Part shown: positions 1-64,000 of the stretch, piece by piece | Layout of the letters: each line of letters starts with the position of its first letter | Position numbering within the stretch: position 1 is the stretch's first letter | Assembly: GCA_965248535.1 (NCBI GenBank) | Contig: CBDFJR010000005.1 | Coordinates: forward strand, 2,176,001 to 2,240,000 | Reading direction: 5' to 3' | Origin: Phormidesmis sp. | Lineage (GTDB): Bacteria > Cyanobacteriota > Cyanobacteriia > Leptolyngbyales > Leptolyngbyaceae | Length of the DNA stretch: 64,000 nt | Position numbers and translations under genes: made by a program | The notes under the pieces: model-generated | Seen by the model: only the letters and a program-made list of their open reading frames with translations | Told to the model about the DNA's origin: nothing | Databases searched by the model: none

Positions 1-1373
1 GCTGGAGCCAGAGTGTCAATCTCATCGACAAACACCACGCAGGGGGCTGCCTGCCGCGCTTTCACAAACAGTTCTCGCACGGCTTGCTCAGATGCCCCCA
101 CCCATTTGCTCATTAGCTCAGGGCCGTTGACCGCGATAAAGTTGGCTCGTGCCTGAGACGCAACGGCTTTGGCCAGCAGCGTTTTGCCCGTGCCCGGCGG
201 GCCCCACAGCAGAATGCCCCGCGGGGCTTTGGCTTTGGTGCGCTGATAGAGTTCGGGGTAGAGCAAGGCCCCTTCTACCGATTCTTGCAGACTTTGTTTG
301 ACCGATTCCAATCCCCCGATCGAGTCCCACGCAACATTAGGTGACTGCACCTCGACCGATCGTAAGACCGCAGGTTTAATCTGCTTAATCGCCTCTAGAA
401 AATCGGTCTGCGTGATGCTCATCGTAGGAGGAGTGGGATCGGTGAGCGCAGGCACCAAGCGGCGCAGCGCGATATAGGCCGCTTTTTGACAGAGGGCTTT
501 AAGGTCTGCACCAACCATGCCTCCGGCGAGATCGGCGATCGCATCCAAGTTCACCGTTTGATCGAGCGACATGGCTCGCGTCAAAATGCGAAGAATGTCT
601 AATCGTCCTGCCCGATCGGGAATGCGAAATTGAATCTCGCGGTCAAACCGCCCCGGACGACGCAGTGCGGGATCGAGGTGATCAGCCCGATTAGTCGCTG
701 CCAAGACGATCACGCCTTTGGTCTTGGCAAACCCATCCATCAAGCTCAACAGTTGGGCGACGACGCGCTTTTCGACCTCGCCTTCGACTTTGGAGCGATC
801 GGGGGCAAGACTATCAATCTCGTCAATAAAGACAATGCAGGGCGCAGAGCGGGCGGCTTTTTCAAACAGACTTCGCAGTCGCCCTTCGGCTTCGCCGTAA
901 TATTTGCCCATAATTTCGGGGCCGACGATCGCAATATAGTTCACGCCCAAATCTTCGGCTAGCGCACGGGCGGTGATCGTTTTGCCTGTGCCCGGAGGCC
1001 CGACCAAAAGCACGCCCCGCGGCGGTTCTAGCCCTAGTTTGGTGAGCAAGTCTGAGCGTTTGAGGGGCAGTTCTACCAGTTCGCGCAGTTCTCTGACGAT
1101 CGCCGACAGCCCGCCGATGCCGCTCAACGATTCTTGAGAATAGCTGCCAACCGGGGGCGGCGTGATCAGCACGTCATTGACTGATGGGGCAGAATTTGTC
1201 TGAGCAGAGTTGGTTTCGTCATTGGCTTCATGACGAGGTGGCCGGACTTGCGTTTGCACATCTACTCGAAATCCGCCGCTTTCGCTTCTGCCTTCTAAAT
1301 CTCTGACCAACTCTAGGAGATCTTCAAATCCCCGATCGATAAACTCTTCAAATTCCTTTAACAGGTCGCTCAT
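1..1373 (-). CDS. CDC48/VCP-like double AAA+ ATPase (3' end runs off the window)
   Basis: Manual translation from ATG 1373 gives two AAA modules ([13 protein letters not shown]...FIDEID...[23 protein letters not shown]...FVDEID). It is missing from the ORF track because there is no stop in the window. Confidence 0.9.
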
Positions 1374-1482
1374 ATCAGTGTTCTCGCCCCAGTGACTTTA
1401 GTATAGACATTCCTATCGGGGGACGGAGTGCTGCTACGATCGCAGAAATATCCTCTGTCAGCAGAATGGGCTTTATTCAGTT

Positions 1483-1526
1483 CTTAACCATTCATTAGCA
1501 AGTTGATTAACTCAGCGGACTATTGT
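1483..1526 (+). promoter_or_regulatory. Possible SphR/Pho-box repeats and -10 element
   Basis: CTTAACCA, ATTAGCAA and ATTAACTC at 11-12 nt spacing, then TATTGT, upstream of a phytase-like gene. The matches to PyTTAAPyPy(T/A) are degenerate. Confidence 0.35.
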
Positions 1527-1673
1527 TCAGACTGATGTGTCAATCAAATTTAACCTGTGTGCCCCAATTTATTAAGGATGGTAGATTAATTTATCTCTAA
1601 GATTTAAACAAAGTCATTGGGTTGCCATTAAATCTATGCTGAATTTTAGGCTCTAGTTCTTTTCTAATAGAAT

Positions 1674-3470
1674 TTGATGAATTATGTCGCTCTGCCTCAA
1701 GTTTCTATTGTTACCAATCATCCTAGTACGTCTCTTCAAATTAGTAGCGATCGTCAATTTGCAGCCTCTCCAGATTCGTCAGTGCGGTTCGATCGGCGTT
1801 CTTATTTAATATCCGCTAGCAATCTCAAAACTTACACGCCGAAAAAATCAGATGCTCTAAAAACCATTCCCGGCTCCAGTCCAGGCAGTCATATTTTTGT
1901 GCTGACTCAGGGCAAAGGCACGGCTCTGATCAAAGACTTCAGCCTCAAAAACAAAGACCAAATCGGGCTGACAGGAAAGCTGACCTTTGAGCAACTAGCG
2001 ATCGCCGCAGGCACCCGCGCAACCGCCAACGATACGGTGATTCGAGTGGTCAACACGGGCGAAATTTTAGCCATTGTCAAAGGAGTTAAATCCAGCACGA
2101 TCGACGACACCACGTTTGTTAAATTAGACGACCACGATCGCATCCTTGCAACGGGCATCAGCCAGCTATTAGGACGAGCCATTCTCCCGGCGACGACGTT
2201 TGCACGGGGGCCGATTTCTGGACAGTTCTTGACCCTCAACAGTGATGGCACGATCGGAACCCTCAACGTCCACGGGCAGCCTGTCCCTTTTAAGGCGCAG
2301 CCTGTGCAAGGCTTTTCTGCCGTCTTGCCTGGTGCAAAACCCGGAACTTATCAGGTGCTGGTTGACAATGGCTATGGCGCAAAATCAACCTCTGCTGACT
2401 CGCTGCTGCGATTTTATGCGGTCGAGCCAGACTTTAAGACAGGCAAGGTCTATCCGGTGAGCGTCAAAACGGGCGATCGCTTAAACAGTTTTACGAGAGA
2501 TTGTCTGTTTCAACTCAACGACCAAAACAAACTGCTCAAAGGGTTTCAGACAATCGTCGCTGATCTCAACACCTATCCCGGTAGTGAAAAGCTCAAGCCT
2601 GGCGGCACTCCGGTCGATGCGGCGATCAAAGCGGGTCGGCTGCTCACAGGCGCAGATTTTGACTTAGAATCGTTTCGGCGATCGCCCGATGGCACCTACT
2701 GGTTTGGCGAAGAATTCGGCCCGTTCTTGCTGCACACCAATGCCATCGGTACGCTGCTTGAAGCTCCAATTCCCACACCAGCCCCCGATTTTGCTCATCA
2801 GCCGTTTGTACGATCGCCCGACCATCCCGCTTTTGCCCAACTCTCAGACCCAGACAGAATCAAATCGGCTAACCTGGGCAGATCAAATGGATTTGAAGGA
2901 CTGGCACTCAACGCCACGGGCGATAAGCTCTATGCCATGCTAGAAGGCGCTCTCGTCAGTGATTCTAATCAAAACCGACTGCTGATCAGTGAATTTGATC
3001 TCAAAACTAAAAAATACACTAGAAAAACATTCTCTTATCGTTTAAACACACCCGGACGATCAATCGGAGATCTGACTGCGATTAACAATCATGAATTCAT
3101 TGTGATTGAAAGAGATAATGGACAAGGGAACGCCAATGATCCGGCATTTCCTAATCCTGCCCGGTCTAAAAAGCTCTACAAAATTGATTTGCGGGTGCTC
3201 GATCGCGATGGCTTTGTCGAAAAAGTGCTGTTAGCAGATTTGCTGAATATCTCTGACCCACAGACGATTGGCGGCAGCGCGACCAAAAATGGCGTGTTTA
3301 CCTTCCCGTTTGTGACGATCGAAGACGTGCTGCCGATCGATGCTCAAACGTTGCTAGTGATTAATGACAACAATTACCCCTACAGCATCGGCCGGACTCC
3401 CGGACAAATCGACAACACTGAGTTCATTAAACTCAGATTAAGCAAGCCCCTTGATTTAACCGTGCGCTAG
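1674..3470 (+). CDS. Esterase-like activity of phytase family protein (beta-propeller)
   Basis: Motifs QGFSAV, DNGYG, DFDLES, EEFGP, SNGFEGLA, IERDNG, FPFVTIE, NDNNYP; start uncertain. Confidence 0.85.
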   Translation: MMNYVALPQVSIVTNHPSTSLQISSDRQFAASPDSSVRFDRRSYLISASNLKTYTPKKSDALKTIPGSSPGSHIFVLTQGKGTALIKDFSLKNKDQIGLTGKLTFEQLAIAAGTRATANDTVIRVVNTGEILAIVKGVKSSTIDDTTFVKLDDHDRILATGISQLLGRAILPATTFARGPISGQFLTLNSDGTIGTLNVHGQPVPFKAQPVQGFSAVLPGAKPGTYQVLVDNGYGAKSTSADSLLRFYAVEPDFKTGKVYPVSVKTGDRLNSFTRDCLFQLNDQNKLLKGFQTIVADLNTYPGSEKLKPGGTPVDAAIKAGRLLTGADFDLESFRRSPDGTYWFGEEFGPFLLHTNAIGTLLEAPIPTPAPDFAHQPFVRSPDHPAFAQLSDPDRIKSANLGRSNGFEGLALNATGDKLYAMLEGALVSDSNQNRLLISEFDLKTKKYTRKTFSYRLNTPGRSIGDLTAINNHEFIVIERDNGQGNANDPAFPNPARSKKLYKIDLRVLDRDGFVEKVLLADLLNISDPQTIGGSATKNGVFTFPFVTIEDVLPIDAQTLLVINDNNYPYSIGRTPGQIDNTEFIKLRLSKPLDLTVR

Positions 3471-3589
3471 CTCGCCAGACTTTTAGATCGGGAATTGAAG
3501 AGATCGCCATTCATCAAACCAGAATCGATCTTGAGGCATCGCCGTGCCTATTGCTCGTGCCAGTGACCGATCGGGTTTAAGGTACAATC

Positions 3590-3979
3590 CTAAAGGCCTT
3601 CGACCTGATTGCGATAATCAGTCGCCGTCATCGCATCATCTAAATCGTCAAAATGGTTCACTCGAACTTTGAGCAGCCAGCCTTCGATATAGGGATCGTC
3701 GGCAAGCTTTTCTGGTGCGTCTACCATCGCGGTGTTGCTCTCAATGACAGTGCCCGTCACAGGAGACTTCAAATCTTCGACCGCCTTGACTGACTCAACC
3801 GTGCCAAAGCTTTCGCCTTTTTCGATCGCAGCGCCCACGTCAGGCAACTCTAGAAACACAATGTCACCGAGTTGATCGATCGCAAAGGCGCTAATGCCCA
3901 CGGTGGCAATTTCGCCTTCGAGCCGCACATATTCGTGAGTGTCGAGATATTTCAGATCTTCGGGATATTCCATCGCCAT
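3590..3979 (-). CDS. gcvH: Glycine cleavage system H protein
   Basis: HEYVR...[15 protein letters not shown]...ESVKAV lipoyl-lysine motif; start trimmed to MAMEYP. Confidence 0.95.
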
Positions 3980-4044
3980 TGGGGGTGCTCGATCGCTAAA
4001 TTCATCCTGCCTCAAAATCTTACCCTTGCCCGCAGATTTTTGGG

Positions 4045-4587
4045 CTAATCAAACTCAGGTGCCCACAAATCTACCACAGGCACTTCCCAGCCCGGCAGCA
4101 CATCGGGAAGGGTTAGCATATCTCCGTCGCGTAGCGTTACGATCGCTTGCCCCAATCGGTGTACCTCGACCGTATGATCATCAGGGTTGATCAAGATTCC
4201 CACTCTTGTTCCCAGCGATAAGAACTCTTGAATCTTGGTTCTGATTGCTTCTAGAGAATCAGTTGGAGACTTCACCTCTACAGTCAGGTCGGGGGCAAGT
4301 TGGGCAAAAGACTTCGGGCTACGGCGCAATCGTTCTGCCAGCACAAAGGACGCATCTGGGGCCCGTAGATCTGAGTTTGGCAGCCGAAATCCGGCACTAG
4401 AAGCCGCGATCCGTCCTAGCTTTCGAGGTCTTACCCAGTTTCCCAGCACTCGGATCACTTCGGCGGCCACTTCGTCTGACTCATAGCCCGATGGACTCAT
4501 AACGACAATTTCTCCCCTAATTAGCTCCATCCGCCAATCGGGATGATCTGCCTGCAAGGTGCTCAAATCCTCAACCGTAAGACCCAT
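4045..4587 (-). CDS. Uma2 family (PD-(D/E)xK) endonuclease-like protein
   Basis: [33 protein letters not shown] motifs. Confidence 0.9.
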
Positions 4588-4602
4588 ATGACCTCCTGGA
4601 AG

Positions 4603-5730
4603 TTAGACTTTTTTAGCGCGATAAAACGGTCGCTTGACCACGATCGCTGGATAGGGTTTGCCCCGAATCTCCACGTCGAGCGATTGCCCCACCTGAGCCA
4701 GCGCGATCGGAACGTAGGCTAGGGCGATCGCGCTGCCCACCGTTGGGGCCAACGTGCCGCTTGTGACCCTGCCGACGGCTTGACCCTCGTGCAGCACCGG
4801 GTAGTCATGACGGGCAATGTTGCGACCCTGCATTTGCAGCCCGACCAGTCGTCGAGTCACCCCCAATTTTTTTTGCTGTTCAAGGGCTGACCGCCCGATA
4901 AAATCGCCCTTGGTATCGAGGTGCACAATCCAGCCCAGCCCAGCTTCTAGGGGCGAGGTGGTGTCGTCGATGTCTTGCCCATAAAGGGCCATTGCAGCTT
5001 CTAGTCGCAGGGTGTCGCGGGCCCCCAACCCACAAGGAGTCACACCGGAGGCGAGGAGCGATCGCCAAAGCCCGATCGCAACTTCGGGGTCAAGCATCAC
5101 CTCAAACCCATCTTCCCCGGTGTAGCCTGTGCGGGCCAGAAACGCGGGTTGACCCAAAACCTTCGCCTCTAGATGTCCGAAGGCTTTGATCGGCGTAAGG
5201 TCAGCCTCTACTAACGCTTGCAGATGACGCACGGCATCCGGCCCCTGCACTGCAATCAACGCTTTTGAGAGTGACTGATCTTCAAAGCTGATCTGAGGGC
5301 GATCGAGATGTTCGAGCATCCAGGTTTTATCTTTGAGCGTCGTGGCGGCGTTGACAATGATCATCCAGCGCTGATCCCCGTCAGCATCCAACCCTTGGTT
5401 ATAGAAAATTAGATCATCAATGATGCCGCCCTGCGGATTGAGCAAAACCGTGTATTGAGCCTGTCCAGACTGCAAACGGCTGAGATCAGACGGCACTAAA
5501 GATTGAATCTGACCCAAAACATCCCTGCCCTTGAGCGCAAACTTGCCCATGTGAGAGATGTCAAACATCCCCGCCGCCGTGCGAACTGCTTGATGTTCTT
5601 GCCCAATGCCGCTGAACTGAACGGGCATCTCCCAGCCTGAGAAGCCTGTCATGCGGGCCTTGAGTTCGATTGCAAGGGCAAAGAGAGCCGTGCGAGCTAA
5701 GAGATCTGGGGTGTCGGTTGGGTCAGTCAC
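4603..5730 (-). CDS. gcvT: Glycine cleavage system aminomethyltransferase T
   Basis: [38 protein letters not shown]. Confidence 0.97.
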
Positions 5731-5909
5731 GCGGCGATCGTCCTCTCTCTATTTTTCATTCTTAAGGTAGCAGGGAAAAAGAACTGATCCCTGACTCTGC
5801 CTCAATTGTGATCCCCCTTGACAATCTTCTTCTATTTACCCCTTGTCAACGGCACCATACAGACAGACACTATTGATGGGAGTTGAAGTGGCAGCAACGA
5901 GGTCTCTTT

Positions 5910-7208
5910 GTGAAAAAAGTATTAGCAATCATTTTAGGCGGGGGAGCCGGAACTCGCCTCTACCCGTTAACCAAGCAGCGCGCAAAGCCTGCGGTTCCTC
6001 TCGCTGGCAAATATCGTCTGATTGATATCCCGGTTAGTAACTGTATTAATTCAGAAATCTTTAAAATTTACGTTCTGACTCAATTTAACTCTGCTTCTCT
6101 CAACCGACATCTCACAAGAGCCTATAACTTTTCATCTGGGTTTAACGACGGCTTTGTTGAAGTTTTAGCCGCCCAACAAACTCCCGAAAACCCCAACTGG
6201 TTTCAGGGCACTGCTGACGCGGTGCGGCAATATCTCTGGCTGCTGCAAGAATGGGATGTTGATGAATACATCATTCTCTCTGGCGATCACTTATATCGGA
6301 TGGATTATCGCCAGTTTGTGCAGCGTCACCGCGAGACCGGGGCTGATATCACTCTGTCAGTGGTGCCGATGGATGAGCGCCGGGCCTCTGATTTTGGCTT
6401 GATGAAAATCGACCAAGCAGGGCGAGTGATCGACTTCAGCGAAAAGCCCAAAGGCGATGCGCTCAAAGATATGCAGGTCGATACGACCGTTTTAGGGCTG
6501 ACGGCTGATCAGGCGAAAGAAAACCCCTACATTGCCTCTATGGGCATTTATGTTTTTAAGAAAGAGGCCTTGGTCAAACTGCTGCGGCAAGCGCCCGATC
6601 AGACCGATTTTGGTAAAGAAATTATTCCAGCTTCGGCCCTGACCCACAACGTTCAGGCTTTTTTGTTTAACGATTATTGGGCCGATATTGGAACGATCGA
6701 GGCCTTTTATGAGGCTAACTTGGCGCTGACTCAACAGCCCAACCCTCCCTTCAGCTTTTATGATGACAAAGCTCCGATCTATACTCGTCACCGTTTTCTG
6801 CCCCCCAGCAAATATTTTGACTGCAAAATCACCGAGTCGTTAATCGGCGAGGGCTGCATTCTCAAAGACTGCCGCATTAGCCATTCGGTTTTGGGCGTGC
6901 GATCGCGCATTGAGGGCGGAGCCACGATCGAAGACACGTTGATCATGGGGGCTGACTTCTATGAAGACTATGCCGAACGGCAATCAGAACTCGACTGTGA
7001 CAATGCTCAAGTTCCCTTGGGCATTGGCAAAGACTCGGTGATTCGACGGGCGATCATCGACAAAAACGCCCGCATTGGCTGCAACGTTCACATTGTCAAC
7101 AAAGATCGGGTCGAAGAAGCCAATCGAGAGAATCAAGGGTTCTACATTCGCAGTGGCATCGTCGTGGTGTTGAAAAATGCGACGATTCCCGATGGAATGG
7201 TGATTTAG
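5910..7208 (+). CDS. glgC: Glucose-1-phosphate adenylyltransferase
   Basis: [35 protein letters not shown]; likely GTG start at 5910. Confidence 0.97.
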
Positions 7209-7224
7209 AAACGATGACGGCTAT

Positions 7225-7273
7225 AAAAAATGAGAGATGAAGCAGATAGGTTGGTTTCACCTCCCATTTTTTT
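7225..7273. terminator. Bidirectional intrinsic terminator between convergent glgC and aroF
   Basis: AAAAAATGAGAGATGAAGC...GGTTTCACCTCCCATTTTTTT imperfect hairpin with A and T tracts on both sides. Confidence 0.6.
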
Positions 7274-8128
7274 AAGCGATCGCTAACTGGGGGCTTTGAG
7301 CCTCATAGACCTGACGACCGATCGCTTCGGCAACGGGCTTGAGACTGCGGACTAGACTCACCATGTCGTTGAGAGCTAACGCTTGACGGGCATCAGAAAC
7401 AGACTTTTCTGGCTCTGGGTGACACTCAATGATCAGACCGTCGGCACCACACGCGATCGCGCCACGAGATAGATCCGCGATCAGTTCTCGCTTTCCGGCG
7501 GCATGGCTGGGATCGACCATCACAGGTAAATGAGTGATTTGTTTGAGGGCGACGACGGCTCCTAAATCCAGCACGTTGCGAGTGTAGGGGTCAAAGCTGC
7601 GAATGCCTCGCTCGCACAGCACAACATTGGGGTTGCCGTGACTGACGATATATTCGGCGGCCATCACAAACTCCTCGATCGTCGCCGCCAACCCTCGCTT
7701 GAGCAAAATCGGCTTGTTGGCTTGTCCAACGGCTTTGAGCAGATCGAAGTTTTGCATATTGCGGCTGCCGATTTGCAGCATATCGGCATAGGCAGCGATT
7801 TCCTCGATCTGTGAAATGGCCATCACTTCAGTCACGACAGGCATCCCCGTAGCTGGTTGCGAACCTCTGCCAAGATTTCTAGCCCCTCGATGCCCATGCC
7901 CTGAAACGCATAGGGCGACGTGCGCGGCTTATAAACGCCACCTCGCAACGCTTGCACGGGCGCAAACTGAAGGTGACGGGCGACGGTTTCCATTTGCGTC
8001 AGGCTTTCGACGGTGCAGGGGCCGCCGATGACGACGATTTTTTGACCCCCGATCGCCACTCGCTCAGAGAGTTTAACGATCGTGTTCTGATTTGATTGAG
8101 ATTTAGCGACCAATTTTGCATCTTTCAT
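7272..8128 (-). CDS. aroF: DAHP synthase type I-beta, short form without N-terminal ACT domain; split by a frameshift near 7845-7860 (error or recent pseudogene)
   Basis: ORF 7832-8128 (IGGPCTVES, RGGVYKPRTSPYAFQG) and ORF 7272-7844 (QIGSRNMQNF, LKRG, CERGIRSF, DPSH) are contiguous halves; SD GGAG before ATG 8128. Confidence 0.9.
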
Positions 8129-8148
8129 GACCTAGACTCCTAAATAAT

Positions 8149-8178
8149 AAAAAAGCCCGAAACCTTTGGGTTCCGGGC
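8149..8178 (-). terminator. Attenuator terminator 2 (proximal to aroF)
   Basis: GCCCGGAACC-CAAA-GGTTTCGGGC 10-bp stem followed by UUUUUU, about 20 nt upstream of the aroF start. Confidence 0.9.
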
Positions 8179-8202
8179 CTGACGAACATTTGCACGACAG
8201 CT

Positions 8203-8265
8203 TCACCCAGAACTGGTTGGGATAAAAAAATAAAATCTAAATCGCCAGGAATTCAGGTGGAGCAT
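8203..8265 (-). CDS. Aromatic amino acid leader peptide 2 (MLHLNSWRFRFYFFIPTSSG)
   Basis: 20-aa ORF with a W-R-F-R-F-Y-F-F cluster; its 3' end GUUCUGGGU pairs with the 5' arm of terminator 2. Confidence 0.8.
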   Translation of the reverse strand: MLHLNSWRFRFYFFIPTSSG

Positions 8266-8279
8266 CAGAGAAAAAACCG

Positions 8280-8304
8280 AATCAGGACATTTAATCAGGA
8301 CATT
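8280..8304. repeat. 12-bp direct repeat AATCAGGACATT x2
   Basis: Identical copies at 8280-8291 and 8293-8304. Confidence 0.85.
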
Positions 8305-8332
8305 AAAAAACCGCAGAGGTTAGTCTGCGGTT
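8305..8332 (-). terminator. Attenuator terminator 1 (distal)
   Basis: AACCGCAGA-CTAACC-TCTGCGG stem-loop followed by UUUUUU. Confidence 0.88.
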
Positions 8333-8359
8333 CACTGGGGCGCTCACAACGAACGACAT

Positions 8360-8413
8360 TCACCCCAAGTGAACCGCCTCGCGCCAAAAAAAGAAAAACG
8401 TGTTGTGAGACAT
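8360..8413 (-). CDS. Aromatic amino acid leader peptide 1 (MSHNTFFFFWREAVHLG)
   Basis: 17-aa ORF with four consecutive Phe codons then Trp; its 3' end GCGGUUCACUUGGGGUG pairs with CGCCCCAGUGAACCGC, which overlaps the terminator 1 5' arm. Confidence 0.85.
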   Translation of the reverse strand: MSHNTFFFFWREAVHLG

Positions 8414-8445
8414 AAAAGGGTGCCGCTCGAAAACTGATTACTCTG

Positions 8446-8474
8446 AACTTAACAGAGGAACTCGATCGCGTCAA
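8446..8474 (-). promoter_or_regulatory. Sigma70-type promoter for the leader-aroF transcript
   Basis: TTGACG-N17-TAAGTT with extended -10 TGn. Confidence 0.65.
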
Positions 8475-8528
8475 GTACCTTAGATGAGGTTTGAAAAGTA
8501 TCGAAAGTTTCTTCGCTTCGTTGCCGTC

Positions 8529-8584
8529 CCGCCCGTGACTGCAAGTCCGGGCTAACGGGGCGAAACCCGTTTCAACGGGTTGAA
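8529..8584. repeat. REP-like double-hairpin element
   Basis: GCCCGTGACTGCAAGTCCGGGC and AACCCGTTTCAACGGGTT palindromes. Confidence 0.5.
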
Positions 8585-8665
8585 TTCAACTGCTACTAGG
8601 GATGACGCTGGGATTCGGTTGTTTCGCTGCGCCTTCTGAAAGGATACGGGTGTCGAGCAGATATA

Positions 8666-8902
8666 TCATAGATTGACGCGATCGGGAATGGGACTTTGAT
8701 CGCGGGTGAGGTCGAGTTCACCACTGGCAAGCGCTTCAGCGAGGGGAGAATCTTGTAGGAATTCGACAAGACTTTGGTGAGTAGGTTGGGGAGTTGAGGC
8801 TGGATTGGAGGCGGAGAGACTTTCGCTGAGGAGTTGAATGAGCCGCTGTTTTTCTGCGGGTTCAAGACCAAGGAGTTGTTGTTCTAATTCTTGGGTGAGC
8901 AT
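8666..8902 (-). CDS. Small antitoxin-like hypothetical protein
   Basis: ELEQQLLGLEPAEKQRLIQLL and SLVEFLQDSPL...ELDLTRDQS resemble cyanobacterial antitoxin-like small proteins; no toxin gene follows. Confidence 0.55.
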   Translation of the reverse strand: MLTQELEQQLLGLEPAEKQRLIQLLSESLSASNPASTPQPTHQSLVEFLQDSPLAEALASGELDLTRDQSPIPDRVNL

Positions 8903-8946
8903 GGGCGACGGGAATACATATTCACTTTCAGTTTATCGCTTCTGCT

Positions 8947-11900
8947 TCATTTCCATTGATTGCATACGTCGCGCATGGCATCGACCATGCCTCGGATGGC
9001 GGCGGCTCCGCCGAGATGTGCGATCGGGGGATGCAGCGTGGCGAGGTCTTGCATAAGATCGGCGCGGGTGCAGTGGGCAAGGAGGTGAAGGTGGGATTGC
9101 CAGTCGGGATACGGGAGTGTAGCAAGAGAAAGGCGAGGAAGATAGGATCGGAGGGTTGTGGCGCGGGTGAGCTTGTGGATGATGGCATGGATGGCATCAA
9201 GGGCTTGGGGCAGAAACACTTCAGGTAGCTCTTCAGCTAACCCACACAACCCTTCTGCACGCGCTTGCTCATTTTGGAATAGCGACAATATTTCTAGAAG
9301 TGCGGGCAGTAATGCTTCAGGCAATTGCTTAGCTACACCACCATCGCAAAATATATCTCCAAATTCCACATACTTTCGCTCAGTCTGAATCAACAACCAT
9401 AGCGCCTCAAACGCTTCAGTTAAATAAGCTGGGTCAGTTTGAATTAGAGCATAGAGAAACTCTAAAACAGCACGTTTAAACTCATCTTGGACTAATCGCG
9501 CCAATTCTAACCCTTTAGTAAAATAAGTTGAATCAATTTGTGCTAGGGAATGCAATGCCCACGCACGCATGAATTCATCCTGAATTGATCGTGCAGCCGA
9601 TGACAACTGGGCAAGGTCAGCATTGCTAACCTTAGCTAGATCACGCAATGCAGGGGCACGGTCTGTGATTTTAGACCATGCAAAGGCTTGCTCATCCTCA
9701 ATAGACTCGCCGCACTTAATGCTTCTGCAAAATATGTTTCGTCAATTTCCGCTAAGTCAATCAATCTAAGTGTACGGTTGTAGTTGTTCTGTTGTGATCG
9801 AGCCACGCTTAAAGCTTCTGCAAAGCAGATTTCGTCAATTTGGGCTAGGAAAGTGCTTAATATTCCTGCACGATCGGACTCATCCTGAATTAATCGTGCA
9901 GTATTCAATGCTTCCATGGAGTACGTTCTGTCAATTCGAGCTAAGACGCTCAATGCTCTTGCACGATCGGACTTATCCTGAATTAACCGTGCAGCATCCA
10001 ATGCTTCTGCAAAATATGCTCTGTCGATTCGAGCTAAAATGCTCAATGCTCTTGCACGATCGAACTGCATCCGAATTGAGCGGGCAGCATCCGATGCTTC
10101 TGCAAGATATGCTCTGTCGATTCGGACTAGTTTGAAGAGTGCCCTTGCCTGCTTGTCCTCATCGTGAATTGAGAATGCCACGTCCAACAATCTAGCAATA
10201 TCAGCAGTGTTCACTTCGGCTAAGATACTCAGTATCTTCACTTTTCGCATATTCCAAGGCTCAATCAACCTCTCCTTCTCAATTGCAAGAAATGCCGCTA
10301 ATGCTTCTGCAAAATAAGCTGGGTCAATTTTGGCCAAGACACTCAACGCCACCGCGCTCTCATGTTTATTTCTAATTGTTCGTGCTGTTGTCAATGCCTC
10401 AGTAAAATGAGTCGAGTCAGTTTTAGCTAGAGCAGTTAATATCATCGCCCGCCAGTACTCATCTTGAAGAGATCTCGCTGTCTCTGCTGAAAGATAAGTA
10501 TGGTCAATCTCAGCTAAGGTATCCATCACTTCTGAATGAAAGAATGGATGTTGAATTGACCGTACAGCATCTAATGCTTCTTCAAAATATGCGTTATTGA
10601 TTTTAGCTAGCGTACACAATGCTGTTGCACGGGCGGACGCGTTTTGAACTGACCGTACAGCGTCTAATGCTTCTTCAAAATAGGAATTATCAATTTTGGC
10701 TAGATCACTCAATGCCGATGCTCTATGACATTCGTCCTGTATTGATCGTGAGACCTCTATGGTCTCTGGCAAGTAAACTGAGTCAATCTGAGCTAATTTG
10801 TTCAATGATCTTGCGCGATCTCTCACATCTCGAATTGACCGTGCCACCCTCACCGCTTCTAACAGGTAGGCTGAGTCAACCTGGGTTAAGGCAGTCAATG
10901 CCATTGCAATGTTACTCTCATTCCGCAGTGATCGCGTCTTCTTAACCGCAAACCCAAAGATCGCCTTAGGCAAATACGACGCAAGTTTCTCAATCGCCTC
11001 AACAATATTCTCCTCATCCTGCATTTGCTCTACATATGCCCAAGCTTGCTCTGGTGTCCAATACTTACGCTTCACAAACTCTGCCATCATCCCGATCGGT
11101 AGATTCCCCACCAAACTATTCAGCGTTGCTGTAATCAATGCATATCGACACTGCAACACAATCGAGCGAGTATTATCTTGCTCATAACTTTCCTCTGCAA
11201 TTTGCCACCCTCGCTTCACATCCTGTACAAAAATCGCAGGTTGCCCCAGTCGATCGCACGCCTCAAACCAAGCATTCCGCCCCTGCTCATCACTCATCGC
11301 CATCAGCACATGAATCTCATCCTCTCGCCCCGCCTGCTGGAGATGCCACGTCAAATGGCGATGAATATATCCATCATTCGGCAACCGATCCCAGCGATCG
11401 CACTTTTGGCGATAGCGATCCAAGAATTGAGCATGAGCATCCGCAAGCGTTCGGATTGGAGCGCTGAGGGTTGCTTGTTCGATCAATCCCCGCGCCGTAT
11501 CGTGCATCAAATCATGCACCCGATAGGTTAGCTCCCCTTCCAATGTCTCCGTCCCACTGGTCAGAAACGATCGATTCCGCAGAGCAATTAATGCCTTCTT
11601 CGCTTTCAAGGGCGACAACTCCCACAGTGTCACCGCCATCCGCACATCCAGACTCACATCCTCTGGCAACACTCCTAACCACGCAAACTGCCGTAACTGT
11701 TCCGCACTCAACCGCCGCAAACTCAAATTAAAACAAGCCCGCAAACTATACTTGCGCTGCTGATTCTCATCCAGACAATCCCAAGCCTCCGAAGAATCCA
11801 ATACCTCCAACGCTACTGATCGCCGCTCTGTCTCAAACTCCGATCGCAACTCCCCCCAACTCAACCCATCCCGCACCTGATTCGCCGCCAAATCTAACGC

Positions 11901-12959
11901 CAACGGCAAATATCCCAACGACTTCGCAAACGCTTTTACTTCCGATTCCTGTTCCGGTTTCCACTGTCGTTTTAGCTTTTGCCGCACTAGCTCGATCGCT
12001 TCCACTTCCGACATCAAATCCAACAGATGATACTCCGCTCCCTCAATCTGCGCCTCCCGCGTCGTCACCAACACCCGACACGCTGCACCGCCCACCCGAA
12101 AATGCTCCACATGCGCCCCATTCCACACATCATCCACCACCAGCAACATTCGCTTTTCCAGTAGCACCGTCCGCAAATAACTTGAAGCCCATTCCAACGT
12201 CGTCGCCGAATAACTCTCCCGCGACTTATCCAACGTCCGAATCCAATCTCCCAGCAAATTTTGAAGGTCGGGATTCTGTCCCAGCGTCACCCACAAGATC
12301 CCATCTGCAAATCTCGTCTGCACCTCAGCATCTAGCACCAACGCTGTTGCCAACACCGATTTGCCCAATCCGCCTAAACCTGCGATCGCGCTCACCACTA
12401 ATGCCCGATCGTCCGTTGCCAACAGCTTCTGCTTCACCGCATCAAACGCTTTAGGACGCGGCACATAGTTCTCCGGCAACCGCACCCCTAGAGACGGCGC
12501 ACCCACCTTCAGTCCTGATTTCGGGCTTTGCTCTGGTAGAGCCTGCAATTTCGACTTGGGCGATCGCTTACTTTCCCAGAGCTTATCAAACGCTTCGAGA
12601 TTACGACTGATGTGTGTTGAACTTAACGTCAGCGTAAAATCCCACTGCGCCTCACCCTTTGTTTTCACGCGATGGTCATGCAAAATCCCCAGAAAATCCC
12701 GCATCGCCTCCAAGGCTTCCCGCACATTTGCGGTCGTCACAGTTGCCTGTCCGTCTTGATTGGTGACGTGCATCAAAGCTTGCAGTGTCGTCTCGATCGT
12801 CACCTTCTGACTTCCTGCTGCTTCATCCTGCCAGCGAAACTGTAATTTTTTTGAATCGCTGATCTCTCCTACTTTTGTCGCCTCCAAAATCCCCTTCAAC
12901 ACTTGACGGACACGAGCTTGCACGATCGGACCATGGGATTTTTTCTGAGAGCTAGGCAT
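8947..12959 (-). CDS. NLR-like STAND protein: N-terminal domain + NB-ARC + winged helix/helical domain + ~32-aa helical repeats; frameshift near 9708-9712
   Basis: Walker A GLGGLGKS, Walker B LLVVDDVW, GYLPLAL, VHDLM; repeats ALxxARSIQDExxRAxALxxLAxID continue in ORF 8947-9648. Confidence 0.85.
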
Positions 12960-12986
12960 AGCTGGGTCAGTCTACAAACATCAAAA

Positions 12987-13105
12987 AGTTTGGGGGAAGT
13001 TTGGGGGATTGCGAGCAAATTCCCCTCCCCTAATGTAACCAATCCTACTCAGGTCAGTCGATTCCGAGAATAAAATTCTGCTCTTGCCTTGGGAGATCCC
13101 CCAAA
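12987..13105. promoter_or_regulatory. Operator-like repeats plus NtcA-type promoter in the divergent intergenic region
   Basis: AGTTTGGGGGA x2 (12987-13008), inverted copy TCCCCCAAA (13097-13105); GTA-N8-TAC (13035-13048)-N22-TAAAAT (13071-13076). Confidence 0.5.
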
Positions 13106-13147
13106 TCTTTTACTAGATTCATCAACCCAATACGAGGCAACTCAATC

Positions 13148-13378
13148 ATGATGAATCTTCAATCCACCCAACCCATCCAAACGATCGAGCCTCAACTCCC
13201 CACGACTTTGCCTCAGATTCCGATCGATCCAACCAATCCGCTTTCCTGGGTGCTCGTCCTAACTCTACTTCTCGGCACCACCGAAAAGCCCATCAACGCC
13301 ACCGCAAATCTGTTTCGTGCGATCGCAGCCCTTCGAGTCACGATCGTTAAAACTCAGAGATCGCGTCGAAATAAGTAG
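13148..13378 (+). CDS. Small hypothetical protein with one hydrophobic segment, divergent from the NB-ARC gene
   Basis: GAGG SD; Pro/Gln-rich N-terminus, WVLVLTLLLG, basic C-terminus. Confidence 0.6.
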   Translation: MMNLQSTQPIQTIEPQLPTTLPQIPIDPTNPLSWVLVLTLLLGTTEKPINATANLFRAIAALRVTIVKTQRSRRNK

Positions 13379-13541
13379 GTATGGTGTGTCTTCCAATGCC
13401 CAGCAAGATAGCGATCGTGATCCAAAAAGTTGAATCACCTCGCTCTCTGCCAAATGCTTAAGTAGATGAAGCCAAACTGAAATGGAAGAGTGTTAGCCCT
13501 GGTAAACAAACTGGGGCTGTCTTTTTGGGCAGTCGATCGCG

Positions 13542-15476
13542 TTAATCGGCCACCAGTTCTGCCAGTTCTAGCCAGCGCTCTGTTGAGGTCTCGATCGTTT
13601 TTTCTAACTCTGCCATCCGCGCCGAAAGTTTTTCGACCTCCGAAAAGCTGTCAGGCGGAGTGCGATATAGCGTCTTTTCAAGGGTGGCTTTTTCAGCTTC
13701 CATTTGCGGAATTTTAGCTTCCAACGTTTCAAACTCACGCTTTTCTTTATAAGAGAGCTTTCGAGTCTTGTTAGTGATCGCCGGGGTTGCCGCCGTTGGT
13801 TGCTCTGGTTGTTTTGCAGACTTCTTATCAGACGCGTCCGTTTTTCCGCTAGCTGCGTCTTCTTCGGCTTTTCTATAGTCTAAATAAACCGAGTAGTTAC
13901 CGGGATATTGACGAATGTTGCCCCCTGGCTCAAGCGAGAAGATTGTATCGACCGTGCGATCGAGAAAGTAGCGATCGTGCGAAACCACAATCACGCAGCC
14001 GTTAAAGTCTTCTAAATATTCTTCTAAGATGGCTAACGTTTGCACATCTAAATCGTTAGTCGGCTCGTCTAAAATCAGCACATTGGGCGCACTTAAAAGA
14101 ACTTGCAGCAAAAATAATCGTCGTTTTTCGCCCCCAGACAGTTTGCTAATGGGCGAATATTGCTGACTTCCGGGGAACAAGAACTTCTCTAACATTTGAG
14201 ATGCTGTGATCACCGTCCCGTCTGCTAAAGTCACTAACTCTGCGGTTTCTTTAAGATAATCAATGACGCGCTGATCTTGATTGAGTGAGTTCAGCAAATC
14301 ATCCGAATGTTGATCAAAATAGCCAATGTGAATCGTGCTGCCGATGTCTACGGTGCCAGAGTCGGGCGTTAACCGTCCCGTTGCTAGATTCATTAACGTT
14401 GATTTTCCCGCACCGTTTGCGCCAATGATGCCCACCCGATCGTCAGGGCTAAACTCGTAGGTGAAATCTTTGATCAAAACACGATCGCCAAAGGATTTTG
14501 AGACATTCGTGATCTCAATTACTTTTTTACCAATGCGGCGACCTGCTGTTGCGATATCAACTTTGCCGTTGGCTTGTTTAAATTCACGATCGCGCATTTC
14601 GTGAACTCGATCAATCCGCGCTTTTTGTTTGGTGCTTCGCGCTTTGGGCCCTCGACTCAGCCACTCTAATTCACGCCGCAACACGCCCTGATGTTTGCGC
14701 TGAGTGCTGGCCGCCGATTCTTCAGCCAACACTTTTTTCTCTAGATAATAGGAATAATTTCCAGAGTAGGCATAGAGATCGCCGCGATCGATTTCTAAAA
14801 TGCGATTGGTGACGCGATCGAGAAAGTAGCGATCGTGAGTAATCAACAGCAGCGCCCCGCGATAGCGATTGAGATAGCTTTGCAGCCACTCGACCGAGAG
14901 CGCATCTAAATGGTTAGTCGGCTCATCCATCAGCAGCATTTCGGGCTGAGACAGCAGCGCCGTGGCCAGGGCAATGCGCTTGCGATAGCCGCCTGATAGG
15001 TCACCAATTCGGGCGCTCAGATCTTCGATGCCTAGCTTGGTGAGAATAATTTTGGCATTAGTTTCGAGTTCCCAGGCTCCGGTCGAGTCCATTTTTTCAG
15101 ACACGTCTGAAAACCGCGCCATGATTTGGGCTTGGTCGCCTTGCCCGTGGGCTAATTTGTCAGAAAGCTCTTCATATTCGCGCACTAGTGCCATTTGGTC
15201 GCCGCTATCGGCAAACACTTGCTCAAGCACGGTGTGGTTTTCGTCGATTTCGGGCTGCTGTGGCAGATAAACGAGTCGCGCACTGGGGTTGACGAGCCGT
15301 TGTCCAGCGTCGATCGACTCCAATCCGGCGATCATTTTGAGCAGGGTTGATTTGCCAGACCCGTTGGTGCCAATCAGCCCCACCTTGTCGCCTTCTTCAA
15401 CGGTGAAGCTGGCATCTTTCAGCAATTCTTTAATGCCGAAGTCTTTTTTGATCGATCGAAGGGTAAGCAGACTCAT
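13542..15476 (-). CDS. ABC-F family ATP-binding protein (Uup-like)
   Basis: Two ABC domains (GTNGSGKS/LSGG/DEPTNHLD; GANGAGKS/LSGGE/DEPTNDLD), no TM segments, C-terminal coiled coil. Confidence 0.93.
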   Translation of the reverse strand: MSLLTLRSIKKDFGIKELLKDASFTVEEGDKVGLIGTNGSGKSTLLKMIAGLESIDAGQRLVNPSARLVYLPQQPEIDENHTVLEQVFADSGDQMALVREYEELSDKLAHGQGDQAQIMARFSDVSEKMDSTGAWELETNAKIILTKLGIEDLSARIGDLSGGYRKRIALATALLSQPEMLLMDEPTNHLDALSVEWLQSYLNRYRGALLLITHDRYFLDRVTNRILEIDRGDLYAYSGNYSYYLEKKVLAEESAASTQRKHQGVLRRELEWLSRGPKARSTKQKARIDRVHEMRDREFKQANGKVDIATAGRRIGKKVIEITNVSKSFGDRVLIKDFTYEFSPDDRVGIIGANGAGKSTLMNLATGRLTPDSGTVDIGSTIHIGYFDQHSDDLLNSLNQDQRVIDYLKETAELVTLADGTVITASQMLEKFLFPGSQQYSPISKLSGGEKRRLFLLQVLLSAPNVLILDEPTNDLDVQTLAILEEYLEDFNGCVIVVSHDRYFLDRTVDTIFSLEPGGNIRQYPGNYSVYLDYRKAEEDAASGKTDASDKKSAKQPEQPTAATPAITNKTRKLSYKEKREFETLEAKIPQMEAEKATLEKTLYRTPPDSFSEVEKLSARMAELEKTIETSTERWLELAELVAD

Positions 15477-15509
15477 GCGATTTTGGGTGGAAGCAGTTAT
15501 GTGAGCACC

Positions 15510-15650
15510 TTAGCACTTCATAGATCGTAACGTGGAAAAGTGGGGCGATCGCATCGTTGTAACCACGTTCCAGCCTCGCTGTTGAAATCGCTTTGCAGTT
15601 GCAAGCCCGATTCCTGTCGAAGCGCCAGTAATGAGAACAGTTTTTGCCAT
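15510..15650 (-). pseudogene. Truncated SDR oxidoreductase N-terminus
   Basis: MAKTVLITGASTGIGLATAKRFQQRGWNVVTTMRSP, then unrelated sequence and a stop after 46 aa; AGGA SD. Confidence 0.8.
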
Positions 15651-15799
15651 TGGTTCCTAAATAAGGTGGGAAAGTGTTCTTCAACTTTACCGGAACGAAG
15701 GGGTGGAACACGTTTGAATGGTTGGATAAGTTTTGGTTATCTGGCTAAGGGCTACGTGCATTAAAATTGTTCGGGACTATTGTTTTTAAGGAGTTTAGC

Positions 15800-15982
15800 T
15801 TGCCAACTCAGCAACAATCCAATACAGCGATATTTCTGTGTCAGTTGCTATCTAACCTGTACTAACCAATCCAGGTTTTTCGTTATGACCAGAATCTAAA
15901 GACAATTTATATCCAGGCTGGGGCGGCTGATGAAACTGCGCTGATAATAAAAGAAGATGGCAATTGGGATTTTGTTCTATGA
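15800..15982 (+). pseudogene. DUF6888-like small protein with internal TAA (15863-15865)
   Basis: AGGAG SD, TTG start, MPTQQQSNTAIFLCQLLSNLY*PIQVFRYD...IYIQAG...GNWDFVL; stop overlaps the next ATG (ATGA). Confidence 0.65.
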
Positions 15983-16191
15983 CACATGATCTTCACCAAA
16001 TGACCAACGCTGAACTAAAGCAGTATATTTCGGCTCATAGGAATGAGGCTCAGTCCTTTCGAGCCGCGTTGGAAGTCCTTATGAGTCGTCGTGATCCAAA
16101 CGCTCCCTATCAACCTTATCCCTTTGACCTTCGTGATCCTGAAGGTGAAGTGCAAGCCATTTTTGTGGAGAAGCTTAGAAAATCTGAGTAG
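15979..16191 (+). CDS. DUF6887-like small protein
   Basis: MTNAELKQYISAHRNE...FRAALEVLM motif; translationally coupled to the upstream gene. Confidence 0.7.
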   Translation: MTHDLHQMTNAELKQYISAHRNEAQSFRAALEVLMSRRDPNAPYQPYPFDLRDPEGEVQAIFVEKLRKSE

Positions 16192-16355
16192 CAGCGGTTT
16201 CCAGAATCTACTAGAAAAGCGATCGCTCTCAGCTTGAGTTAGTGATGCTTTAAATAGGATCGGTTATGCAGTCTCGATCGAGCCTAGTTGATCTAAACCG
16301 CTCACGGACAATCAGCCGCCATTTCGGCGATCGACTACACTAAAAAGCAAGCTTA

Positions 16356-16931
16356 ATGGTCACTCTCATGGTCGCCAACTCGCTCCGCTGGACAACTCGT
16401 GATCTCGATGCCATGCCCGACGATGGCGGCTGGAAACGCTATGAAATTATTGATGGAGACCTGCTTGTGACCCGTGCCCCTCACATTCGTCATCAAGGTG
16501 CAGCAGGCAAACTGCACGTTCGCCTAGAAACCTGGTCAGAGACAACTGAGATGGGGAGCGCCTTTCAGACACCGGGCGTTATTTTTACTCCAACAGATGC
16601 GGTGATTCCTGATGTCGTTTGGGTTAGTCGAGAAAGCCTTGCCAAGGGCGTTGATTCAGCAGGTCATCTCACCGTTGCCCCTGAATTAATCGTTGAAGTG
16701 CTTTCCCCCGGTGATCTCAATGAGCAGCGAGATAAGGAAGTCAAACTCAAACTCTACTCGTTACACGGGGTTCAGGAATATTGGATCGTCAACTGGCAAC
16801 TCAAGACTTTAGAAGTTTATCGCCGTAATCAAGCCCAACTTCAGCTAGTTGCCACTCTGCTCAATGGAGATAGCCTCATGTCTCCCCTGCTGCCGGGCTT
16901 TAGCGCCCCCATTGCTCAGATTTTTCTCTAG
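16356..16931 (+). CDS. Uma2 family endonuclease-like protein
   Basis: RYEIIDGDL, PDVVW, APELIVEVLSPG, GVQEYWIV. Confidence 0.9.
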   Translation: MVTLMVANSLRWTTRDLDAMPDDGGWKRYEIIDGDLLVTRAPHIRHQGAAGKLHVRLETWSETTEMGSAFQTPGVIFTPTDAVIPDVVWVSRESLAKGVDSAGHLTVAPELIVEVLSPGDLNEQRDKEVKLKLYSLHGVQEYWIVNWQLKTLEVYRRNQAQLQLVATLLNGDSLMSPLLPGFSAPIAQIFL

Positions 16932-17053
16932 ACGCTAGGCTTCAAAAGGTCAGTCTGTTCAAAAAAACAGTAGCCTTCTCAAACTGACCGCTAGGGAAGT
17001 AGTTTGAGGACATCGGTCTGGATGAACGGCTCTTGCGATCCTAAAATACAACC

Positions 17054-17461
17054 TTAGGTCTCTGCATTGCCAACCCCATTTTCGAGCCGCAGTTTGGCTT
17101 CTTTCTCAAACCAGGCGACAACTTGAGGAACGGTCAGATCCTCGATCGCAACCCCAGAATCGATCGCCGATCGCTGCAACGGCTTGATCGCCGAAATCGT
17201 CAGTTGTGTGAAGAATGGTTTAAAATTGCTGTCTATTCCCTGCTGCAAACCGGGATCGTTAGCTACCCAATCGGCGATTTGCTGCGGGTCTAAATCTGCG
17301 ATCGCTTGATCAGATTTCTGAGCCACCTGCTTGAGCGATCGCAGTGCATAGATCGCAACTCTGACTGAGAAGCGATCGCGTGAAGTCAACAGGGCTTTGT
17401 CTACCTCAGCACACTCATCCGGCGTGAGAAACTCTGTAGGCGATGGGGGCAGATCAGTCAT
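17054..17461 (-). CDS. Conserved cyanobacterial hypothetical protein
   Basis: FLTPDECAEVDKALLTSRDRFSVRVAIYALRSL; ATG at 17461. Confidence 0.7.
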   Translation of the reverse strand: MTDLPPSPTEFLTPDECAEVDKALLTSRDRFSVRVAIYALRSLKQVAQKSDQAIADLDPQQIADWVANDPGLQQGIDSNFKPFFTQLTISAIKPLQRSAIDSGVAIEDLTVPQVVAWFEKEAKLRLENGVGNAET

Positions 17462-17726
17462 AAAAAGTAGGGAAAACCGTAACAACTCACGTCTAAATTC
17501 TAGACTACCCGCCTAATCTCCTCGACCTGTTTACCCTTTATCCTGCACACTTTACCCGTCACAATTTACAATAAGTAATAGAGCCAAAGCCAGGGAAGAG
17601 ACATCCTGAATCGTTGACATAATTGCAATTCAGCCTCTAATCGTTATGAAAGCACTATTGAATGCTTCTGAATGACCCTTGTAGGGGCTTATTCCCGGTT
17701 TGTCGCGTTTAATTTAAAGAGCAACC

Positions 17727-19811
17727 ATGAAAGACCTCACTCGCTATCGTAATATTGGCATCTTCGCGCACGTCGATGCTGGCAAAACAACCACTACTGA
17801 AAGAATTCTGAAGCTGACGGGCAAGATCCACAAAATCGGTGAGGTGCACGAAGGCGCGGCAACCACAGACTTCATGGCACAAGAGCAAGAGCGCGGCATC
17901 ACCATTCAGTCTGCGGCCACCACCTGCTTTTGGAACGAGCACCAACTTAATATCATTGACACGCCCGGTCACGTCGATTTCACCATTGAGGTCTACCGAT
18001 CGCTGAAGGTGCTTGACGGCGGCATTGGGGTGTTTTGCGGGTCGGGCGGGGTTGAGCCACAGTCTGAAACCAACTGGCGCTATGCCAACGATTCTAAAGT
18101 CGCTCGGATCATCTATATCAACAAGCTCGATCGCACAGGTGCCGATTTTTATCGGGTCGTCAAGCAAGTTGACAAAGTGCTGGGCGCAAAACCGATGGTG
18201 ATGGTGCTGCCGATCGGCATCGAAGAAAAGTTTTGCGGCATGGTCGATTTGCTGACTCGCAAAGCCTGGATCTGGGATGAGTCGGGTGACCCGATGGGCT
18301 ATCAGATCACCGATGTGCCTGCTGATATGGTCGATGATGTCGAAGCTTATCGCGAGCAGCTAATCGAGCTAGCGGTTGAGCAAGACGATATCTTAATGGA
18401 AAAATATCTAGAGGGCGAAGAGCTAGATATCGAGTCGATTAAGCGATGCGTTCGCAAGGGCACCCGCGACCTGGCATTTTTCCCGACCTATTGCGGTTCG
18501 TCGTTTAAGAACAAGGGCGTGCAGTTGGTGCTAGATGCCGTGGTTGACTATCTGCCCAACCCAATGGAAGTGGTTCCGCAGCCAGAAGTTGACCTCGAAG
18601 GCGAAGCGACTGGCTCTTTTGCGATCGTAGACCCCGAAAAACCTCTGCGAGCGCTAGCGTTCAAAATTATGGACGATCGCTTTGGGGCACTCACCTTCAC
18701 TCGCCTCTATTCTGGCAGGATCTCTAAGGGCGACACTGTGCTCAACACCGCCACGGGCAAGACCGAGCGGATCAGTCGCCTCGTTGAAATGCACGCCAAT
18801 TCTCGTGAAGAGATTGACTCGGCTCAAGCGGGTGACATCATCGCGATCGTCGGCATGAAAAACGTTCGCACGGGTCACACCATTTGCGATCCCAAACATC
18901 CGGCGACGCTAGAGCCAATGGTTTTCCCCGACCCGGTGATCTCCATTTCGGTCAAACCCAAGGTCAAAGGCGGCGAAGAAAAAATGGGGGCTGCCCTGAC
19001 CAAGATGGTGCAAGAAGACCCGTCCTTCCACATGATGACTGACCAAGAGAGCGGCGAAACCATTCTCAAGGGCATGGGCGAACTGCACCTAGATATCAAA
19101 GTAGACATCCTCAAGCGCACTCACGGGGTCGAAGTCGAAGTGGGCGAACCTCAAGTTGCCTACCGCGAGTCGATCACCAAGCGCCTCGAAGACGACTACA
19201 TCCACAAAAAGCAGTCGGGCGGTTCGGGTCAATATGCCAAGATCAGCTATGTGGTTGAGCCGGGCGAACCCGGCAGCGGCTTCCAGTTTGAGTCAAAGGT
19301 GACCGGGGGATCGGTGCCCAGAGAATACTGGCCTGCTGTCGAAAAAGGCTTTGAAAGCTGCATCGACAAAGGCGTGCTGGCTGGCTTCCCCTGCATGGAC
19401 TTAAAGTTCACGCTGATGGAAGGCGGCTTCCACCCGGTTGACTCGTCGGCGATGGCGTTTGAGATTGCGGCTAAGGCGGCCTATCGGCAGTCCATTCCCC
19501 AAGCGGGGCCTCAGTTGCTCGAACCGATCATGAACGTCGATGTGTTTACCCCGGATGACTATATGGGCGATGTGATCGGCGATCTCAACCGTCGTCGAGG
19601 CATGATGAAGTCTCAGGAAACTGGGCAAACTGGGGCGCGTCTTAAAGCCGATGTGCCGTTGAGTGAGATGTTTGGCTACATTGGTGACCTACGAACTATG
19701 ACTTCTGGACGCGGACAGTTCTCGATGTCGTTCTCTCACTATTCACCGTGCCCTAGCAACATCGCTGAAGAGGTAATCAAGGCTGCCAAAGAGCGTCAGG
19801 CTGCTGCGTAG
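17727..19811 (+). CDS. fusA: Elongation factor G (stand-alone paralog outside the str operon)
   Basis: [44 protein letters not shown]. Confidence 0.95.
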
Positions 19812-19853
19812 GACTGAATGAGATTGACCGCTCTGTGAATTAGGGCGGATGGT

Positions 19854-19897
19854 TTAAGCTTCCTGATTGGTAGATTACCGATCGGGAGGCTTATTTC
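19854..19897 (+). terminator. Stem-loop after fusA
   Basis: TAAGCTTCCTGATTGGTA-GAT-TACCGATCGGGAGGCTTA followed by TTTCTT. Confidence 0.55.
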
Positions 19898-19981
19898 TTA
19901 GAAAACGTGGATGAGGTAGGGCGGGTTGTTGGCAGAGTCAATGGGCGCGGCAGTGCCGTGCCCTTACGCATGGGGTTGGTT

Positions 19982-20770
19982 ATGGTGACTCACACGACTG
20001 AGACGGTTCACACGGCTTCTGCCCGATCGTGGGTTTACCAGCCGCCAGCGTCGGCTTATGGTGCTCGGCGCATTTTGGTTAAACCTAACTTGGGCTATCC
20101 TGTTGGGCCGCCTGTGACGGTGAGTATGGAGGTTTTGGGTCACGTCTTAAAGGCGCTGCGTCAAGCTAGCCCTAATGCTGAAATTCTAATCGTAGAGGGG
20201 GTTTGCTCTCCGGTGAGTTTGGCTGACATCGCGGCAAAAAATGGATTTTATGGGCTGCTCGATGAAGGGATGCAGCTTTTAGATGCCGACACGCTGCCGA
20301 TCGTTGAATATACCAATCGATCCCCAAATCCGGTGCGCTTTAGCAAAATGTGGGCCCCTGCTCTACTGCAAGAAGTCGATTGTCGGATTACGATCGGCAC
20401 ACTCAAACGAACGGTCTTGAAAGACGAAGCCTTAATTTCTGCTTCGCTTAAGAATTTATATGGACTGTTTCCGCGATCGAAATATAAAGCTCGTAGCGCC
20501 AACTCACGGGGACAGCTTCATCGCCCCTCAGTGCCCCAAGTGTTGCAGGATGTCTATTTTTGCATCGGGCATCTGTTTGACGGAGCCGTCGTGGATGGCG
20601 ATCGCCGATTAATTAGCCCTGACTGGAAGCCTGATAAAGGTCAGACGGTTGCGTTAGAGAAAGTTTTTTTTGGCGACGATCTGATCTCGGTCGATCGAGT
20701 GGCCTGTCAGACCGCCGGAGAAGAGATTCCGAGTTATTTAGAGGCGATCGAGCAGCTACGATCGTGCTGA
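19982..20770 (+). CDS. DUF362 domain-containing protein
   Basis: ILVKPNLG, IVEGVCS, SLKNLYG, DLISVD motifs. Confidence 0.8.
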   Translation: MVTHTTETVHTASARSWVYQPPASAYGARRILVKPNLGYPVGPPVTVSMEVLGHVLKALRQASPNAEILIVEGVCSPVSLADIAAKNGFYGLLDEGMQLLDADTLPIVEYTNRSPNPVRFSKMWAPALLQEVDCRITIGTLKRTVLKDEALISASLKNLYGLFPRSKYKARSANSRGQLHRPSVPQVLQDVYFCIGHLFDGAVVDGDRRLISPDWKPDKGQTVALEKVFFGDDLISVDRVACQTAGEEIPSYLEAIEQLRSC

Positions 20771-20808
20771 AGAGCGCAGATTAAATCTAGGGGTTATTTG
20801 CAAAGATA

Positions 20809-20835
20809 AAGGGCACAGCGGTGCTATGCCCTTAC
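20809..20835. repeat. REP-like palindrome between convergent genes
   Basis: AAGGGCACAGC-GGT-GCTATGCCCTTAC. Confidence 0.55.
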
Positions 20836-20866
20836 GGGGTTTTACTCAGGATGTGCTCCGTGGAGG

Positions 20867-21605
20867 TTAGGCTGCTACGCCTAGATATTCGGCTAACGCC
20901 TCAGACCCACCGATCAGTTTGCCATCGATAAACACCTGAGGGGCGGTGACGGCTCCGGTGATGGCGCGCAACGCTCTTAAGTTGGCATCGCGACCTAAGA
21001 CAATTTCTTCATAGTCCATGCCGTGGTCAGTCAACATGGCCTTGGCGCGGGCGCAAAACGGACAGCCCTCTTTGACAAACAGAGAGACGACTTTGGGCTT
21101 TTCGGCTTGGGCGTTGATGTAGGCAAGCATCGTGTCAGCATCCGACACTTTAAAAGGGTCGCCTGGCTCTTCTGGCTCGATAAACATTTTCTCGATCAGG
21201 CCATTTTTGACCAGCATTGAATAGCGCCACGATCGCTTGCCAAATCCTAGATCCGACTTTTCGACCAGCATCCCCATGCCTTCGCTAAACTCACCGTTGC
21301 CATCGGGGATCAGGGTGATGTTGTCAGCTTCTTGGCTCTTAGCCCACTCGTTCATCACAAAGGTGTCGTTAACCGACACGCAGAGAATCTCATCAACGCC
21401 GTTGGACTTTGAAGGTTTTTGCCAACTCGTTATAGCCCGGCAAGTGAGTCGATGAGCACGTCGGTGTAAAGGCACCGGGCAACGAAAAAACGACGACCGT
21501 CTTGTTAGAAAACAGTTCATCGGTGGTCAGATCGACCCAGTGATTATTTTGCCGGGTGTGAAAAGTCACGTTAGGAACGCGCTGTCCTTCTCGGTTAGGC
21601 AACAT
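20867..21605 (-). CDS. Hybrid Prx5 peroxiredoxin-glutaredoxin; +1 frameshift in an A run near 21408-21410
   Basis: [10 protein letters not shown] in ORF 21393-21665; [16 protein letters not shown] and glutaredoxin CPFC in ORF 20867-21520. Removing one A gives FKSNGVDE. Confidence 0.88.
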
Positions 21606-21635
21606 AAAAGTTAGCTCCTCGACGGTTACTAGTAG

Positions 21636-21665
21636 AGCGTACTCGTAATGATTATGAGTTGTCAA
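21636..21665 (-). promoter_or_regulatory. Peroxiredoxin promoter with PerR/Fur-type palindrome in the spacer
   Basis: TTGACA-N18-TACGCT; near-perfect palindrome ACTCATAATCATTACGAGT at 21641-21659. Confidence 0.6.
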
Positions 21666-21730
21666 GCGGATAGGAGAGGGTTTTTTGACTAAATCCTGTC
21701 AACAGTCCGAACGTCTTTAAAAATTAATCA

Positions 21731-22687
21731 TCAGTCCGCGATCGTGGATCTCGCTTTGCGAATCGGCAAGATCACCCGACCTGATAGACTCTGAAAATAA
21801 AGGCTGCCGATCGTGATCAAAAACACGCCATAGCCGATCGCCTGCACCAGATAGAGCCGCTGCGTATAGCCAAACAAAGCGTTGAAAATGACCCCAGGAA
21901 AGCGATCGTCGGGCAAGACTTTGCTGGCATTCCACACCATCGGGCCTAAAATGCAATCGCGGTCTTGAGGCTTAGCAAATCGCTCTTGAAAGAAGCACAG
22001 CCCTTCAGATTGGCGATCTAACTGCGCCAGGGTTTGCAAAGCGGTGTCAAAGTGCCCCAACGAGGTGACGACTAAGCCCGACACGATCAGCAGCAGCAAG
22101 GCCCCCATCACCATAAAAAACAGCCGCAGATTGAGCCTAACGCCCCATTTAAACAGCAAGGCTCCAATTCCCGCAGCGACAGCGATGCCGCTTAGTGCGC
22201 CCAAAGCCGGAACTAGACCCTGCTGAAACTTGGCCGCGATAAACAGCACCGTTTCAAACCCTTCTCGCAGCACGGCAAAAAAGATCAGCGCAAAAATGCC
22301 CCACCCAGCCCCGGCTCGATTGCTGAGAGCAGACCCGATCGCGCCCTCAACGTTGGACTTCATCATTCGGGCGTTTTGGGTCATCCACACCAGCATCCAG
22401 CTTAAAAACCCGATCGCCAGTAGGCTAAAAACGGCTTCTAGCAGTGGCTCAATCACCGGAGAATATTTTTGATTGACCGTGCCCAAGTTGGCGATCAGCC
22501 AGCCAAACAACTGCCCAATCACCGCGCTCACAAATAGACCAACGGCGACCCCGCCATAAACCCACGAATTTAAATCGGTCTGCTTGGCTTTTTTGAGATA
22601 AGCCAGCACGATGCCAACAACAAGCGCCGCCTCAACGCCCTCTCGGAGGGTAATCACAAACGTCGGTAATGCAGAACTAAAATCCAT
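21731..22687 (-). CDS. FTR1/EfeU family iron permease
   Basis: Two REGxE motifs (LREGVEA, LREGFET), multiple TM helices. Confidence 0.93.
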   Translation of the reverse strand: MDFSSALPTFVITLREGVEAALVVGIVLAYLKKAKQTDLNSWVYGGVAVGLFVSAVIGQLFGWLIANLGTVNQKYSPVIEPLLEAVFSLLAIGFLSWMLVWMTQNARMMKSNVEGAIGSALSNRAGAGWGIFALIFFAVLREGFETVLFIAAKFQQGLVPALGALSGIAVAAGIGALLFKWGVRLNLRLFFMVMGALLLLIVSGLVVTSLGHFDTALQTLAQLDRQSEGLCFFQERFAKPQDRDCILGPMVWNASKVLPDDRFPGVIFNALFGYTQRLYLVQAIGYGVFLITIGSLYFQSLSGRVILPIRKARSTIAD

Positions 22688-22765
22688 GAGTCGCTGTTAA
22701 GAAGTAGTGGGGTGATTGAACACTGAAGGGACGATCGTTGAGTCCATCCCCTTATTATTGATAGG

Positions 22766-23779
22766 TCAGGAGGATTTTGCAGTCTTCTGAACGGTTTGCT
22801 CGATCGTTTTAATCAGCTTAGAGACTTCGACGGGCGTTTTGACCGGGGCAGATGGAGGTAAGACAGAGGGCCAAACCTTGATTAAATCAGCCATCGTTGT
22901 CTGGATTGTGGTATCTGCTGCGGCTTTGTTTTTTGACATTTGGGGCCCGATCGCTTTATAAAGCTCGCTGGCATAGGTCACAAACCCGCGAGAGTCTTGA
23001 TATTCGATCGCCTGAGCGATCTTGCCATCGGCAACGGCGGCCCCATATTCTGAACTGGCGGTGTCTAATAACCCCGTCACCACTTGCAGCACAAAGTCAG
23101 ATGAGGAGCGCTGAGTGTTGGGCAGGGCCGCGATCGCGCCATCAACTGCTTGCATCGCCGTCTTAAACTCTGTGCCCACTTTGTTAGCATCTTTTGCGCC
23201 CGCCTTGACGGTATCTTGCAGGGCAATCAACGTTGTCTTAAATTCTTTGATGCTGCGCTCGTTGAGTTGGTCTTCGACATCGGCGTAGATCTCTTCAACC
23301 GGGTGCCCAATATGGGGTTCGGCTTGAGCGGGCTTTTGCAGATCTAATAGCTCTTTTGCAACTAGCAGGTGCCCTTTCATTAGCCCTAGCTTGGTCATAT
23401 AGTCTACGTCTTTTGCTTCGCCCGTCAGCTTGATGTCTTCGATCGTCACCAAGTCTTTGATCTGATCAAATTGCCCGGCGGTGATCACCTTTTTAGTGAC
23501 CAATTCATCGACTTTTGCGTAGGGGCGGCTTGCCTGAATGCGGTTAGACAAAGCCGGAACCCCCAGCGTTGCCTCAATTTTGTCTAACTCAGACAGAATT
23601 GCATTGTTGATATTGATCTTGGGCTTGCCGCCGTGCATTGAGTGAGACGACATCTCTGATTGAGCCACAGGACTCACGGGCGCAGACGGGCTTGGCGCAG
23701 AAGTCTGCTGACTGCACGCAATCAACACAGACAAACTGAACGCTGAAACGAACAAAGTGAGGAAACGAAAGACAGACAT
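22766..23779 (-). CDS. Lipoprotein with helix-hairpin-helix-like N-domain and helical putative metal-binding domain
   Basis: Lipobox LIAC; KININNA...RPYAKVDELV; GHLLVA, HIGHPVEEIY, EYQDSRGF. Confidence 0.75.
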   Translation of the reverse strand: MSVFRFLTLFVSAFSLSVLIACSQQTSAPSPSAPVSPVAQSEMSSHSMHGGKPKININNAILSELDKIEATLGVPALSNRIQASRPYAKVDELVTKKVITAGQFDQIKDLVTIEDIKLTGEAKDVDYMTKLGLMKGHLLVAKELLDLQKPAQAEPHIGHPVEEIYADVEDQLNERSIKEFKTTLIALQDTVKAGAKDANKVGTEFKTAMQAVDGAIAALPNTQRSSSDFVLQVVTGLLDTASSEYGAAVADGKIAQAIEYQDSRGFVTYASELYKAIGPQMSKNKAAADTTIQTTMADLIKVWPSVLPPSAPVKTPVEVSKLIKTIEQTVQKTAKSS

Positions 23780-23865
23780 AATCTTATCCAGGTGAGAGCG
23801 GTTTAGGGTTTAGGTCTAACTAAGAGCAAAAGGGGCATCAGAAAATCGGGGCTAGAGAAAATCAC

Positions 23866-23888
23866 TTAATGAAAATAATTGCTATTAA
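23866..23888. promoter_or_regulatory. Fur-box-like operator
   Basis: TTAATGAAAATAATTGCTATTAA imperfect palindrome, nearly identical to the motif at 25076-25094. Confidence 0.6.
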
Positions 23889-23986
23889 TTGAAGTGAGCG
23901 CTATTGTCACCCTTTATGGGAATACTTGTCAATAACTCCTAATTACTTTTCCCTAATTTCTATCGGTTATCTCTAAAAAAGTCGGA

Positions 23987-24994
23987 TTAGGCCTTGTTGC
24001 CAATCACATCAAAAAAACCCATGCAGCCTGCTTCGGCAATGGTGTCTTGGTGCGGATGAAACATGAATTTTCCAGTGTTGTGATAGCTAAATTCAAGAAT
24101 GTGTCGCTCTGCCGTTCCCATTGTGATCACGTCGGTTTCATAACTGGGAGCGAGCGATCGCCCGGTTTGATTAACCCGAAACATATTGGCGTGGAGGTGA
24201 AACGTCGCGACGGGATCAAACTCAATCAGGTTCAGCACATAGAGCCGCACTAGCTGATCTTGCTGAATCGGGATCGGATTTTTCATGTAATAGTGGGGCA
24301 AGCCATTGAAGGCATATAGCTCGTTTTTTTGATCGTCGTTTACGTCATAGCCCGCCATAATCAGCACGATTTCGTCGGCAGGGGGGCGCGGCTGCGGCGG
24401 ATCGATGATAAACATTCCATATAAGCCTTTGCCGATGTGACGAGTCACCGGGGCAACATGGCAATGATAGAGATGCACCCCAAAGGGTTTGGCATCAAAC
24501 TCATAGATCATGACGCTGCCGTTTTTAACGGGCTTAATGCCATCCATATCAGCCGGATGGTCACCGTGAAAGTGCAGCGAGTGGGAGTGTCCAGCCCGGT
24601 TATAAAAAATGACTCGAATCCGATCGCCCTCAGTGGCTCGAAGGGTGGGGCCAGGCACTCGTCCGTTCAGGTTCCAAGTGATGAAGGTGTGAGCGTTGTC
24701 AAGCTTGAGGGTGGAAGTCTGGGCCTCGACTCGAAACTCGCGCACCGTGCGGCCGTTTTCTTGGGTGACCGTGCCATAGTCAAAGTCACGCAAGATGGAC
24801 ATCGGATCGTTGCTCGATCGGGCCTTTTCAACCGAGGGCAATGGCGGAATGATTACGGATGATCGCTCCCGCCCTGCTAAAAACCGAGTCGCAGCGATCG
24901 CGGATGCGGCCACGCCAGCCCCGCCGATCAGCCCCCACTGCAATAATTGACGACGATTAAGGCTGGATTTTTCTAGCCTTTTTTGATTTGACAT
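23987..24994 (-). CDS. Tat-exported two-domain multicopper oxidase (putative ferroxidase)
   Basis: NRRQLL Tat signal; HSLHFHG, HLYHCH, TFHLH, MFHPH copper motifs. Confidence 0.88.
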   Translation of the reverse strand: MSNQKRLEKSSLNRRQLLQWGLIGGAGVAASAIAATRFLAGRERSSVIIPPLPSVEKARSSNDPMSILRDFDYGTVTQENGRTVREFRVEAQTSTLKLDNAHTFITWNLNGRVPGPTLRATEGDRIRVIFYNRAGHSHSLHFHGDHPADMDGIKPVKNGSVMIYEFDAKPFGVHLYHCHVAPVTRHIGKGLYGMFIIDPPQPRPPADEIVLIMAGYDVNDDQKNELYAFNGLPHYYMKNPIPIQQDQLVRLYVLNLIEFDPVATFHLHANMFRVNQTGRSLAPSYETDVITMGTAERHILEFSYHNTGKFMFHPHQDTIAEAGCMGFFDVIGNKA

Positions 24995-25075
24995 CGTGAC
25001 TGACGAGAACAGCGCAAGGGCTGCTCGATCGGCGCTAAGACTTACCTTTAGCAGCATAGAACTTCTGTCAGTTTT

Positions 25076-25094
25076 TAGCAAATATTCTCATTAA
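25076..25094. promoter_or_regulatory. Fur-box-like operator upstream of the multicopper oxidase
   Basis: Minus strand TTAATGAGAATATTTGCTA. Confidence 0.6.
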
Positions 25095-25306
25095 GAGGCG
25101 TTTGCGCAAGAATCTAGCGCAGCATTCGCAGAGAAGCCTTTCTTAACAGCATCCTTTTAAGAATTTGTGGATTTGTGGATTTAATTCTGTCGGTGATTGG
25201 CAAAGATTTGAAATTTAGGGTTCTTCTAATTTCCTCACAAGTTCCTCAACTTCTGTTTTTACACTGTTTGTATAGTCCGTAAACAGATAGACAAGGAGAG
25301 ATTTAT

Positions 25307-25459
25307 ATGGCAGCTTTTAATAAACTTAACGATCTAAAAAAACAGATCGGTTCTGATTCGGCAAGTTGGGGATCTTTGGCAATTCTCGCGATCGGGATCA
25401 TCGTTTTGATGCTGCTAATGGTGTCTTACTCACACGCTGATACAGCCCTTTATCTGTAG
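25307..25459 (+). CDS. 50-aa single-TM small protein
   Basis: AAGGAG SD; MAAFNKLNDLKKQIGSDSASWGSLAILAIGIIVLMLLMVSYSHADTALYL. Confidence 0.65.
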   Translation: MAAFNKLNDLKKQIGSDSASWGSLAILAIGIIVLMLLMVSYSHADTALYL

Positions 25460-25768
25460 ATAAATATGGACTAGATAACACTTGAGCGATCGCTGCTAGC
25501 AGTGGCGCTATAGACTGACGCGATCGTCAAAATCAGTTGCTAAATTCCTGGTCTGTTAGGCAGATAGGATGCAGACTCCACAAGAGACTTGGGTTTTGTG
25601 AAGGAGGCGTTTTGTCTGCCTAATTTCATGGCAAAAATCGGTTAGAAATCCCTGCAAAACTAAGTTTATAAAGATTCGTAAAACTGTCGGGATCTCGATC
25701 GAACTATCTCGTTAGAGGAACTACAGAAAATTAAAAAGCTAATTTTCTAGGACGATTAAATATCCGCT

Positions 25769-28700
25769 TTGTCTTATAAAACGGTTTCTAACTTATTTTT
25801 GACAGATTCCATGAAACGATTACCAGACCTTAGAGGATCTGACTTTTCGGTAACTTCTGATCACACTGATACACGATTGGCTGACATTTTGCTCAGTCTA
25901 TTTCCTGAAGAACGATCGTGGGTTTTAGACTTGAGTCGATCGTTCAAAATTCGCGATATTCAACTGGGCGATGACTTGACTGAACTGTTAAGAAATGAGT
26001 CATCAGACGATCAGCATTTCTCGATCGTGTGTCAGGGTCGCGTGCGGTTGGTCAGCTTTGATCCAGCACATCAGCGAGACGTTCCGGTGGCGCTGCTCGA
26101 AGTTGGAGAAGGTTATGGCGCAGATGGGCAGTTTAGTTCTGATCCGTTGCCCTATCGAGCCATTGCGGCCAGTGCGGGGATGGTGGCTGAGATCCCGATC
26201 GCCGCCTTAGAACCCTGGCTACAACACCATTCTTCTCTGCAAAGTTATTGGCGCGATCGCACCTTAGCTCTACAGCGACTGATTTTCTTTAAGGTTTCGA
26301 CGGCGCTGCGATCGCAGTCTAGCCACGCGCTCAAACAACTGATGCCGTTGTTGACGGAGGTTGAGATTCCGGCTGGGTCGCGGCTAGCTCAAGCAACGCC
26401 TACTGCTGAGGGTCGCTTTTGGCTCCGCAGCGGTCAGATTCACAGTCAAGCTTCGCCCGCGCCAGCGATCGGAGCCGATTGGGGCTATCCCAACGCGATT
26501 CCAGACGACTGGATCGCCACGACTAATCTGTGGGTCTATCACCTCGCGGTGAGTCACTGGGAGACGGCTCAAGCGATTCTTCCGTCGCTAAAACTTGGGT
26601 CATCCCAGGGTGAACCGATCGTGCCTCAACGCAGCCATCAAAGAGCTTCTCGCACGATCTCGCCTCAGTCTCGCTCTGAGACTTCTAGCCGATCGAATTC
26701 GCTTCAGTCACCCTTACCGATTTCAGCCCAGCCAGCCGCGATCGAGTTTGCTAAACCCAGTCAACGTCGCAGATTTGGGCCGTCTTATCCGTTTATTTCG
26801 CAGCAGAGCAGTTCAGACTGCGGGGCGGCTTGTCTGGCGATGATCGCGCAATATTGGGGCAAGCGATTTAGTTTAAATATGCTCAGAAATCTGGCAGGAG
26901 TCGGACGATCGGGGGCATCGCTCAAAAGTCTCGCCCTCGCTGCTGAGAATTTAGGATTTCAGTCACGCCCAGTCCGATCGAGTTTTGGCCGTCTAGCCGA
27001 GCAATCGACCCCCTGGATCGCTCACTGGCAGGGCGATCACTACATTGTGGTCTATCGGGTGAGGCGAAATCGCGTGTTGGTGTCTGACCCGGCCCTGGGG
27101 CGACGATCGCTGACCATTCCCGATTTTCAGGCGAGTTGGACGGGCTATGCGCTGCTGCTCAACCCCACTGAGCTACTACAAGCGATGCCCTCGTCTAAGC
27201 CTTCGTTGGGGCGATTTTTGGGCGCGTTTATGCCCTATCGATCGATGCTGTGGTCGATCATTCTGGCCTCGATCTTGCTGCAAGTGTTTGGCTTAGTTAC
27301 GCCGCTGTTTACGCAGATTATTTTAGATCAGGTGGTCGTTCATAAAAGCTTGCCAACGTTGCAGGTGTTTATTATTGGACTGCTGCTGTTTGGGTTGTGG
27401 CGAATTGGCTTAACGTGCATCCGTCAATATCTATTAGATTTCTTTTCTAATCAGGTCGATTTGACGATGATCAGTAGCTTTATTAGTCACGCGCTTAACT
27501 TGCCTCTTCAGTTTTTTGTAACCCGCCATGTGGGTGACATCATCACACGAGTTCAAGAAAATCACAAGATTCAATTATTTCTAACTCGGCAAGCGGTGAC
27601 TGCGTGGCTAGACGCGATTATGGCGATCTTTTATGTCGGCTTAATGCTGCACTATAACTGGCAGCTAGCCTTGCTGGTGCTGGCATTGCTGCCGCCGATC
27701 GTGATCTTGACGGTGGTCGCGAGTCCGTTTTTGCGACAAACGTCGCGACAGATTTTTCATGAATCTGCTAAACAAAACTCAACGCTGGTAGAAATGCTAA
27801 CTGGGATTGCAACGGTTAAAGCGACAGCATCAGAGCGAGAACTGCGCTGGCAATGGGAAGACGATTTAACAGGATTATTCAACGCTCAATTTCGAGGACA
27901 GAAGCTTGCCAATGGTCTGCAAAGCATTGGAGCACTAATTAATATGCTAGGTAGCACAGCGCTGCTCTGGTATGGGGCAACGCTGGTGATTCAAGATCAA
28001 CTCAGCATTGGTCAATTCGTCGCCTTCAACATGATGATTGGCAGTGTGCTCAATCCGGTATTGTCTTTAGTGGGGCTATGGGATGAGTTTCAAGAAGTGT
28101 TGGTATCGGTTGAGCGATTGGATGATATCTTTAGCGCTGAACCGGAAGAAAGTCCCGATCGCCCGTTGCTCATTCTCCCGCACATCAAGGGCGACGTGAG
28201 CTTTGAAAATCTGACATTTCGCTATAACGCAGACGACGATCGCAACATTCTGCAAACCATTTCTTTTACCGCTCACGCTGGAGACACGATCGCCCTAGTC
28301 GGTCGCAGTGGTTCTGGCAAAAGCACCCTGGCAAACCTGATCCAGGGCTTGTATCAGCCCACCAGCGGACGGATCACGATCGACGGTAATGATCTGCGCC
28401 ATGTGTCTCCGCAATCGCTGCGTCAGCAGTTGGGCATTGTGCCTCAAGAATGCTTTCTGTTTTCGGGCACGATCCTAGACAACATCACCCTTTATCGACC
28501 GCAATATAGTCTCGAAGAAGTCTTAGATGCGGCAAAACTGGCCGAAGCTCACGCATTTATTCAGACGCTGCCGCTGGGATATCACACCAAAGTTGGCGAG
28601 CGAGGCACCTTGCTTTCTGGCGGGCAGAGACAACGCATCGCGATCGCTCGTGCCCTGTTGAGCAATCCGCGCATCCTGATTTTAGATGAAGCCACCAGTT

Positions 28701-28921
28701 CGCTCGATACCGAGTCAGAGCGCCGATTTCAGAAAAATTTGCAGCACATTAGCCGCCACCGCACCACCTTTATTATTGCCCATCGCCTCTCGACCGTTCG
28801 CAGCGCTGACTGCATTTTGGTGCTCGATCGCGGCATCCTCGTCGAGCAAGGCACCCATGATCAGCTTATCGCCAAAGGAGGACTCTATGCTCAACTGGCC
28901 CAACAGCAATTGGATCTTTAA
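25769..28921 (+). CDS. HetC-like peptidase C39-containing ABC transporter with cNMP-binding-like N-terminus
   Basis: QQSSSDCGAAC, HYIVV, SDPA (C39 triad), TM domain, GRSGSGKS, LSGGQRQ, LDEATS; start may be ATG 25811. Confidence 0.9.
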   Translation: MSYKTVSNLFLTDSMKRLPDLRGSDFSVTSDHTDTRLADILLSLFPEERSWVLDLSRSFKIRDIQLGDDLTELLRNESSDDQHFSIVCQGRVRLVSFDPAHQRDVPVALLEVGEGYGADGQFSSDPLPYRAIAASAGMVAEIPIAALEPWLQHHSSLQSYWRDRTLALQRLIFFKVSTALRSQSSHALKQLMPLLTEVEIPAGSRLAQATPTAEGRFWLRSGQIHSQASPAPAIGADWGYPNAIPDDWIATTNLWVYHLAVSHWETAQAILPSLKLGSSQGEPIVPQRSHQRASRTISPQSRSETSSRSNSLQSPLPISAQPAAIEFAKPSQRRRFGPSYPFISQQSSSDCGAACLAMIAQYWGKRFSLNMLRNLAGVGRSGASLKSLALAAENLGFQSRPVRSSFGRLAEQSTPWIAHWQGDHYIVVYRVRRNRVLVSDPALGRRSLTIPDFQASWTGYALLLNPTELLQAMPSSKPSLGRFLGAFMPYRSMLWSIILASILLQVFGLVTPLFTQIILDQVVVHKSLPTLQVFIIGLLLFGLWRIGLTCIRQYLLDFFSNQVDLTMISSFISHALNLPLQFFVTRHVGDIITRVQENHKIQLFLTRQAVTAWLDAIMAIFYVGLMLHYNWQLALLVLALLPPIVILTVVASPFLRQTSRQIFHESAKQNSTLVEMLTGIATVKATASERELRWQWEDDLTGLFNAQFRGQKLANGLQSIGALINMLGSTALLWYGATLVIQDQLSIGQFVAFNMMIGSVLNPVLSLVGLWDEFQEVLVSVERLDDIFSAEPEESPDRPLLILPHIKGDVSFENLTFRYNADDDRNILQTISFTAHAGDTIALVGRSGSGKSTLANLIQGLYQPTSGRITIDGNDLRHVSPQSLRQQLGIVPQECFLFSGTILDNITLYRPQYSLEEVLDAAKLAEAHAFIQTLPLGYHTKVGERGTLLSGGQRQRIAIARALLSNPRILILDEATSSLDTESERRFQKNLQHISRHRTTFIIAHRLSTVRSADCILVLDRGILVEQGTHDQLIAKGGLYAQLAQQQLDL

Positions 28922-29220
28922 TCTCAGAATCTCTAACGTCAGAGCTAATCAATAATAAAATCTGTGAATATTCTCGAATTAGTGATTTGAAGAACACTAC
29001 CATGAAGATCAGAAGTAACGCTACTAAATATTTCTAGCACCAAGATAAGGCAAGTCTAAGACACAGGGGTTACGCTACCAGACTCACTAAATCTCCACAC
29101 CAGCGATCGCTTGTAAAGAACTGTTAAAACGCTTCGATTATATCAAGGCCGTGATTTTTTAATCGGCCCTTGAATCAGTTCTCTAACAAGCGGCTGATCC
29201 TCATACCCCTTTGAACTACC

Positions 29221-30783
29221 ATGACTATTCGGATTGAATTATTGTCTTACGATCGCGCTCATCTCCTCGTCGCCCCACCAGAGACGACCGTCTATGCCCA
29301 TCGCTTTCATGATCTGCCGCCCCCCTTAGCGATCGAGACTGAGATCGCCCAGCTTTACGGTGGCACGGTGGCATCTAGTCCCGTCATGTCTCAGCCCGTG
29401 ATTGCACCGCAGACTCGCCCCGAAGTGACTCCCTCCCCCACTAGCCGCTGGTCTACATCACTGCAAACCGTTCTAGATCGCCCGTCTCCGACCTTGCCCG
29501 ATCGCCTAGTGATGGGCGGCGTGATCTTCTGCGCGGCGTTTGCAACCTGGGCCATGACCAGCCAGATGGAAGAAGTCGGACGAGCACAGGGGCGTTTGGT
29601 GCCCCAAGGAGCACCCTTTAAAGTTCACCCGGTGGTTGCGGGCAAGATTTCTCAGGTCTATGTCCACGAAGGTCAAGTGGTCAAGGCAGGTCAACCGATC
29701 GCCGACTTAGACAACGAAATCGCCCTCAATCGCCTAGAAGGGCTGCGCCAAGAACGCGCCAGCTATGAAAAAGAACTGCTGCAAACGGGTGCCCTGATTG
29801 ACAAAACTCAGCTAGAGGCTCAAACGCGGGTGGCGATCGCTCATGCAGAAATTCGTGCTCAAGAAGCGGCGATCGCTCAAGCTCAAGCCAAAATCGAAGG
29901 TCAAGACACCACCATCCATCAAGCCGAAGAGCGAGCCGTCACTAGTCAAGCGGTGTTGAGCCAATTGCAGACCGATGCCACTGCTCAAAAAGAGCGGCTA
30001 ACGCGACTGAAATATTTGGTGGATGAAGGGGCACTGGCGAGAGAACAACTCTTTCAAGCGCAGCAAAACTTTGGCGATCGTCAGCGCGGCATCACCCAGC
30101 AAATGGGCGAGATTCGCCAGACGGTGGCTGACTCTAATCGCTCACGATCGGACTTGCAGCAAGCGATCGCCGAATCTCAGGGCTTACGAGCACTACTTGC
30201 CCAGCGCTATGCAGAAGGGCAAAATGCTCAAGTGCAGTCTCAGCAAACCATTCAGCAATTGCTGGTGCAGCAGACACAGCTTCAAGCTAAACTTCAGCAA
30301 AGTGAAAAGCAGCTACAGCAAGCCCAGACTGAGATCAAGCAATTAGTCCTCAAAGCTCCGGTCGATGGAGTGGTGCTGGCGCTCAACGTTCGCAACCGAG
30401 GTGAAGTGGTGCAATCGGGTCAAACGATCGCTGAGGTGGCCTCTCAAACTGCGCCTCTGATGCTGGCGGCGGCCCTGCCAACCCGCGAAGCTGGCTTTGT
30501 CAAAGTGGGTGACCCGGTGCAGATCAAGTTTGATGCTTATCCCTATCAAGACTATGGAATCGTGACGGGCAAAGTCACCACGATCGCTCCTGATATCAGA
30601 GTTGACGAGCGATTGGGAGCCGTCTATCGCGTTGAAATCGCCCTCGATCGCCCATCGTCTCAAACCACTCGACTCAAAATCGGTCAAACCGCCACGGCCG
30701 AAATTGTGATTCGTCGTCGTGCGGTGGTCGATATGCTGCTTGACCCGATTCGACAATTGCAAAAAAGTGGTCTGAGTCTATAG
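29221..30783 (+). CDS. HlyD family membrane fusion protein
   Basis: TM anchor, lipoyl-like halves, long coiled coil, KFDAYPYQDYG. Confidence 0.92.
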   Translation: MTIRIELLSYDRAHLLVAPPETTVYAHRFHDLPPPLAIETEIAQLYGGTVASSPVMSQPVIAPQTRPEVTPSPTSRWSTSLQTVLDRPSPTLPDRLVMGGVIFCAAFATWAMTSQMEEVGRAQGRLVPQGAPFKVHPVVAGKISQVYVHEGQVVKAGQPIADLDNEIALNRLEGLRQERASYEKELLQTGALIDKTQLEAQTRVAIAHAEIRAQEAAIAQAQAKIEGQDTTIHQAEERAVTSQAVLSQLQTDATAQKERLTRLKYLVDEGALAREQLFQAQQNFGDRQRGITQQMGEIRQTVADSNRSRSDLQQAIAESQGLRALLAQRYAEGQNAQVQSQQTIQQLLVQQTQLQAKLQQSEKQLQQAQTEIKQLVLKAPVDGVVLALNVRNRGEVVQSGQTIAEVASQTAPLMLAAALPTREAGFVKVGDPVQIKFDAYPYQDYGIVTGKVTTIAPDIRVDERLGAVYRVEIALDRPSSQTTRLKIGQTATAEIVIRRRAVVDMLLDPIRQLQKSGLSL

Positions 30784-30815
30784 CCCGTTAGCCAACTTAA
30801 CCAGGAGATATTTTC

Positions 30816-31211
30816 ATGCACGTTCAAAGTGGCGGCACTGCTCAAAAGCGAAATAAAGTCATGAGTCCCGATCAGTTTAAGCAAGTGGTTGAGGCAATCA
30901 CCGAAGGTCGATATTCCTGGGCGTGTGTGCTGATTTTGCGATTTGCTGATTACAATCCCATTTACTTTATTCCTCACCGCACCTACAGTCGGCTGATGAA
31001 AGAAAACCGTCTGTTTAACCAGATCAAGGATCGGCAGTCTCAACCAGACCAAAACCCGATCGTGACGACTGGAGTCACGCAAATTAACGAACTGGCGTAT
31101 TTGGAAGCGATCGAGCCGTCAGAAACCACGCCCCACGGGGGCAGTCTCCCAACCTGGTTTGACGACAGGGTGAGACACTTCTACCGTCCGGGTGGGGTTT
31201 GGTCGCCGTAG
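30816..31211 (+). CDS. hetP: HetP family protein
   Basis: QFKQVVEAITEGRYSWACVLILRFADYNPIYFIPHRTYSRLMKEN; AGGAG SD. Confidence 0.85.
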   Translation: MHVQSGGTAQKRNKVMSPDQFKQVVEAITEGRYSWACVLILRFADYNPIYFIPHRTYSRLMKENRLFNQIKDRQSQPDQNPIVTTGVTQINELAYLEAIEPSETTPHGGSLPTWFDDRVRHFYRPGGVWSP

Positions 31212-32578
31212 GGTTTTGGTTGCAGGGTGAGAGAATTTGAGATCGTGTCATAGAGTCGATTAGCGATCGTGGCGTTGGCCCCATCGGTCAGATGCACCGT
31301 GTCATAAAACGTTTCGCCCTGAAAGTTGCTGCCCTCATTGAAGTTGAGCGTCATCACCCCTTGAGGAAACTGCTGTTTGACCTGGGTTATAGCCTGCCGA
31401 AGCTGGCTATAACCTGCTTTGACTCGCTGCGGATAGGCCGGCCCTACCTGGTCGAGAATTTTCTTCTCTCGTGAGGTGAGCGTGTCAGGGCTGCGACCCG
31501 TGATCTCAGGCTGCAAGGCGAGCACGATCGGAATTTTTGCCCCCGATGTCAATCGCGCAATTTGTTCTAAGTTATTGCGATAGCGAGAGACGCGGCGATC
31601 GAGTTCATCAGTGTTGGCTGAAAGCTTTTGTGAAAGCGAACCCTCTGTCTCAGTGACCGGAGGAATCACAAGCTTGAGAGCATCTTGCGGACGCAACACC
31701 CAATATTGAACGCTCTTAATTAAGAATGATTGACCCATCCAATTCTTAAACCGCTCTGATAACGCTGTGGTGAAATGCCCAAATGAGTCATCTAACAGAG
31801 ACTCAATGCCCGGAATGTCGGCTCCTTCTTGAGTGCTAGGCAACAGCAAATCAGCATAGCCGTCTAGCACGATAATCAAGTCAGGCTTATAAGACAAGAC
31901 CTGAAGGGCAAGCTGTGACAACTCATTGCTAGAGGTATAGCCCGGCACGGCGGCATTGATCACCCGATAGTTACCATCGCGAATGCGAGGCGGCAGGGCC
32001 ATCGCTTTAGCTAGATCATCGGCATAATAGGGCAACACATCAGGACGAAACTTAGTGGAGTTTGTCCTCTGATCGGCGATCTGCTTATTAAGGCGCGTTT
32101 CTAACTGAGCAGCAAAGGTGCTTTGATTGTTAGAACTCATCTGCCCAAAGGCCATAGAGCCGCCCAAGACAAAAATTCTGGTTTCGTCTTTTGGTTTGGC
32201 GGCGGTGCTCGGTCGATCGGTGCGAAACCCTTGCTCGTTGATTTGCCAAAACTGACTTTTTTGATTGCCGATTAGTCTATAGCCCATGAGCGGGCTGCGC
32301 TTTGCGGTCAATCGCCCACGATCGGGCAGCCCGTCATAGGTCGCGCCCGACTGATCGAGATAGTTTAATCGATAGGCCGTGACGTTGAGCGGTTCGCCTT
32401 CAAAGGCGTTTAATTCGGGTGCTTTGCCGATGATGCCAGTGATCAGCCGCGCCAATAGCTCTAACGTGATCAGCGCGATCGGCAGGGCGCTAAAAATCAC
32501 CCAGCGAGGCAACGGTTTTTTCTTTCTTTGATAGGATGACAGGCTCGATCGATACGATTTACGGCTCGTTCTAAACAT
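31181..32578 (-). CDS. Membrane-anchored SGNH/GDSL hydrolase
   Basis: FVLGGSMAFG, NAAVPGY, DGYAD, DTVHL. Confidence 0.85.
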   Translation of the reverse strand: MFRTSRKSYRSSLSSYQRKKKPLPRWVIFSALPIALITLELLARLITGIIGKAPELNAFEGEPLNVTAYRLNYLDQSGATYDGLPDRGRLTAKRSPLMGYRLIGNQKSQFWQINEQGFRTDRPSTAAKPKDETRIFVLGGSMAFGQMSSNNQSTFAAQLETRLNKQIADQRTNSTKFRPDVLPYYADDLAKAMALPPRIRDGNYRVINAAVPGYTSSNELSQLALQVLSYKPDLIIVLDGYADLLLPSTQEGADIPGIESLLDDSFGHFTTALSERFKNWMGQSFLIKSVQYWVLRPQDALKLVIPPVTETEGSLSQKLSANTDELDRRVSRYRNNLEQIARLTSGAKIPIVLALQPEITGRSPDTLTSREKKILDQVGPAYPQRVKAGYSQLRQAITQVKQQFPQGVMTLNFNEGSNFQGETFYDTVHLTDGANATIANRLYDTISNSLTLQPKPYGDQTPPGR

Positions 32579-32786
32579 TCAGAGTTTCCTCAAACGATCG
32601 ACAGACCCGCTTAGGGCTGTGAATGAACAGTCCCAATGGTGCTAACACACGTCAGACCCTCAAGTTTTTTAGAGAGTCTAATCTTTAATGGACGCTAAAT
32701 CCCAAAAGCTACCCCGACAGGTTCAGTATCTTACTACTAAACGTGCCCTGTATCACAACTTCAGATTTTTAGAACGCTGCCGATCG

Positions 32787-33614
32787 CTAAGGAATGCCCG
32801 TCACCGCCGCCCAGAAATATTTCTTAAACGACGACAAATCGAGATCCAGATGCAGTTTTTTTGACCAGGTATAAACATCAAAACTTACCTGATTATTCGT
32901 CACCGCTACATTGCCCAACAGAGCGATCCAATGGCTCGGAAACGGCACCGGAGGCGGATTGGTTTGCAGCATTCCTTCGGCTGTGATCAGCGCAAACGCA
33001 ACTCCTCCTGACTGAATCGCCGCCACCGCTTGGTTAAGGGCGCTGACATCATTCATCAAATAGGCGTGATAATATTCACTCTTGCGGTAGCCCAAGATCT
33101 CTTTGATCCAGCCGCGCATCTCCCACGATTTGGTCATGCCTGCCAGATTGCGAAGCATTTCAGGAGCGTTTGGCTCAACCGGAAACAGCAAATTTTCTGA
33201 CTGCCTCAAGGTCGCTAAGACCATCCAGTCAACTTGGCTCATGTGCAGATCACCTCGACTGGCTTGCCGCAACTCGTTAGGAGCCGAGATCCAATGACTG
33301 GCCGCTTGAAAATAGCCCGTCTCAAATAGACTTTGACAGATTCGCACATAGCGAAGCGGCTGTTTTCGCACCAACTCAAACAACACGGCTGCTGGGCCGC
33401 AAAACGGCTGTCCGCCTTGATTAACCTGCACGGGATCGGTGACTCGCGATCGGAGATCTGCCACGATCGTGGCTTTGTCTAAAAAAGCCCAAACGCCGGG
33501 GGCGCTCGATTTGGCAAACTCGTCGATCGCGCCTAGGGCTGGTTGAGTCAGCTTGGCATCTGAAAGGTATAAGTTAGCTGCGGCATTGGTTACAGTCACG
33601 GCGGTGCCTCGCAC
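32787..33614 (-). CDS. Hypothetical protein, probable papain-like cysteine hydrolase fold
   Basis: NQGGQPFCGPAA...SHWIAL...YTWS arrangement. Confidence 0.6.
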   Translation of the reverse strand: MRGTAVTVTNAAANLYLSDAKLTQPALGAIDEFAKSSAPGVWAFLDKATIVADLRSRVTDPVQVNQGGQPFCGPAAVLFELVRKQPLRYVRICQSLFETGYFQAASHWISAPNELRQASRGDLHMSQVDWMVLATLRQSENLLFPVEPNAPEMLRNLAGMTKSWEMRGWIKEILGYRKSEYYHAYLMNDVSALNQAVAAIQSGGVAFALITAEGMLQTNPPPVPFPSHWIALLGNVAVTNNQVSFDVYTWSKKLHLDLDLSSFKKYFWAAVTGIP

Positions 33615-33742
33615 TGAATTGCTAGGTAATCAAAGTTTCTAGGTAATCAATGTAACATTATTGCTTTTCAAACCTATAATGTTGCATTGCTTTGAAGTCT
33701 GCGCTCACAGAGACCTATTCACTAGTTTAGAGAGTATCTGAG

Positions 33743-33949
33743 ATGGATGTTTCGACCAATCATCCTCTAATTCAATTTTTGACGGAGGAGCTTGCAATTT
33801 CTCAAGCGGCGATCGTGTTTGCGCTGCAACAGTCTGAGCAAACCCCCAGTCTACTGCCGATGATTCTCTGGAAATATGGGTTTGTTACGCTCTCTCAATT
33901 AGATGAAATCTTTGATTGGTTAGAGCACTATGGCTCTTTGAATCCTTGA
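33743..33949 (+). CDS. DUF2949 family protein
   Basis: FLTEELAIS...LPMILWKYGFVTLSQLDEIFDWL. Confidence 0.85.
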   Translation: MDVSTNHPLIQFLTEELAISQAAIVFALQQSEQTPSLLPMILWKYGFVTLSQLDEIFDWLEHYGSLNP

Positions 33950-34013
33950 AATTCCGAAGTTTAGCCTTTGGCTAGTGGATCTTTCTCTGTCACCTGTCTG
34001 CGATGTACGGTTT

Positions 34014-34508
34014 ATGAAACGTTTCTTTTGGATGTTAGGAATGAGCGCTGTGGTGCTGTCGAGTCTTCCGGCTCAGGCTGCCAATCTTGAGCTTCAGGTT
34101 TTTAAAGCGATCGACACTCAAGACCCCAGCGTTCGCTGTCCGGCAACGGTGGTCGTGACTGAAACACCCCGACCCTATCGAGAAGGCGGCTACACGATCG
34201 ATGGCAAAGCAAATTTGAGCACGATCGCCCAGGGGTTTACGATCGCTCAGAGCGATGATTTCAGCGTCACCTGGGTAGGCAAGCTCAAACCACAATATAG
34301 CCAGTGCAAAGCGACTGCCCGCATTGTTAAATCAGACAATGAATCCTTTGCGGGGCACTCCTATTTAAGAATGCGATTGGTGGGCGGCAGGGCTTATCTA
34401 ATTCTCGATATGACGGGAATGAGTGATGCCAACAGCCTAACCACCGCGATTCTAAAAAAGTCGGTAGAGCGCGGAAATCCTGTCTGGAGTTGGGGCGGAA
34501 CGGACTAA
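34014..34508 (+). CDS. Secreted hypothetical protein
   Basis: Signal peptide MKRFFW...PAQA; two Cys. Confidence 0.7.
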   Translation: MKRFFWMLGMSAVVLSSLPAQAANLELQVFKAIDTQDPSVRCPATVVVTETPRPYREGGYTIDGKANLSTIAQGFTIAQSDDFSVTWVGKLKPQYSQCKATARIVKSDNESFAGHSYLRMRLVGGRAYLILDMTGMSDANSLTTAILKKSVERGNPVWSWGGTD

Positions 34509-34651
34509 GTTGCAGGTGGTGATTCCCCGATCGCCCGATTCATATCCCTAGATGAGTGCTCTCAAGGTTCCCTATCTCCGCAGCCAGATGCGTCTAACTA
34601 GACAAATCGGTAATAATCCTGGGACTAAGTTTAGTGAATGCGGAGGTTTTT

Positions 34652-35725
34652 ATGAGAATTGCTCAGATTGCTCCCCTATGGGAAAGTGTGCCTCCCCCAG
34701 CTTATGGGGGGGCTGAGTTAGTGGTTAGTTTATTGACCGATGAGCTAGTGCAGCGAGGACACGAAGTAACGCTATTTGCCTCAGGTGACTCTGTGAGCTT
34801 GGCTCAGTTAGAAGCGATTCATCCCCGCGCACTGCGGCTTGACCCCAATGTTAAAGAGCATCCCATCTATGAAATGCTGCAACTGAGTCAGGTTTTTCAG
34901 CGCGCCCAAGAGTTTGATATTATTCACTCTCATATTGGTTGTGCGGCATTGCCCTGTTCGCCTCTGGTCAAAACTCCGACGCTGCACACGCTGCACGGTG
35001 GGTTTACGACTGACAACGAAAAGCTGTTTACTTATTTTCGCGATCAGCCCTACGTCAGCATCTCAAACACCCAACGCGAACCGAGGCTGGGGCTTAACTA
35101 TATCTCCACTGTTTATAACGGCATTAATCCTGCCGCCCACACGTTTTATTCTGAGCCAGATAAGTCACCCTATCTGGCTTTTTTAGGGCGAATTTCTCCT
35201 GAGAAAGGGACGCACTTAGCGATCGAGATTGCCAAACGCTCTGGCTGGAAGCTCAAAATAGCGGGCAAGGTCGATCGGGTCGATGTCGATTATTTTGAGC
35301 AACAAATTAAACCCCAAATCGACGGCACGCAGATTGAATATCTGGGCGAAGCTAACCACGAGCAAAAAAATATTCTCATGGGCAATGCTGTAGCGACCCT
35401 GTTTCCAATCACTTGGCGAGAACCCTTTGGGCTAGTGATGATTGAGTCGATGGTTGCCGGAACTCCCGTCATTGCCTTAGAGCTTGGCTCAACGTCTGAG
35501 ATTATTGTGGATGGCAAAACCGGGTTTCTCTGTCAAAACGTCGATGAATGTGTTGAAGCAGTGGGGCGAGTGGGTGCTCTCGATCGTCATGCCTGCCGCG
35601 ATCATGTTGTGAATCACTTTGGAGTTAAACAAATGACTGATGGCTATGAAGCCGTCTATCAAAAACTGTTGGCAGAGCGCTTTTCTAAAAACGGGCGCAC
35701 TCATCAATCTGTAGGCGTGAGATAA
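34652..35725 (+). CDS. Glycosyltransferase family 4
   Basis: MRIAQIAP, PPPAYGG, GRISPEKG, EPFGLVMIE; GGAGG SD. Confidence 0.93.
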   Translation: MRIAQIAPLWESVPPPAYGGAELVVSLLTDELVQRGHEVTLFASGDSVSLAQLEAIHPRALRLDPNVKEHPIYEMLQLSQVFQRAQEFDIIHSHIGCAALPCSPLVKTPTLHTLHGGFTTDNEKLFTYFRDQPYVSISNTQREPRLGLNYISTVYNGINPAAHTFYSEPDKSPYLAFLGRISPEKGTHLAIEIAKRSGWKLKIAGKVDRVDVDYFEQQIKPQIDGTQIEYLGEANHEQKNILMGNAVATLFPITWREPFGLVMIESMVAGTPVIALELGSTSEIIVDGKTGFLCQNVDECVEAVGRVGALDRHACRDHVVNHFGVKQMTDGYEAVYQKLLAERFSKNGRTHQSVGVR

Positions 35726-35833
35726 CTCAATAACACTTATCTCATAAAAGATAGCACTGGATTAATGATTACAGGGGGCATGGCAAGTCTATGCCTTTAA
35801 ACTCTTTTTTGTAACGTTCTTATAAACGGTCTG

Positions 35834-35922
35834 ATGAGTTAAGAGCAATCGTTGACTAGACGCTTCAGAAATGTTTCTGAAACATTAATCTGAAGACTAA
35901 TCACTGACTGCTCTTAACTCAT
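35834..35922. repeat. 89-nt long hairpin / inverted repeat
   Basis: Perfect 14-bp arms ATGAGTTAAGAGCA/TGCTCTTAACTCAT with nested CTTCAGA/TCTGAAG and AATGTTTC/GAAACATT. Confidence 0.75.
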
Positions 35923-35961
35923 AGATGGGCTAAAAATAACAGACTCTAGAATCGCTAGCCC

Positions 35962-36282
35962 TTAAGTGAGAGAGCTACCCGCTTGGGAGAGCAGTTGACT
36001 TAACTGTTGCAGCTTAGACATGGTGTCACCGCTTGCGGTTCCTGCTGCTGCTGCGGTTTGAGCGCCCAGATCAGAAAGAATTTCGCCGAGCGAGGAGCTA
36101 CCTGCGCCACCGTCAAGGGCCATTTTTAGTTCACCGAGCGTTTCTGCAATTTCGGTGCCTTGTAGCTCAGACTGCCAGCTTTCGATCGCGCCGATCGCCG
36201 CTTCGGGTGGCAGCGACGTGATGCCGCTTTTTAGGGCAGCGATCGTGGAATCTAAATCAACCGTTTGAGTCATATCAGCCAT
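35962..36282 (-). CDS. Small acidic Ala/Ser-rich hypothetical protein
   Basis: AGGAAG SD; helical pattern AIESWQSEL...LGELKMAL. Confidence 0.7.
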   Translation of the reverse strand: MADMTQTVDLDSTIAALKSGITSLPPEAAIGAIESWQSELQGTEIAETLGELKMALDGGAGSSSLGEILSDLGAQTAAAAGTASGDTMSKLQQLSQLLSQAGSSLT

Positions 36283-36474
36283 ATCAGACTTCCTTTGTTA
36301 CTGTGAACGTTTGCCAAATTGCGTTGGAATTTGCGCCTCAAAATCACCCTCACACTGGCTTCATTCTTCTTTACACAACTCTTCAGTTCGTCTGTCAAAG
36401 GAGAGAGATATCTCACTAGCAGAAGTAACGCAGAAAGTACCACAGCAGACGTATCCTAGAAGCGACACAAGGAG

Positions 36475-36665
36475 CTAGTAGTCCGCCAAACTAACTCTGA
36501 TGAGTCATATCGAACTCCTTAACCAAGATTTCGTTTGCAGGGGGTTTGGGGGAGGCAACCGTCTCCCAATGGGGGTTTGGGGGCACGCCCCCAAGGGTCG
36601 GCAACCCAAGACCATCGCCTCATCGCCAAAGCTCTGGACTAGTCAACGTTGAATGGGTGGACTAG
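36475..36665. mobile_element. Degenerate MITE/REP-like element with G-rich hairpins
   Basis: CTAGTAGTCCGCCAAA left end, GGGGGTTTGGGGG x2, GGGGGCACGCCCCC hairpin, partial right end TGGGTGGACTAG. Confidence 0.45.
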
Positions 36666-37495
36666 TGGGCGGAGCGATGGGCGCAGTAGGGACACTCAAC
36701 CTCTCGGTGATCGGCCATGCGATCGGCTTCAGCAATGGGATGGCCACAGTCGCCTCGTAGCGCAAATGACCCATCAGTCACCCCTTGAGTGACGGTAACT
36801 CGCTGATCAAACACAAAGCATTCTCCCTGCCACAAACTGTCAGTGTCGGGCACATTTTCGAGATAGTTGAGAATGCCGCCTTGGAGGTGATAGACCCTCT
36901 CAAAGCCCTCCGAGAGCATAAAAGCTGAGGCTTTCTCGCAGCGAATTCCGCCTGTGCAAAACAGCGCTACTTTTTTGTGTTGATTGGGATCTAGCTGCGA
37001 TCGCACATAGTCAGGAAACTCACGAAAGGAGTGTGTTTGGGGATCGAGGGCCCGATCGAAGCTGCCAATCCCGACTTCAAACCGATTGCGGACATCGATA
37101 ACGGTGATCTCAGGGTCAGAGATCAGCGCATTCCATGCTTGCGGGTTAACATAGGTGCCGACTTGTTGACTGGGGTCAATGGTGGGCATTCCCAGGGTGA
37201 CAATTTCTTTTTTGAGCTTGACCTTCATGCGATCGAAGGGGTGCGATTCGGTATAAGACTCTTTCGTTTTTAAATCTGCCAACCGAGGATCGGACTTGAG
37301 AAAGGCCAAGACCGTTTCAACTGCAAGGGGGGTTCCGGCGATCGTGCCATTTAGTCCCTCTTCGGCAAGCAAAATGGTTCCTTTAACGCCTTGGGTCAAG
37401 CAACACGACAGCAAAGGATCTCTGATTTCGACCCAGTTATCGAGCCGCACAAACTTATAAAAAGCTGCCACCATTTGAGGCATACTCTTATTCAC
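36662..37495 (-). CDS. trhO: Rhodanese-domain tRNA uridine-34 hydroxylase (UPF0176/YceA)
   Basis: FYKF, GTILLAEEGLNGT, KKEIVT, FCTGGIRCEK, GECFVFDQRV. Confidence 0.9.
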   Translation of the reverse strand: MNKSMPQMVAAFYKFVRLDNWVEIRDPLLSCCLTQGVKGTILLAEEGLNGTIAGTPLAVETVLAFLKSDPRLADLKTKESYTESHPFDRMKVKLKKEIVTLGMPTIDPSQQVGTYVNPQAWNALISDPEITVIDVRNRFEVGIGSFDRALDPQTHSFREFPDYVRSQLDPNQHKKVALFCTGGIRCEKASAFMLSEGFERVYHLQGGILNYLENVPDTDSLWQGECFVFDQRVTVTQGVTDGSFALRGDCGHPIAEADRMADHREVECPYCAHRSAH

Positions 37496-37675
37496 TCTTA
37501 AAGACGTTCTCTATCATACGTCACTCACAGGGTTGAGCGTAGAGGATGTCAATAGTGTCAACTTCAGCCAAAACTGTCCAAAACTGTCCTGATAAAATTT
37601 AGAGAAGCACGATCGTCTCTCAACCTGCGACTATCCTCGCTACTATGGCTACTCAAACCTCAAACTTTAATCCCC

Positions 37676-38545
37676 TTGAAACAACGTCTTGACACACTCC
37701 TTGTAGACCTCAACCTCTGTGACTCGCGCCAACAGGCCCAGCGCCTGATTCAAGCTGGAGAAGTCATGGTCGATCGCCAACTGATTGACAAACCCGGCAC
37801 CGAGGTCAACACCAGCGCCGAGATTCAGATTAAACAAAAATCGCCCTTTGTCTCTCGCGGTGGCGAAAAGCTGGTCAAAGCGCTGCAAGTCTTTGAGATT
37901 GCGGTCAGCGATCGCATCGGTCTCGATGGCGGCATCTCTACGGGTGGCTTCACAGACTGTCTACTGCAAGCGGGCGCAAAACGGGTCTATGGCATTGATG
38001 TCGGCTATGGACAAGTCGCTTGGAAGCTGCGCCAAGACCCGCGTGTGGTTTTGCGAGAGCGAACAAACCTGCGAAACCTCACCCCAGAAGACTTATATGA
38101 GCCAGGGCAGCCCTACCCCGATCTGGCAGTGGTTGATGTGTCGTTTATCTCGCTGACCAAAGTGCTGCCTGCCCTGTGGAATCTACTGCAAGCCCCTCGC
38201 GAAGTGTTGCTGCTCGTCAAACCCCAGTTTGAAGTCGGGCGCGATCGCGTCGGCAAAAAAGGCGTAGTTCGCGACACTAAAGACCAGGCAGGGGCGATCT
38301 TTCAAGTCTTGCAGGCTGCTCAAGCTCTCGACTGGCACTATCGAGGACTCACTTGGTCACCGCTTGTCGGGCCTGCTGGCAACCTTGAATATTTGCTGTG
38401 GTTAGAGATGTCAAGCTCACAAAAATCTCCCATCTCCCCAGATTTAGAAGCCATCAAACACCTGACCCGATCGGCGCACACCGCTTTAACCAAAACGCCA
38501 GAAGAGCCAACAGCCTCAGTCAATCAGTTTGATGAACCTGAATAG
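37676..38545 (+). CDS. tlyA: TlyA family rRNA (cytidine-2'-O)-methyltransferase
   Basis: S4 domain, FVSRGGEKL, GISTGGFTD, DVSFISL, KPQFE, GNLEYL. Confidence 0.93.
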   Translation: MKQRLDTLLVDLNLCDSRQQAQRLIQAGEVMVDRQLIDKPGTEVNTSAEIQIKQKSPFVSRGGEKLVKALQVFEIAVSDRIGLDGGISTGGFTDCLLQAGAKRVYGIDVGYGQVAWKLRQDPRVVLRERTNLRNLTPEDLYEPGQPYPDLAVVDVSFISLTKVLPALWNLLQAPREVLLLVKPQFEVGRDRVGKKGVVRDTKDQAGAIFQVLQAAQALDWHYRGLTWSPLVGPAGNLEYLLWLEMSSSQKSPISPDLEAIKHLTRSAHTALTKTPEEPTASVNQFDEPE

Positions 38546-38548
38546 AAG

Positions 38549-39637
38549 TCACGATCGCTGCGGATCGACAACCCGTTTTTTCACCGCCTCTAGCATGGAT
38601 GAATTGCCTTTATTTCGCTCTGACAACCACCACTCTGCACCCCACAAATAGATTCTAGAAATCCCTGATCGGGCGGCATAGTTCCAAGTCTCGGTTAAGC
38701 GATCGGCATTCATCGACAAATAGGCATCAGCAGGGTGATCAAATTTGTAAGGCCCATCCGGCCCCCAAGGTTCGGCTTGCATTTCTGCCACCCAAAATGG
38801 CTTGCCTTTTTGATGCGCGATCGCTCGTTGATAAGCTAATCGCAACGGTGAGAAAAATCCCATTTTAAACATCTCAACATAACCATTGAAAACTGGACTT
38901 CTAAAAAAAACTTTGTTGAATAATGTGATAGCAACCACATCACTATCAAAGTCCAACGTTTGCCGCAGTTGAGAAGTCATCCAGGGCGAAAAAGCAAAGG
39001 TGACGATTGTTGGATGCGATTGATCTAATGATCGCACTAACTTGACTTCTTCAGCGACTAATGGCGTAACTTCACGGCAGTTTTCTCCGCCCCAGATCTT
39101 GCCTAAAATCTTTGCTAGCGGCTCATTTTCGACTTGCCAAGCTTCGAGAGATGGATGGACTTTGAAGTGCAGCACTGCGGCGGCCGTCATTTTGAAGAGA
39201 GCTAGTTTGAAGTCTTGAGCATTGAGCGATCGTGTCCAATCAGGCGCATAACATTCAGGATATCGCGGCACCCGATGCCCAACCACTAAAAGAATTTTTG
39301 CCTTTGCATTTGTGGCTTCCTGCATCTGCCAGTCAAGCGTTTTCCAGTCAAATATTCCAGGCTTTGGCTCGATTTGATCCCAAAAGATTGGAATCCGAAT
39401 CTGTTTAATGCCGATGTCATTAATGATTTCTCGGTAGGCTGCTTTCCAGTTCAAGCCGAGTGCTTCAGCATTGATCTGAATAAACGTTGTGCCGACTTTT
39501 AAATCGTTTGGGATACCCGGATCATTCACCGTCCACTGCAATAGAAAGTCACGAGAAAATAGGAGCAGTAGAACTAGTAAAAACGATCCTAAAAGTCTCA
39601 CGACAACGGTTTTCAATCGCCTACGTTTTATCGTCAT
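38549..39637 (-). CDS. Membrane-anchored clan GH-A glycoside hydrolase
   Basis: RIPIFWDQIEP, WQVENEP (acid/base), AEMQAEPW (nucleophile), YLWGAEWW. Confidence 0.75.
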   Translation of the reverse strand: MTIKRRRLKTVVVRLLGSFLLVLLLLFSRDFLLQWTVNDPGIPNDLKVGTTFIQINAEALGLNWKAAYREIINDIGIKQIRIPIFWDQIEPKPGIFDWKTLDWQMQEATNAKAKILLVVGHRVPRYPECYAPDWTRSLNAQDFKLALFKMTAAAVLHFKVHPSLEAWQVENEPLAKILGKIWGGENCREVTPLVAEEVKLVRSLDQSHPTIVTFAFSPWMTSQLRQTLDFDSDVVAITLFNKVFFRSPVFNGYVEMFKMGFFSPLRLAYQRAIAHQKGKPFWVAEMQAEPWGPDGPYKFDHPADAYLSMNADRLTETWNYAARSGISRIYLWGAEWWLSERNKGNSSMLEAVKKRVVDPQRS

Positions 39638-39653
39638 AAATTAGTTAGCCTAC

Positions 39654-39688
39654 AAAAAAGCTGGGTAGCCTTGCAACTACCCAGCCTT
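39654..39688 (-). terminator. Intrinsic terminator after fbaA
   Basis: GCTGGGTAG-loop-CTACCCAGC with a U tract on the minus strand. Confidence 0.75.
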
Positions 39689-39709
39689 CTAATAATCAAA
39701 GGTCAACCC

Positions 39710-40789
39710 TTAGACACCAACCGTTTTTTTGGTGACAGCCGTCAACTCGCCTTTGGCATACTTGGCAGCATAATCTTCAAGACTGACTTGCTTGATCTTG
39801 CTGGCATTGCCCGCAGCGCTGAACTGCTGATAGCGATCGCTACAAACCTTCTGCATGTATTTGATCGAAGGCTTGAGGAAAAAGCGAGGGTCAAACTCTT
39901 TGGGGTTTGAAAACAGCGCTTCCCGCACAGCCGCCGTGATAGCCAATCGGCAGTCGGTGTCGATGTTGATTTTGCGAACACCGCTCTTGATGCCCTTTTG
40001 AATCTCTTCAACAGGCACCCCATAGGTTTCAGGAATCGCGCCACCGTTTTGGTTGATCAACGCGATCAAATCTTCAGGAACGGAAGACGACCCGTGCATC
40101 ACCAGGTGAGTGTTGGGCAGGCGGCGGTGAATTTCTTCGATGCGGCTGATGGCCAAGACTTCGCCCGTGGGTTTGCGGGTGAACTTATAAGCGCCGTGGC
40201 TGGTGCCGATCGCGACTGCCAAGGCATCAACCTGAGTGCGCTCAACAAACTCAACCGCTTCATCAGGGTCGGTGAGCAACTGATCGTGGGAGAGAGCACC
40301 CTCAAACCCGTGACCGTCTTCTGCTTCGCCTTTGCCCGTTTCGAGAGAGCCGAGGCAGCCGAGTTCGCCTTCGACGCTGACCCCGATCGCGTGAGCCACT
40401 TGCACGACTTCGCGGGTGGTGTTGACGTTATATTCAAAGCTAGCAGGAGTTTTAGCATCTGCTTCGAGCGAGCCATCCATCATGACGCTGCTGAAGTTGT
40501 TCTTCATCGCTGAATAGCAGGTCGAGGGCGCGTTGCCGTGATCTTGGTGCATCACGATCGGGATTTCAGGATAGGTCTCGATCGCTGCCAAAATCAGGTG
40601 ACGCAAGAAGTTTTCGCCCGCGTAGTTGCGCGCACCGCGAGAAGCTTGCAAAATCACGGGGCTATCCGTTTCATGGGCAGCCCTCATGATTGCCTGGATC
40701 TGCTCCATGTTGTTGACGTTGTAAGCTGGGATGCCATAACCGTGTTCAGCCGCGTGGTCAAGCAGCAGCCGCAAAGGTACAAGCGCCAT
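39710..40789 (-). CDS. fbaA: Class II fructose-bisphosphate aldolase (Calvin-cycle type)
   Basis: [39 protein letters not shown]. Confidence 0.97.
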
Positions 40790-41043
40790 AGATAGTCCTC
40801 CTGGGTGGTTGGGGTCAGCGAGTGGATGTTAAACAAATTAATTGTTACGACAATCTTAAGACAGTTTCACGTCCAAAGTAAGTCGAATTTTTGGATTAAA
40901 CCCGCTAGATAAGTAGAAATACCATTAATTTTACTTATCTATTGTCAAGAAATTCAAAATCAATCCCAGGTTTTCGTAGTTTGAGATACAGTGTCGGCGG
41001 TCAATCTGCGCCTCAATAGGGGGTGAAGACTCGGCTGATTTAG

Positions 41044-42495
41044 ATGCTTGACTCGATCGCTGAACTGGGTGGATCGGGCGAACTGGGTGAACTGCTCGAC
41101 CCAACCCGACTTTTATTTGACCTACAGCGAGGGAACGAGATTGCTCAACGGTTCTCAGGGTGTCTGGTGCCCGAACAGATTGCCAAGCACGTCACGGATG
41201 GGTTGGTCGAAACCTTTGGGGTTGCCTTTGCTCGCGTCTGGCTTTTAGAGCCTGACCAAGCCGCGCTCAAGCTGGTGGCCTCATCGGGGATGTATACCCA
41301 CATCAATGGCGCGTTTGCCAGAGTGCCGATGGGGGCTTATAAAGTGGGCAAGATTGCCCAAAACCGAGTCTCTTTTTTGAGCAATCATTTAGCCGATGAA
41401 CCGTGGGTTGGCAATCGAGAGTGGGCGATCGCGAACCAAATTCAAGGATTTGCGGGCTATCCACTGGCGATTAAGGGCAGAGTGATTGGGGTGCTGGCGA
41501 CCTTTAGCCACCACGCAATGGAGCCAGAATTTTTAGAAGTGCTGCAAACGCTGTGCACGATCGTATCGATCGCGTTAGACACGGCCCTACAGCACCAAAC
41601 CGAAAAGCAAACCTGGCAGTCTTTTGCTCAACACCCGGCCTTTCATCAACTGTCTCTCTCCGATCAGTTAGCCAGCATTCTAAAGACGGCTCGACTGACC
41701 TTAGTCGGAACTGAGCAATTGCTTTCATTCTCAGTGACTTATGTATTTTTGCAAGCTGCCGAAGTTTTAAATCGGGTCAACTGTGCCTATTGTCGGCTGA
41801 TTTATACAGCAGAAGCGGTGGCGATCGAGGCGATCGTGCCTGCCTCCGATCGGGTGATTCGTGACCCCAATAATCTGATCCAATCTATGTTTGGTGAGTT
41901 ATTTTTCACCGTTTCGTGTCTGGGAGGTGTGCTGCAAACTCAGACAGGCGGGAATCAAAAAGCGATTCAGATTTCGATCAAAATTCCTTATTTGAACGCA
42001 GTTTTGAGAGATTGTGTCCGAATTCAGTGCCAGTTGCCCGTGTTGCAAATGGCGTTCACGCACCTGGCTTTTTTGGCAGGTTTAACGGTTTCTGAGGTCG
42101 ATGCAGAGACCCCACTGCTGACAGATGACATCACTCAGATCTCTGCCAAACGAGTGCTGTGGATTCAGCAAGGCGCTCAGACATTACCCAAAGGAATCAA
42201 AGCTAAAGTCGATCTTTCTATCAATCCAGCGCAGTTGCGAGACGCGATCGCGGCGGTTGCCCGTGGTGAGAGTTGGGGCATCGAGTCGGATGCTGAGGTG
42301 CAGCAGATGTTGTCTGATCGTGAGTTAGAAATGATGACTTTGTTGGCGCAAGGGTTGCGCGATCGAGATATTGCCAATCATCTGGTAATTAGCGAAAGCA
42401 CGGTCAAGTTTCACATGAACAATGTGCTTGCCAAGCTCAAAGCGCGGACTCGTTATCAAGCACTTCATCAAGTGATGGTCAACGGCTGGATTTAG
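41044..42495 (+). CDS. GAF domain + LuxR HTH transcriptional regulator
   Basis: N-terminal GAF (FARVWL, FAGYPL), C-terminal LSDRELE...ISESTVKFHMNN. Confidence 0.85.
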   Translation: MLDSIAELGGSGELGELLDPTRLLFDLQRGNEIAQRFSGCLVPEQIAKHVTDGLVETFGVAFARVWLLEPDQAALKLVASSGMYTHINGAFARVPMGAYKVGKIAQNRVSFLSNHLADEPWVGNREWAIANQIQGFAGYPLAIKGRVIGVLATFSHHAMEPEFLEVLQTLCTIVSIALDTALQHQTEKQTWQSFAQHPAFHQLSLSDQLASILKTARLTLVGTEQLLSFSVTYVFLQAAEVLNRVNCAYCRLIYTAEAVAIEAIVPASDRVIRDPNNLIQSMFGELFFTVSCLGGVLQTQTGGNQKAIQISIKIPYLNAVLRDCVRIQCQLPVLQMAFTHLAFLAGLTVSEVDAETPLLTDDITQISAKRVLWIQQGAQTLPKGIKAKVDLSINPAQLRDAIAAVARGESWGIESDAEVQQMLSDRELEMMTLLAQGLRDRDIANHLVISESTVKFHMNNVLAKLKARTRYQALHQVMVNGWI

Positions 42496-42618
42496 GAACA
42501 AGTGCCTAAGACCACCCTCTAGAGTAGATAAATCTCTGGAGGATATTATGCACTTCTGTTAATTGACTCTAAAGCGAAAACTGCACCGGACTCTATTCTG
42601 GCGTAGAATCTGAATGAG

Positions 42619-43830
42619 TTGGTGTTTAAGAAAATTGCGATGTTTAACCGTTCTAAATGGCAGCTTCTTCTCTTGCTGGTTGGCGGCACAGGTTTAGGGC
42701 TAGCCGCACTGAGAACATTGACACCAGATGTTGGTCAATCTAAATCTCCCACCGTAGCTGTGGTTTCGGCTTTAACCACGAGTAAAACTGTTTTGCCCGG
42801 CGATCAAGCCATTCCTCGATATGAACACATTTTTGTCATCATCGCTGAGAACAAAGCTTATGAGCAAATTATCGGCAGTTCTAACGCGCCTAATTTGAAT
42901 CAACTGGCCAAAACCTATGGGTTAGCAACTCAGTTCTATGGCGAAGTTCATCCGAGTGAGGCAAACTACGCGGCCATGCTAGGCGGCAGTACGTTTGGGA
43001 TTCATGACGACGATGCGTTTTACTGCAAAGCCGGAAGTGCAGACCCGTTTTGTAGTCATTCTCGCGAGTCAGGCTATGCCGATCATACGATCGCGCAACC
43101 GAGCTTAGTCGATCAGTTGCAGCAGCACAACCTGACCTGGAAAGGCTACTTTGAAGATCTGCCAGAGCCGGGGTCAAAGGCGATCGTGGCTCCCAGTGGT
43201 ATTCGCGCTTTATATGCTGCAAAGCACAATGGCTTTATCAACTTCAAAGCTGTGCAGGATGATCCCGATCGCGCCCAAAAAATCGTCGGTTTGCCTCAGT
43301 TAGCCGCTGACCTCAACAGTGGTCATGTTCCCAACTACAGTCATATTGTGTTGAATCAATGCCACGAGATGCACGGATTAGCTGAATGCCCAAACACCCA
43401 AGACTTGATTCACACCGGGGATGCAATGATGGCTCAAGTGGCGAATCAGATCATGCGATCGCCGATGTGGGCAACGGCGAGCAACAGCGCGATCGTGATC
43501 ACATGGGACGAAGACAACGGGAAATCTAAAGGGCAAGTTGGGTGCTGTGGTTTTGATCCAACTAGTTCTGCTAATTTTGGGGGTGGACACATCGCCACGA
43601 TCGTCATCACCAATCATGGACAACGAGGGATTATAGATGCAACGCCCTACAATCACTATTCGCTGCTCAGAACTACAGAAGATGCTGCTCTTTGCACCCC
43701 GATCTTCGGCAGCAGCTTGCGCTCCTGTGTAGCCTTTGGTATTCATGAGTATCTGAATCAAGCGGGCGACACTGCCCACGGCGTAAAACCAATGCAAGCT
43801 CTTTGCACCCCGATCTTAGCGCGTTTTTAA
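42619..43830 (+). CDS. Secreted phosphoesterase (acid phosphatase/phospholipase C family)
   Basis: HIFVIIAENK, HPSEANY, KHNGF, EMHG, ITWDED, YNHYSLLRT. Confidence 0.85.
   Translation: MVFKKIAMFNRSKWQLLLLLVGGTGLGLAALRTLTPDVGQSKSPTVAVVSALTTSKTVLPGDQAIPRYEHIFVIIAENKAYEQIIGSSNAPNLNQLAKTYGLATQFYGEVHPSEANYAAMLGGSTFGIHDDDAFYCKAGSADPFCSHSRESGYADHTIAQPSLVDQLQQHNLTWKGYFEDLPEPGSKAIVAPSGIRALYAAKHNGFINFKAVQDDPDRAQKIVGLPQLAADLNSGHVPNYSHIVLNQCHEMHGLAECPNTQDLIHTGDAMMAQVANQIMRSPMWATASNSAIVITWDEDNGKSKGQVGCCGFDPTSSANFGGGHIATIVITNHGQRGIIDATPYNHYSLLRTTEDAALCTPIFGSSLRSCVAFGIHEYLNQAGDTAHGVKPMQALCTPILARF
43687..43817 (+). repeat. Two identical 20-bp copies GCTCTTTGCACCCCGATCTT inside the phosphoesterase gene
   Basis: 43687-43706 and 43798-43817, both read ALCTPI in frame. 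Confidence 0.85.
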
Positions 43831-43840
43831 GCCAGCCCCT

Positions 43841-44125
43841 CTAGAGGTCAGTGATATTAGAAGACCGTCGCTCTCGAAATAGTCTCGTCATCGATAGTCC
43901 TGTCATCAGCAAGCCTAAGATTCCAATGCCGTTGATAATTGGGAAAAAGCTATCCAGCCCAAAGATTTCTAACGTGTGTAAATGGATTAAAGAGCTTGCT
44001 AATTGACGTTGATGGGATGCTTTTGCGATCGGAAAAGTCATTCCAGTTATAACGGTTAGCAGTAGCGGCAACGCACAGACGATCGCAAGCCAGCGATGAT
44101 ATTTCCGAAACAACCGATTCATCAT
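43841..44125 (-). CDS. Small PepSY-associated TM helix protein
   Basis: RKYHRWLA...TGM...HLH...NGIG...TGLSM. Confidence 0.8.
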   Translation of the reverse strand: MMNRLFRKYHRWLAIVCALPLLLTVITGMTFPIAKASHQRQLASSLIHLHTLEIFGLDSFFPIINGIGILGLLMTGLSMTRLFRERRSSNITDL

Positions 44126-44226
44126 TCCTTCCTCAATTGTGTGAATCTGTTCATTGCCGCCGTTCTCAGAGCAGAGATACCCATTGCAACAGCAACTTAG
44201 TCTCTGCTGCTGAGGACAAAATCGCT

Positions 44227-44733
44227 CTATTGGGCTGGAGCAGATTGCGAACCCGATGGATGTTGGTTGTGTTGCTGTTGGTGCAGTTGCAGTGTTTGGC
44301 GCTGTTCTGGCGTTAAAATGCCATCCATTTGTGTTTTAGAAGATTGCATCACTGCCTTAATTTTAGTCTGTTGATCAGCCGTCAGATTCAGAGAGGCAAA
44401 GGGGGAATGGTGCATTCCCTGCTTCTGTTCAGTGCCAGGAGTGTTGCCGTTTTCTGGGCGATGAGCTTGATGATTTTGACGATCGCGCTGGAGTTGTGCT
44501 TTTTGGTCTGCCGTCAGAATGTTGTCAATCTGAGACCGCTCATTTTGGTGAATTTTCTTCATCTGTGCTTGTTGGTCAGCCGTCAGATTCAAGAAGTTCA
44601 TCTCATGTTTTTGATGGTGTTGAGTTGGCGCAGTCGAATTTGTTGATTGAGCAAAGGCCGGTATCGCCGCAGCAGATAACGATAGGGTGACCGCACCAGC
44701 AAACAGCGACAGCAGTTTAGTTTTAGAATTCAT
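44227..44733 (-). CDS. Spy/CpxP family periplasmic chaperone (LTxxQ motifs)
   Basis: Signal peptide, LNLTADQQ x2, ILTADQ, ILTPEQ. Confidence 0.88.
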   Translation of the reverse strand: MNSKTKLLSLFAGAVTLSLSAAAIPAFAQSTNSTAPTQHHQKHEMNFLNLTADQQAQMKKIHQNERSQIDNILTADQKAQLQRDRQNHQAHRPENGNTPGTEQKQGMHHSPFASLNLTADQQTKIKAVMQSSKTQMDGILTPEQRQTLQLHQQQHNQHPSGSQSAPAQ

Positions 44734-44910
44734 GTCTAGATCCTGGGTAGAGAGAATGATTGAAAGAATAAGCCTTAAACAAGGCAGATGAGAGAGTGTT
44801 GCCCAACAAACGATGCTAAGAGCGGACATTTGCTTCTCAAATGAAGCGATCGAGAGAACAATAAACAGAACTAACTTTTCTCATGGGTTAGCTCACCGGG
44901 CTACCTTCAG

Positions 44911-45237
44911 TTAGCGACGAGTTTCCCAGTGTGCAGGAACCCATTGCCGACCATGGGCTGTCCGTTGCCAATAGCCCGCGACCCTGACTCGGTGAGTCTG
45001 AGGGCGCTGTAGGTCTCTTTGCTGTTCTTGACGATCTTTAGCCTGTTGCGCTTCTTGGCGTTGAAGTTGCTCACGCTGGTATTGAGCAAGTTGCTCAGGG
45101 GTGCCGCGATCTGCCACCACGATCGGGGCCCTAACCGGGTCAGTCATTGCCCTAAACTCCGTGGCCGAGGCAGATTTAGCCAACACAGACACTCCTAGAG
45201 GAATGGCGATCAGGACAGCAATTGCACGTTTAATCAT
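44911..45237 (-). CDS. Secreted small protein with WVPAHW/YXWGXW-like C-terminus
   Basis: Signal peptide ...ASA, Gln-rich helix, RVAGYW...WVPAHW. Confidence 0.7.
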   Translation of the reverse strand: MIKRAIAVLIAIPLGVSVLAKSASATEFRAMTDPVRAPIVVADRGTPEQLAQYQREQLQRQEAQQAKDRQEQQRDLQRPQTHRVRVAGYWQRTAHGRQWVPAHWETRR

Positions 45238-45465
45238 AATGGACTCCTAGAATAGATGAGGGTTGATGAACATCAAACCGTTGTAAACACCTAAACGGTT
45301 CAAAAGTGAACAAGGCTTTATAGAGACGGATAGCGGTCTTCGGAATAAACCATTAGTTCAACTGTTAATGTTGTGGGAATCAAGAACTTCTTGAGTTGGC
45401 TCTCGATATCTAAATAGTAGGGGTTGACCTTAGCTGTCCACATGACGCTATGTTCCTATTTTGGT

Positions 45466-45484
45466 ATAGGACTAAAGTCCCGAT
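45466..45484. promoter_or_regulatory. NarL-family-type palindromic site
   Basis: GGACTAAAGTCC in the divergent region between the two-component system and the Spy-like genes. Confidence 0.4.
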
Positions 45485-45567
45485 TGCTGTAGTGTAGACA
45501 GGTCTGGAATGTTCTTCTGCAATACACTAGAAAAGACTCCTTCCAGTCCCATTCGCAATCCTCATCA

Positions 45568-46848
45568 TTGACCATGCCTCGCCCGTTTGCACCCAGCGCC
45601 GCCTCAGAAGATTTTCTGACGGGAACGGTCTTACGATCGCGCCTGCCAAATCAGTCCTTCCGATTGATTTTGTATCTAGAATGGATTTTGCTAGGACTCG
45701 CCTTTTTGCTCGAAATTCGACCTGCCCGATTTGGTTTCAATGTCACGGCGCAGATGCTGGTGATCATCATTTTGCTGGGCTTTGGGCTAATGGGACTCAA
45801 ACTGCCGACGGGCAAAACGCGGCACAAAGTTCTTTACACCACACTAGAATTGGGATTGCTGATTGTGACTGCTTTGCTCGATCGCCGCATCGAGTTTTTT
45901 CCGCTCTTGGGTCTGATCATTGTGATTCGCAGTTGTCTGATTTTTCAGCAAGCAGGACGGCTGATTGTTGCAGGGTTTGTGTTTATTTCCTTAGTGCTGA
46001 TTCTGTTTTTAGGAACTCCCTTTGCACCACCTAGACACAGAGTTGAGATTCCTTCTGAGTCAGTTTCGAGCACAATTCTGACTCTTAACCTCAATATTGC
46101 TATCACGTTTGGGTTGACGCTATTGTTTATCTTACTGTTGGTTAATGCGTTGCTGGCAGAACGCCAGAGCCGTGAAAAACTATTGTTGGCAAACGATCAA
46201 CTGCGTCAATATGCCGCCCGAATCGAAGACCAGGCAACCCTTCAAGAGCGAAATCGGATCGCACGCGAAATTCACGATGCCCTGGGTCATGCGCTCACGG
46301 CTCAAAGTATCCAGTTAGAAAACGCGCTATTATTTTTGCCCCCAGAGGCTCAGAGAAGCAAGTCTTTTTTGCAGGAGTCGCAACGGTTGAGCGCGACGGC
46401 ACTTCTTGAAGTGCGGCGATCGATTGCTACGCTGCGATCGAGTCCCCTACAAGGGCGATCGTTGGAGACAGCGATCGCGGCCCTGCTGACAGACTTTCAA
46501 CGCACAACCGGAATTGTGCCCCACCACACCCTCAATTTTTCTCAGCCCATTTCAACTGAAATCAGCACGGCTCTCTACCGGATTGTTCAAGAGTCTCTCA
46601 CCAACATCTCTAAACACAGTGCTGCCACCCAGGTAAGTCTCCATCTTCAGCAAAGTCACCATATTATCTACCTGAAAATTGTAGATAATGGACAGGGATT
46701 TGCCCCAGCGCGCAACACCACCGGATTTGGACTCCAAGGAATGCAAGAGCGAACCGCCGCTCTAGGAGGACAGTTTCGGCTAGTCAGTCAGCCTGGACAA
46801 GGTTGCCAAATCACGATCACACTGCCATTACCTCAGCAAGCCCTATGA
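45568..46848 (+). CDS. Membrane sensor histidine kinase (HisKA_3)
   Basis: ERNRIAREIHDALGH, QESLTNISKH, DNGQGF, GFGLQGM. Confidence 0.93.
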   Translation: MTMPRPFAPSAASEDFLTGTVLRSRLPNQSFRLILYLEWILLGLAFLLEIRPARFGFNVTAQMLVIIILLGFGLMGLKLPTGKTRHKVLYTTLELGLLIVTALLDRRIEFFPLLGLIIVIRSCLIFQQAGRLIVAGFVFISLVLILFLGTPFAPPRHRVEIPSESVSSTILTLNLNIAITFGLTLLFILLLVNALLAERQSREKLLLANDQLRQYAARIEDQATLQERNRIAREIHDALGHALTAQSIQLENALLFLPPEAQRSKSFLQESQRLSATALLEVRRSIATLRSSPLQGRSLETAIAALLTDFQRTTGIVPHHTLNFSQPISTEISTALYRIVQESLTNISKHSAATQVSLHLQQSHHIIYLKIVDNGQGFAPARNTTGFGLQGMQERTAALGGQFRLVSQPGQGCQITITLPLPQQAL

Positions 46849-47522
46849 CCGATGCCAAAATTCGACTTTTGCTCGTCGATGATCAGATGATTGTTCGTCA
46901 AGGGTTGAGAAGTCTGCTCGAAGCCAAGCCTGACCTAGAAGTTGTCGGAGAAGCCGAAAACGGACAACAGGCGATTACTCAAGTCGAAACGCTGCAACCA
47001 GATCTCGTGTTGATGGATGTGCGGATGCCCGTGATGGATGGGGTTGCCGCGACTCGCCAAATCTGTCAGCAGTTTAGCCAAATTAAAGTCTTGGTGCTGA
47101 CCACCTTTGATGATGATGAGTATGTCTTTGAGGCAATCCGATCGGGGGCGCGAGGCTATTTGCTCAAAGATACCCATTCTGACGATTTGGCTGCGGCCAT
47201 TCGAGCCGTTCATAAAGGCTATACGCAGATGGGCCCTGGGTTGATCGAAAAAGCGATCGCGTCAACGTCTCCCGCGATTCCGGCTCCACCGACTCAACTT
47301 CCTCCCCAGCTTGCAGGATTAACCGCTCGTGAACGTGAGGTGCTTAATTGGATTGTCGCCGGAGCAAACAACCGCGAAATTGCAGCCGCACTCTACATTT
47401 CAGAGCAAACCGTGAAGAACCACATTACTCATATTCTGAGCCAAATGCAGGTGCGCGATCGTACCCAGGCTGCCATGTTTGCCAGCGCGTTTCTGCCCTT
47501 GCTAGACCAGTCGGGTGGCTAG
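46845..47522 (+). CDS. NarL/LuxR family response regulator
   Basis: LLVDD, MDVRMP, GYLLK, LTAREREV...TVKNH; ATGA overlap with the kinase. Confidence 0.93.
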   Translation: MTDAKIRLLLVDDQMIVRQGLRSLLEAKPDLEVVGEAENGQQAITQVETLQPDLVLMDVRMPVMDGVAATRQICQQFSQIKVLVLTTFDDDEYVFEAIRSGARGYLLKDTHSDDLAAAIRAVHKGYTQMGPGLIEKAIASTSPAIPAPPTQLPPQLAGLTAREREVLNWIVAGANNREIAAALYISEQTVKNHITHILSQMQVRDRTQAAMFASAFLPLLDQSGG

Positions 47523-47708
47523 AAAATTTGTTTGTGCAACCCACCTGCTAACATCAGGGCAAGGTTTGCCGCTTCTGCACTCAAAACAACTCACGTCAAA
47601 GCAACATTATTCTGATGCTAAAGCGAACATTTCCATCCCCTGAAACTCTGCGACGCTTTCCCTTTGGTCTGGCTGATTTTGTGGTCATGTTAGGCACTTT
47701 GCTGCTCT

Positions 47709-47992
47709 TATAGCCGTTGCCACTTTGCTGAGGATCGTGGATTAAATAACTCCGTCAATTGCCAGGTTGTCTCGCCCTCACCCCAGCCCTCTCCCAATCT
47801 GGGAGAGGGAGCAAGAGTCCGGTTCCCCTTCTCCCAGATTGGGAGAAGGGTTAGGTGAGGGCTTCGCCCCACTTCGTGAGGAGGGCGAAGATCTCGGCAT
47901 TCATAAATCCACGTTCCTTAAGACATTTTTGGTGGTGTGCTTCGCGTGCTGCCAAAAATGTCCCTGTCCTAACCTATGTGGCGGTAGCTATA
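47709..47992. mobile_element. MITE-like element with internal REP-type hairpins
   Basis: Imperfect TIRs TATAGCCGTTGCCAC/GTGGCGGTAGCTATA; internal CCCTCTCCCAATCTGGGAGAGGG and CCCTTCTCCCAGATTGGGAGAAGGG. Confidence 0.65.
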
Positions 47993-48010
47993 AAATGGCT
48001 GGAGTGTCCT

Positions 48011-48245
48011 TAGGATTTCCACTGCGATAGAACAAATGGGTGAATATCAGTGATCCCCCTTCCAGAACCGATCTGGAGCGGACGCAGTGAGCTGATTCAG
48101 CGACTCCTTGCTCAAACTTGTGAGCTTTGTGGCGCAACGGAAAATATCGAAGTTCACCACGTTCGCAAGCTTGCCGATCTGGAACGAGCAGGACAACCTG
48201 CCAAATTAGATTGGCAGAAAGCAATGGCAATTCGGCAACGTAAAT
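48011..48245 (+). pseudogene. Remnant of a group II intron-encoded protein C-terminal (DNA-binding/HNH) region
   Basis: RSELIQRLLAQTCELCG...IEVHHVRKLADL...WQKAMAIRQRK, truncated before the terminal CxxCH; in-frame stop upstream. Confidence 0.7.
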
Positions 48246-48434
48246 TTAGCAATTCACCCCGCACTCCAGTAAGTCTGACAGCTTTGGCTTGAGGTGATTA
48301 TCACCCCTGATCAACGGATGGAGCGATCGTCAAAAACGTACAGAAGTAACTTCTTGACGGAGCTACTTTTCTAATTAGAAGCTTTCTAAACTTTCATTCA
48401 GCTTCCGTTACTAGAAATTCTATGAGGTTAATCT

Positions 48435-48899
48435 ATGGGACTTAAGGAGGAAAACTCCTTGCCTGTCATTGGGGTTACTGGTTACTACAATGCTCTGCCG
48501 CTGGCTGGGCTGCGATTTTTGATTGTAGACAGCGATTGGGATAGTAGAGTTCTTCTCACTTATCTTTTCGAGGAGCAGGGTGCAAAAGTAGCTGCGGTTG
48601 CTTCGGTGAAGGAAGGGCTAGAGATATTTCAGCATTCTAGACCCGACGTTTTGATCAGTGAAATTTGGATTCCAGACGAAGATGGCTACTCTCTAATTCG
48701 CCGCATCAGATCTCTAGAAGCTCAACGAGGGGGAATCCCGGTTTTGGCGATCGCGCTTACTGCTTATACCAGCGAATCCGCTCGGATTCAAGCGTTAATG
48801 GCTGGCTTTCACAAGCATTTTGCGAAACCGATTGACTTAGAAAAGCTGATCGCAGGGATGAGCGATTTGATGAGAGAAAAGTCAGAAAACCCGATTTAA
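48435..48899 (+). CDS. Stand-alone receiver domain protein (Glu at the phosphoacceptor position)
   Basis: LIVDSD, PDVLISEI, AIALTA, FAKPID. Confidence 0.85.
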   Translation: MGLKEENSLPVIGVTGYYNALPLAGLRFLIVDSDWDSRVLLTYLFEEQGAKVAAVASVKEGLEIFQHSRPDVLISEIWIPDEDGYSLIRRIRSLEAQRGGIPVLAIALTAYTSESARIQALMAGFHKHFAKPIDLEKLIAGMSDLMREKSENPI

Positions 48900-48961
48900 C
48901 CAGGGGTAAGCTCGTCACGGCTAAATTTTTTGGGTTTTTCAGGCTGGGAGAGTGAAGAACC

Positions 48962-49684
48962 CTAATTTGGTCTGAAACTATACATCTGCTCAGTCTGCGA
49001 TCGCATCACGCCATAACATTCACAGGCGACATTTTCTAGGGCATGGCCATCGCAAATCCTGATTCTGCCCCGACTGCTTTGAATCATGCTCACATTTTGC
49101 AGTGTTTTGACGGCTAGCGTGACTCCAGAGCGACGCACCCCCAGCATTTGAGCAATAAACTCTTGCGTCAGGGGAAACTCTTCAGCGTTCATCAAGTCTC
49201 GCACCAGCAGCAGCCAGCGAGCCAACCGCTCTTCAACGGTGTGCAGACGATTGCAAGCAGCCAGACGGGTCGCTTGGTTGTAAAGCAGGTTTGAGTAGCG
49301 CAGCAGCAATTGTTGCAGCGCACCACCGCGATCAAACTCGATTTTTAGCTGATGGGCTGACATTCGCAGCGCTCCATCTGCGATCTGGACGTTAGACTCA
49401 TGTGCCGCGATCGGGTTGCCCAAACAGATGTTGACTCCAACCATGCCATCTCTCCCTGCTAGCCCAACTTCGGCAGTTGCACCATCCTCCATGATGAGTA
49501 CGTTAGACACCATAGAAGCGAAGGGAAAATATACATAGTCGATCGTTTCCCCTTCTCGATAGAGAATCTGTCTGATCGGGAGCGTGACAGGTTCGAGATA
49601 AGGAACTAGACGCTGGTAGTCTTCGAGAGGCAATGCTGCCAGCAATCGGTTTTCGGGAATTGCAGAGGGAACGATCGTAGACAT
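48962..49684 (-). CDS. Crp/Fnr family transcriptional regulator
   Basis: ENRLLAALP, YVYFP, HTVEERLARWLL, TQEFIAQMLGVRRSGVT. Confidence 0.92.
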   Translation of the reverse strand: MSTIVPSAIPENRLLAALPLEDYQRLVPYLEPVTLPIRQILYREGETIDYVYFPFASMVSNVLIMEDGATAEVGLAGRDGMVGVNICLGNPIAAHESNVQIADGALRMSAHQLKIEFDRGGALQQLLLRYSNLLYNQATRLAACNRLHTVEERLARWLLLVRDLMNAEEFPLTQEFIAQMLGVRRSGVTLAVKTLQNVSMIQSSRGRIRICDGHALENVACECYGVMRSQTEQMYSFRPN

Positions 49685-49830
49685 CAAGCTTCTTCTCCAA
49701 GGTTGGTCGTGCAAACGAACCGCAACATTCAAGGAGAAGAATTTAGGGTCAAATCCTGTTTGTCAGAGGCTAATTTTTCTAAGCTAGAGCAAAGGTGTCC
49801 TTCAAGTCATAACTCAAAATGCGCCTTTAT

Positions 49831-49993
49831 TAGACCTCCTGCATGAATAAATTGCGCTGCGATTGCGCTGCGTTTCAGGCAGATTGTGCCCCCTAAGTCC
49901 CCCATTCTGGGGGACTTTGAACTTAGAAACTTGACTCAAAGTCCCCCAGAATGGGGATTTAGGGGGCGTTCTCGGATTCGTGCAGGAGGTCTA
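49831..49993. mobile_element. MITE with 18-bp TIRs
   Basis: TAGACCTCCTGCATGAAT / ATTCGTGCAGGAGGTCTA (1 mismatch), TA ends, internal AAGTCCCCCA hairpins. Confidence 0.8.
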
Positions 49994-50068
49994 TTGTCGT
50001 CGAAATCAGAATATAGTGGTGATCTAAGTAGGCATCCCGTAGCAATTGGGTTAAACTCTGCGGAGCAG

Positions 50069-51616
50069 TCACGCCTCTAGAACAACTTTCCCAATAGGAC
50101 AGGCCACACAGGTTAAGATATAGCCTGCTTCTCGATCGCTCGGCTCTAGGGCTTCCGGTTCTGCATCATAACGGACTTCGCCTTCTAGCTTACGCTTTCT
50201 ACACGACCCACAAATGCCTTGCCGACAATTACTGCGAATTTTGATGCCCTCCTGCTCTGCTAGCTCTAGGATTGATTCTACATCTTGAAACACAGCCTCT
50301 TTTTTAGATTGAGCAAAATAGACGCTTGCTTGGGCCGAGAGTGATTTGGGTGTTGAACTAGGAGGTGAACTAGCTGCTGAATCGAGAGGCGATCGAGGCG
50401 TTATCTGTTGCTGAATAGAATGACTAGCGACATCTGGAGTCGGCACTTGTGGTTTAGTTTTCTTGGGCGCACCAAAGCTTTCCTGATAGTAGTTTTCCAT
50501 CGGAAACCCCAGCGCTTCCAGCATTGTCTTGACTCCTTTCATAAAGTTATCTGGGCCACAGACATAAACTGTGCGCTCCTGAAAGTCGGGTGCGATCGCC
50601 TTCAACATAAATTCTTCCAATCGCCCTGTCCAGCCATACCAGAGTAGACCAGGCTCCTGACGGGTGGTTGACAGCGCAAGACGGAACTTGGGCAAGCGAG
50701 TTGCCATCAGTTCTAATTCCTGTCGAAAAATGACATCTTGTGGCGTGCGAGTGCAATGGAAAAAGACCACATCACAGTCGATCGCAATATCCGCTATCCA
50801 GCGCGACATCGACATCACAGGAGTAATTCCACTACCCGCCGAGATGAAGAGCAGCTTTTGATCAGGCTTAGGGAGACAAACAAACTTACCCATCGCACCA
50901 TTTAACCGAAGCAGAGTCCCCACTTTGAGCGTGTCATGCAACCAGTTTGAGACGAGTCCGGCTGGTAGATTAGAAGAGTCTGGCGCAGCAGGAACTCGCT
51001 TAACGGTAATCTCTAGGACGTGAGGACGAGCAGGAGAAGATGAAATAGAGTAGGAGCGCGAAACTGGCTCACCCTGAATGTTTAACTCTAGAGTCACAAA
51101 CTGTCCTGGCTTGTATTGAAAGAGAACAGGCGGAATAGCCGTAAATGTAAAGGTTTTGACATCAGGCGTTTCATTCGTAATCCGCACACAGCAAACCGTT
51201 AATTCGCCTTTAGTCCAGTAAGGGAGATCTTGTGGTGAGCGATCGTTGTCTTGGTTCGCTTGTTCTGCAACAGCAGGCTGCACCGAGCCTTGTATAGGGA
51301 CTTCTATCGCTGCTATCAAGAGAACAAAGTCGCCAATTCCAACTAAGTCCTCTGGCTTCAAAGGAAAACTTTGATGGGGCTTCAACGCTTGGTTATTGAG
51401 ACGAGAGCCATTCGCACTCCCCAGATCAGTATAGTGATACTGGTTGTTCTGAAATTTAATACTGCCATGCAATCGACTAGCATCTGGACTAATCAGAATC
51501 ACATCACACTCCTCAGTCCGACCGATAACGCATTTACCCTGGGGATGGGTTTCTGGAGTGAGGGTTTTCTGTTGGAATTCACCCGTTTGGTAGTTAAATA
51601 CTTTGAGTTTCAGCAT
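50069..51616 (-). CDS. FHA domain + FAD/NAD-binding oxidoreductase + 2Fe-2S ferredoxin (Hcr/PaaE-like)
   Basis: FHA IGR...SRLHG...GSANG; RSYSISS, GLVSNWL, AGSGITP, VCGP; CRQGICGSC...C. Confidence 0.9.
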   Translation of the reverse strand: MLKLKVFNYQTGEFQQKTLTPETHPQGKCVIGRTEECDVILISPDASRLHGSIKFQNNQYHYTDLGSANGSRLNNQALKPHQSFPLKPEDLVGIGDFVLLIAAIEVPIQGSVQPAVAEQANQDNDRSPQDLPYWTKGELTVCCVRITNETPDVKTFTFTAIPPVLFQYKPGQFVTLELNIQGEPVSRSYSISSSPARPHVLEITVKRVPAAPDSSNLPAGLVSNWLHDTLKVGTLLRLNGAMGKFVCLPKPDQKLLFISAGSGITPVMSMSRWIADIAIDCDVVFFHCTRTPQDVIFRQELELMATRLPKFRLALSTTRQEPGLLWYGWTGRLEEFMLKAIAPDFQERTVYVCGPDNFMKGVKTMLEALGFPMENYYQESFGAPKKTKPQVPTPDVASHSIQQQITPRSPLDSAASSPPSSTPKSLSAQASVYFAQSKKEAVFQDVESILELAEQEGIKIRSNCRQGICGSCRKRKLEGEVRYDAEPEALEPSDREAGYILTCVACPIGKVVLEA

Positions 51617-51666
51617 GAGTCCTAAAGGCAAACGGAAAGTGTATCCATCTCTAAAGTTGAATTATT

Positions 51667-53475
51667 TTAAGCCTGATCGCTTGGCTCACTTCCTGAAGTT
51701 GGGCTTTTAGGATTGATCGGGCGAAGTATTGTTTGAGCGTTAGTATCTGGAGAAGCAGGAGGATCACTCGGTCGCAACACGGTCATATCTGCTCCAGCAG
51801 GAGGGGGTAATGCTTCTGTGGAGCGTGAGTTCGATCTCAGCACTGTGCGATGAAGATTAGGATCAGGAGGTTGAGAACGCGATCGCAAAAGAGTTACATT
51901 TGCTTCAGGTATTGGGTGCTGTCTAAAGAGATGGGGAAACTCACTTTGGAGGAGGTCGAGAATTGACCAATGGGACTCTTCTGAAATAGCAAATTTTTGC
52001 CTCAATGTATCGAAGGCTTTCAAGCTACTTGAAGGCGTGACACTTCGCTGTTCTAAAGCTTCGCGCAAAACATTACTGTAAATCTGCCAACGATATTCTT
52101 GAGCAAAGCCCGGAATGACTTTGGCTAGGGTGTAGAGTTCATCTGGAGAAAGGTCTTCCAGCGCCCGACCTTCGAGAAACTTAGACAGATCAATGTCTAT
52201 CTTGCTGAGTTGTCGGCGCAGTAAGTTTGTGTCGCGCTCTCGGTTATAGCGTTGGAGACTACTATTCCAAGATTTCACCAGCCATAAAGTACTCAAGATG
52301 ACTGCTAACCCAGCCACAAAGTCTTGCACGAATGAAGGAAAATAGCCGAGCGTTGGACGTACGCCCATAAAGAAAAGACAGTTGAAAGATAGAAACGTAG
52401 CAATTGTAAACGATCGACTCTGCACTGTTTCAGGAGGCAGAGGACGCGCTTGCTGACGGGTATAGTGTTTATAGGCTCGTTCGGCTGAGATCCCGATCAC
52501 ATAGCCAACACTGGTGGATATCACCAGCGTGAAGGGGACAGCAATTAGCTTGGGAATCGCGATCGCATGACCTGCAATAAAGAAGCCTGGACTGAGGAGC
52601 GTCCTGAGTTGATTGGTTTCATTCCACACGCCCGCAGAAAGGAAATGCCAGTTGCCACTATAGAGCCAGAAATATAGATAAAAGCCAACAACGAGTCCAA
52701 AATACCCATAGTAGAGCAATTTACGATCAACTTGTCGAATGCCTTCCCAGTAAGCCCCTTCTGCATCAATATCAATACAGGGAGACTTGCAGGCAACACA
52801 AGCGCTTTTTTCTTGTCCTGTCTGGTCAACCGTGCGACACATTGATTGGGTAATGCTTTTAGGAGGCGCAGTATGGGCCCTACTTCCCAGTAATCCACTC
52901 GGTTCACTATAAATCATCTGCACTGGAGCCATCGGACAGAAGTACTGACACCAGGTTTTGCCATCATAGAAAAATCCGACGGTGATGGCAGCTAGGATCG
53001 TGAATAATAGTAGGCAGCCGAGGAGGAGGCGATCGGAGTTGAACAATAGAAGACGCAGAGTCAGACCGAGGAAGAGCAATCCAAACTGAAAGGTTAGAGT
53101 ATGACGCGCCAGCCAGGAATCCTCGGCGATCGTGGTTTTACGCTGGAGTCTCAAAGCACGCGGAATTTGTGAGATAAAGGAAAGCGGACAGATGCGTCGC
53201 CATGTTTCATGCCCCAGAATGAGTAGTGTCAGGATAATGAGCGGCAGAACCATGCCCCAGAATAGGCGTGCTCCCATTGGGTAAGCAGAGAGGACGTGAC
53301 AGTGGCCTTGAAACTGAAAACAATGGTTGGGAGCAGCAGCGGCAAATAACTGTCCTGTTTCAGTAAGGTGATAGGAAAGAGGATCAGCGAACAAAGATAA
53401 GATGAGAAGCACCCAGCCAATGGCAAAGCCCCATCGAACGAGGTGAATTGTTTTTTCCGGTATCCGGGCAAGCAT
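51667..53475 (-). CDS. Polytopic membrane 4Fe-4S binding protein with a Pro-rich tail
   Basis: WRRICP, WCQYFCPM, CVACKSPCIDID; about 10 TM segments. Confidence 0.8.
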   Translation of the reverse strand: MLARIPEKTIHLVRWGFAIGWVLLILSLFADPLSYHLTETGQLFAAAAPNHCFQFQGHCHVLSAYPMGARLFWGMVLPLIILTLLILGHETWRRICPLSFISQIPRALRLQRKTTIAEDSWLARHTLTFQFGLLFLGLTLRLLLFNSDRLLLGCLLLFTILAAITVGFFYDGKTWCQYFCPMAPVQMIYSEPSGLLGSRAHTAPPKSITQSMCRTVDQTGQEKSACVACKSPCIDIDAEGAYWEGIRQVDRKLLYYGYFGLVVGFYLYFWLYSGNWHFLSAGVWNETNQLRTLLSPGFFIAGHAIAIPKLIAVPFTLVISTSVGYVIGISAERAYKHYTRQQARPLPPETVQSRSFTIATFLSFNCLFFMGVRPTLGYFPSFVQDFVAGLAVILSTLWLVKSWNSSLQRYNRERDTNLLRRQLSKIDIDLSKFLEGRALEDLSPDELYTLAKVIPGFAQEYRWQIYSNVLREALEQRSVTPSSSLKAFDTLRQKFAISEESHWSILDLLQSEFPHLFRQHPIPEANVTLLRSRSQPPDPNLHRTVLRSNSRSTEALPPPAGADMTVLRPSDPPASPDTNAQTILRPINPKSPTSGSEPSDQA

Positions 53476-53733
53476 AGTTCAACCTATAGAAGCTTTTTAT
53501 AGATATCATCAGCAGATAGCATAAGCTTCAGATCTTCTTGGTAACAATAGACCATAAGCTATTTTATTCTTCATCCCTTTTTCCTTATCACTCCATTCGT
53601 TTTTCTCCTTTACTCAGCAATACGCGACTGTTCCGATTTGATTTCAGCCTGATCTATAGCCAGAGGTCTAGTCACATTTATCGCATAGGCTCCTACTCTG
53701 AAAACATTCGGAACTCACTTTACGATTTTTTCC

Positions 53734-54579
53734 ATGCTGACCTCGATTCTTCAGACCTTAGCAGAACTGCTAGCTGGAGGAACAATGCTAACGAGTACGG
53801 AGCAGATTGATTTTAGTCATCCTGCAACGCTCGGAGATCAAAGCATAGGTCCTCTGCTCAATCTTTACCTATATGACATCCGCGAGAGCAAGCAGGTGCA
53901 ACACTCTGGTCGGCAAATTGAGCGACGGCGCACCGACGATCAGCCCCATACCGCCTTAGTGGGTTGGGCACCCAGTTGGTTTGATGTCTCAATGATGTTA
54001 ACTGCCCACGATCGCACCACGCTAGGAGAGCATCATCTTTTAAGTGAAGCGCTCGCTTTATTGTTGCGACATCGATCGCTGCGGGAAGAATTTCTCGCAC
54101 CAGAGTTGCAAGGGTATGGCAGTTTGTCGATGCTGGTTTCGTTAGATCCGCACATTGAGATTGGCGGCTTGTGGAGCGCCCTGACGGTTCCCTTACGTCC
54201 AGCGCTCTATCTCACAGTTGCCCTTCCCTTTGAGCCACAAACAAAGCCAGCCACCCTGGTGTGGGAGCGCGTTCTTCATGCCCTCAACTCATCGCCGGAA
54301 TTGCACGATCGCCCCGCTGGATCAATCAAGCGGGTCGTTGTGGCTGGCATCGTCAAAAGTGCTTCGACAACAGACAGTTTGTCTGATGTTGAAGTAGGGC
54401 TGATAGGGACTGAGAAAACTGCAATTAGTAATGCAGAGGGACTGTTCTTTTTTGAAAATTTGCCGTTTGGTAACTATGTGTTGCGGTTAACTCACGAGGG
54501 CTTCCGCTCACAGACCTGCAATGTGTTAGTCGATAGTCCAACCTATACATTCAAAGATGTTTTGTTGACCCCAGTTTGA
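53734..54579 (+). CDS. eCIS Pvc16/Afp16-like (DUF4255) protein with a C-terminal carboxypeptidase-regulatory-like domain
   Basis: LNLYLYDIRE, LWSALTVPLRPALYL, GLFFFENLPFGNYVL. Confidence 0.82.
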   Translation: MLTSILQTLAELLAGGTMLTSTEQIDFSHPATLGDQSIGPLLNLYLYDIRESKQVQHSGRQIERRRTDDQPHTALVGWAPSWFDVSMMLTAHDRTTLGEHHLLSEALALLLRHRSLREEFLAPELQGYGSLSMLVSLDPHIEIGGLWSALTVPLRPALYLTVALPFEPQTKPATLVWERVLHALNSSPELHDRPAGSIKRVVVAGIVKSASTTDSLSDVEVGLIGTEKTAISNAEGLFFFENLPFGNYVLRLTHEGFRSQTCNVLVDSPTYTFKDVLLTPV

Positions 54580-54633
54580 CCGCCATAGCTTGGTCGCGAT
54601 GTTCACATCCTTTGTCACACAGCGAGGAATATT

Positions 54634-56295
54634 ATGCCCAGACTTGATTATTTTGCTCCTGGTGTTTATGTAGAAGAGATTGATCGCGGCAGTCGCCCGA
54701 TCGAAGGTGTGAGTACCGCAGTTGCCGGATTTGTGGGCTTTAGTGAAGAGGTGCGCGGTGGGGCTGAACTGTTTAAGCCAATGCTCGTCACCAATTGGAC
54801 GCAATACCTCAATTACTTCGCTCGTCCCGATTCAGATGGCTTTACCGATTTCAATGCCTATATGCCGTTTTCTGTTTACGGCTACTTTATGAACGGTGGA
54901 GGGCGTTGCTGGATTACCAGTGTCGGAACGCAGTTGCCGGGTGCTCCCCAGCCTGCACAACAACCGCCCGCGATCGTGCAAATTCCGCGTCGAGGCGGCA
55001 ATCGTCCTTGTTTGGATGTTACCCTGCGCCCTGAACAGGCAGCGGGTGGAGCGATTCAGGTAGTAATCAGCGAAGGCACTCCTAGAGCACTCCCTGAAGG
55101 CACCGAAGGTGAAACGCCGCCCAACACTGGAGAATTCTTCACGCTGCAACTGCGTCGAGGCGAAGAAGTGCTGGAGCAGTATGAAAATCTGACCATGAAC
55201 CCCAATTCGCCTGAAGCGGTTGCTCCTTATGTCGTCACGGCGCTGCGATCGTCGATGTATGTGACGATCGCAGATGTCGCCTCTCCGGGACAACCCTTGT
55301 CTCGCCGTCCAGTAACGGGTCGATATGATTTATCGCCGCCCGTCGCTGCCACAACGTTGGATCGGTTCTCGCGAGATGTTGAAGGAGTCCGCGACGATCG
55401 AACCGGGATGCGGGGCATTTTTGAAATCGATGAAATCACGATGCTGGCGTGCCCTGATTTGATGCGGGCCTACGAAGCGCAAGTCATGAGCTTAGAGCAA
55501 GTTCACGGCTTGATGGAACTGATGGTGAGTATGTGCGAAGGTTCCACCAGTGGCGATGTGCCAAATCCACCTAATCGCATGGTGTTGCTTGATCCGCCGT
55601 CCGATCGCGTCAAACCCCAAGAAGTGGTGGAATGGCTCCAGATGTTCAACCGTCGATCGATGTTTGCGGCGCTATATTATCCCTGGATTAAAGTGCCAAA
55701 TCCGCGCAATGGTGGGAGACCCATTTTAGTGCCGCCCTGTGGTCACATGATGGGAGTCTGGGCGCGAACCGATGAATCACGAGGAGTCTACAAAGCGCCT
55801 GCTAATGAAGTGCCTAAAGGCGTGATTGGCTTAAGTTATGAGACTAATTTCCGAGAGCAAGAATTGCTCAACCCGTTAGGGATCAACTGTGTGCGGATAT
55901 TTCCCAATCGCGGGATTCGGATTTGGGGCGCTCGGACTCTGGTCGAACCTGACAAAACTGAGTGGCGCTACATCAGTGTGCGACGGTTGATCAGCTACAT
56001 CGAGAAATCGATCGAGCTTGGAACACAGTGGGCAGTGTTTGAGCCGAACGATGAAGATTTGTGGGCAAGAGTGCGGCGGACAGTCAGCAACTTTCTAGAG
56101 CGCATCTGGCGGGAGGGAGCCTTATTTGGAGCGACTCCAGAGCAAGCGTTTTATGTGAAGTGCGATGCCGAAAACAATCCGCCTGAAACCATGATTTTGG
56201 GACGGTTATACATTGAAGTCGGCGTTTGTCCAGTCCGCCCGGCTGAGTTTGTTATCTTCCGCATCAGTCAATGGAACGGTGTAGAGGGCGAATAA
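54634..56295 (+). CDS. Contractile tail sheath protein
   Basis: APGVYVEE, YGYFMNGG, YYPW, KAPANE, WGARTL, VFEPN, RPAEFVIFRI. Confidence 0.95.
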   Translation: MPRLDYFAPGVYVEEIDRGSRPIEGVSTAVAGFVGFSEEVRGGAELFKPMLVTNWTQYLNYFARPDSDGFTDFNAYMPFSVYGYFMNGGGRCWITSVGTQLPGAPQPAQQPPAIVQIPRRGGNRPCLDVTLRPEQAAGGAIQVVISEGTPRALPEGTEGETPPNTGEFFTLQLRRGEEVLEQYENLTMNPNSPEAVAPYVVTALRSSMYVTIADVASPGQPLSRRPVTGRYDLSPPVAATTLDRFSRDVEGVRDDRTGMRGIFEIDEITMLACPDLMRAYEAQVMSLEQVHGLMELMVSMCEGSTSGDVPNPPNRMVLLDPPSDRVKPQEVVEWLQMFNRRSMFAALYYPWIKVPNPRNGGRPILVPPCGHMMGVWARTDESRGVYKAPANEVPKGVIGLSYETNFREQELLNPLGINCVRIFPNRGIRIWGARTLVEPDKTEWRYISVRRLISYIEKSIELGTQWAVFEPNDEDLWARVRRTVSNFLERIWREGALFGATPEQAFYVKCDAENNPPETMILGRLYIEVGVCPVRPAEFVIFRISQWNGVEGE

Positions 56296-56340
56296 GCATC
56301 ATCCAACTGATTCATCAACTCAAACCTTTGGAGAACCAAC

Positions 56341-56793
56341 ATGGCAGAATTTTTAACTGGTTGCAAGTTCTACTTTGAAGCAGATGGCATCACTGAGAAA
56401 GTGATCAAAGAAGTCAGTGGGTTAAGCGTTGAGTCAACCCCTGCCCAAGACGTTCATGGATCTAGCAAAGGAGGAAAATCAACTCGTCAAGCAACACCAA
56501 CGGTGGCAAAATTCACAAACGTTTCTATCAAGGTGATTGCAACGAGTGATAAGGATCTCTACGATTGGTATGAGAAGTGCAATAAGAACATGGGAGATGC
56601 GAGTCAGTGGAAAAGTACTCGCAAATCTGGATCGATTACTGCCTACGATCAATCCAACGCTCCTCAAGCTCGTTGGGAGATGTTAAATTGCTATCCCTGT
56701 AAATATGCGGGCCCCACTTTTACAGCCTCAGGTGGGGATATGGCCAATGAAACGATCGAGCTAGTTCACGAGGGAATTAAGCGCGTCAAGTAA
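56341..56793 (+). CDS. Tail tube protein (T4 gp19-like)
   Basis: FYFE...EVSGL...RKSGSI...W...YP.KY.GP...ETIELVHEG. Confidence 0.9.
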   Translation: MAEFLTGCKFYFEADGITEKVIKEVSGLSVESTPAQDVHGSSKGGKSTRQATPTVAKFTNVSIKVIATSDKDLYDWYEKCNKNMGDASQWKSTRKSGSITAYDQSNAPQARWEMLNCYPCKYAGPTFTASGGDMANETIELVHEGIKRVK

Positions 56794-56808
56794 CGCACTC
56801 TCTAACTT

Positions 56809-56856
56809 CATTGAGGCATATTTCTTATCCTACGGAAGTATGCCTTGATGGGTTTT
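56809..56856 (+). terminator. Stem-loop after the major tube gene
   Basis: CATTGAGGCATA...TATGCCTTGATG followed by GGTTTT. Confidence 0.55.
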
Positions 56857-56887
56857 GTTCCAGTCCCAATCTGATCAGGCAGACGCA

Positions 56888-57370
56888 ATGGTTGACCAAC
56901 TCGAAATTCTCACAGCCCACAAGTTCTATTTAGAGCTAAAGCTGGCTGGCTCTAATGAGCAAGTTGATGCTGTTTTTCTAGAATGTCAGGGCTTTCAGCG
57001 CACTCAAGACGTGATCGAACTTTGCGAGGTCACGCCGAATAAGTGGGGCAAAGCCAGTAAAGGTCAGGTCGTGCGAACAAAGCTTCCTGGCAATCCCAAA
57101 AGCGGTAATTTAACTTTGCGTCGCGGCATGACCAGTTCAATGGCATTTTGGCAGTGGTTTCAATCGGTTCAAGACGGCAAGTGGGCAGACCAACGCAAAG
57201 ATGCTTCTCTCACCATTTATGACCAGGGAGGTAAGGCTAAAGCCAAATTTAATCTCAAGGCGGCTTGGCCCACAAAATACAAATTAACCGATGTCAATGC
57301 ACGAAGTACCGAGATTGAAGTTGAAGAAATCGAGGTCGCGTTTGAAGGATTTGAGCGATCGTCCGTCTAA
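56888..57370 (+). CDS. Second tail tube-like protein
   Basis: FLECQG, KLPGN, NLTLRRGMT, AWPTKY, EEIEVAFEG. Confidence 0.88.
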   Translation: MVDQLEILTAHKFYLELKLAGSNEQVDAVFLECQGFQRTQDVIELCEVTPNKWGKASKGQVVRTKLPGNPKSGNLTLRRGMTSSMAFWQWFQSVQDGKWADQRKDASLTIYDQGGKAKAKFNLKAAWPTKYKLTDVNARSTEIEVEEIEVAFEGFERSSV

Positions 57371-57507
57371 TAATATCAAGTTAACGGTTACTCGCTACAG
57401 ACTCTTGCCCCCTAAATCCTCATGCTGGGAGACTTTGAGTAGTTTCTACCGATCATCTGTTGCAGTCTATTCTCGATTTGGTGTAAATTGCCGCTTAAGC
57501 AACTGTT

Positions 57508-57867
57508 ATGTTTCCCACTGAATTTGAATTTACCCTTCCAAAAGGCTATCTTGATGCTGACCACAATCTGCATCGCAAAGGCATTATGCGACTGGCAACC
57601 GCGATCGATGAGATTGCTCCACTGCGAGATCCTCGCGTTAAAAATAATGCTGCTTACGCCACAGTGATTATCTTGGCGCGAGTGATCACTTGTTTAGGTG
57701 CTGTTTCAGAAATAACTCCCGCGATCGTAGAGGGCTTCTTTGCCGAAGACTTGAACTATTTACAGAATTTCTATTGCCAAATTAATGGGTTAGAACAAAA
57801 CGCGACAACGCTAGAGCATTCTCAACCGTCTGTTGAATCAATGGGAGCAGTCGTTCATGGCTCGTAA
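57508..57867 (+). CDS. Tail assembly chaperone-like protein
   Basis: EFEFTLPKGYLD..HRKGIMRLATAIDE...DLNYLQNFY. Confidence 0.8.
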   Translation: MFPTEFEFTLPKGYLDADHNLHRKGIMRLATAIDEIAPLRDPRVKNNAAYATVIILARVITCLGAVSEITPAIVEGFFAEDLNYLQNFYCQINGLEQNATTLEHSQPSVESMGAVVHGS

Positions 57868-58240
57868 AACTGCAATCGCTACGGAGTTTGCCTTCATGCT
57901 GCCGCAAGGACTGATTGATAGTTCCTCCCAACGGCTGCACCGTCAAGGAAAAATGCGGTTGGCAACGGCTAAAGATGAGCTTTGGGTGCAATCACAGCCC
58001 CAGAGTCAGAATCATCCTGGCTACGGTGTTTTGATGATGCTCTCACGGGTGATCACGCGGTTAGGGAGTTTACCGTCTGTGACTCCTGAACTGTTAGAAG
58101 GTCTAGTGCTGCGCGATATTGCTTACCTGCGAGAATTTTATAACCGCGTCAATCAAAGCGGACAGGCGCACATTCCCACCCATTGTCCCCACTGTGATCA
58201 TTCTTTCGCGGTGGAGTTTGCGCTATCGGGGGAGTCTTGA
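57857..58240 (+). CDS. Tail assembly chaperone-like protein with CPxC
   Basis: Paralog of the previous gene; CPHC; ends LSGES. Confidence 0.8.
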   Translation: MARKTAIATEFAFMLPQGLIDSSSQRLHRQGKMRLATAKDELWVQSQPQSQNHPGYGVLMMLSRVITRLGSLPSVTPELLEGLVLRDIAYLREFYNRVNQSGQAHIPTHCPHCDHSFAVEFALSGES

Positions 58241-58389
58241 GCTACCCTTCAGCACAATTATATGAAGAGGTAGCCTTCATTGCATTTCACTTCCACTGGT
58301 CGCAAGAGGAAATTATCACGCTCGATCATAGAACTCGTCAACGCTGGGTTAAAGAGATTAATCAAATTAATCGACAGGTCGATCGCTAA
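58237..58389 (+). CDS. DUF6760-like small protein in the -1 frame of the chaperone
   Basis: SYPSAQLYEEVAFIAFHFHWS..EI..LDH..R.RWV.EI; too short for the ORF track. Confidence 0.8.
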   Translation: MSYPSAQLYEEVAFIAFHFHWSQEEIITLDHRTRQRWVKEINQINRQVDR

Positions 58390-58461
58390 TCGCACCATTA
58401 ATAAAAATAGAACACTGTCGGTATATACTCTGCATCATTCTTAATTGACCGAAGAAATCGA

Positions 58462-59108
58462 ATGAGCAATGGACTTGCGATCGCAGCAGTAACCGCCATC
58501 CTAAAAAACCTTCTCGAAAATGAGTTGGTCAAAAGTCGGGCAATGGCAACTCTTGGAGAGATTGCAGTCACAGCTTTGCCGCTCGATCTGGTTTCTAGCA
58601 GCAGCAATGATCGTCCTCAACTCAATCTATTTCTTTACCAAATTACTCAAAATCGCAATGCCGACTGGATTGCGCGAGAACGGGGGCGAGAATCTTGCAA
58701 AAAACTGGGTAGCGATCGCGCTGTTTCACTTCAGGATCTTCACATCCTCCGTTAGCACTCAAGCTTCACTACTTATTGACAGCCTATGGCGCAAAAGATT
58801 TGCAGATCGAACTCCTGCTGGGGTTTGTGATGCAACTGTTTCACGATACGCCCGTGCTGATGAGCCACGACATTCAGACTGTTCTCAAGCACCTGCTTTT
58901 AGTCAATGTGCCTGGAGTCTTTGCCCAAGCCTTGAACACAGCTTCCCTGACCGATTTGACCGAACAATTAGGACAAATTAAGATTTCTCCCTCGTTTTTT
59001 AGCACTCAGGAGATCTCAGGGCTGTGGTCGATTCTCCAAAGTCCTTATCGTCCATCGATCGCTTACGAAGTTTCGACCGTGCTAATCGAGAAAACGGAGT
59101 CGTCATGA
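58462..59108 (+). CDS. Second Pvc16/DUF4255 protein, frameshifted near 58713-58750
   Basis: MSNGLAIAAVTAILKNLL...LNLFLYQ, then in the -1 frame PPLALKLHYLLTAYG...LW...YRPSIAYEVSTVLIE. Confidence 0.8.
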
Positions 59109-61096
59109 AGTCTCTAGCTGAGTCAGGTTCGAGGGATCAGGCATCTCTTGTGGCGGCGATCAATCTGCTTTGTGAAATGCTTGAGCGTCATGTAGCTGGA
59201 CTGTCCTGCACAGAAAACCAGCCCGATCAGATCTTCCATCACCAGACAGAAGCGGGGTCAGATGCTTCGGCGCTAGAGCGATTGTGTCAGATCTTTCAGC
59301 TTTCAGCCTTTGAGCGCAACATCTTACTCTTGTGTGCGGGAAGCGCGATCGATTCGCGGTTTGAATTGCTGTGTGCTGCCGCTCAGGGTGCGCCCCACAA
59401 GTCCTATCCAACATTCAGTTTGGCCTATACTGTGTTTCCTCAAGTCCATTGGAGTGCGATGACTCCAGATGCTCCTTTGCGACACTGGCGACTGCTCACT
59501 TTCGCTGAAGTAACTGCCTTTATGCACTCACCGCTCCAAATTGATGAGCGCATTCTGCATTACTTGGCGGGCATTGAAACGTCAGATCCGCAGTTGCTCA
59601 GTTTATCTAAGGTTCCGCAGCCGCTTGGCAAGTTGGTGCCTTCTCATCAAACGTTGGTACAGCAGATCACCGCGTTGTGGCAAGGCGACTTCTCGATCGC
59701 ATCTCCTCCTGTGATTCAGCTTTGCGGCTCTGAGCCAGACGACCACTGTGCGATCGCTCTAACGATTTGCGATAAGCTCTCCCTCCAACTGAGGCGGTTA
59801 GCAGCCCATCGCATCCCGGTGGAGACGAAAGAACTAGCGGAGTTTATCGATCGCTGGGAGCGAGAGTCGCGGCTCACATCAGGGGCGCTCCTTTTAACCT
59901 GCGAGGCTGTCGATCGACTGAATGCCACGCAAATGAGCGCGATCGTGCAACTGATTGAGCAAACCCAAGGAAGACTGATTCTGACTAGCCGAGAACCGCT
60001 CCAAGGCATTCAGCGATCGGTTGTTCGGTTTGACATTCCCAAACCCAGCCCTCAAGAACAGTTGATCATTTGGCAAACCTCGATCGCGAATCAAAGCCCA
60101 ACAAAGTCTCGCAGCAAAACTCAACAACAGAACGATCTCATTAAGCCAGAGCAACTTCGAGAACTCTGTGCCCAGTTCAATTTAAGTACCTCAATGATTC
60201 ATCGTGTGCGTACCGCAGATCAAAGCGAATCAGCGTTTCATTCCTACGATCGTCTATGGGAAACGTGCCGCGTTCAGGCTCGTCCTCGATTAGACGAATT
60301 AGCCACGCGGATTGAATCCGGTGCAGATTGGCAAGATTTAGTATTACCTGAGCAGCAAGCACAGACACTGCGGGCGATCGCAGCACAGGTGCGTCAGCGG
60401 TCAACAGTTTACGAAACGTGGGGATTTGCCGCTAAAAATCAGCGCGGGTTAGGAATTAGTGTCCTGTTTGCCGGATCGAGCGGCACGGGCAAGACACTCG
60501 CGGCTGAAGTCCTCGCGCAAGCGCTACACCTTGACCTTTATAAAATTGACTTATCTTCGGTCGTCAGCAAATACATTGGTGAAACCGAGAAAAATTTGCA
60601 GCGCATATTTGATGCTGCTGCCCACGGGGGAGTCATTTTGTTGTTTGACGAAGCTGATGCCTTATTTGGCAAGCGCAGTGAGGTGAAAGATTCCCGCGAT
60701 CGCTATGCCAATCTGGAAGTCAGCTATCTCTTACAGCAAATCGAAACCTATGCGGGACTTGCGATTCTCACCACCAATCTTCAAAGTCATTTAGATCCGG
60801 CTTTTCTGCGGCGGCTAAGATTTGTTGTCCAGTTTCCCTTTCCTGACGCAGCGCAGCGGACTGAAATTTGGCGGCGAGTTTTCCCTCCTAAAACGCCGAT
60901 CGAGGGGCTGGATGCGGTTAAACTTGCTCAACTAAATGTCGCAGGAGGAAACATTCGGAATATTGCTTTAAACGGCGCGTTTTTAGCCGCTGATGCCAAA
61001 GAGCCAGTGCAAATGAAACATTTGTTGCAAGCAGCACAAGCAGAATATACCAAACTAGAGAAATCGCTAACAGAAACAGAAATCGCGGGTTGGTAA
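59105..61096 (+). CDS. Afp15/Pvc15-like AAA+ ATPase
   Basis: GSSGTGKT, SKYIGETEKNL, LFDEADALFGKR, DRYANLEVSYLLQ. Confidence 0.92.
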   Translation: MKSLAESGSRDQASLVAAINLLCEMLERHVAGLSCTENQPDQIFHHQTEAGSDASALERLCQIFQLSAFERNILLLCAGSAIDSRFELLCAAAQGAPHKSYPTFSLAYTVFPQVHWSAMTPDAPLRHWRLLTFAEVTAFMHSPLQIDERILHYLAGIETSDPQLLSLSKVPQPLGKLVPSHQTLVQQITALWQGDFSIASPPVIQLCGSEPDDHCAIALTICDKLSLQLRRLAAHRIPVETKELAEFIDRWERESRLTSGALLLTCEAVDRLNATQMSAIVQLIEQTQGRLILTSREPLQGIQRSVVRFDIPKPSPQEQLIIWQTSIANQSPTKSRSKTQQQNDLIKPEQLRELCAQFNLSTSMIHRVRTADQSESAFHSYDRLWETCRVQARPRLDELATRIESGADWQDLVLPEQQAQTLRAIAAQVRQRSTVYETWGFAAKNQRGLGISVLFAGSSGTGKTLAAEVLAQALHLDLYKIDLSSVVSKYIGETEKNLQRIFDAAAHGGVILLFDEADALFGKRSEVKDSRDRYANLEVSYLLQQIETYAGLAILTTNLQSHLDPAFLRRLRFVVQFPFPDAAQRTEIWRRVFPPKTPIEGLDAVKLAQLNVAGGNIRNIALNGAFLAADAKEPVQMKHLLQAAQAEYTKLEKSLTETEIAGW

Positions 61097-61204
61097 GCTT
61101 TGATCGAGATTACGATTCAACTTTAGACTTCTGGCTAATTGCTTGCCGTCCATGATTGTGCAAGGGTAGATCATCAATTCACGATCGTTGTCGAGGAATT
61201 CGTC

Positions 61205-62350
61205 ATGTCGGAGCAGTTGCACATCCGCAAAAAAGCAGATGGGTCAGATTCAACTACTGAGTCCAGTCAGATCCAAGCGCATGTTCATCCGACTCAAGCT
61301 CGATTCCAACAGAAACCATCGAGTTCGACGGATATTGAAGATCAGGCGATGCGATCGTACCAGCATGAGACGACGGTTCTATCAATCCAGGCAAAGCATG
61401 GCACGATTACGCCCGCAGGTCAGGAACGACTAACCGTTGTGCAAGCCAAGATGGCGGATTACTGGCAGCCAAAGTTAGAGAGTGCCAATCTTGTATCTCA
61501 AAGTCCCATCCAGTGCAAACTCACCATTGGAGCGCCAGGAGATCAGTATGAACAAGAAGCCGATCGTGTTGCCGCGCAAGTCGTGAACCAGATTCATGCC
61601 CCAACTGCTGTAGAACCAACTCAAGCTCAAACTGTGCAGCGTGAGGAAACGCTAGAAGAAGACGAACTTCAGATGAAGCCAATGGTACAACTTCAGGGAA
61701 GTGGGGATGCGATCGCTGCGCCGCCAGACCTAGAAACTGCTATCAACCAGGCAAGAGAAGGTGGACAACCTCTCGATCAGACGATTCGAGAGCCGATCGA
61801 GCAGGCAATGGGGGCAGATTTTAGTGGAGTGAAGGTGCACACCGATGCTCAGGCTGACCAGTTGAATCGAGCAGTTCAGGCAAGGGCATTTACAACAGGA
61901 CAGGATGTATTCTTTCGGCAGGGGGAATATAATCCTGGGAGTCGAGGGGGGCAGGAGTTGATTGCTCACGAATTGACCCATGTGGTACAGCAGAAGGACA
62001 ATCACTTGTCAAGAAGCTCTCTCCCCTATAAATTCCATATATCTTCTATATCTCAACCTACATTACAGTGTACTTGGAAATCACCAGGATCATTGACGAC
62101 TCATTTTCAAAAGCACGTTATCAATCAGAATGACGCGGGTGTGGCTTATGCTGATGAGGCAGCGTATGAAAGTGCCGCTGATAGTATAGTAGCTAATTCA
62201 ACCTCCCTAAAAAAGCCACGTGCTGCTGGCGGGTCATACCACCTCCTACCATCCACCGGACAGTTCGTTGCAACCGATGCTGGTGGTTCAGTTATAACAA
62301 TGTTTGTTCCTAGCAGCAATCCATTGGCATACTATAATAGTCAGACATAA
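61205..62350 (+). CDS. DUF4157 (eCIS core domain) effector with a C-terminal putative RNase toxin
   Basis: GDQYEQEADRVA, GADFSGVKVH, ARAFTTG, LIAHELTHVVQQ; tip LTTHFQKH...Y...A...GSVITMFVP. Confidence 0.85.
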   Translation: MSEQLHIRKKADGSDSTTESSQIQAHVHPTQARFQQKPSSSTDIEDQAMRSYQHETTVLSIQAKHGTITPAGQERLTVVQAKMADYWQPKLESANLVSQSPIQCKLTIGAPGDQYEQEADRVAAQVVNQIHAPTAVEPTQAQTVQREETLEEDELQMKPMVQLQGSGDAIAAPPDLETAINQAREGGQPLDQTIREPIEQAMGADFSGVKVHTDAQADQLNRAVQARAFTTGQDVFFRQGEYNPGSRGGQELIAHELTHVVQQKDNHLSRSSLPYKFHISSISQPTLQCTWKSPGSLTTHFQKHVINQNDAGVAYADEAAYESAADSIVANSTSLKKPRAAGGSYHLLPSTGQFVATDAGGSVITMFVPSSNPLAYYNSQT

Positions 62351-62520
62351 GGAGAGTTAAACAATCTGTTTGTATCTTAGAGGTACTAGTGAGAGCAGTC
62401 AAGAGTTAATATTCTAAATAGCGTAAAAGCTTTATCATAGATCTTCTGCTAGAAAGTTTTAACAACAATCTTTCCCAGTAGTAAGCACTGAGTCAATATT
62501 TAAGGAGTTAAAAAATAACG

Positions 62521-62772
62521 ATGTATAGATGCCAAGTATGTGGTTACAACGGACTAGAAGAACCTCCTTTCGATGTTACCGGCTCACCCTCGTTTGAAAT
62601 ATGTCCTTCTTGTGGAACAGAGTTTGGTTATGATGATGCAGAGACGGATCATGCCACTTTGCGTCACAATTGGATTCAATCTGGTGCTAAGTGGTGGAGT
62701 TCATCTACCCCTCCTCCTCCTGGTTGGAATCCTGATGAACAGTTGAGAGAAGCAGGATTATCTAGCAACTGA
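62521..62772 (+). CDS. Cys-rich (CPCC-like) putative immunity protein
   Basis: CQVCGY...FEICPSCGTEFGYDD...R..W; AAGGAG SD; directly after the toxin gene. Confidence 0.75.
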   Translation: MYRCQVCGYNGLEEPPFDVTGSPSFEICPSCGTEFGYDDAETDHATLRHNWIQSGAKWWSSSTPPPPGWNPDEQLREAGLSSN

Positions 62773-63122
62773 CCTGTACTGACCTCGTAGCGCGATCGCT
62801 CATTGCGTTTTTGTGAATGAGTGCGATCGCTACCAAGTAGCGCTCTTCCGGGGTTGTGGTGTTAGTGGTATAGTGCGATACGTTTGGTTAAACATTAACC
62901 ATGGACTTTCATCTGAATCTCAACCTTGGATTTCAATCGGAGAAGAACCGTTTTATTTTAGCCTAGCTGAGAAATGCAACCCCTGTGGTATCTGCGAAGA
63001 TGCGATCGCCCTTAAAAACACCCTGCGATCGCGATCAACTTTAGACTTCTGGCTAATTGCTTGCTGTCCATTCCTGTGTCAGAGTAGATCATCAATTCAC
63101 GATCGTTGTCGAGGAACTCGCC

Positions 63123-64000
63123 ATGTCGGAGCAGTTGCACATCCGCAAAAAAGCAGATGGGTCAGATTCAACTACTGAGTCCAGTCAGATCCAAGTGCAT
63201 GTTCATTCGGCTCAAGCTCGACTAGCGCAAAGCACAACTCCGCGGGGACTGCAACCGCAACGGTCGAGTTCCCCGAATGTCGAAGATCAACTGATGCGAT
63301 CGTACCAGCACGAAGAGACGATTCTCGCAATTCAGGCGAAGCACGGCACGATTTCACCTGCAGGACAGGAACGGCTCACCGTTGTCCAAGCGAAGATGAC
63401 GGATTACTGGCAGCCAAAGTTAGAGAGTGCCAATGTTGTGCCACAAATTCCCATCCAGCGCAAACTGACGATCGGGCAACCGAATGACAAGTATGAGCAA
63501 GAAGCCGATCGTGTTGCCGCCCAAGTCGTGAACCAGATTCATGCCCCAACCGCTCTAGCGCCAGCAGTGCAGCGTGAGGAAATGCCAGAAGAAGAACTCC
63601 AGATGAAGCCCATCCCGCAGCTTCAGACGAGTGGGGATGCGATCGCTGCGCCGCCAGACCTAGAAACTGCTATCAACCAGGCAAGAGGAGGTGGACAATC
63701 TCTCGATCAGACGATTCGAGAGCCGATTGAGCAGGCAATGGGAGCAGATTTTAGTGGAGTGAAGGTTCACACCGATGCTCAGGCAGACCAGTTGAATCGA
63801 TCGGTTCAGGCAAGGGCATTTACGACGGGGCAAGATGTGTTCTTTCGGCAGGGAGAATATAATCCTGGGAGTCGCGGCGGGCAGGAGTTGATTGCTCACG
63901 AACTGACCCATGTGGTGCAGCAAAATGGTGGGGGTGTGCAGCGAAGCCGTCCCACTAAACCAAATAAGGGAGATGTGTCTGATCCGGCTGTTCCCCAAAA
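63123..64000 (+). CDS. Second DUF4157 effector (5' part, runs off the window)
   Basis: Manual translation is open from ATG 63123 to the window end; close paralog of 61205 up to HELTHVVQQ, then divergent. Confidence 0.85.
   Translation, partial: MSEQLHIRKKADGSDSTTESSQIQVHVHSAQARLAQSTTPRGLQPQRSSSPNVEDQLMRSYQHEETILAIQAKHGTISPAGQERLTVVQAKMTDYWQPKLESANVVPQIPIQRKLTIGQPNDKYEQEADRVAAQVVNQIHAPTALAPAVQREEMPEEELQMKPIPQLQTSGDAIAAPPDLETAINQARGGGQSLDQTIREPIEQAMGADFSGVKVHTDAQADQLNRSVQARAFTTGQDVFFRQGEYNPGSRGGQELIAHELTHVVQQNGGGVQRSRPTKPNKGDVSDPAVPQ

Follow-up and report, generated by a model that had tools for sequence, protein, structure and literature searches.

Organization of the aroF leader region

The window analysed here is a stretch of 64,000 nucleotides from Phormidesmis sp. 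(contig CBDFJR010000005.1, positions 2,176,001 to 2,240,000). On its minus strand a promoter, two short upstream open reading frames (uORFs), each followed by an intrinsic terminator, and a gene for a DAHP synthase (aroF) are arranged in series, as presented in Table 1. This arrangement had been proposed in an initial annotation made from the letters of the DNA, and every element is present at the place given there, to the base. An arrangement of this kind is far beyond what chance would produce.

Table 1. Features of the aroF leader region and gene in the window
Feature	Position	Strand	Description
Promoter	8474-8446	minus	-35 element TTGACG at 8474-8469, 17-nt spacer, TAAGTT at 8451-8446
Extended -10 of promoter	8454-8446	minus	TG at 8454-8453; TG-extended -10 TGTTAAGTT; read from sequence
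Leader 1 uORF	8413-8360	minus	ATG 8413, TGA 8362-8360; peptide MSHNTFFFFWREAVHLG; aromatic run FFFFW at 8398-8384
Segment A1	8377-8363	minus	C-terminal codons of leader 1 (GCGGTTCACTTGGGG); form the 5' strand of antiterminator 1
Segment B1	8340-8327	minus	CCCCAGTGAACCGC; 3' strand of antiterminator 1; overlaps 5' arm of terminator 1
Terminator 1	8333-8308, T run to 8305	minus	GAACCGCAGA / loop CTAACC / TCTGCGGTTT; terminator scan
Leader 2 uORF	8265-8203	minus	TGA stop; peptide MLHLNSWRFRFYFFIPTSSG; aromatic codons at 8247-8224
Segment A2	8214-8206	minus	C-terminal codons of leader 2 (AGTTCTGGG); form the 5' strand of antiterminator 2
Terminator 2	8180-8153, T run to 8149	minus	AGGCCCGGAACC / CAAA / GGTTTCGGGCTT; terminator scan
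Segment B2	8177-8170	minus	5' arm of terminator 2
aroF Shine-Dalgarno (SD) sequence	8141-8137	minus	AGGAG, upstream of the DAHP synthase ATG
aroF (DAHP synthase)	8128-7272	minus	ATG 8128, stop 7272; PF00793 on both ORF pieces

The same arrangement is found upstream of the orthologous gene elsewhere, with unit 1 (leader 1 and terminator 1) in 81 and unit 2 in 76 distinct sequences; related genomes are included in these counts, so that the samples are not independent. A consensus promoter scan of this region of the window missed the promoter upstream of leader 1 because its -10 hexamer is a poor match to the consensus, and the promoter was recovered through conservation only. Of the 81 sequences, 74 have a match to TTGAC-N17-19-TAnnnT within the 110 nt before leader 1, whereas 200 shuffles gave 0.76 such sequences on average and 3 at most. 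The -10 element has the TGn-extended form in 61 of the 81.

The aroF gene is split into two open reading frames in the assembly by two extra bases near position 7851. The ortholog in relatives is a single open reading frame of 284 amino acid residues, and contigs assembled from the short reads of two sequencing runs (X1 and X2) do not contain the two extra bases but are otherwise identical to the window. No ferredoxin-like domain was found in the encoded enzyme with NCBIfam and Pfam; the housekeeping paralog of 351 residues carries such a domain (PF18152). Judged by its sequence, the regulated enzyme is a second DAHP synthase of the short type I-beta that consists of the catalytic barrel only, and it probably escapes feedback inhibition.

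Leader peptides

Leader 1 starts with ATG in 80 of the 81 sequences, the lone exception being a frame picked wrongly by the script, and has a median length of 18 amino acid residues. For leader 2 the start is ATG in 71 of 76 sequences, with a median length of 20 residues. Five or six aromatic residues lie within a stretch of six residues in 75 of the 81 copies of leader 1. The distance from the last aromatic codon to the stop is six codons in 52 of 81 sequences for leader 1 and in 61 of 76 for leader 2. The peptides also have characteristic C-termini: VH is found in most copies of leader 1, while leader 2 ends in SG (53 sequences) or PG (10 sequences), together 63 of 76. The Tyr codons of the leaders vary between T and C at the wobble position, and the Phe codons also vary at the third base. 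A uORF that has a conserved start and stop and is enriched in codons for the end products of the pathway, as expected for an attenuator, is present in both units.

It had been suggested in the initial annotation that the two leaders together sample all three aromatic tRNAs. This describes the window, where leader 1 is without Tyr, but elsewhere Phe, Tyr and Trp are usually all present in each leader alone (72 of 81 sequences for leader 1 and 71 of 76 for leader 2). The remark that neither leader has a clear SD sequence holds generally: 4 of 76 sequences have an SD-like 4-mer before leader 1 and 18 of 71 before leader 2, as against 70 of 79 before aroF, with a background rate of 9.5%. Both leaders are presumably translated.

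Both leaders of the window end in GGG-TGA followed by a similar sequence (A..TGTCGT), which had been taken as a sign of an old duplication. This ending proved to occur only in unit 1, and only within this genus and in a few relatives. However, cross-matches between the profiles of the two units reveal a weak collinear similarity, and an origin of the units by duplication is plausible on this comparison.

Terminators and antiterminators

An intrinsic terminator is located between the uORF and the structural gene in both units. In terminator 1, 97.5% of the alignment cells are paired and double-sided changes occur at 7 of 10 pairs, and none of 500 shuffles scored as high; in terminator 2, 89.2% are paired and double changes occur at 6 of 11 pairs. 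The pairing of the last codons of each leader with the 5' arm of the following terminator, as originally proposed, is recovered by RNAalifold unaided and is supported by covariation. For antiterminator 1, formed by A1 and B1, RNAalifold gives 10 pairs, 7 of them with double changes. For antiterminator 2 (A2:B2) it gives 6 pairs, of which 3 covary; here 89% of the cells are paired and 35 cells have double changes, values that were not reached by any of 500 shuffles. In each unit the antiterminator uses the 5' arm of the terminator and thereby excludes the terminator. Covariation is observed in all four helices, two terminators and two antiterminators. The alignment of aroF upstream regions that had been recommended as a check yielded both features sought, the conserved uORFs rich in Phe, Trp and Tyr codons and the compensatory changes in the stems. 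In the window itself, the calculated energies are -29.7 kcal/mol for the antiterminator 1 hairpin versus -14.9 kcal/mol for terminator 1, and -19.9 kcal/mol for antiterminator 2 versus -19.3 kcal/mol for terminator 2.

The conservation of the C-terminal residues of the leaders could have another origin. The leaders could be TnaC-like nascent-chain arrest peptides that respond, through an arrest motif (VHLE/G in leader 1, RxSG in leader 2), to free aromatic amino acids inside the ribosome tunnel, and the strong conservation of VH and of SG or PG would be expected for such peptides. However, the conserved C-terminal codons are exactly those that form the antiterminator strand. In unit 2, a change of the terminator arm from CCCGGAAC to CCCGGGAC goes together with a change of the leader codon TCC to CCC; this swap of a U-A pair for a C-G pair in A2 replaces Ser by Pro in leader 2 and preserves the pairing, not the peptide. 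Since this compensatory change alters the peptide, it is the RNA pairing that selection keeps. The leader peptides of the Obscuribacterales variants differ as well, with the A:B pairing retained, and the constraint on the RNA is sufficient to explain the conservation. Sensing by arrest peptides is the least probable of the alternatives considered here, and we regard it as extremely unlikely.

The core sequences GGTTCAC, GAACCGCAG and CCCGGAAC are unusually invariant among the copies, as binding sites can be. Taken with the lack of SD-like sequences at the leaders, this would suit a riboswitch or a leader that binds a protein or tRNA (T-box-like, TRAP-like or similar), in which the uORFs would be untranslated and a ligand or factor, not the ribosome, would set the hairpins. 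The invariance is already accounted for by a three-way complementarity, because B has to pair with A as well as with C. Untranslated uORFs are also difficult to reconcile with the conservation of the ATG, the frame and the stop position, with the variation of the Tyr and Phe codons at the wobble base, and with the fixed distance of six codons between the aromatic run and the stop. A cmscan search of positions 7000-9500 against Rfam at E <=10 gave only six matches at chance level and no leader, T-box or riboswitch family. A leader of this kind is very improbable.

The initial annotation had compared the units with the trpL/pheL logic of enterobacteria. The general logic of uORF, terminator and antiterminator is indeed shared, but the full four-segment design is not, for no conserved 1:2 pause/anti-antiterminator hairpin was found in either unit. 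In the leader region of unit 2, RNAalifold gives 0 pairs; in unit 1 it gives only a local hairpin of 5 pairs with an energy of about 0 kcal/mol and no covariation. The minimum-energy fold of the window alone pairs the start of leader 2 with A2, a pairing that is not conserved among relatives. The aligned leader regions contain no conserved pause hairpin that could synchronise the polymerase and the ribosome. Each unit would therefore be a three-segment, default-on attenuator.

Modelled effect of ribosome position on folding

The influence of the ribosome was modelled by folding the RNA up to the end of the 5' arm of the terminator with a footprint from -15 to +12 blocked, the size of the footprint being assumed. 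With the ribosome at the stop codon, the antiterminator of unit 1 formed in silico in 0 of 81 sequences, while with the ribosome in the middle of the aromatic run it formed in 76 of 81. The corresponding values for unit 2 are 2 of 74 and 72 of 74. In these models the position of the ribosome, at the stall codons or at the stop, selects the structure, which agrees with the original proposal that arrival at the stop would permit termination and stalling at aromatic codons would permit read-through. With the ribosome of unit 1 stalled at the last aromatic codon or at the one before it, often the Trp codon, the antiterminator formed in only 1 and 18 of 81 model folds, respectively. When the 3' arm was included and equilibrium folding was assumed, terminator 2 was favoured in 49-59 of 74 sequences at any ribosome position; unit 2 could therefore work kinetically only. 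Stalling probably decides termination, and the signal would be the charged aromatic tRNA.

Distribution and association with the gene

Both uORFs are present in 24 of 25 orthologous loci of relatives, the 25th having too little upstream DNA, and also across 62 loci of the cyanobacterial type (L031-L092). Of 87 ortholog loci searched with nhmmer, 84 contain unit 1 and 82 contain unit 2. Isolates of Nostoc, Calothrix, Laspinema and Phormidesmis are represented among the loci. Among 151 genomes sampled from the whole phylum, 21 have the ortholog (at least 68% identity); the model of unit 1 (R1) matches 21 of the 151 genomes and that of unit 2 (R2) strongly matches 20. Both units lie directly upstream of the gene in 19, with unit 1 alone in one genome (G077) and unit 2 alone in another (G126). 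The models match once per genome and only adjoining this aroF in the same orientation. The sole exception, and the lone match without an intact gene, is in G089, where a relic of the element is fused to an aroF that is itself truncated; here the element decayed along with the gene. Weak matches of R2 were obtained in six small-genome cyanobacteria; three that were inspected (L113-L115) have no uORF or terminator, and the other three are partial matches.

The terminators could in principle be constitutive. The products of about 110 nt would then be small RNAs or small-protein genes, and control of aroF would be incidental or secondary, or the RNAs could have an added role as with Sinorhizobium rnTrpL/peTrpL. 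Abundant short transcripts would be expected from a strong, conserved promoter with an efficient terminator behind it, and dual-function attenuator RNAs are known (PMC7298713). Such a role does not account for the location of the elements upstream of this one gene only and in its orientation, or for their decay where the gene decays. In addition, the mutually exclusive antiterminators covary, for which a plain terminator has no need. This explanation is improbable, although it is the most probable of the three alternatives.

A quick tree with a midpoint root, for which the careful search is unfinished, places the Obscuribacterales copies in one group (SH-aLRT 97), nested within the cyanobacterial clade next to Drouetiella. 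This quick tree does not favour vertical descent from an ancestor shared by Cyanobacteriia and Obscuribacterales.

The genome of the window was also scanned for other attenuators. A strict scan gave 266 terminator-like sites and 38 combinations of uORF and terminator that passed the filter, none of them leader-like, though so crude a scan proves no absence. With relaxed settings the scan picked up both aroF leaders, which served as positive controls; the other candidates, at 15 inspected sites, were out-of-frame open reading frames within genes or the C-terminal tails of upstream genes.

Proposed mechanism

Conservation, covariation and ribosome-footprint folding over about 80 sequences support the reading that a pair of ribosome-mediated transcription attenuators in series controls the second DAHP synthase, and we consider this highly probable. 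Transcription would begin at the conserved TTGACG/TG-extended promoter, and in each unit the short leader would be translated while RNA polymerase proceeds. Segment A, the last three to five codons of the leader, is complementary to B, the 5' arm of the intrinsic terminator B:C. With Phe-, Tyr- and Trp-tRNAs in good supply, the ribosome would reach the stop and cover A, B would pair with C, and transcription would end. When an aromatic tRNA is scarce, the ribosome would stall in the aromatic run, at least six codons before the stop; the free segment A would then capture B on its emergence, and the polymerase would read through. Because there is no anti-antiterminator, an untranslated leader should also read through. 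With two units in series the probabilities of read-through would multiply, giving less leak and a steeper response. The tandem may in this way sharpen control, and the two attenuators could act as the AND gate that had been suggested.

Comparison with known systems

The trpL and pheL leaders of E. coli have four segments with a 1:2 pause/anti-antiterminator hairpin, and an untranslated leader terminates. The present element shares with them a uORF rich in codons of its own pathway, an antiterminator that overlaps an intrinsic terminator, and the choice between the two by the position of the leading ribosome. It differs in that the 5' strand of the antiterminator lies within the last codons of the leader and no 1:2 helix is conserved, and in that the untranslated leader should read through. 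In the mgtCBR leader of Salmonella, two ORFs read different signals (ATP and proline), whereas the present element consists of two complete units of uORF and intrinsic terminator that read the same aromatic signal in series before a biosynthetic gene. What the two have in common, according to Lee and Groisman 2012 (PMC3641672), is the presence of two short ORFs in one leader, that of a virulence operon in Salmonella, with translation setting alternative stem-loops.

The same attenuation logic has been established for aroR-aroF of Corynebacterium glutamicum (Neshat et al. 2014, as summarised in PMC11802643, where the E. coli attenuators are cited as well). There, as here, a leader peptide (with Phe-Tyr-Phe) precedes a DAHP synthase gene, and stalling at aromatic codons raises transcription. 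Compared by this description, aroR-aroF is a single unit from Actinobacteria, while the present element is a tandem from another phylum and lies upstream of a DAHP synthase of another subtype, the short type I-beta. In Acholeplasma, uORFC-13-1 (Brewer et al. 2021, PMC8632094) was predicted as a uORF that contains Phe codons; a terminator follows it, and a gene for a DAHP synthase of the same kind lies downstream. It is a single unit, reported only from Acholeplasma and environmental sequences. Its host and the present host both belong to phyla without Rho (PMC12360218). Neither R1 nor R2 matched the Acholeplasma oculi locus (L103) or the other non-cyanobacterial loci, apart from a partial terminator in L108; judged by these models, the present element does not appear to be similar to uORFC-13-1.

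As the initial annotation had supposed, attenuation does not seem to be established in cyanobacteria. A literature search, which covered subscription journals only to a small extent, found no published cyanobacterial leader-peptide attenuator, and this agrees with a 2016 survey in which reliable data on attenuation in cyanobacteria are said to be lacking (PMC4833913). Leader-peptide sensing of amino acids in cyanobacteria had apparently not been described before.

Significance

A wider reading, in which we place about as much belief as doubt, combines several proposals. The element would be the first leader-peptide attenuation system of Cyanobacteriota, built as a default-on tandem of three-segment units, and the first ribosome would have to be closely coupled to RNA polymerase for it to work. 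A feedback-blind 'emergency' DAHP synthase would have this element as its only control, while the housekeeping isozyme would be under allosteric control. The gene and both attenuators would have moved together into the non-photosynthetic Obscuribacterales, and the leaders there and in one divergent cyanobacterial MAG would have been retuned to Tyr-only or Trp-rich runs.

The control of amino acid biosynthesis at the RNA level is poorly understood in cyanobacteria, and the element would fill this gap. Conservation of a leader-peptide attenuator implies that RNA polymerase has the first ribosome close behind it in these organisms, and such coupling can be tested in this phylum without Rho. With two complete units one after the other, the leak of a default-on design would be reduced, and the element would offer a natural case of multiplicative control. 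The element also marks a DAHP synthase without a regulatory domain, which is of interest for the production of aromatic compounds in cyanobacteria, and it could be used as a compact, portable sensor of aromatic-tRNA charging.

Organization of the aroF upstream region

The elements read on the minus strand at 8474-8129 are collected in the table below. The initial annotation described two ribosome-mediated attenuators in series before aroF, and every element can be placed to the base. Each unit consists of a leader uORF and a terminator; the last leader codons (segment A) may pair with the terminator 5' arm (B) as an antiterminator, or B with the 3' arm (C) as the terminator.

Elements of the aroF locus and related features in the compared genomes
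Feature	Position	Strand	Basis
-35 TTGACG	8474-8469	minus	sequence reading
-10, extended, TGTTAAGTT	8454-8446, after 17-nt spacer	minus	sequence reading
Leader 1, peptide MSHNTFFFFWREAVHLG	ATG 8413 to TGA 8362-8360	minus	sequence reading
Terminator 1 hairpin GAACCGCAGA/TCTGCGGTTT, then TTTTTT	8333-8308	minus	terminator scan
Leader 2, peptide MLHLNSWRFRFYFFIPTSSG	8265-8203	minus	ORF reading
Terminator 2 hairpin AGGCCCGGAACC/GGTTTCGGGCTT, then T run	8180-8153	minus	terminator scan
AGGAG before aroF	8141-8137	minus	sequence reading
aroF (DAHP synthase) ATG	8128	minus	PF00793
Second DAHP synthase of the same genome, 351 aa	contig C5, about 1326487-1327542 (near 1.327 Mb); locus L117, 288-1343	minus	PF18152
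Relic in genome G089: intact leader 1 MFSSRSYFYFWFRVVHWE and antiterminator, deletion-fused to the middle of a truncated, decayed aroF frame	contig C49; locus L111, about 1650-1890	minus	

The scan that reported both terminators called no promoter. Across the aligned sequences, TTGAC-N17-19-TAnnnT occurs at most 110 nt 5' of leader 1 in 74 of 81 (200 shuffles: mean 0.76, maximum 3), with a TGn-extended -10 in 61 of 81, so the element has its own strong-looking, conserved promoter. No relevant Rfam family matched the leader region at E up to 10. Between an upstream 78-aa ORF and the promoter lies a perfect hairpin without a T run (8564-8589, AACCCGT/TGAA/ACGGGTT), with only a chance-level Rfam match. 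Further upstream (8947-12959, minus strand), adjacent ORFs of 233 and 1107 aa contain many copies of a common repeat of about 30 residues, ..ARSIQDE..RA.AL..LA.ID..Y..EAL..; no Pfam family was found for the 233-aa ORF.

In the assembly aroF is split into a 98-aa and a 190-aa ORF, while relatives have one 284-aa ORF. Two extra bases near 7851 (7840-7860, minus strand) distinguish it from all relatives. Short-read contigs of two public runs match the window across the rest of this stretch but lack these bases, and no other aligned contig shows them, so the frameshift most likely arose in assembly and aroF is intact rather than a pseudogene. The 284-aa protein consists solely of the catalytic barrel. 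The second DAHP synthase carries an N-terminal ferredoxin-like domain (PF18152), a domain type linked to feedback inhibition in this family; it is this paralog rather than the attenuated enzyme that occurs in nearly all sampled cyanobacterial genomes.

Conservation and specificity

Among 41 related genomes the ortholog (at least 77% identity over the 190-aa query) occurs in 25 loci; both aromatic uORFs precede it in 24, and the sequence of the remaining locus stops 256 nt 5' of aroF. Among named relatives, Phormidesmis priestleyi BC1401 is the nearest (95% protein identity). No comparable uORFs were found at the paralog loci L027-L030 (about 52% identical) and L025 (60%). A scan of species-representative genomes gave 80 loci, 62 of them (L031-L092) cyanobacterial-type orthologs, nearly all with the tandem, from Nostocales, Oscillatoriales, Leptolyngbya-like lineages, a MAG labelled Gloeobacterales and eight Obscuribacterales/'Melainabacteria'-type MAGs. 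Of 87 ortholog loci, nhmmer detects unit 1 at 84 and unit 2 at 82. Unit 1 is absent at L063 and L072, and the contig of L011 ends too near the gene to judge. Unit 2 is absent at L073, L083, L087, L088 and L089; a covariance model gives a weak second unit at L073, L088 and L089, and L088 shows a further aromatic uORF accompanied by a terminator. Alignment of aroF upstream regions, a check proposed with the initial annotation, finds the aromatic uORFs conserved and the stems with compensatory changes.

Covariance models of unit 1 (R1) and unit 2 (R2) were searched in 151 evenly sampled genomes from across the phylum, 21 of which have the ortholog (at least 68% identity). R1 matches once in each of 21 genomes and R2 strongly in 20; both units lie immediately 5' of the gene in 19. 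G077 has unit 1 only and G126 (Phormidium lacuna, L063) unit 2 only. The sole R1 match without the gene is the G089 relic. Six weak R2 matches fall in other genomes, and the three inspected have neither uORF nor terminator. The remaining sampled genomes have the domain-bearing paralog alone. Since the matches fall with the ortholog, the tandem element belongs to one gene, aroF, although the genomes are related and these counts are not independent trials.

In the 5.03-Mb genome of the window only 266 terminator-like sites satisfy strict criteria (perfect stem of at least 6 pairs, at least 4 G-C pairs, at least 6 T in 9), two being the aroF pair. Its contig C2 also holds near-identical copies of about 200 nt (about 1429850-1430050, plus strand, and about 2357680-2357880, minus), and a GCGATCGC-rich hairpin with a T run closes each copy.

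Leader peptides and RNA helices

Leader 1 (81 sequences; median 18 aa) has the consensus ..YFYFW..VH.. and leader 2 (76 sequences; 20 aa) ..SWFYGFYFW.R..SG. Phe, Tyr and Trp all occur in 72/81 and 71/76, respectively, and the densest aromatic stretch has 5-6 of 6 residues in 75/81 and 6-8 of 8 in 72/76. The start is ATG in 80/81 (the one miss is a script mis-pick of frame) and 71/76, and the last aromatic codon stands exactly six codons before the stop in 52/81 and 61/76. Tyr codons TAT/TAC are about even (82/78 and 74/91) with the first two positions nearly fixed, which is a coding signature. The leaders therefore look translated, judged by codon pattern; against this counts the rarity of SD-like 4-mers, found before 4/76 of leader 1 and 18/71 of leader 2 but 70/79 of aroF (background 9.5%), which bears out the earlier caveat that neither leader has a clear SD.

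The helices were assessed on the same 81 and 76 sequences. Pairing holds in 97.5% of cells for terminator 1, where 7 of 10 pairs have changed on both sides (0 of 500 shuffles reach any measure), and in 89.2% for terminator 2, where 6 of 11 pairs have done so. When sequences were cut before the terminator 3' arm, RNAalifold paired A with B unprompted in both units, upholding the pairing described in the initial annotation; compensatory changes occur in 7 of 10 pairs of antiterminator 1 (one pair being GC 27, UA 18, AU 8, CG 5) and 3 of 6 of antiterminator 2. Where B1 changes A to G, the leader U keeps a wobble pair and the 3' arm becomes C, a three-way consistency. In unit 2, B changes from CCCGGAAC to CCCGGGAC and the leader TCC to CCC. 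Because the pair is kept while Ser becomes Pro, the conserved leader C-termini appear to reflect RNA pairing, not peptide function.

Folding with the ribosome

In a snapshot model the RNA was folded to the end of the terminator 5' arm, with a ribosome blocking -15 to +12 around the A-site codon; the structural choice would be made when this end has just emerged.

Sequences with the antiterminator formed, by ribosome position
Ribosome state	Unit 1	Unit 2
No ribosome	75/81	59/74
A site at stop	0/81	2/74
A site at last aromatic codon	1/81	64/74
A site at second-last aromatic codon	18/81	70/74
A site at third-last aromatic codon	70/81	72/74
A site mid-run	76/81	72/74

This modelled behaviour is that required of an attenuator. 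It suggests that unit 1 would be insensitive to the final two codons of its aromatic run, often including the Trp codon, and that in unit 2 every aromatic codon may count. In the window, the antiterminator and terminator energies are -29.7 vs -14.9 kcal/mol for unit 1 and -19.9 vs -19.3 for unit 2. With the 3' arm included, at equilibrium, terminator 1 forms in 76/81 with the ribosome at the stop and 20/81 mid-run, while terminator 2 wins in 49-59/74 at every ribosome state. Switching between the two states thus holds for both units in the snapshot and at equilibrium for unit 1 but not unit 2, which would be workable only kinetically, because its terminator prevails whatever the ribosome does. 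In the E. coli trp leader, too, the terminator is the more stable helix.

Origin of the two units

Searching unit 1 sequences with the unit 2 HMM gives 76 hits with E ≤ 10 and 6 with E ≤ 0.01 (shuffled targets, 1-2 hits); profile cross-matches are weak but collinear, some spanning the whole unit. The shared ending GGG-TGA-A..TGTCGT, earlier taken as a hint of duplication, is confined in unit 1 to the genus and a few relatives. The units might be alike by convergence under the same constraints; the weak collinear similarity makes duplication plausible.

A quick, midpoint-rooted maximum-likelihood tree (careful search incomplete) gathers the leader-bearing enzymes into a single clade (SH-aLRT 99). 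Inside this clade, next to Drouetiella, the Obscuribacterales sequences cluster together (SH-aLRT 97), which favours acquisition of gene and putative attenuators by transfer over inheritance from a common ancestor. At L032, the MAG labelled Gloeobacterales, the enzyme and both leaders group in that tree with Phormidesmis/Leptolyngbya, suggesting either a doubtful bin label or an acquired contig. The leaders of an Obscuribacterales MAG (L088, 860-1165) have the Tyr-only runs KYYYYH and TYYYYQ, with A:B kept via different sequences, and a divergent 'uncultured cyanobacterium' (L108, about 470-700) carries just one leader, the Trp-rich NNWSWWW, followed by a terminator resembling terminator 1; both appear retuned.

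Relation to known attenuators

The mechanism is classical, with the logic of trpL and pheL. Among established cases, aroR-aroF of Corynebacterium glutamicum comes closest; there, limitation for Phe acts through a leader containing Phe-Tyr-Phe (PMC11802643). A uORF-plus-terminator motif 5' of aroF is predicted in Acholeplasma only (PMC8632094), and 'tandem attenuators' in the literature denotes the Salmonella mgtCBR leader (PMC3641672). According to Korolev et al. 2016, reliable data on attenuation in cyanobacteria are lacking (PMC4833913). The phylum has no Rho (PMC12360218). R1 and R2 do not match the Acholeplasma locus. Full-text searches of a literature collection with few subscription journals found no published description of the present element. 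Single Tyr/Phe-rich uORFs (ETYYYYYYV and SYYYFYHM, for example) lie near terminator-like hairpins in the upstream 500 nt of non-cyanobacterial relatives at L095, L103, L105 and L110 (hosts Anaerolineae, Acholeplasma oculi, a Mycoplasmatales MAG and a Bacillota MAG); the one at L103 probably corresponds to the published uORFC-13-1 motif.

The observation is real, and the attenuator interpretation is well supported by comparative evidence; both units are quite likely functional ribosome-mediated attenuators. In neither unit does a conserved hairpin join the early leader to A, so each would be a three-segment attenuator. An untranslated leader leads to termination in E. coli trpL, whereas the aroF units should read through whenever the leader is not translated in time. 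With SD-less leaders and no pause hairpin, such a design would be inherently leaky. Placed in series, the units would multiply their chances of read-through, and the resulting reduction of leak would be the likeliest reason for the tandem. What appears new is the occurrence in this phylum, the arrangement of two complete units in tandem, the use of three segments and the partner, a DAHP synthase without a regulatory domain.

Follow-up and report, generated by a model that had tools for sequence, protein, structure and literature searches.

The window, a 64,000-nucleotide stretch of a Phormidesmis genome, carries on its minus strand a DAHP synthase gene that is preceded by a pair of short open reading frames (ORFs) rich in aromatic codons, each of them followed by a hairpin and a U run. 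The locus raises the question of whether expression of this gene is governed by translation of its leaders or whether the hairpins and the aromatic ORFs have other explanations. From sequence comparison and predicted folds we consider it very probable, at about 0.85, that a tandem pair of ribosome-mediated (leader-peptide) transcription attenuators controls a DAHP synthase without an allosteric domain and that the feature studied here is the proximal member of this pair.

Anatomy of the leader region and of the regulated gene

The proximal leader ORF, MLHLNSWRFRFYFFIPTSSG plus the stop codon TGA, occupies 8203..8265 on the minus strand and comprises 20 codons, with the ATG at 8265-8263 and the TGA at 8205-8203. 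Its control codons, codons 7 to 14 (8224..8247, minus strand), were read directly as UGG CGA UUU AGA UUU UAU UUU UUU and specify W-R-F-R-F-Y-F-F. Six of these eight residues are aromatic, with four Phe codons, one Trp codon, and one Tyr codon. The preliminary description of this DNA had pointed out that this Tyr is the only one in either leader. That is true in the window but does not hold as a design feature, as both leaders carry Tyr in most other cyanobacteria.

Region 2, AGUUCUGGGUG (8204..8214, minus strand), consists of codons 18 to 20 and the first bases of the stop codon and was defined by direct reading and from alignments. In the antiterminator, GUUCUGGGU (8213-8205) pairs at 9 of 9 positions, two G-U pairs included, with GCCCGGAAC (8178-8170). 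The 3' end of GUUCUGGGU is the U of the leader stop codon, and the antiterminator thus spans the stop. A linker of 26 nt separates GUUCUGGGU from the terminator hairpin (8155..8178, minus strand), which was recognized by the terminator search, in the alignment, and in the fold. This hairpin is formed by region 3, GCCCGGAACC (8178-8169), the loop CAAA, and region 4, GGUUUCGGGC (8164-8155). The proximal terminator has 10 bp followed by a U6 tract (8149..8154, minus strand; direct reading and terminator search), although the search scored it at 12 pairs by counting two pairs into the U run. It ends 8 nt 5' of the Shine-Dalgarno sequence of the DAHP synthase gene, AGGAG (8137..8141, minus strand; direct reading), which lies outside the hairpin. 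Region 3 is common to the antiterminator and the terminator, and the two helices are mutually exclusive. Region 1, CACCUGAAUU (8250..8259, minus strand), covers codons 3 to 6 and is the partner of region 2 in minimum-free-energy folds without a ribosome. The leader ORF, its W-R-F-R-F-Y-F-F run, the 9/9 pairing with its G-U pairs, and the 10-bp U6 terminator had all been proposed beforehand, and each proved correct on the minus strand.

The proximal leader ORF was the sole return of a scan of both strands of the 5.03-Mb genome for small ORFs that have a start codon and a terminator no more than 110 nt away and in which at least six of eight residues are aromatic and represent two or more kinds. 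No clear Shine-Dalgarno sequence precedes either leader, and a Shine-Dalgarno-like motif was present 5' of the ATG in 22 of 83 relatives. A 52-amino-acid plus-strand ORF at 8257-8415 is antisense to both units and was taken as mechanical.

The distal unit lies 95 nt upstream of the proximal unit and is like it in design. Its leader ORF, MSHNTFFFFWREAVHLG plus the stop codon (8360..8413, minus strand; direct reading, with homologous leaders in 24 relatives), has the control codons F-F-F-F-W and, in the window, no Tyr codon. The distal antiterminator (8327..8377, minus strand) pairs GCGGUUCACUUGGGG (8377-8363), which abuts the stop, with CCCCAGUGAACCGC (8340-8327) at a fold energy of -28.3 kcal/mol. 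The distal intrinsic terminator with its U run (8302..8333, minus strand; stem 8333-8308) was identified by the terminator search, the alignment, and a fold of -14.9 kcal/mol. The distal antiterminator greatly exceeds the terminator in stability, and arrival of a ribosome at the stop codon should be a strict requirement for termination in this unit. The 7-bp core of the distal antiterminator was 100% paired in 24 sequences, a result equaled by 18 of 500 shuffles; the distal region as a whole folded no better than shuffles (z = -0.48).

Conservation among six genus-level loci starts abruptly, in the alignment, at ACTTGACGC. This genus-level conservation suggests that TTGACG (8474-8469) and TAAGTT (8451-8446), separated by a 17-nt spacer (8446..8474, minus strand), are the promoter of the leader transcript. 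The -10 element of this candidate is weak, and a consensus promoter scan called no site. Farther upstream, a perfect hairpin, AACCCGUU-UCA-AACGGGUU, is located at 8564-8589 between the candidate promoter and a 78-amino-acid ORF (8666-8902). The hairpin was covered in Rfam by a chance-level match only, and the 78-amino-acid ORF had no Pfam match.

The gene behind the two units encodes a type I-beta DAHP synthase with the catalytic core only (7272..8128, minus strand; PF00793 match; ATG at 8128). In this assembly it is split into ORFs at 8128-7832 and 7844-7272 by a frameshift near 7851, whereas the orthologue is a single open frame in relatives. Contigs of two public runs, with 0 other differing letters, are without two letters at 7851 and give one continuous frame, and a second, more diverged variant in the same two runs also has two letters fewer in total. 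The frameshift is either an assembly error or strain specific. The intact orthologue has 284 amino acids and aligns to positions 67 to 337 of the 338-position family model; because the alignment begins at position 67, the N-terminal regulatory domain is absent. The other DAHP synthases of the genome are a 351-amino-acid type I-beta enzyme with a ferredoxin-like domain (PF18152) and a 368-amino-acid AroF/G/H-type enzyme. Upstream in the neighborhood, a 1,107-amino-acid ORF (9636-12959, minus strand) ends in many repeats of about 30 residues (...RA.AL..LA.ID..Y..EAL..ARSIQD...). The neighboring 233-amino-acid ORF (8947-9648, minus strand) consists of similar repeats and had no Pfam match.

A cruder scan of the genome, which sought small ORFs with a high content of any single amino acid and with a terminator and a gene after them, returned 75 candidates. 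It missed the leaders of the DAHP synthase gene (aroF) because it required a downstream ORF of at least 100 amino acids and the frameshift leaves a first ORF of 98 amino acids. One of the 75, a Met/Thr-rich ORF at C5:1957303-1957395, outside the window, was examined further and rejected as a leader: it reads, in another frame, the acidic, GAT-rich tail of a 123-amino-acid ORF, and the terminator belongs to the gene of that ORF. A seven-codon ORF, VPTWGWK, occurs at C2:1031684-1031707 and at C5:592571-592594, followed in both places by a near-identical hairpin, AAGCCCTCC...GGAGGGCTT, and a T run; it is probably part of a small repeated element.

Conservation of the leaders and covariation of the helices

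Orthologues of the DAHP synthase gene were found at 25 loci among 41 related genomes, and both leader ORFs were present at 24 of them. At the 25th locus the contig stops inside the proximal unit, with the terminator still visible. The preliminary description had made its leader ORF stand or fall with conservation at homologous loci, and the ORF was conserved (24/25). The proximal terminator was followed by a run of at least five T residues in 24 of 24 relatives.

We then built covariance models of the proximal unit (R1) and the distal unit (R2). A protein scan with one genome per species gave 569 relatives, and the models were run on the best 80 of these 569 loci. These 80 are cyanobacterial by record title or are metagenome-assembled genomes and include Leptolyngbya, Nostoc, Calothrix, Microcoleus, Coleofasciculus, Fischerella, and Stenomitos. 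R1 matched 78 of these best 80 loci, and upstream of the two that it missed only 47 and 102 nt of sequence are available. R2 matched 74 of the same 80, with no match in L052, L061, L091, L096, L112, and L114. In the window's own genome, R1 and R2 each matched only the aromatic-leader locus, indicating that neither of the other two DAHP synthases has such a leader. In an evenly sampled set of 151 genomes of the phylum, R1 matched 21, with one match each. Twenty of the 21 matches were directly upstream of the DAHP synthase orthologue; the remaining one (L135, the weakest, E = 8e-4) is false, lying antisense inside an ORF of more than 1,000 amino acids. All R1 matches in this sample fell within the window's own class, and large families of the sample had no R1 match, one of them with 0 of 50.

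The two models matched each other's units weakly. Twelve loci gave an R2 match over the proximal unit (E = 2e-5 to 9e-4) and four gave an R1 match over the distal unit (E = 0.002 to 0.007), the loci concerned being L056, L069, L073, L076, L078, L079, L081, L089, L100-L102, L105, L108, L110, and L111. These cross-matches could reflect an old tandem duplication or merely common design and base composition.

Several signs of translation were conserved among the relatives. Of 96 distinct sequences, 88 share the aligned position of the stop codon, which is TAA in 54, TGA in 21, and TAG in 13, and region 2 ends on the first U of this codon. An in-frame ATG is found 16 to 25 codons before the stop in 83 of the 88, with a mode of 20 and exactly 20 in 43. 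Across the 88 sequences, the consensus of codons -14 to -7, counted from the stop, is W-F-Y-G-F-Y-F-W, in which seven of eight residues are aromatic. Both TAC and TAT occur at the two Tyr positions (42/27 and 28/25), and F, Y, and W substitute for one another. The C-terminal Ser-Gly (UCY GGG) is conserved and is region 2 itself, while the N-terminal codons vary freely. With six of eight control codons aromatic, a conserved ATG and stop, and DAHP synthase downstream, the proximal ORF has the makeup expected for the leader of a ribosome-mediated attenuator. In eight of the 96 proximal units (L098, L104, L102, L105, L108, L111, L039, and L091) the stop is off the usual aligned position, and the leader reads on for at least one codon. 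In two Calothrix records the run is rearranged to NFYFWFFYWFG and the model scores are low.

The Arg codons interspersed in the run had been suggested to tune ribosome pausing. This suggestion was not borne out. Arg at position -13 was found in only 4 of 88 sequences (CGA, in the window's genus only), and Arg at -11 was found in the window alone (1/88), the usual residue being Gly or Ser. Moreover, CGA is a common codon in this genome, with 23% of Arg codons; AGA makes up 8.5%.

The same alignment bears on whether the conserved peptide (W-F-Y-G-F-Y-F-W...) could, like TnaC, be a nascent arrest peptide and sense free aromatic amino acids inside the ribosomal tunnel rather than charged tRNA. The residue order is unusually constant, down to the Gly or Ser in the middle of the run, and the position of the stop codon is fixed, as such a peptide would have it. 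However, F, Y, and W swap freely at the control positions, two of these positions hold Arg in the window's genus, and the distal and proximal peptides differ from each other. The conservation that follows the aromatic run is explained by RNA pairing, codons -3 to -1 being region 2. Stalling on abundance would, furthermore, turn the biosynthetic gene on under amino-acid excess, the opposite of the direction needed. We therefore judge an arrest peptide to be highly improbable, and sensing of charged tRNA by a translated leader is the reading retained here.

The distance from the leader stop to the ATG of the gene is 74 nt in the window and 73 to 171 nt in relatives. In the Tolypothrix campylonemoides record (L094), the two units are at 351-450 and 493-599 and the gene is at 1201, about 600 nt downstream; an insertion between the attenuators and the gene may account for this. 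The conserved leader ORFs might in principle give rise to small hydrophobic peptides with a function of their own or bring ribosomes to the DAHP synthase gene for re-initiation, and re-initiation has been proposed (PMC4833913) for leader genes 10 to 11 bp from the structural gene. The spacing found here is far from that arrangement, with a terminator between the leader stop and the ATG, and the DAHP synthase gene is provided with a strong AGGAG of its own. Nor is the peptide conserved in its N-terminal third. We consider both of these roles extremely unlikely, and the leaders are better understood as the sensing part of an attenuator.

Both alternative helices covary. In the 96 distinct sequences, the antiterminator had 95.0% of its cells paired, changes on both sides were seen in 17 cells, and none of 500 shuffles was as good; for the terminator the values were 95.2%, 45 cells, and 0 of 500 shuffles. 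The alignment of these 96 sequences (A4) was fitted to the terminator structure. The aligned sequences are related, and these shuffle counts overstate the significance. When the antiterminator partner was slid by one column, at most 68% of cells were paired. An independent MAFFT alignment of 24 sequences gave 94.9% pairing for the terminator and 91.7% for the antiterminator. The double changes in the antiterminator are from U-A to C-G at two pairs. Here region 3 changed from A to G together with a change of region 2 from U to C, while the U of region 4 was kept as a G-U pair, so the compensation is specific to the antiterminator. Pairs with double changes are few in this helix (2 of 8), and by the number of such pairs it was not above shuffles (324/500). 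Thus the anatomy of the unit, its conservation, the fixed positions of its start and stop codons, and the covariation of both helices are direct observations.

These observations also bear on how the hairpins themselves are to be viewed. Hairpins with U runs could be ordinary translation-independent terminators or the 3' ends of small RNAs, with the aromatic ORFs as U-rich by-products. UUU-rich stretches do give Phe in one frame by default, the leaders are without clear Shine-Dalgarno sequences, and terminator-like sites within 7800-9000 were not above shuffles in number (2 versus a mean of 1.5, standard deviation of 1.1). The significance of the unit accordingly comes from its conservation and not from the count of terminator-like sites. 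The frame, however, is kept, with three different stop codons at the aligned stop and the ATG about 20 codons upstream. Codons for Tyr and Trp, which do not consist of U runs, are conserved, with TAC and TAT as synonymous variants; covariation links region 2 to the 5' arm of the terminator; and the element is single in each genome and always 5' of the same gene. Ordinary terminators are thus a very unlikely explanation. The attenuator reading put forward in the preliminary description, of a leader ORF, a stop-spanning antiterminator, and a terminator just 5' of the DAHP synthase gene, was upheld, as the ORF and both helices are conserved.

Folding of the proximal unit and proposed mechanism

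The 151-nt proximal stretch folded with z = -3.08, which none of 200 shuffles equaled. The fold energies of its helices were -18.7 kcal/mol for 3:4 (terminator), -19.9 kcal/mol for 2:3 (antiterminator), and -14.5 kcal/mol for 1:2. We examined the decision point by truncating the transcript between the emergence of region 3 and that of region 4. With a ribosome masked at W7, Y12, or F14, 2:3 was the minimum-energy fold of this truncated transcript, and it was lost only when the ribosome was placed on the stop codon. The dependence on ribosome position is seen in geometry only, that is, in the stop codon lying within region 2 (88/96) and in these masked folds. In the truncated transcript without any ribosome, 2:3 was more stable than 1:2, which suggests that the property of the trp attenuator by which absence of translation leads to termination may be weak or absent here.

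When the complete unit was folded at equilibrium, the terminator won under every ribosome mask. Since the terminator is always favored at equilibrium, the switch must be kinetic, which is beyond what folding can show. The position of the anti-antiterminator 1:2 is not conserved, being long range in the window's genus and a local hairpin around region 2 in other lineages. Region 1 is therefore the least certain part of the unit, because the partner of region 2 varies between lineages.

We infer that the leader is translated, that ribosomes stall in it, that transcripts terminate in vivo, and that starvation is sensed in the following direction. RNA polymerase would start upstream of the distal leader and would have to get past two terminators. 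In each unit a ribosome would translate the short ORF, which has Phe, Tyr, and Trp codons in a row in its middle part. When charged aromatic tRNAs are plentiful, the ribosome would proceed to the stop codon and cover region 2, so that region 3 would pair with region 4 and the GC-rich hairpin and U tract would end the transcript. When an aromatic tRNA is scarce, the ribosome would stall in codons 7 to 14 and leave region 2 free. Free region 2 would pair with region 3 once the latter is made, no terminator would form, and transcription would continue into the DAHP synthase gene. As the two units are in series, their read-through probabilities should multiply.

The proximal unit had been described as integrating Trp, Phe, and Tyr, and this claim stands in part. 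The consensus W-F-Y-G-F-Y-F-W indicates that all three types of residue are under selection in the 88 relatives. In the window itself, Phe outnumbers Trp and Tyr by four codons to one of each, and a member of the genus (L004) has Asn in place of Tyr. The distal gate is Tyr-less, and a shortage of Tyr alone could presumably act only on transcripts leaking through it. Insensitivity to Tyr supply has also been described for aroR of Corynebacterium glutamicum, according to the review PMC11802643.

A wider interpretation can be offered only tentatively, and we hold it to be possible but somewhat less likely than its negation. Cyanobacteria may long have used a duplicated leader-peptide attenuator on a DAHP synthase isozyme without a regulatory domain, with serial gates that multiply to give a steep response and with lineages that shift the weighting of the three amino acids through exchanges among F, Y, and W codons. 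In the window's genus, Tyr would then have been removed from the distal leader and the proximal leader reduced to one Tyr and one Trp, which would make the pair essentially a Phe sensor.

Relation to known attenuators and implications

In the enterobacterial attenuators trpL, pheL-pheA, and pheM-pheST, a short ORF with cognate codons is combined with mutually exclusive antiterminator and terminator helices and a terminator with a U run. The proximal unit is like trpL, pheL, and pheM in its cognate-codon ORF, in its mutually exclusive helices, and in its intrinsic terminator with a U run. It is unlike these systems in that the stop codon is inside region 2, in that region 1 is upstream of the control codons in the window's genus and not over them, and in that 2:3 is more stable than 1:2 at the decision point. 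Its target is also the entry enzyme of the common pathway and not of a terminal branch. The classical enterobacterial leader attenuators are mentioned in passages of PMC11802643 and PMC3082878.

Among described systems, aroR-aroF of C. glutamicum comes closest; in it, a leader with Phe-Tyr-Phe is located 5' of an operon starting with a DAHP synthase gene (Neshat et al. 2014, as summarized in part of the review PMC11802643). According to the same summary, transcription increases when ribosomes stall under Phe limitation, and Tyr supply is without effect (PMC11802643). Both systems have a leader peptide with aromatic codons before DAHP synthase. In contrast to aroR, which belongs to a different phylum and is, as described, a single unit with no Trp codon, the units here are in tandem. 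Likewise, compared with the Phe-Tyr-Phe given for aroR, the control run here has eight codons and a consensus that contains all three aromatic residues.

The leader of Salmonella mgtCBR resembles this region in carrying two short ORFs, each of which is expected to control the formation of alternative stem-loops and the passage of transcription into the coding region (PMC3641672). Unlike mgtCBR, both units here have the same design and the same amino-acid class, with R1 and R2 weakly cross-matching. The two mgtCBR ORFs reportedly respond to different signals and have no relationship to one another.

An Rfam cmscan of 7000-10000 with E values up to 10 gave five matches to unrelated families, all far below their gathering scores, and the best match over the proximal unit was 23S-methyl, with 22.8 bits versus a threshold of 50. 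No leader or cis-regulatory family (Trp, Phe, His, Leu, and Thr leaders, T-box, and others) was thus matched at its gathering score. We found no cyanobacterial aromatic attenuator in the full-text literature, a search with subscription journals and supplements outside its coverage. For attenuation in cyanobacteria, "no reliable data" were reported in 2016 (PMC4833913). The attenuator is apparently undescribed for the cyanobacterial phylum. To our knowledge, this phylum lacks Rho, and few cis-acting amino-acid sensors are known in it. Judged by its sequence, the element is a real, strongly conserved regulatory element of the textbook kind.

If the attenuator reading is true, classical ribosome-sensing attenuation would extend to a major phylum for which we found no report of it. 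The attenuator would explain how an isozyme of the first enzyme without an allosteric domain can be placed under end-product control. The element would also provide a natural part of about 270 nt that is responsive to aromatic amino acids and usable in cyanobacterial engineering. The tandem layout, present at 74 of 80 loci (the best 80 of 569), would offer a natural test case for serial attenuators that sharpen a response.

Follow-up and report, generated by a model that had tools for sequence, protein, structure and literature searches.

Upstream of a DAHP synthase gene in this cyanobacterium, the distal leader element can be read with high confidence as a transcription attenuator controlled by the ribosome; it is followed by a second such unit in series, and the enzyme beyond them is predicted to be feedback-free. 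Conservation, covariation and geometry strongly support this reading, and from them we infer its function; judged from sequence, the distal attenuator is real and conserved, and very probably functional. DAHP synthase makes the precursor of Phe, Tyr and Trp. The relevant features lie on the minus strand of the window, meaning the whole 64,000-nt stretch of DNA analyzed, in the order promoter, distal unit, proximal unit and DAHP synthase gene:

8446–8474, minus strand: predicted sigma-70-type promoter (TTGACG, 17 nt, TAAGTT, extended −10 TG)
8360–8413, minus strand: distal leader ORF, MSHNTFFFFWREAVHLG then stop (ATG at 8413, stop at 8362–8360)
8384–8398, minus strand: control codons Phe-Phe-Phe-Phe-Trp (TTT TTC TTT TTT TGG), codons 6–10 of the distal leader
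8361–8377, minus strand: 5′ strand of the distal antiterminator (segment 2), within the 3′ end of the distal leader ORF
8327–8342, minus strand: 3′ strand of the distal antiterminator (segment 3), overlapping the 5′ arm of the distal terminator
8305–8333, minus strand: distal intrinsic terminator (10-bp stem, 6-nt loop, U6)
8203–8265, minus strand: proximal leader ORF, MLHLNSWRFRFYFFIPTSSG then stop (family consensus W-F-Y-G/S-F-Y-F-W)
8170–8213, minus strand: proximal antiterminator (8213–8205 pairs with 8178–8170)
8149–8180, minus strand: proximal intrinsic terminator (z = −4.73, 0 of 200 shuffles)
8137–8141, minus strand: Shine-Dalgarno-like AGGAG of the DAHP synthase gene, outside the proximal terminator
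7272–8128, minus strand: type I-beta DAHP synthase, catalytic barrel only (NCBIfam; 284 aa in relatives)

The original prediction was of a leader ORF carrying TTT TTC TTT TTT TGG, followed by a 16-pair helix with one bulged U that sequesters AACCGC of the terminator stem. All of this is borne out. The ORF is present as listed, and 8377–8361 pairs with 8342–8327 through 15 Watson-Crick pairs and one U-G pair, with one bulged U; the ViennaRNA centroid likewise has 16 pairs. The 61-nt antiterminator segment folds at −29.7 kcal/mol (z = −4.41) and the terminator, whose stem spans 8333–8308 with a U-tract down to 8305, at −16.2 kcal/mol (z = −3.77), each equalled by 0 of 200 shuffles. Because GAACCGC of the terminator's 5′ arm is also part of the antiterminator's 3′ strand, the two helices are mutually exclusive. 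Such an arrangement is rare by chance: among the genome's 55,275 ATG ORFs of 8–35 codons, only four combine at least four F/Y/W codons in six with a terminator-like hairpin, and two of these four are the distal unit and the adjacent proximal unit. Several hallmarks of an attenuator are found together here, namely an upstream ORF on what is likely the same transcript, clustered end-product codons, an intrinsic terminator, and an exclusive antiterminator that covaries. Directly after the distal terminator, at 8280–8303, lies an 11-nt direct repeat, each copy of which contains ATG-TCC-TGA (Met-Ser-stop); close relatives have it as one copy.

How would such an element work? A ribosome that has moved past the control codons would cover segment 2 (8377–8361), the terminator would form, and RNA polymerase would stop near 8305. 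Stalling on a Phe codon, and to a more marginal extent on the Trp codon, would instead leave segment 2 free to capture the terminator arm. After read-through of the distal unit, the second leader would repeat the test, meaning that the gene would be transcribed only when charged aromatic tRNAs are short. The two read-through probabilities would multiply, and the response would be tighter and steeper as a result. In the host genus, a shortage of Phe or Trp would open both gates and a shortage of Tyr only the second. Since the gates are in series and the first lacks Tyr codons, Tyr shortage alone would not be expected to induce the gene there.

The strongest general evidence comes from conservation. 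Loci were gathered through the enzyme alone, which gave 140 loci, of which 135 were short-form, 129 of those distinct, and 122 of these with at least 560 nt of flank. Both units are present in 119 of the 122 (117 found by script, plus L094 and L100, whose proximal ORF exceeds 40 codons); of the remaining three, two are proximal-only and one has an interrupting insertion. Neither unit was found in any of five long-form loci. A scan found an intrinsic terminator in 118 of 120 distal units. For geometry and folding, L107, L117 and L087 were excluded, as were units lacking an anchor or terminator, so that n ranges from 96 to 123 between counts. The homologs are kin, and the conservation, codon and covariation counts therefore overstate independence.

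The distal control run is conserved as a set of aromatic codons. Across 118 homologs its five positions are 93, 98, 97, 97 and 100% Phe/Tyr/Trp, compared with 2–25% for the four preceding codons, and the family consensus is Y-F-Y-F-W. The first position of each control codon is fixed as T, while the second varies among T, A and G, yielding only F, Y or W; synonymous exchange occurs between TAC and TAT (57 and 34 Tyr codons) and between TTT and TTC. TTT predominates among the Phe codons (99/105 and 102/103 at two positions), and with so strong a bias, selection may also act on U-richness in the RNA itself. Could the U-rich run itself be the sensor? The pyrBI-like mechanism is one of U-tract or nucleotide sensing, and on this account the run would pause RNA polymerase and the aromatic codons would be a by-product. 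The TTT bias, together with a run of 7 T inside the window's distal leader, fits such an account, but the pattern is codon-periodic, with TAC and TAT alternating and TGG fixed; moreover, the leader stop lies 21–34 nt upstream of the terminator in 117 of 118 units and the gene downstream encodes the aromatic entry enzyme. Sensing of the U-tract is very unlikely.

Which amino acids would be sensed? The original prediction was of a sensor chiefly for Phe, with one input from Trp. That is a fair description of the host genome, given its FFFFW run and the folding model described below, but not of the family, in which the consensus is Y-F-Y-F-W and 113 of 120 distal leaders contain all three of F, Y and W. 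Since the Trp codon is the most fixed control position (114/118) and so many leaders carry all three residues, Trp is probably a selected input rather than an incidental one. The seven Tyr-free distal leaders are those of all six members of the host genus plus L022. Phe and Trp occur in both leaders of 118 of 118 pairs, and Tyr in both of 110. Other genera of the same family keep Tyr in the distal leader, so from sequence comparison its loss in the host genus looks derived.

In 117 of 118 homologs the control run is preceded by an ATG in its own frame; distal leaders were recognized by their start, and the independent figure is that for each of the other frames, 0 of 118. A Shine-Dalgarno-like word precedes the distal leader in only 2 of 120 units, so it may not be translated efficiently. 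This lack is one reason to consider a protein or ligand, rather than a ribosome, as the factor that toggles terminator and antiterminator, with the ORF vestigial or secondary; another is that the codons within segment 2 are fixed at the nucleotide level (GTT in 113/114). Against a toggle of this kind stand the frame-specific ATG, the conserved position of the stop, and a modelled switch point that falls at the last control codon. In addition, Rfam gives no riboswitch or T-box at the gathering score in the window and three further loci, only matches with chance-level E-values. A protein or ligand toggle is thus about as improbable as U-tract sensing, and a translating ribosome is the preferred agent.

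Covariation supports both distal helices. In 43 diverged distal units, 95.8% of cells in the antiterminator core are paired, 6 of 10 pairs have changed on both sides, and 35 cells carry both-side changes compared with 13.6 after shuffling, a score reached by 0 of 500 shuffles. In the terminator 96.7% of cells are paired and both-side changes occur at 5 of 10 pairs, again with 0 of 500 shuffles reaching the score. When the arms of 14 non-redundant distal units were swapped, cognate pairs averaged −20.5 kcal/mol vs −15.4 kcal/mol for swapped ones (0 of 5000 permutations). The distal stop codon is covered by a conserved local hairpin (93% paired, median −6.75 kcal/mol) that shows no compensatory change; this may be a pause hairpin and may account for the TGA stop of 111 of 120 leaders. 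The strong 1:2 hairpin of trpL has no supported counterpart in the cyanobacterial distal unit, where a search found no 1:2 pause hairpin with covariation support.

The preference for TGA, along with a C-terminus that is mostly V-H/R-x-E/G, could also be expected of an arrest peptide. TnaC, an arrest leader peptide, is the model for this idea, in which a free aromatic amino acid would hold the ribosome at the stop and termination would occur when that amino acid is plentiful. Here, however, H-to-R changes in the leader are matched by compensating bases in segment 3, pointing to a constraint on the RNA; the other residues vary freely, and the proximal leaders stop at TAA, TGA or TAG. Peptide-mediated arrest is slightly less probable still than either preceding alternative.

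Ribosome positions were modelled by constrained folding, in which the RNA was blocked to 6–12 nt past each A-site codon, assuming equilibrium and a given footprint. The predicted spacing suits an attenuator, with Trp at its edge. With the ribosome on any of the four Phe codons of the window's distal unit, the modelled probability of the terminator, P(terminator), is 0.02–0.04 at footprints of 6–9 nt. On the Trp codon it is 0.03, 0.33, 0.84 and 1.0 at 6, 8, 9 and 10 nt, such that this codon is predicted to antiterminate at footprints of 6–8 nt only. The modelled probability goes from ~0.03 to 1.0 between W10 and R11 and is 1.0 from codon 12 on. For 117 homologs at an 8-nt footprint, the median is predicted to rise from 0.33 to 1.00 just after the Trp position, with noisy medians upstream of the switch point (0.33–0.85). 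In 78 of 96 anchored units the last Trp codon precedes the antiterminator core by 8 nt, which puts it at the limit of the working range. Untranslated distal RNA is predicted to adopt mostly the antiterminator (P(terminator) 0.33). Single-sequence structure prediction was uninformative (pLDDT 36.5).

The proximal unit behaves differently in the model. At full-length equilibrium its terminator is predicted to be favored at every ribosome position. In transcripts cut before the 3′ arm of the terminator, segment 2 holds ~10 of 11 arm bases with the ribosome on a control codon and is predicted to hold none with the ribosome at the stop. According to the model, then, the proximal unit needs kinetic control and would switch only where the antiterminator folds ahead of the terminator and is then retained. 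The proximal antiterminator is 92.3% paired, and both-side changes are seen at 2 of 9 pairs, weaker than for the distal helix; a partner-swap test was marginal (5 of 5000, yet just 17 of 31 beat the row median). Might the hairpins be constitutive terminators or processing signals with no switch? The dominance of the proximal terminator at equilibrium is what this idea has in its favor, but the competing helix covaries, and both hairpins lie downstream of a conserved promoter pattern and ahead of the gene, in a stretch where no further such pattern occurs either within the units or in the gap that separates them. Its probability is close to negligible, and two attenuators in series remain the preferred reading.

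The promoter pattern at 8446–8474 was spotted by eye and then tested across homologs; a promoter scan tool reported 0 sites, as TTGACG-17-TAAGTT scores under its threshold. The pattern occurs no more than 150 nt from the distal ATG in 115 of 119 homologs, 112 of them with TG, compared with 4 of 118 control windows, and between the distal and proximal units in 0 of 116 homologs. Because it lies upstream of the distal unit and was not found between the units, both units likely sit on one transcript. Upstream of the promoter, at 8478–8700, is a hairpin-rich stretch, parts of which recur at ~90% identity at three further sites in the genome; contig depth also jumps here, and the stretch is likely a small mobile repeat. 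Further upstream, 8947–12959 (minus strand) encodes a 1107-aa protein with EAD4, NB-ARC and helical-repeat regions, whose repeat tail continues in another frame (233–264 aa); the two are possibly one split gene.

What is the gene under control? Shine-Dalgarno-like words precede it in 108 of 123 homologs. In an intact homolog (P0001), Pfam finds DAHP_synth_1 only, without the ferredoxin-like PF18152. The best PDB match is 1vs1, a 276-residue enzyme, and the PDB alignment begins at residue 2 of P0001 vs residue 67 of 1rzm. By Pfam and PDB alignment, P0001 thus has no N-terminal ferredoxin-like/ACT or chorismate-mutase domain. PMC6435475 speaks of unadorned and of unregulated type I-beta DAHP synthases, and given this and its architecture the short enzyme is predicted to be feedback-free. 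The genome's second DAHP synthase (C5, near 1,327,000) is the long form, with an N-terminal PF18152 domain, and no aromatic leader was found ahead of it. Given this contrast in regulatory domain and leader, the short copy probably serves as a reserve enzyme under transcriptional control. In the window the short gene is split by 2 extra bases near 7849–7854. It is in one frame at 25 of 25 other short-form loci compared, and contigs from sequencing runs X1 and X2, used for this question only, match 7779–7904 with 0 other differences but lack the 2 bases. For these reasons the frameshift is probably an assembly error, which is likelier than a dead gene.

Both the genes around the locus and its homologs put the host genome within the cyanobacteria. 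Carriers of the paired units include Nostoc, Calothrix, Microcoleus, Coleofasciculus, Leptolyngbya, Stenomitos and Lusitaniella, and at 65% identity or above the short DAHP synthase turned up in 52 genomes out of 301 drawn from across the phylum. RNA models of the distal and proximal units match 55 and 57 of 151 class-wide genomes, 54 of them in common and with one match each, in a survey where some of the genomes had also built the models and 27 candidates were scored per genome. A weak proximal-model match in G054 (E = 3e-4) is taken as chance, with no DAHP synthase or aromatic leader beside it. In genomes from the phylum's other classes, the nine best hits to DAHP synthase, a small sample, are all long forms, none with an aromatic leader and terminator, and plasmid records gave distant homologs alone (<60% identity). 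Within the genome itself, no further copy of either unit was found at E ≤ 1 among 150 candidates scored. The distal model misses the proximal unit and vice versa, which lends no support to a common origin. Scanning the whole genome for further amino-acid leaders returned 78 loose hits; on visual inspection of the opening residues of the ORF that follows, no other resembled a leader before a matching biosynthetic gene. At G000:C2:1626358, between cupin and Fe-S assembly genes, a 14-codon Ile/Leu/Val-rich ORF is followed by a strong hairpin and U-run with no Rfam match; the hairpin is probably the cupin gene's terminator.

Single-unit variants also exist. In L143 (G077) the distal unit is the only one and immediately precedes the gene, and L092, L110, L145 and L149 are apparently proximal-only; because both kinds of genome occur, each unit appears self-sufficient, as far as sequence can tell. 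In three Calothrix records (L094, L100 and L107) the customary stop of the proximal leader is gone and the ORF extends into the terminator or past it; the second gate may follow a different logic in these. At L118, inserted DNA resembling a transposon end (by eye) interrupts the proximal leader, and L117 has a premature TAA in the distal leader, after the control codons. L144 (G413) carries a diverged tandem in which both leaders are seemingly GTG-started (by eye), matched by the proximal model only.

The arrangement has several known relatives. As described in PMC11802643 and PMC3082878, E. coli trpL-trpE and pheL-pheA likewise have a run of cognate codons, an antiterminator overlapping an intrinsic terminator, and a stop ~25–30 nt ahead of that terminator; unlike here, each has one unit, concerns one amino acid and precedes a branch enzyme. 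The closest tested system is Corynebacterium glutamicum aroR-aroF (Neshat et al. 2014, as summarized in PMC11802643), in which a leader peptide with aromatic codons (Phe-Tyr-Phe) precedes a DAHP synthase operon and read-through rises under Phe limitation, with Tyr having no effect. By that summary it is a single leader in an actinobacterium, whereas the cyanobacterial locus has two leader-terminator units in series, Trp codons, and a type I-beta barrel-only enzyme downstream; the likeness is one of description rather than of sequence comparison. The Acholeplasma uORFC-13-1 motif, as presented in the relevant part of PMC8632094, is a predicted Phe-codon uORF with an intrinsic terminator before aroF; it differs in being a single predicted unit in another phylum, and no Rfam model matched here. 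Two short ORFs, each coupled to attenuation, are reported for the Salmonella mgtCBR leader, where ATP and proline are sensed additively to control Mg2+ transport and virulence genes, a system that the cited text contrasts with the two intrinsic terminators of the metE leader (PMC3641672). Unlike that leader as described, both units here would sense one amino-acid family, each with its own intrinsic terminator.

For cyanobacteria, a passage of PMC4833913 (2016) states that there were no reliable data on attenuation, and the main text of a genome-wide survey of premature terminators (PMC2965389) does not contain "cyanobacteria," "aroF" or "DAHP." A search of the published literature, with subscription papers mostly outside it, found no report of a tandem aromatic attenuator in the phylum. 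What is new, then, is that the attenuator occurs twice in series, that its codons are pan-aromatic across the family but Phe/Trp in the host genus, and that it lies in a phylum where no report was found. More broadly, it is likely that a large part of the cyanobacteria carries two attenuators in series that together form an AND gate controlling a feedback-free DAHP synthase, that this is the phylum's first amino-acid attenuator, and that in the host genus the first gate has been re-tuned from Phe/Tyr/Trp to Phe/Trp.

What are the implications? First, leader-peptide attenuation requires a ribosome close behind RNA polymerase. A scan of the genome for Rho gave no match above cut-off, and the universality of transcription-translation coupling is in question (PMC7858274). 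A conserved amino-acid attenuator would offer a direct test, and a natural reporter, of such coupling in cyanobacteria. Second, series units that respond to the same signal, together with the single-unit variants and a genus that has dropped Tyr, form a comparative series on how tandem attenuators may sharpen a response. Third, the attenuator would offer a genetic handle on shikimate flux in photosynthetic hosts.
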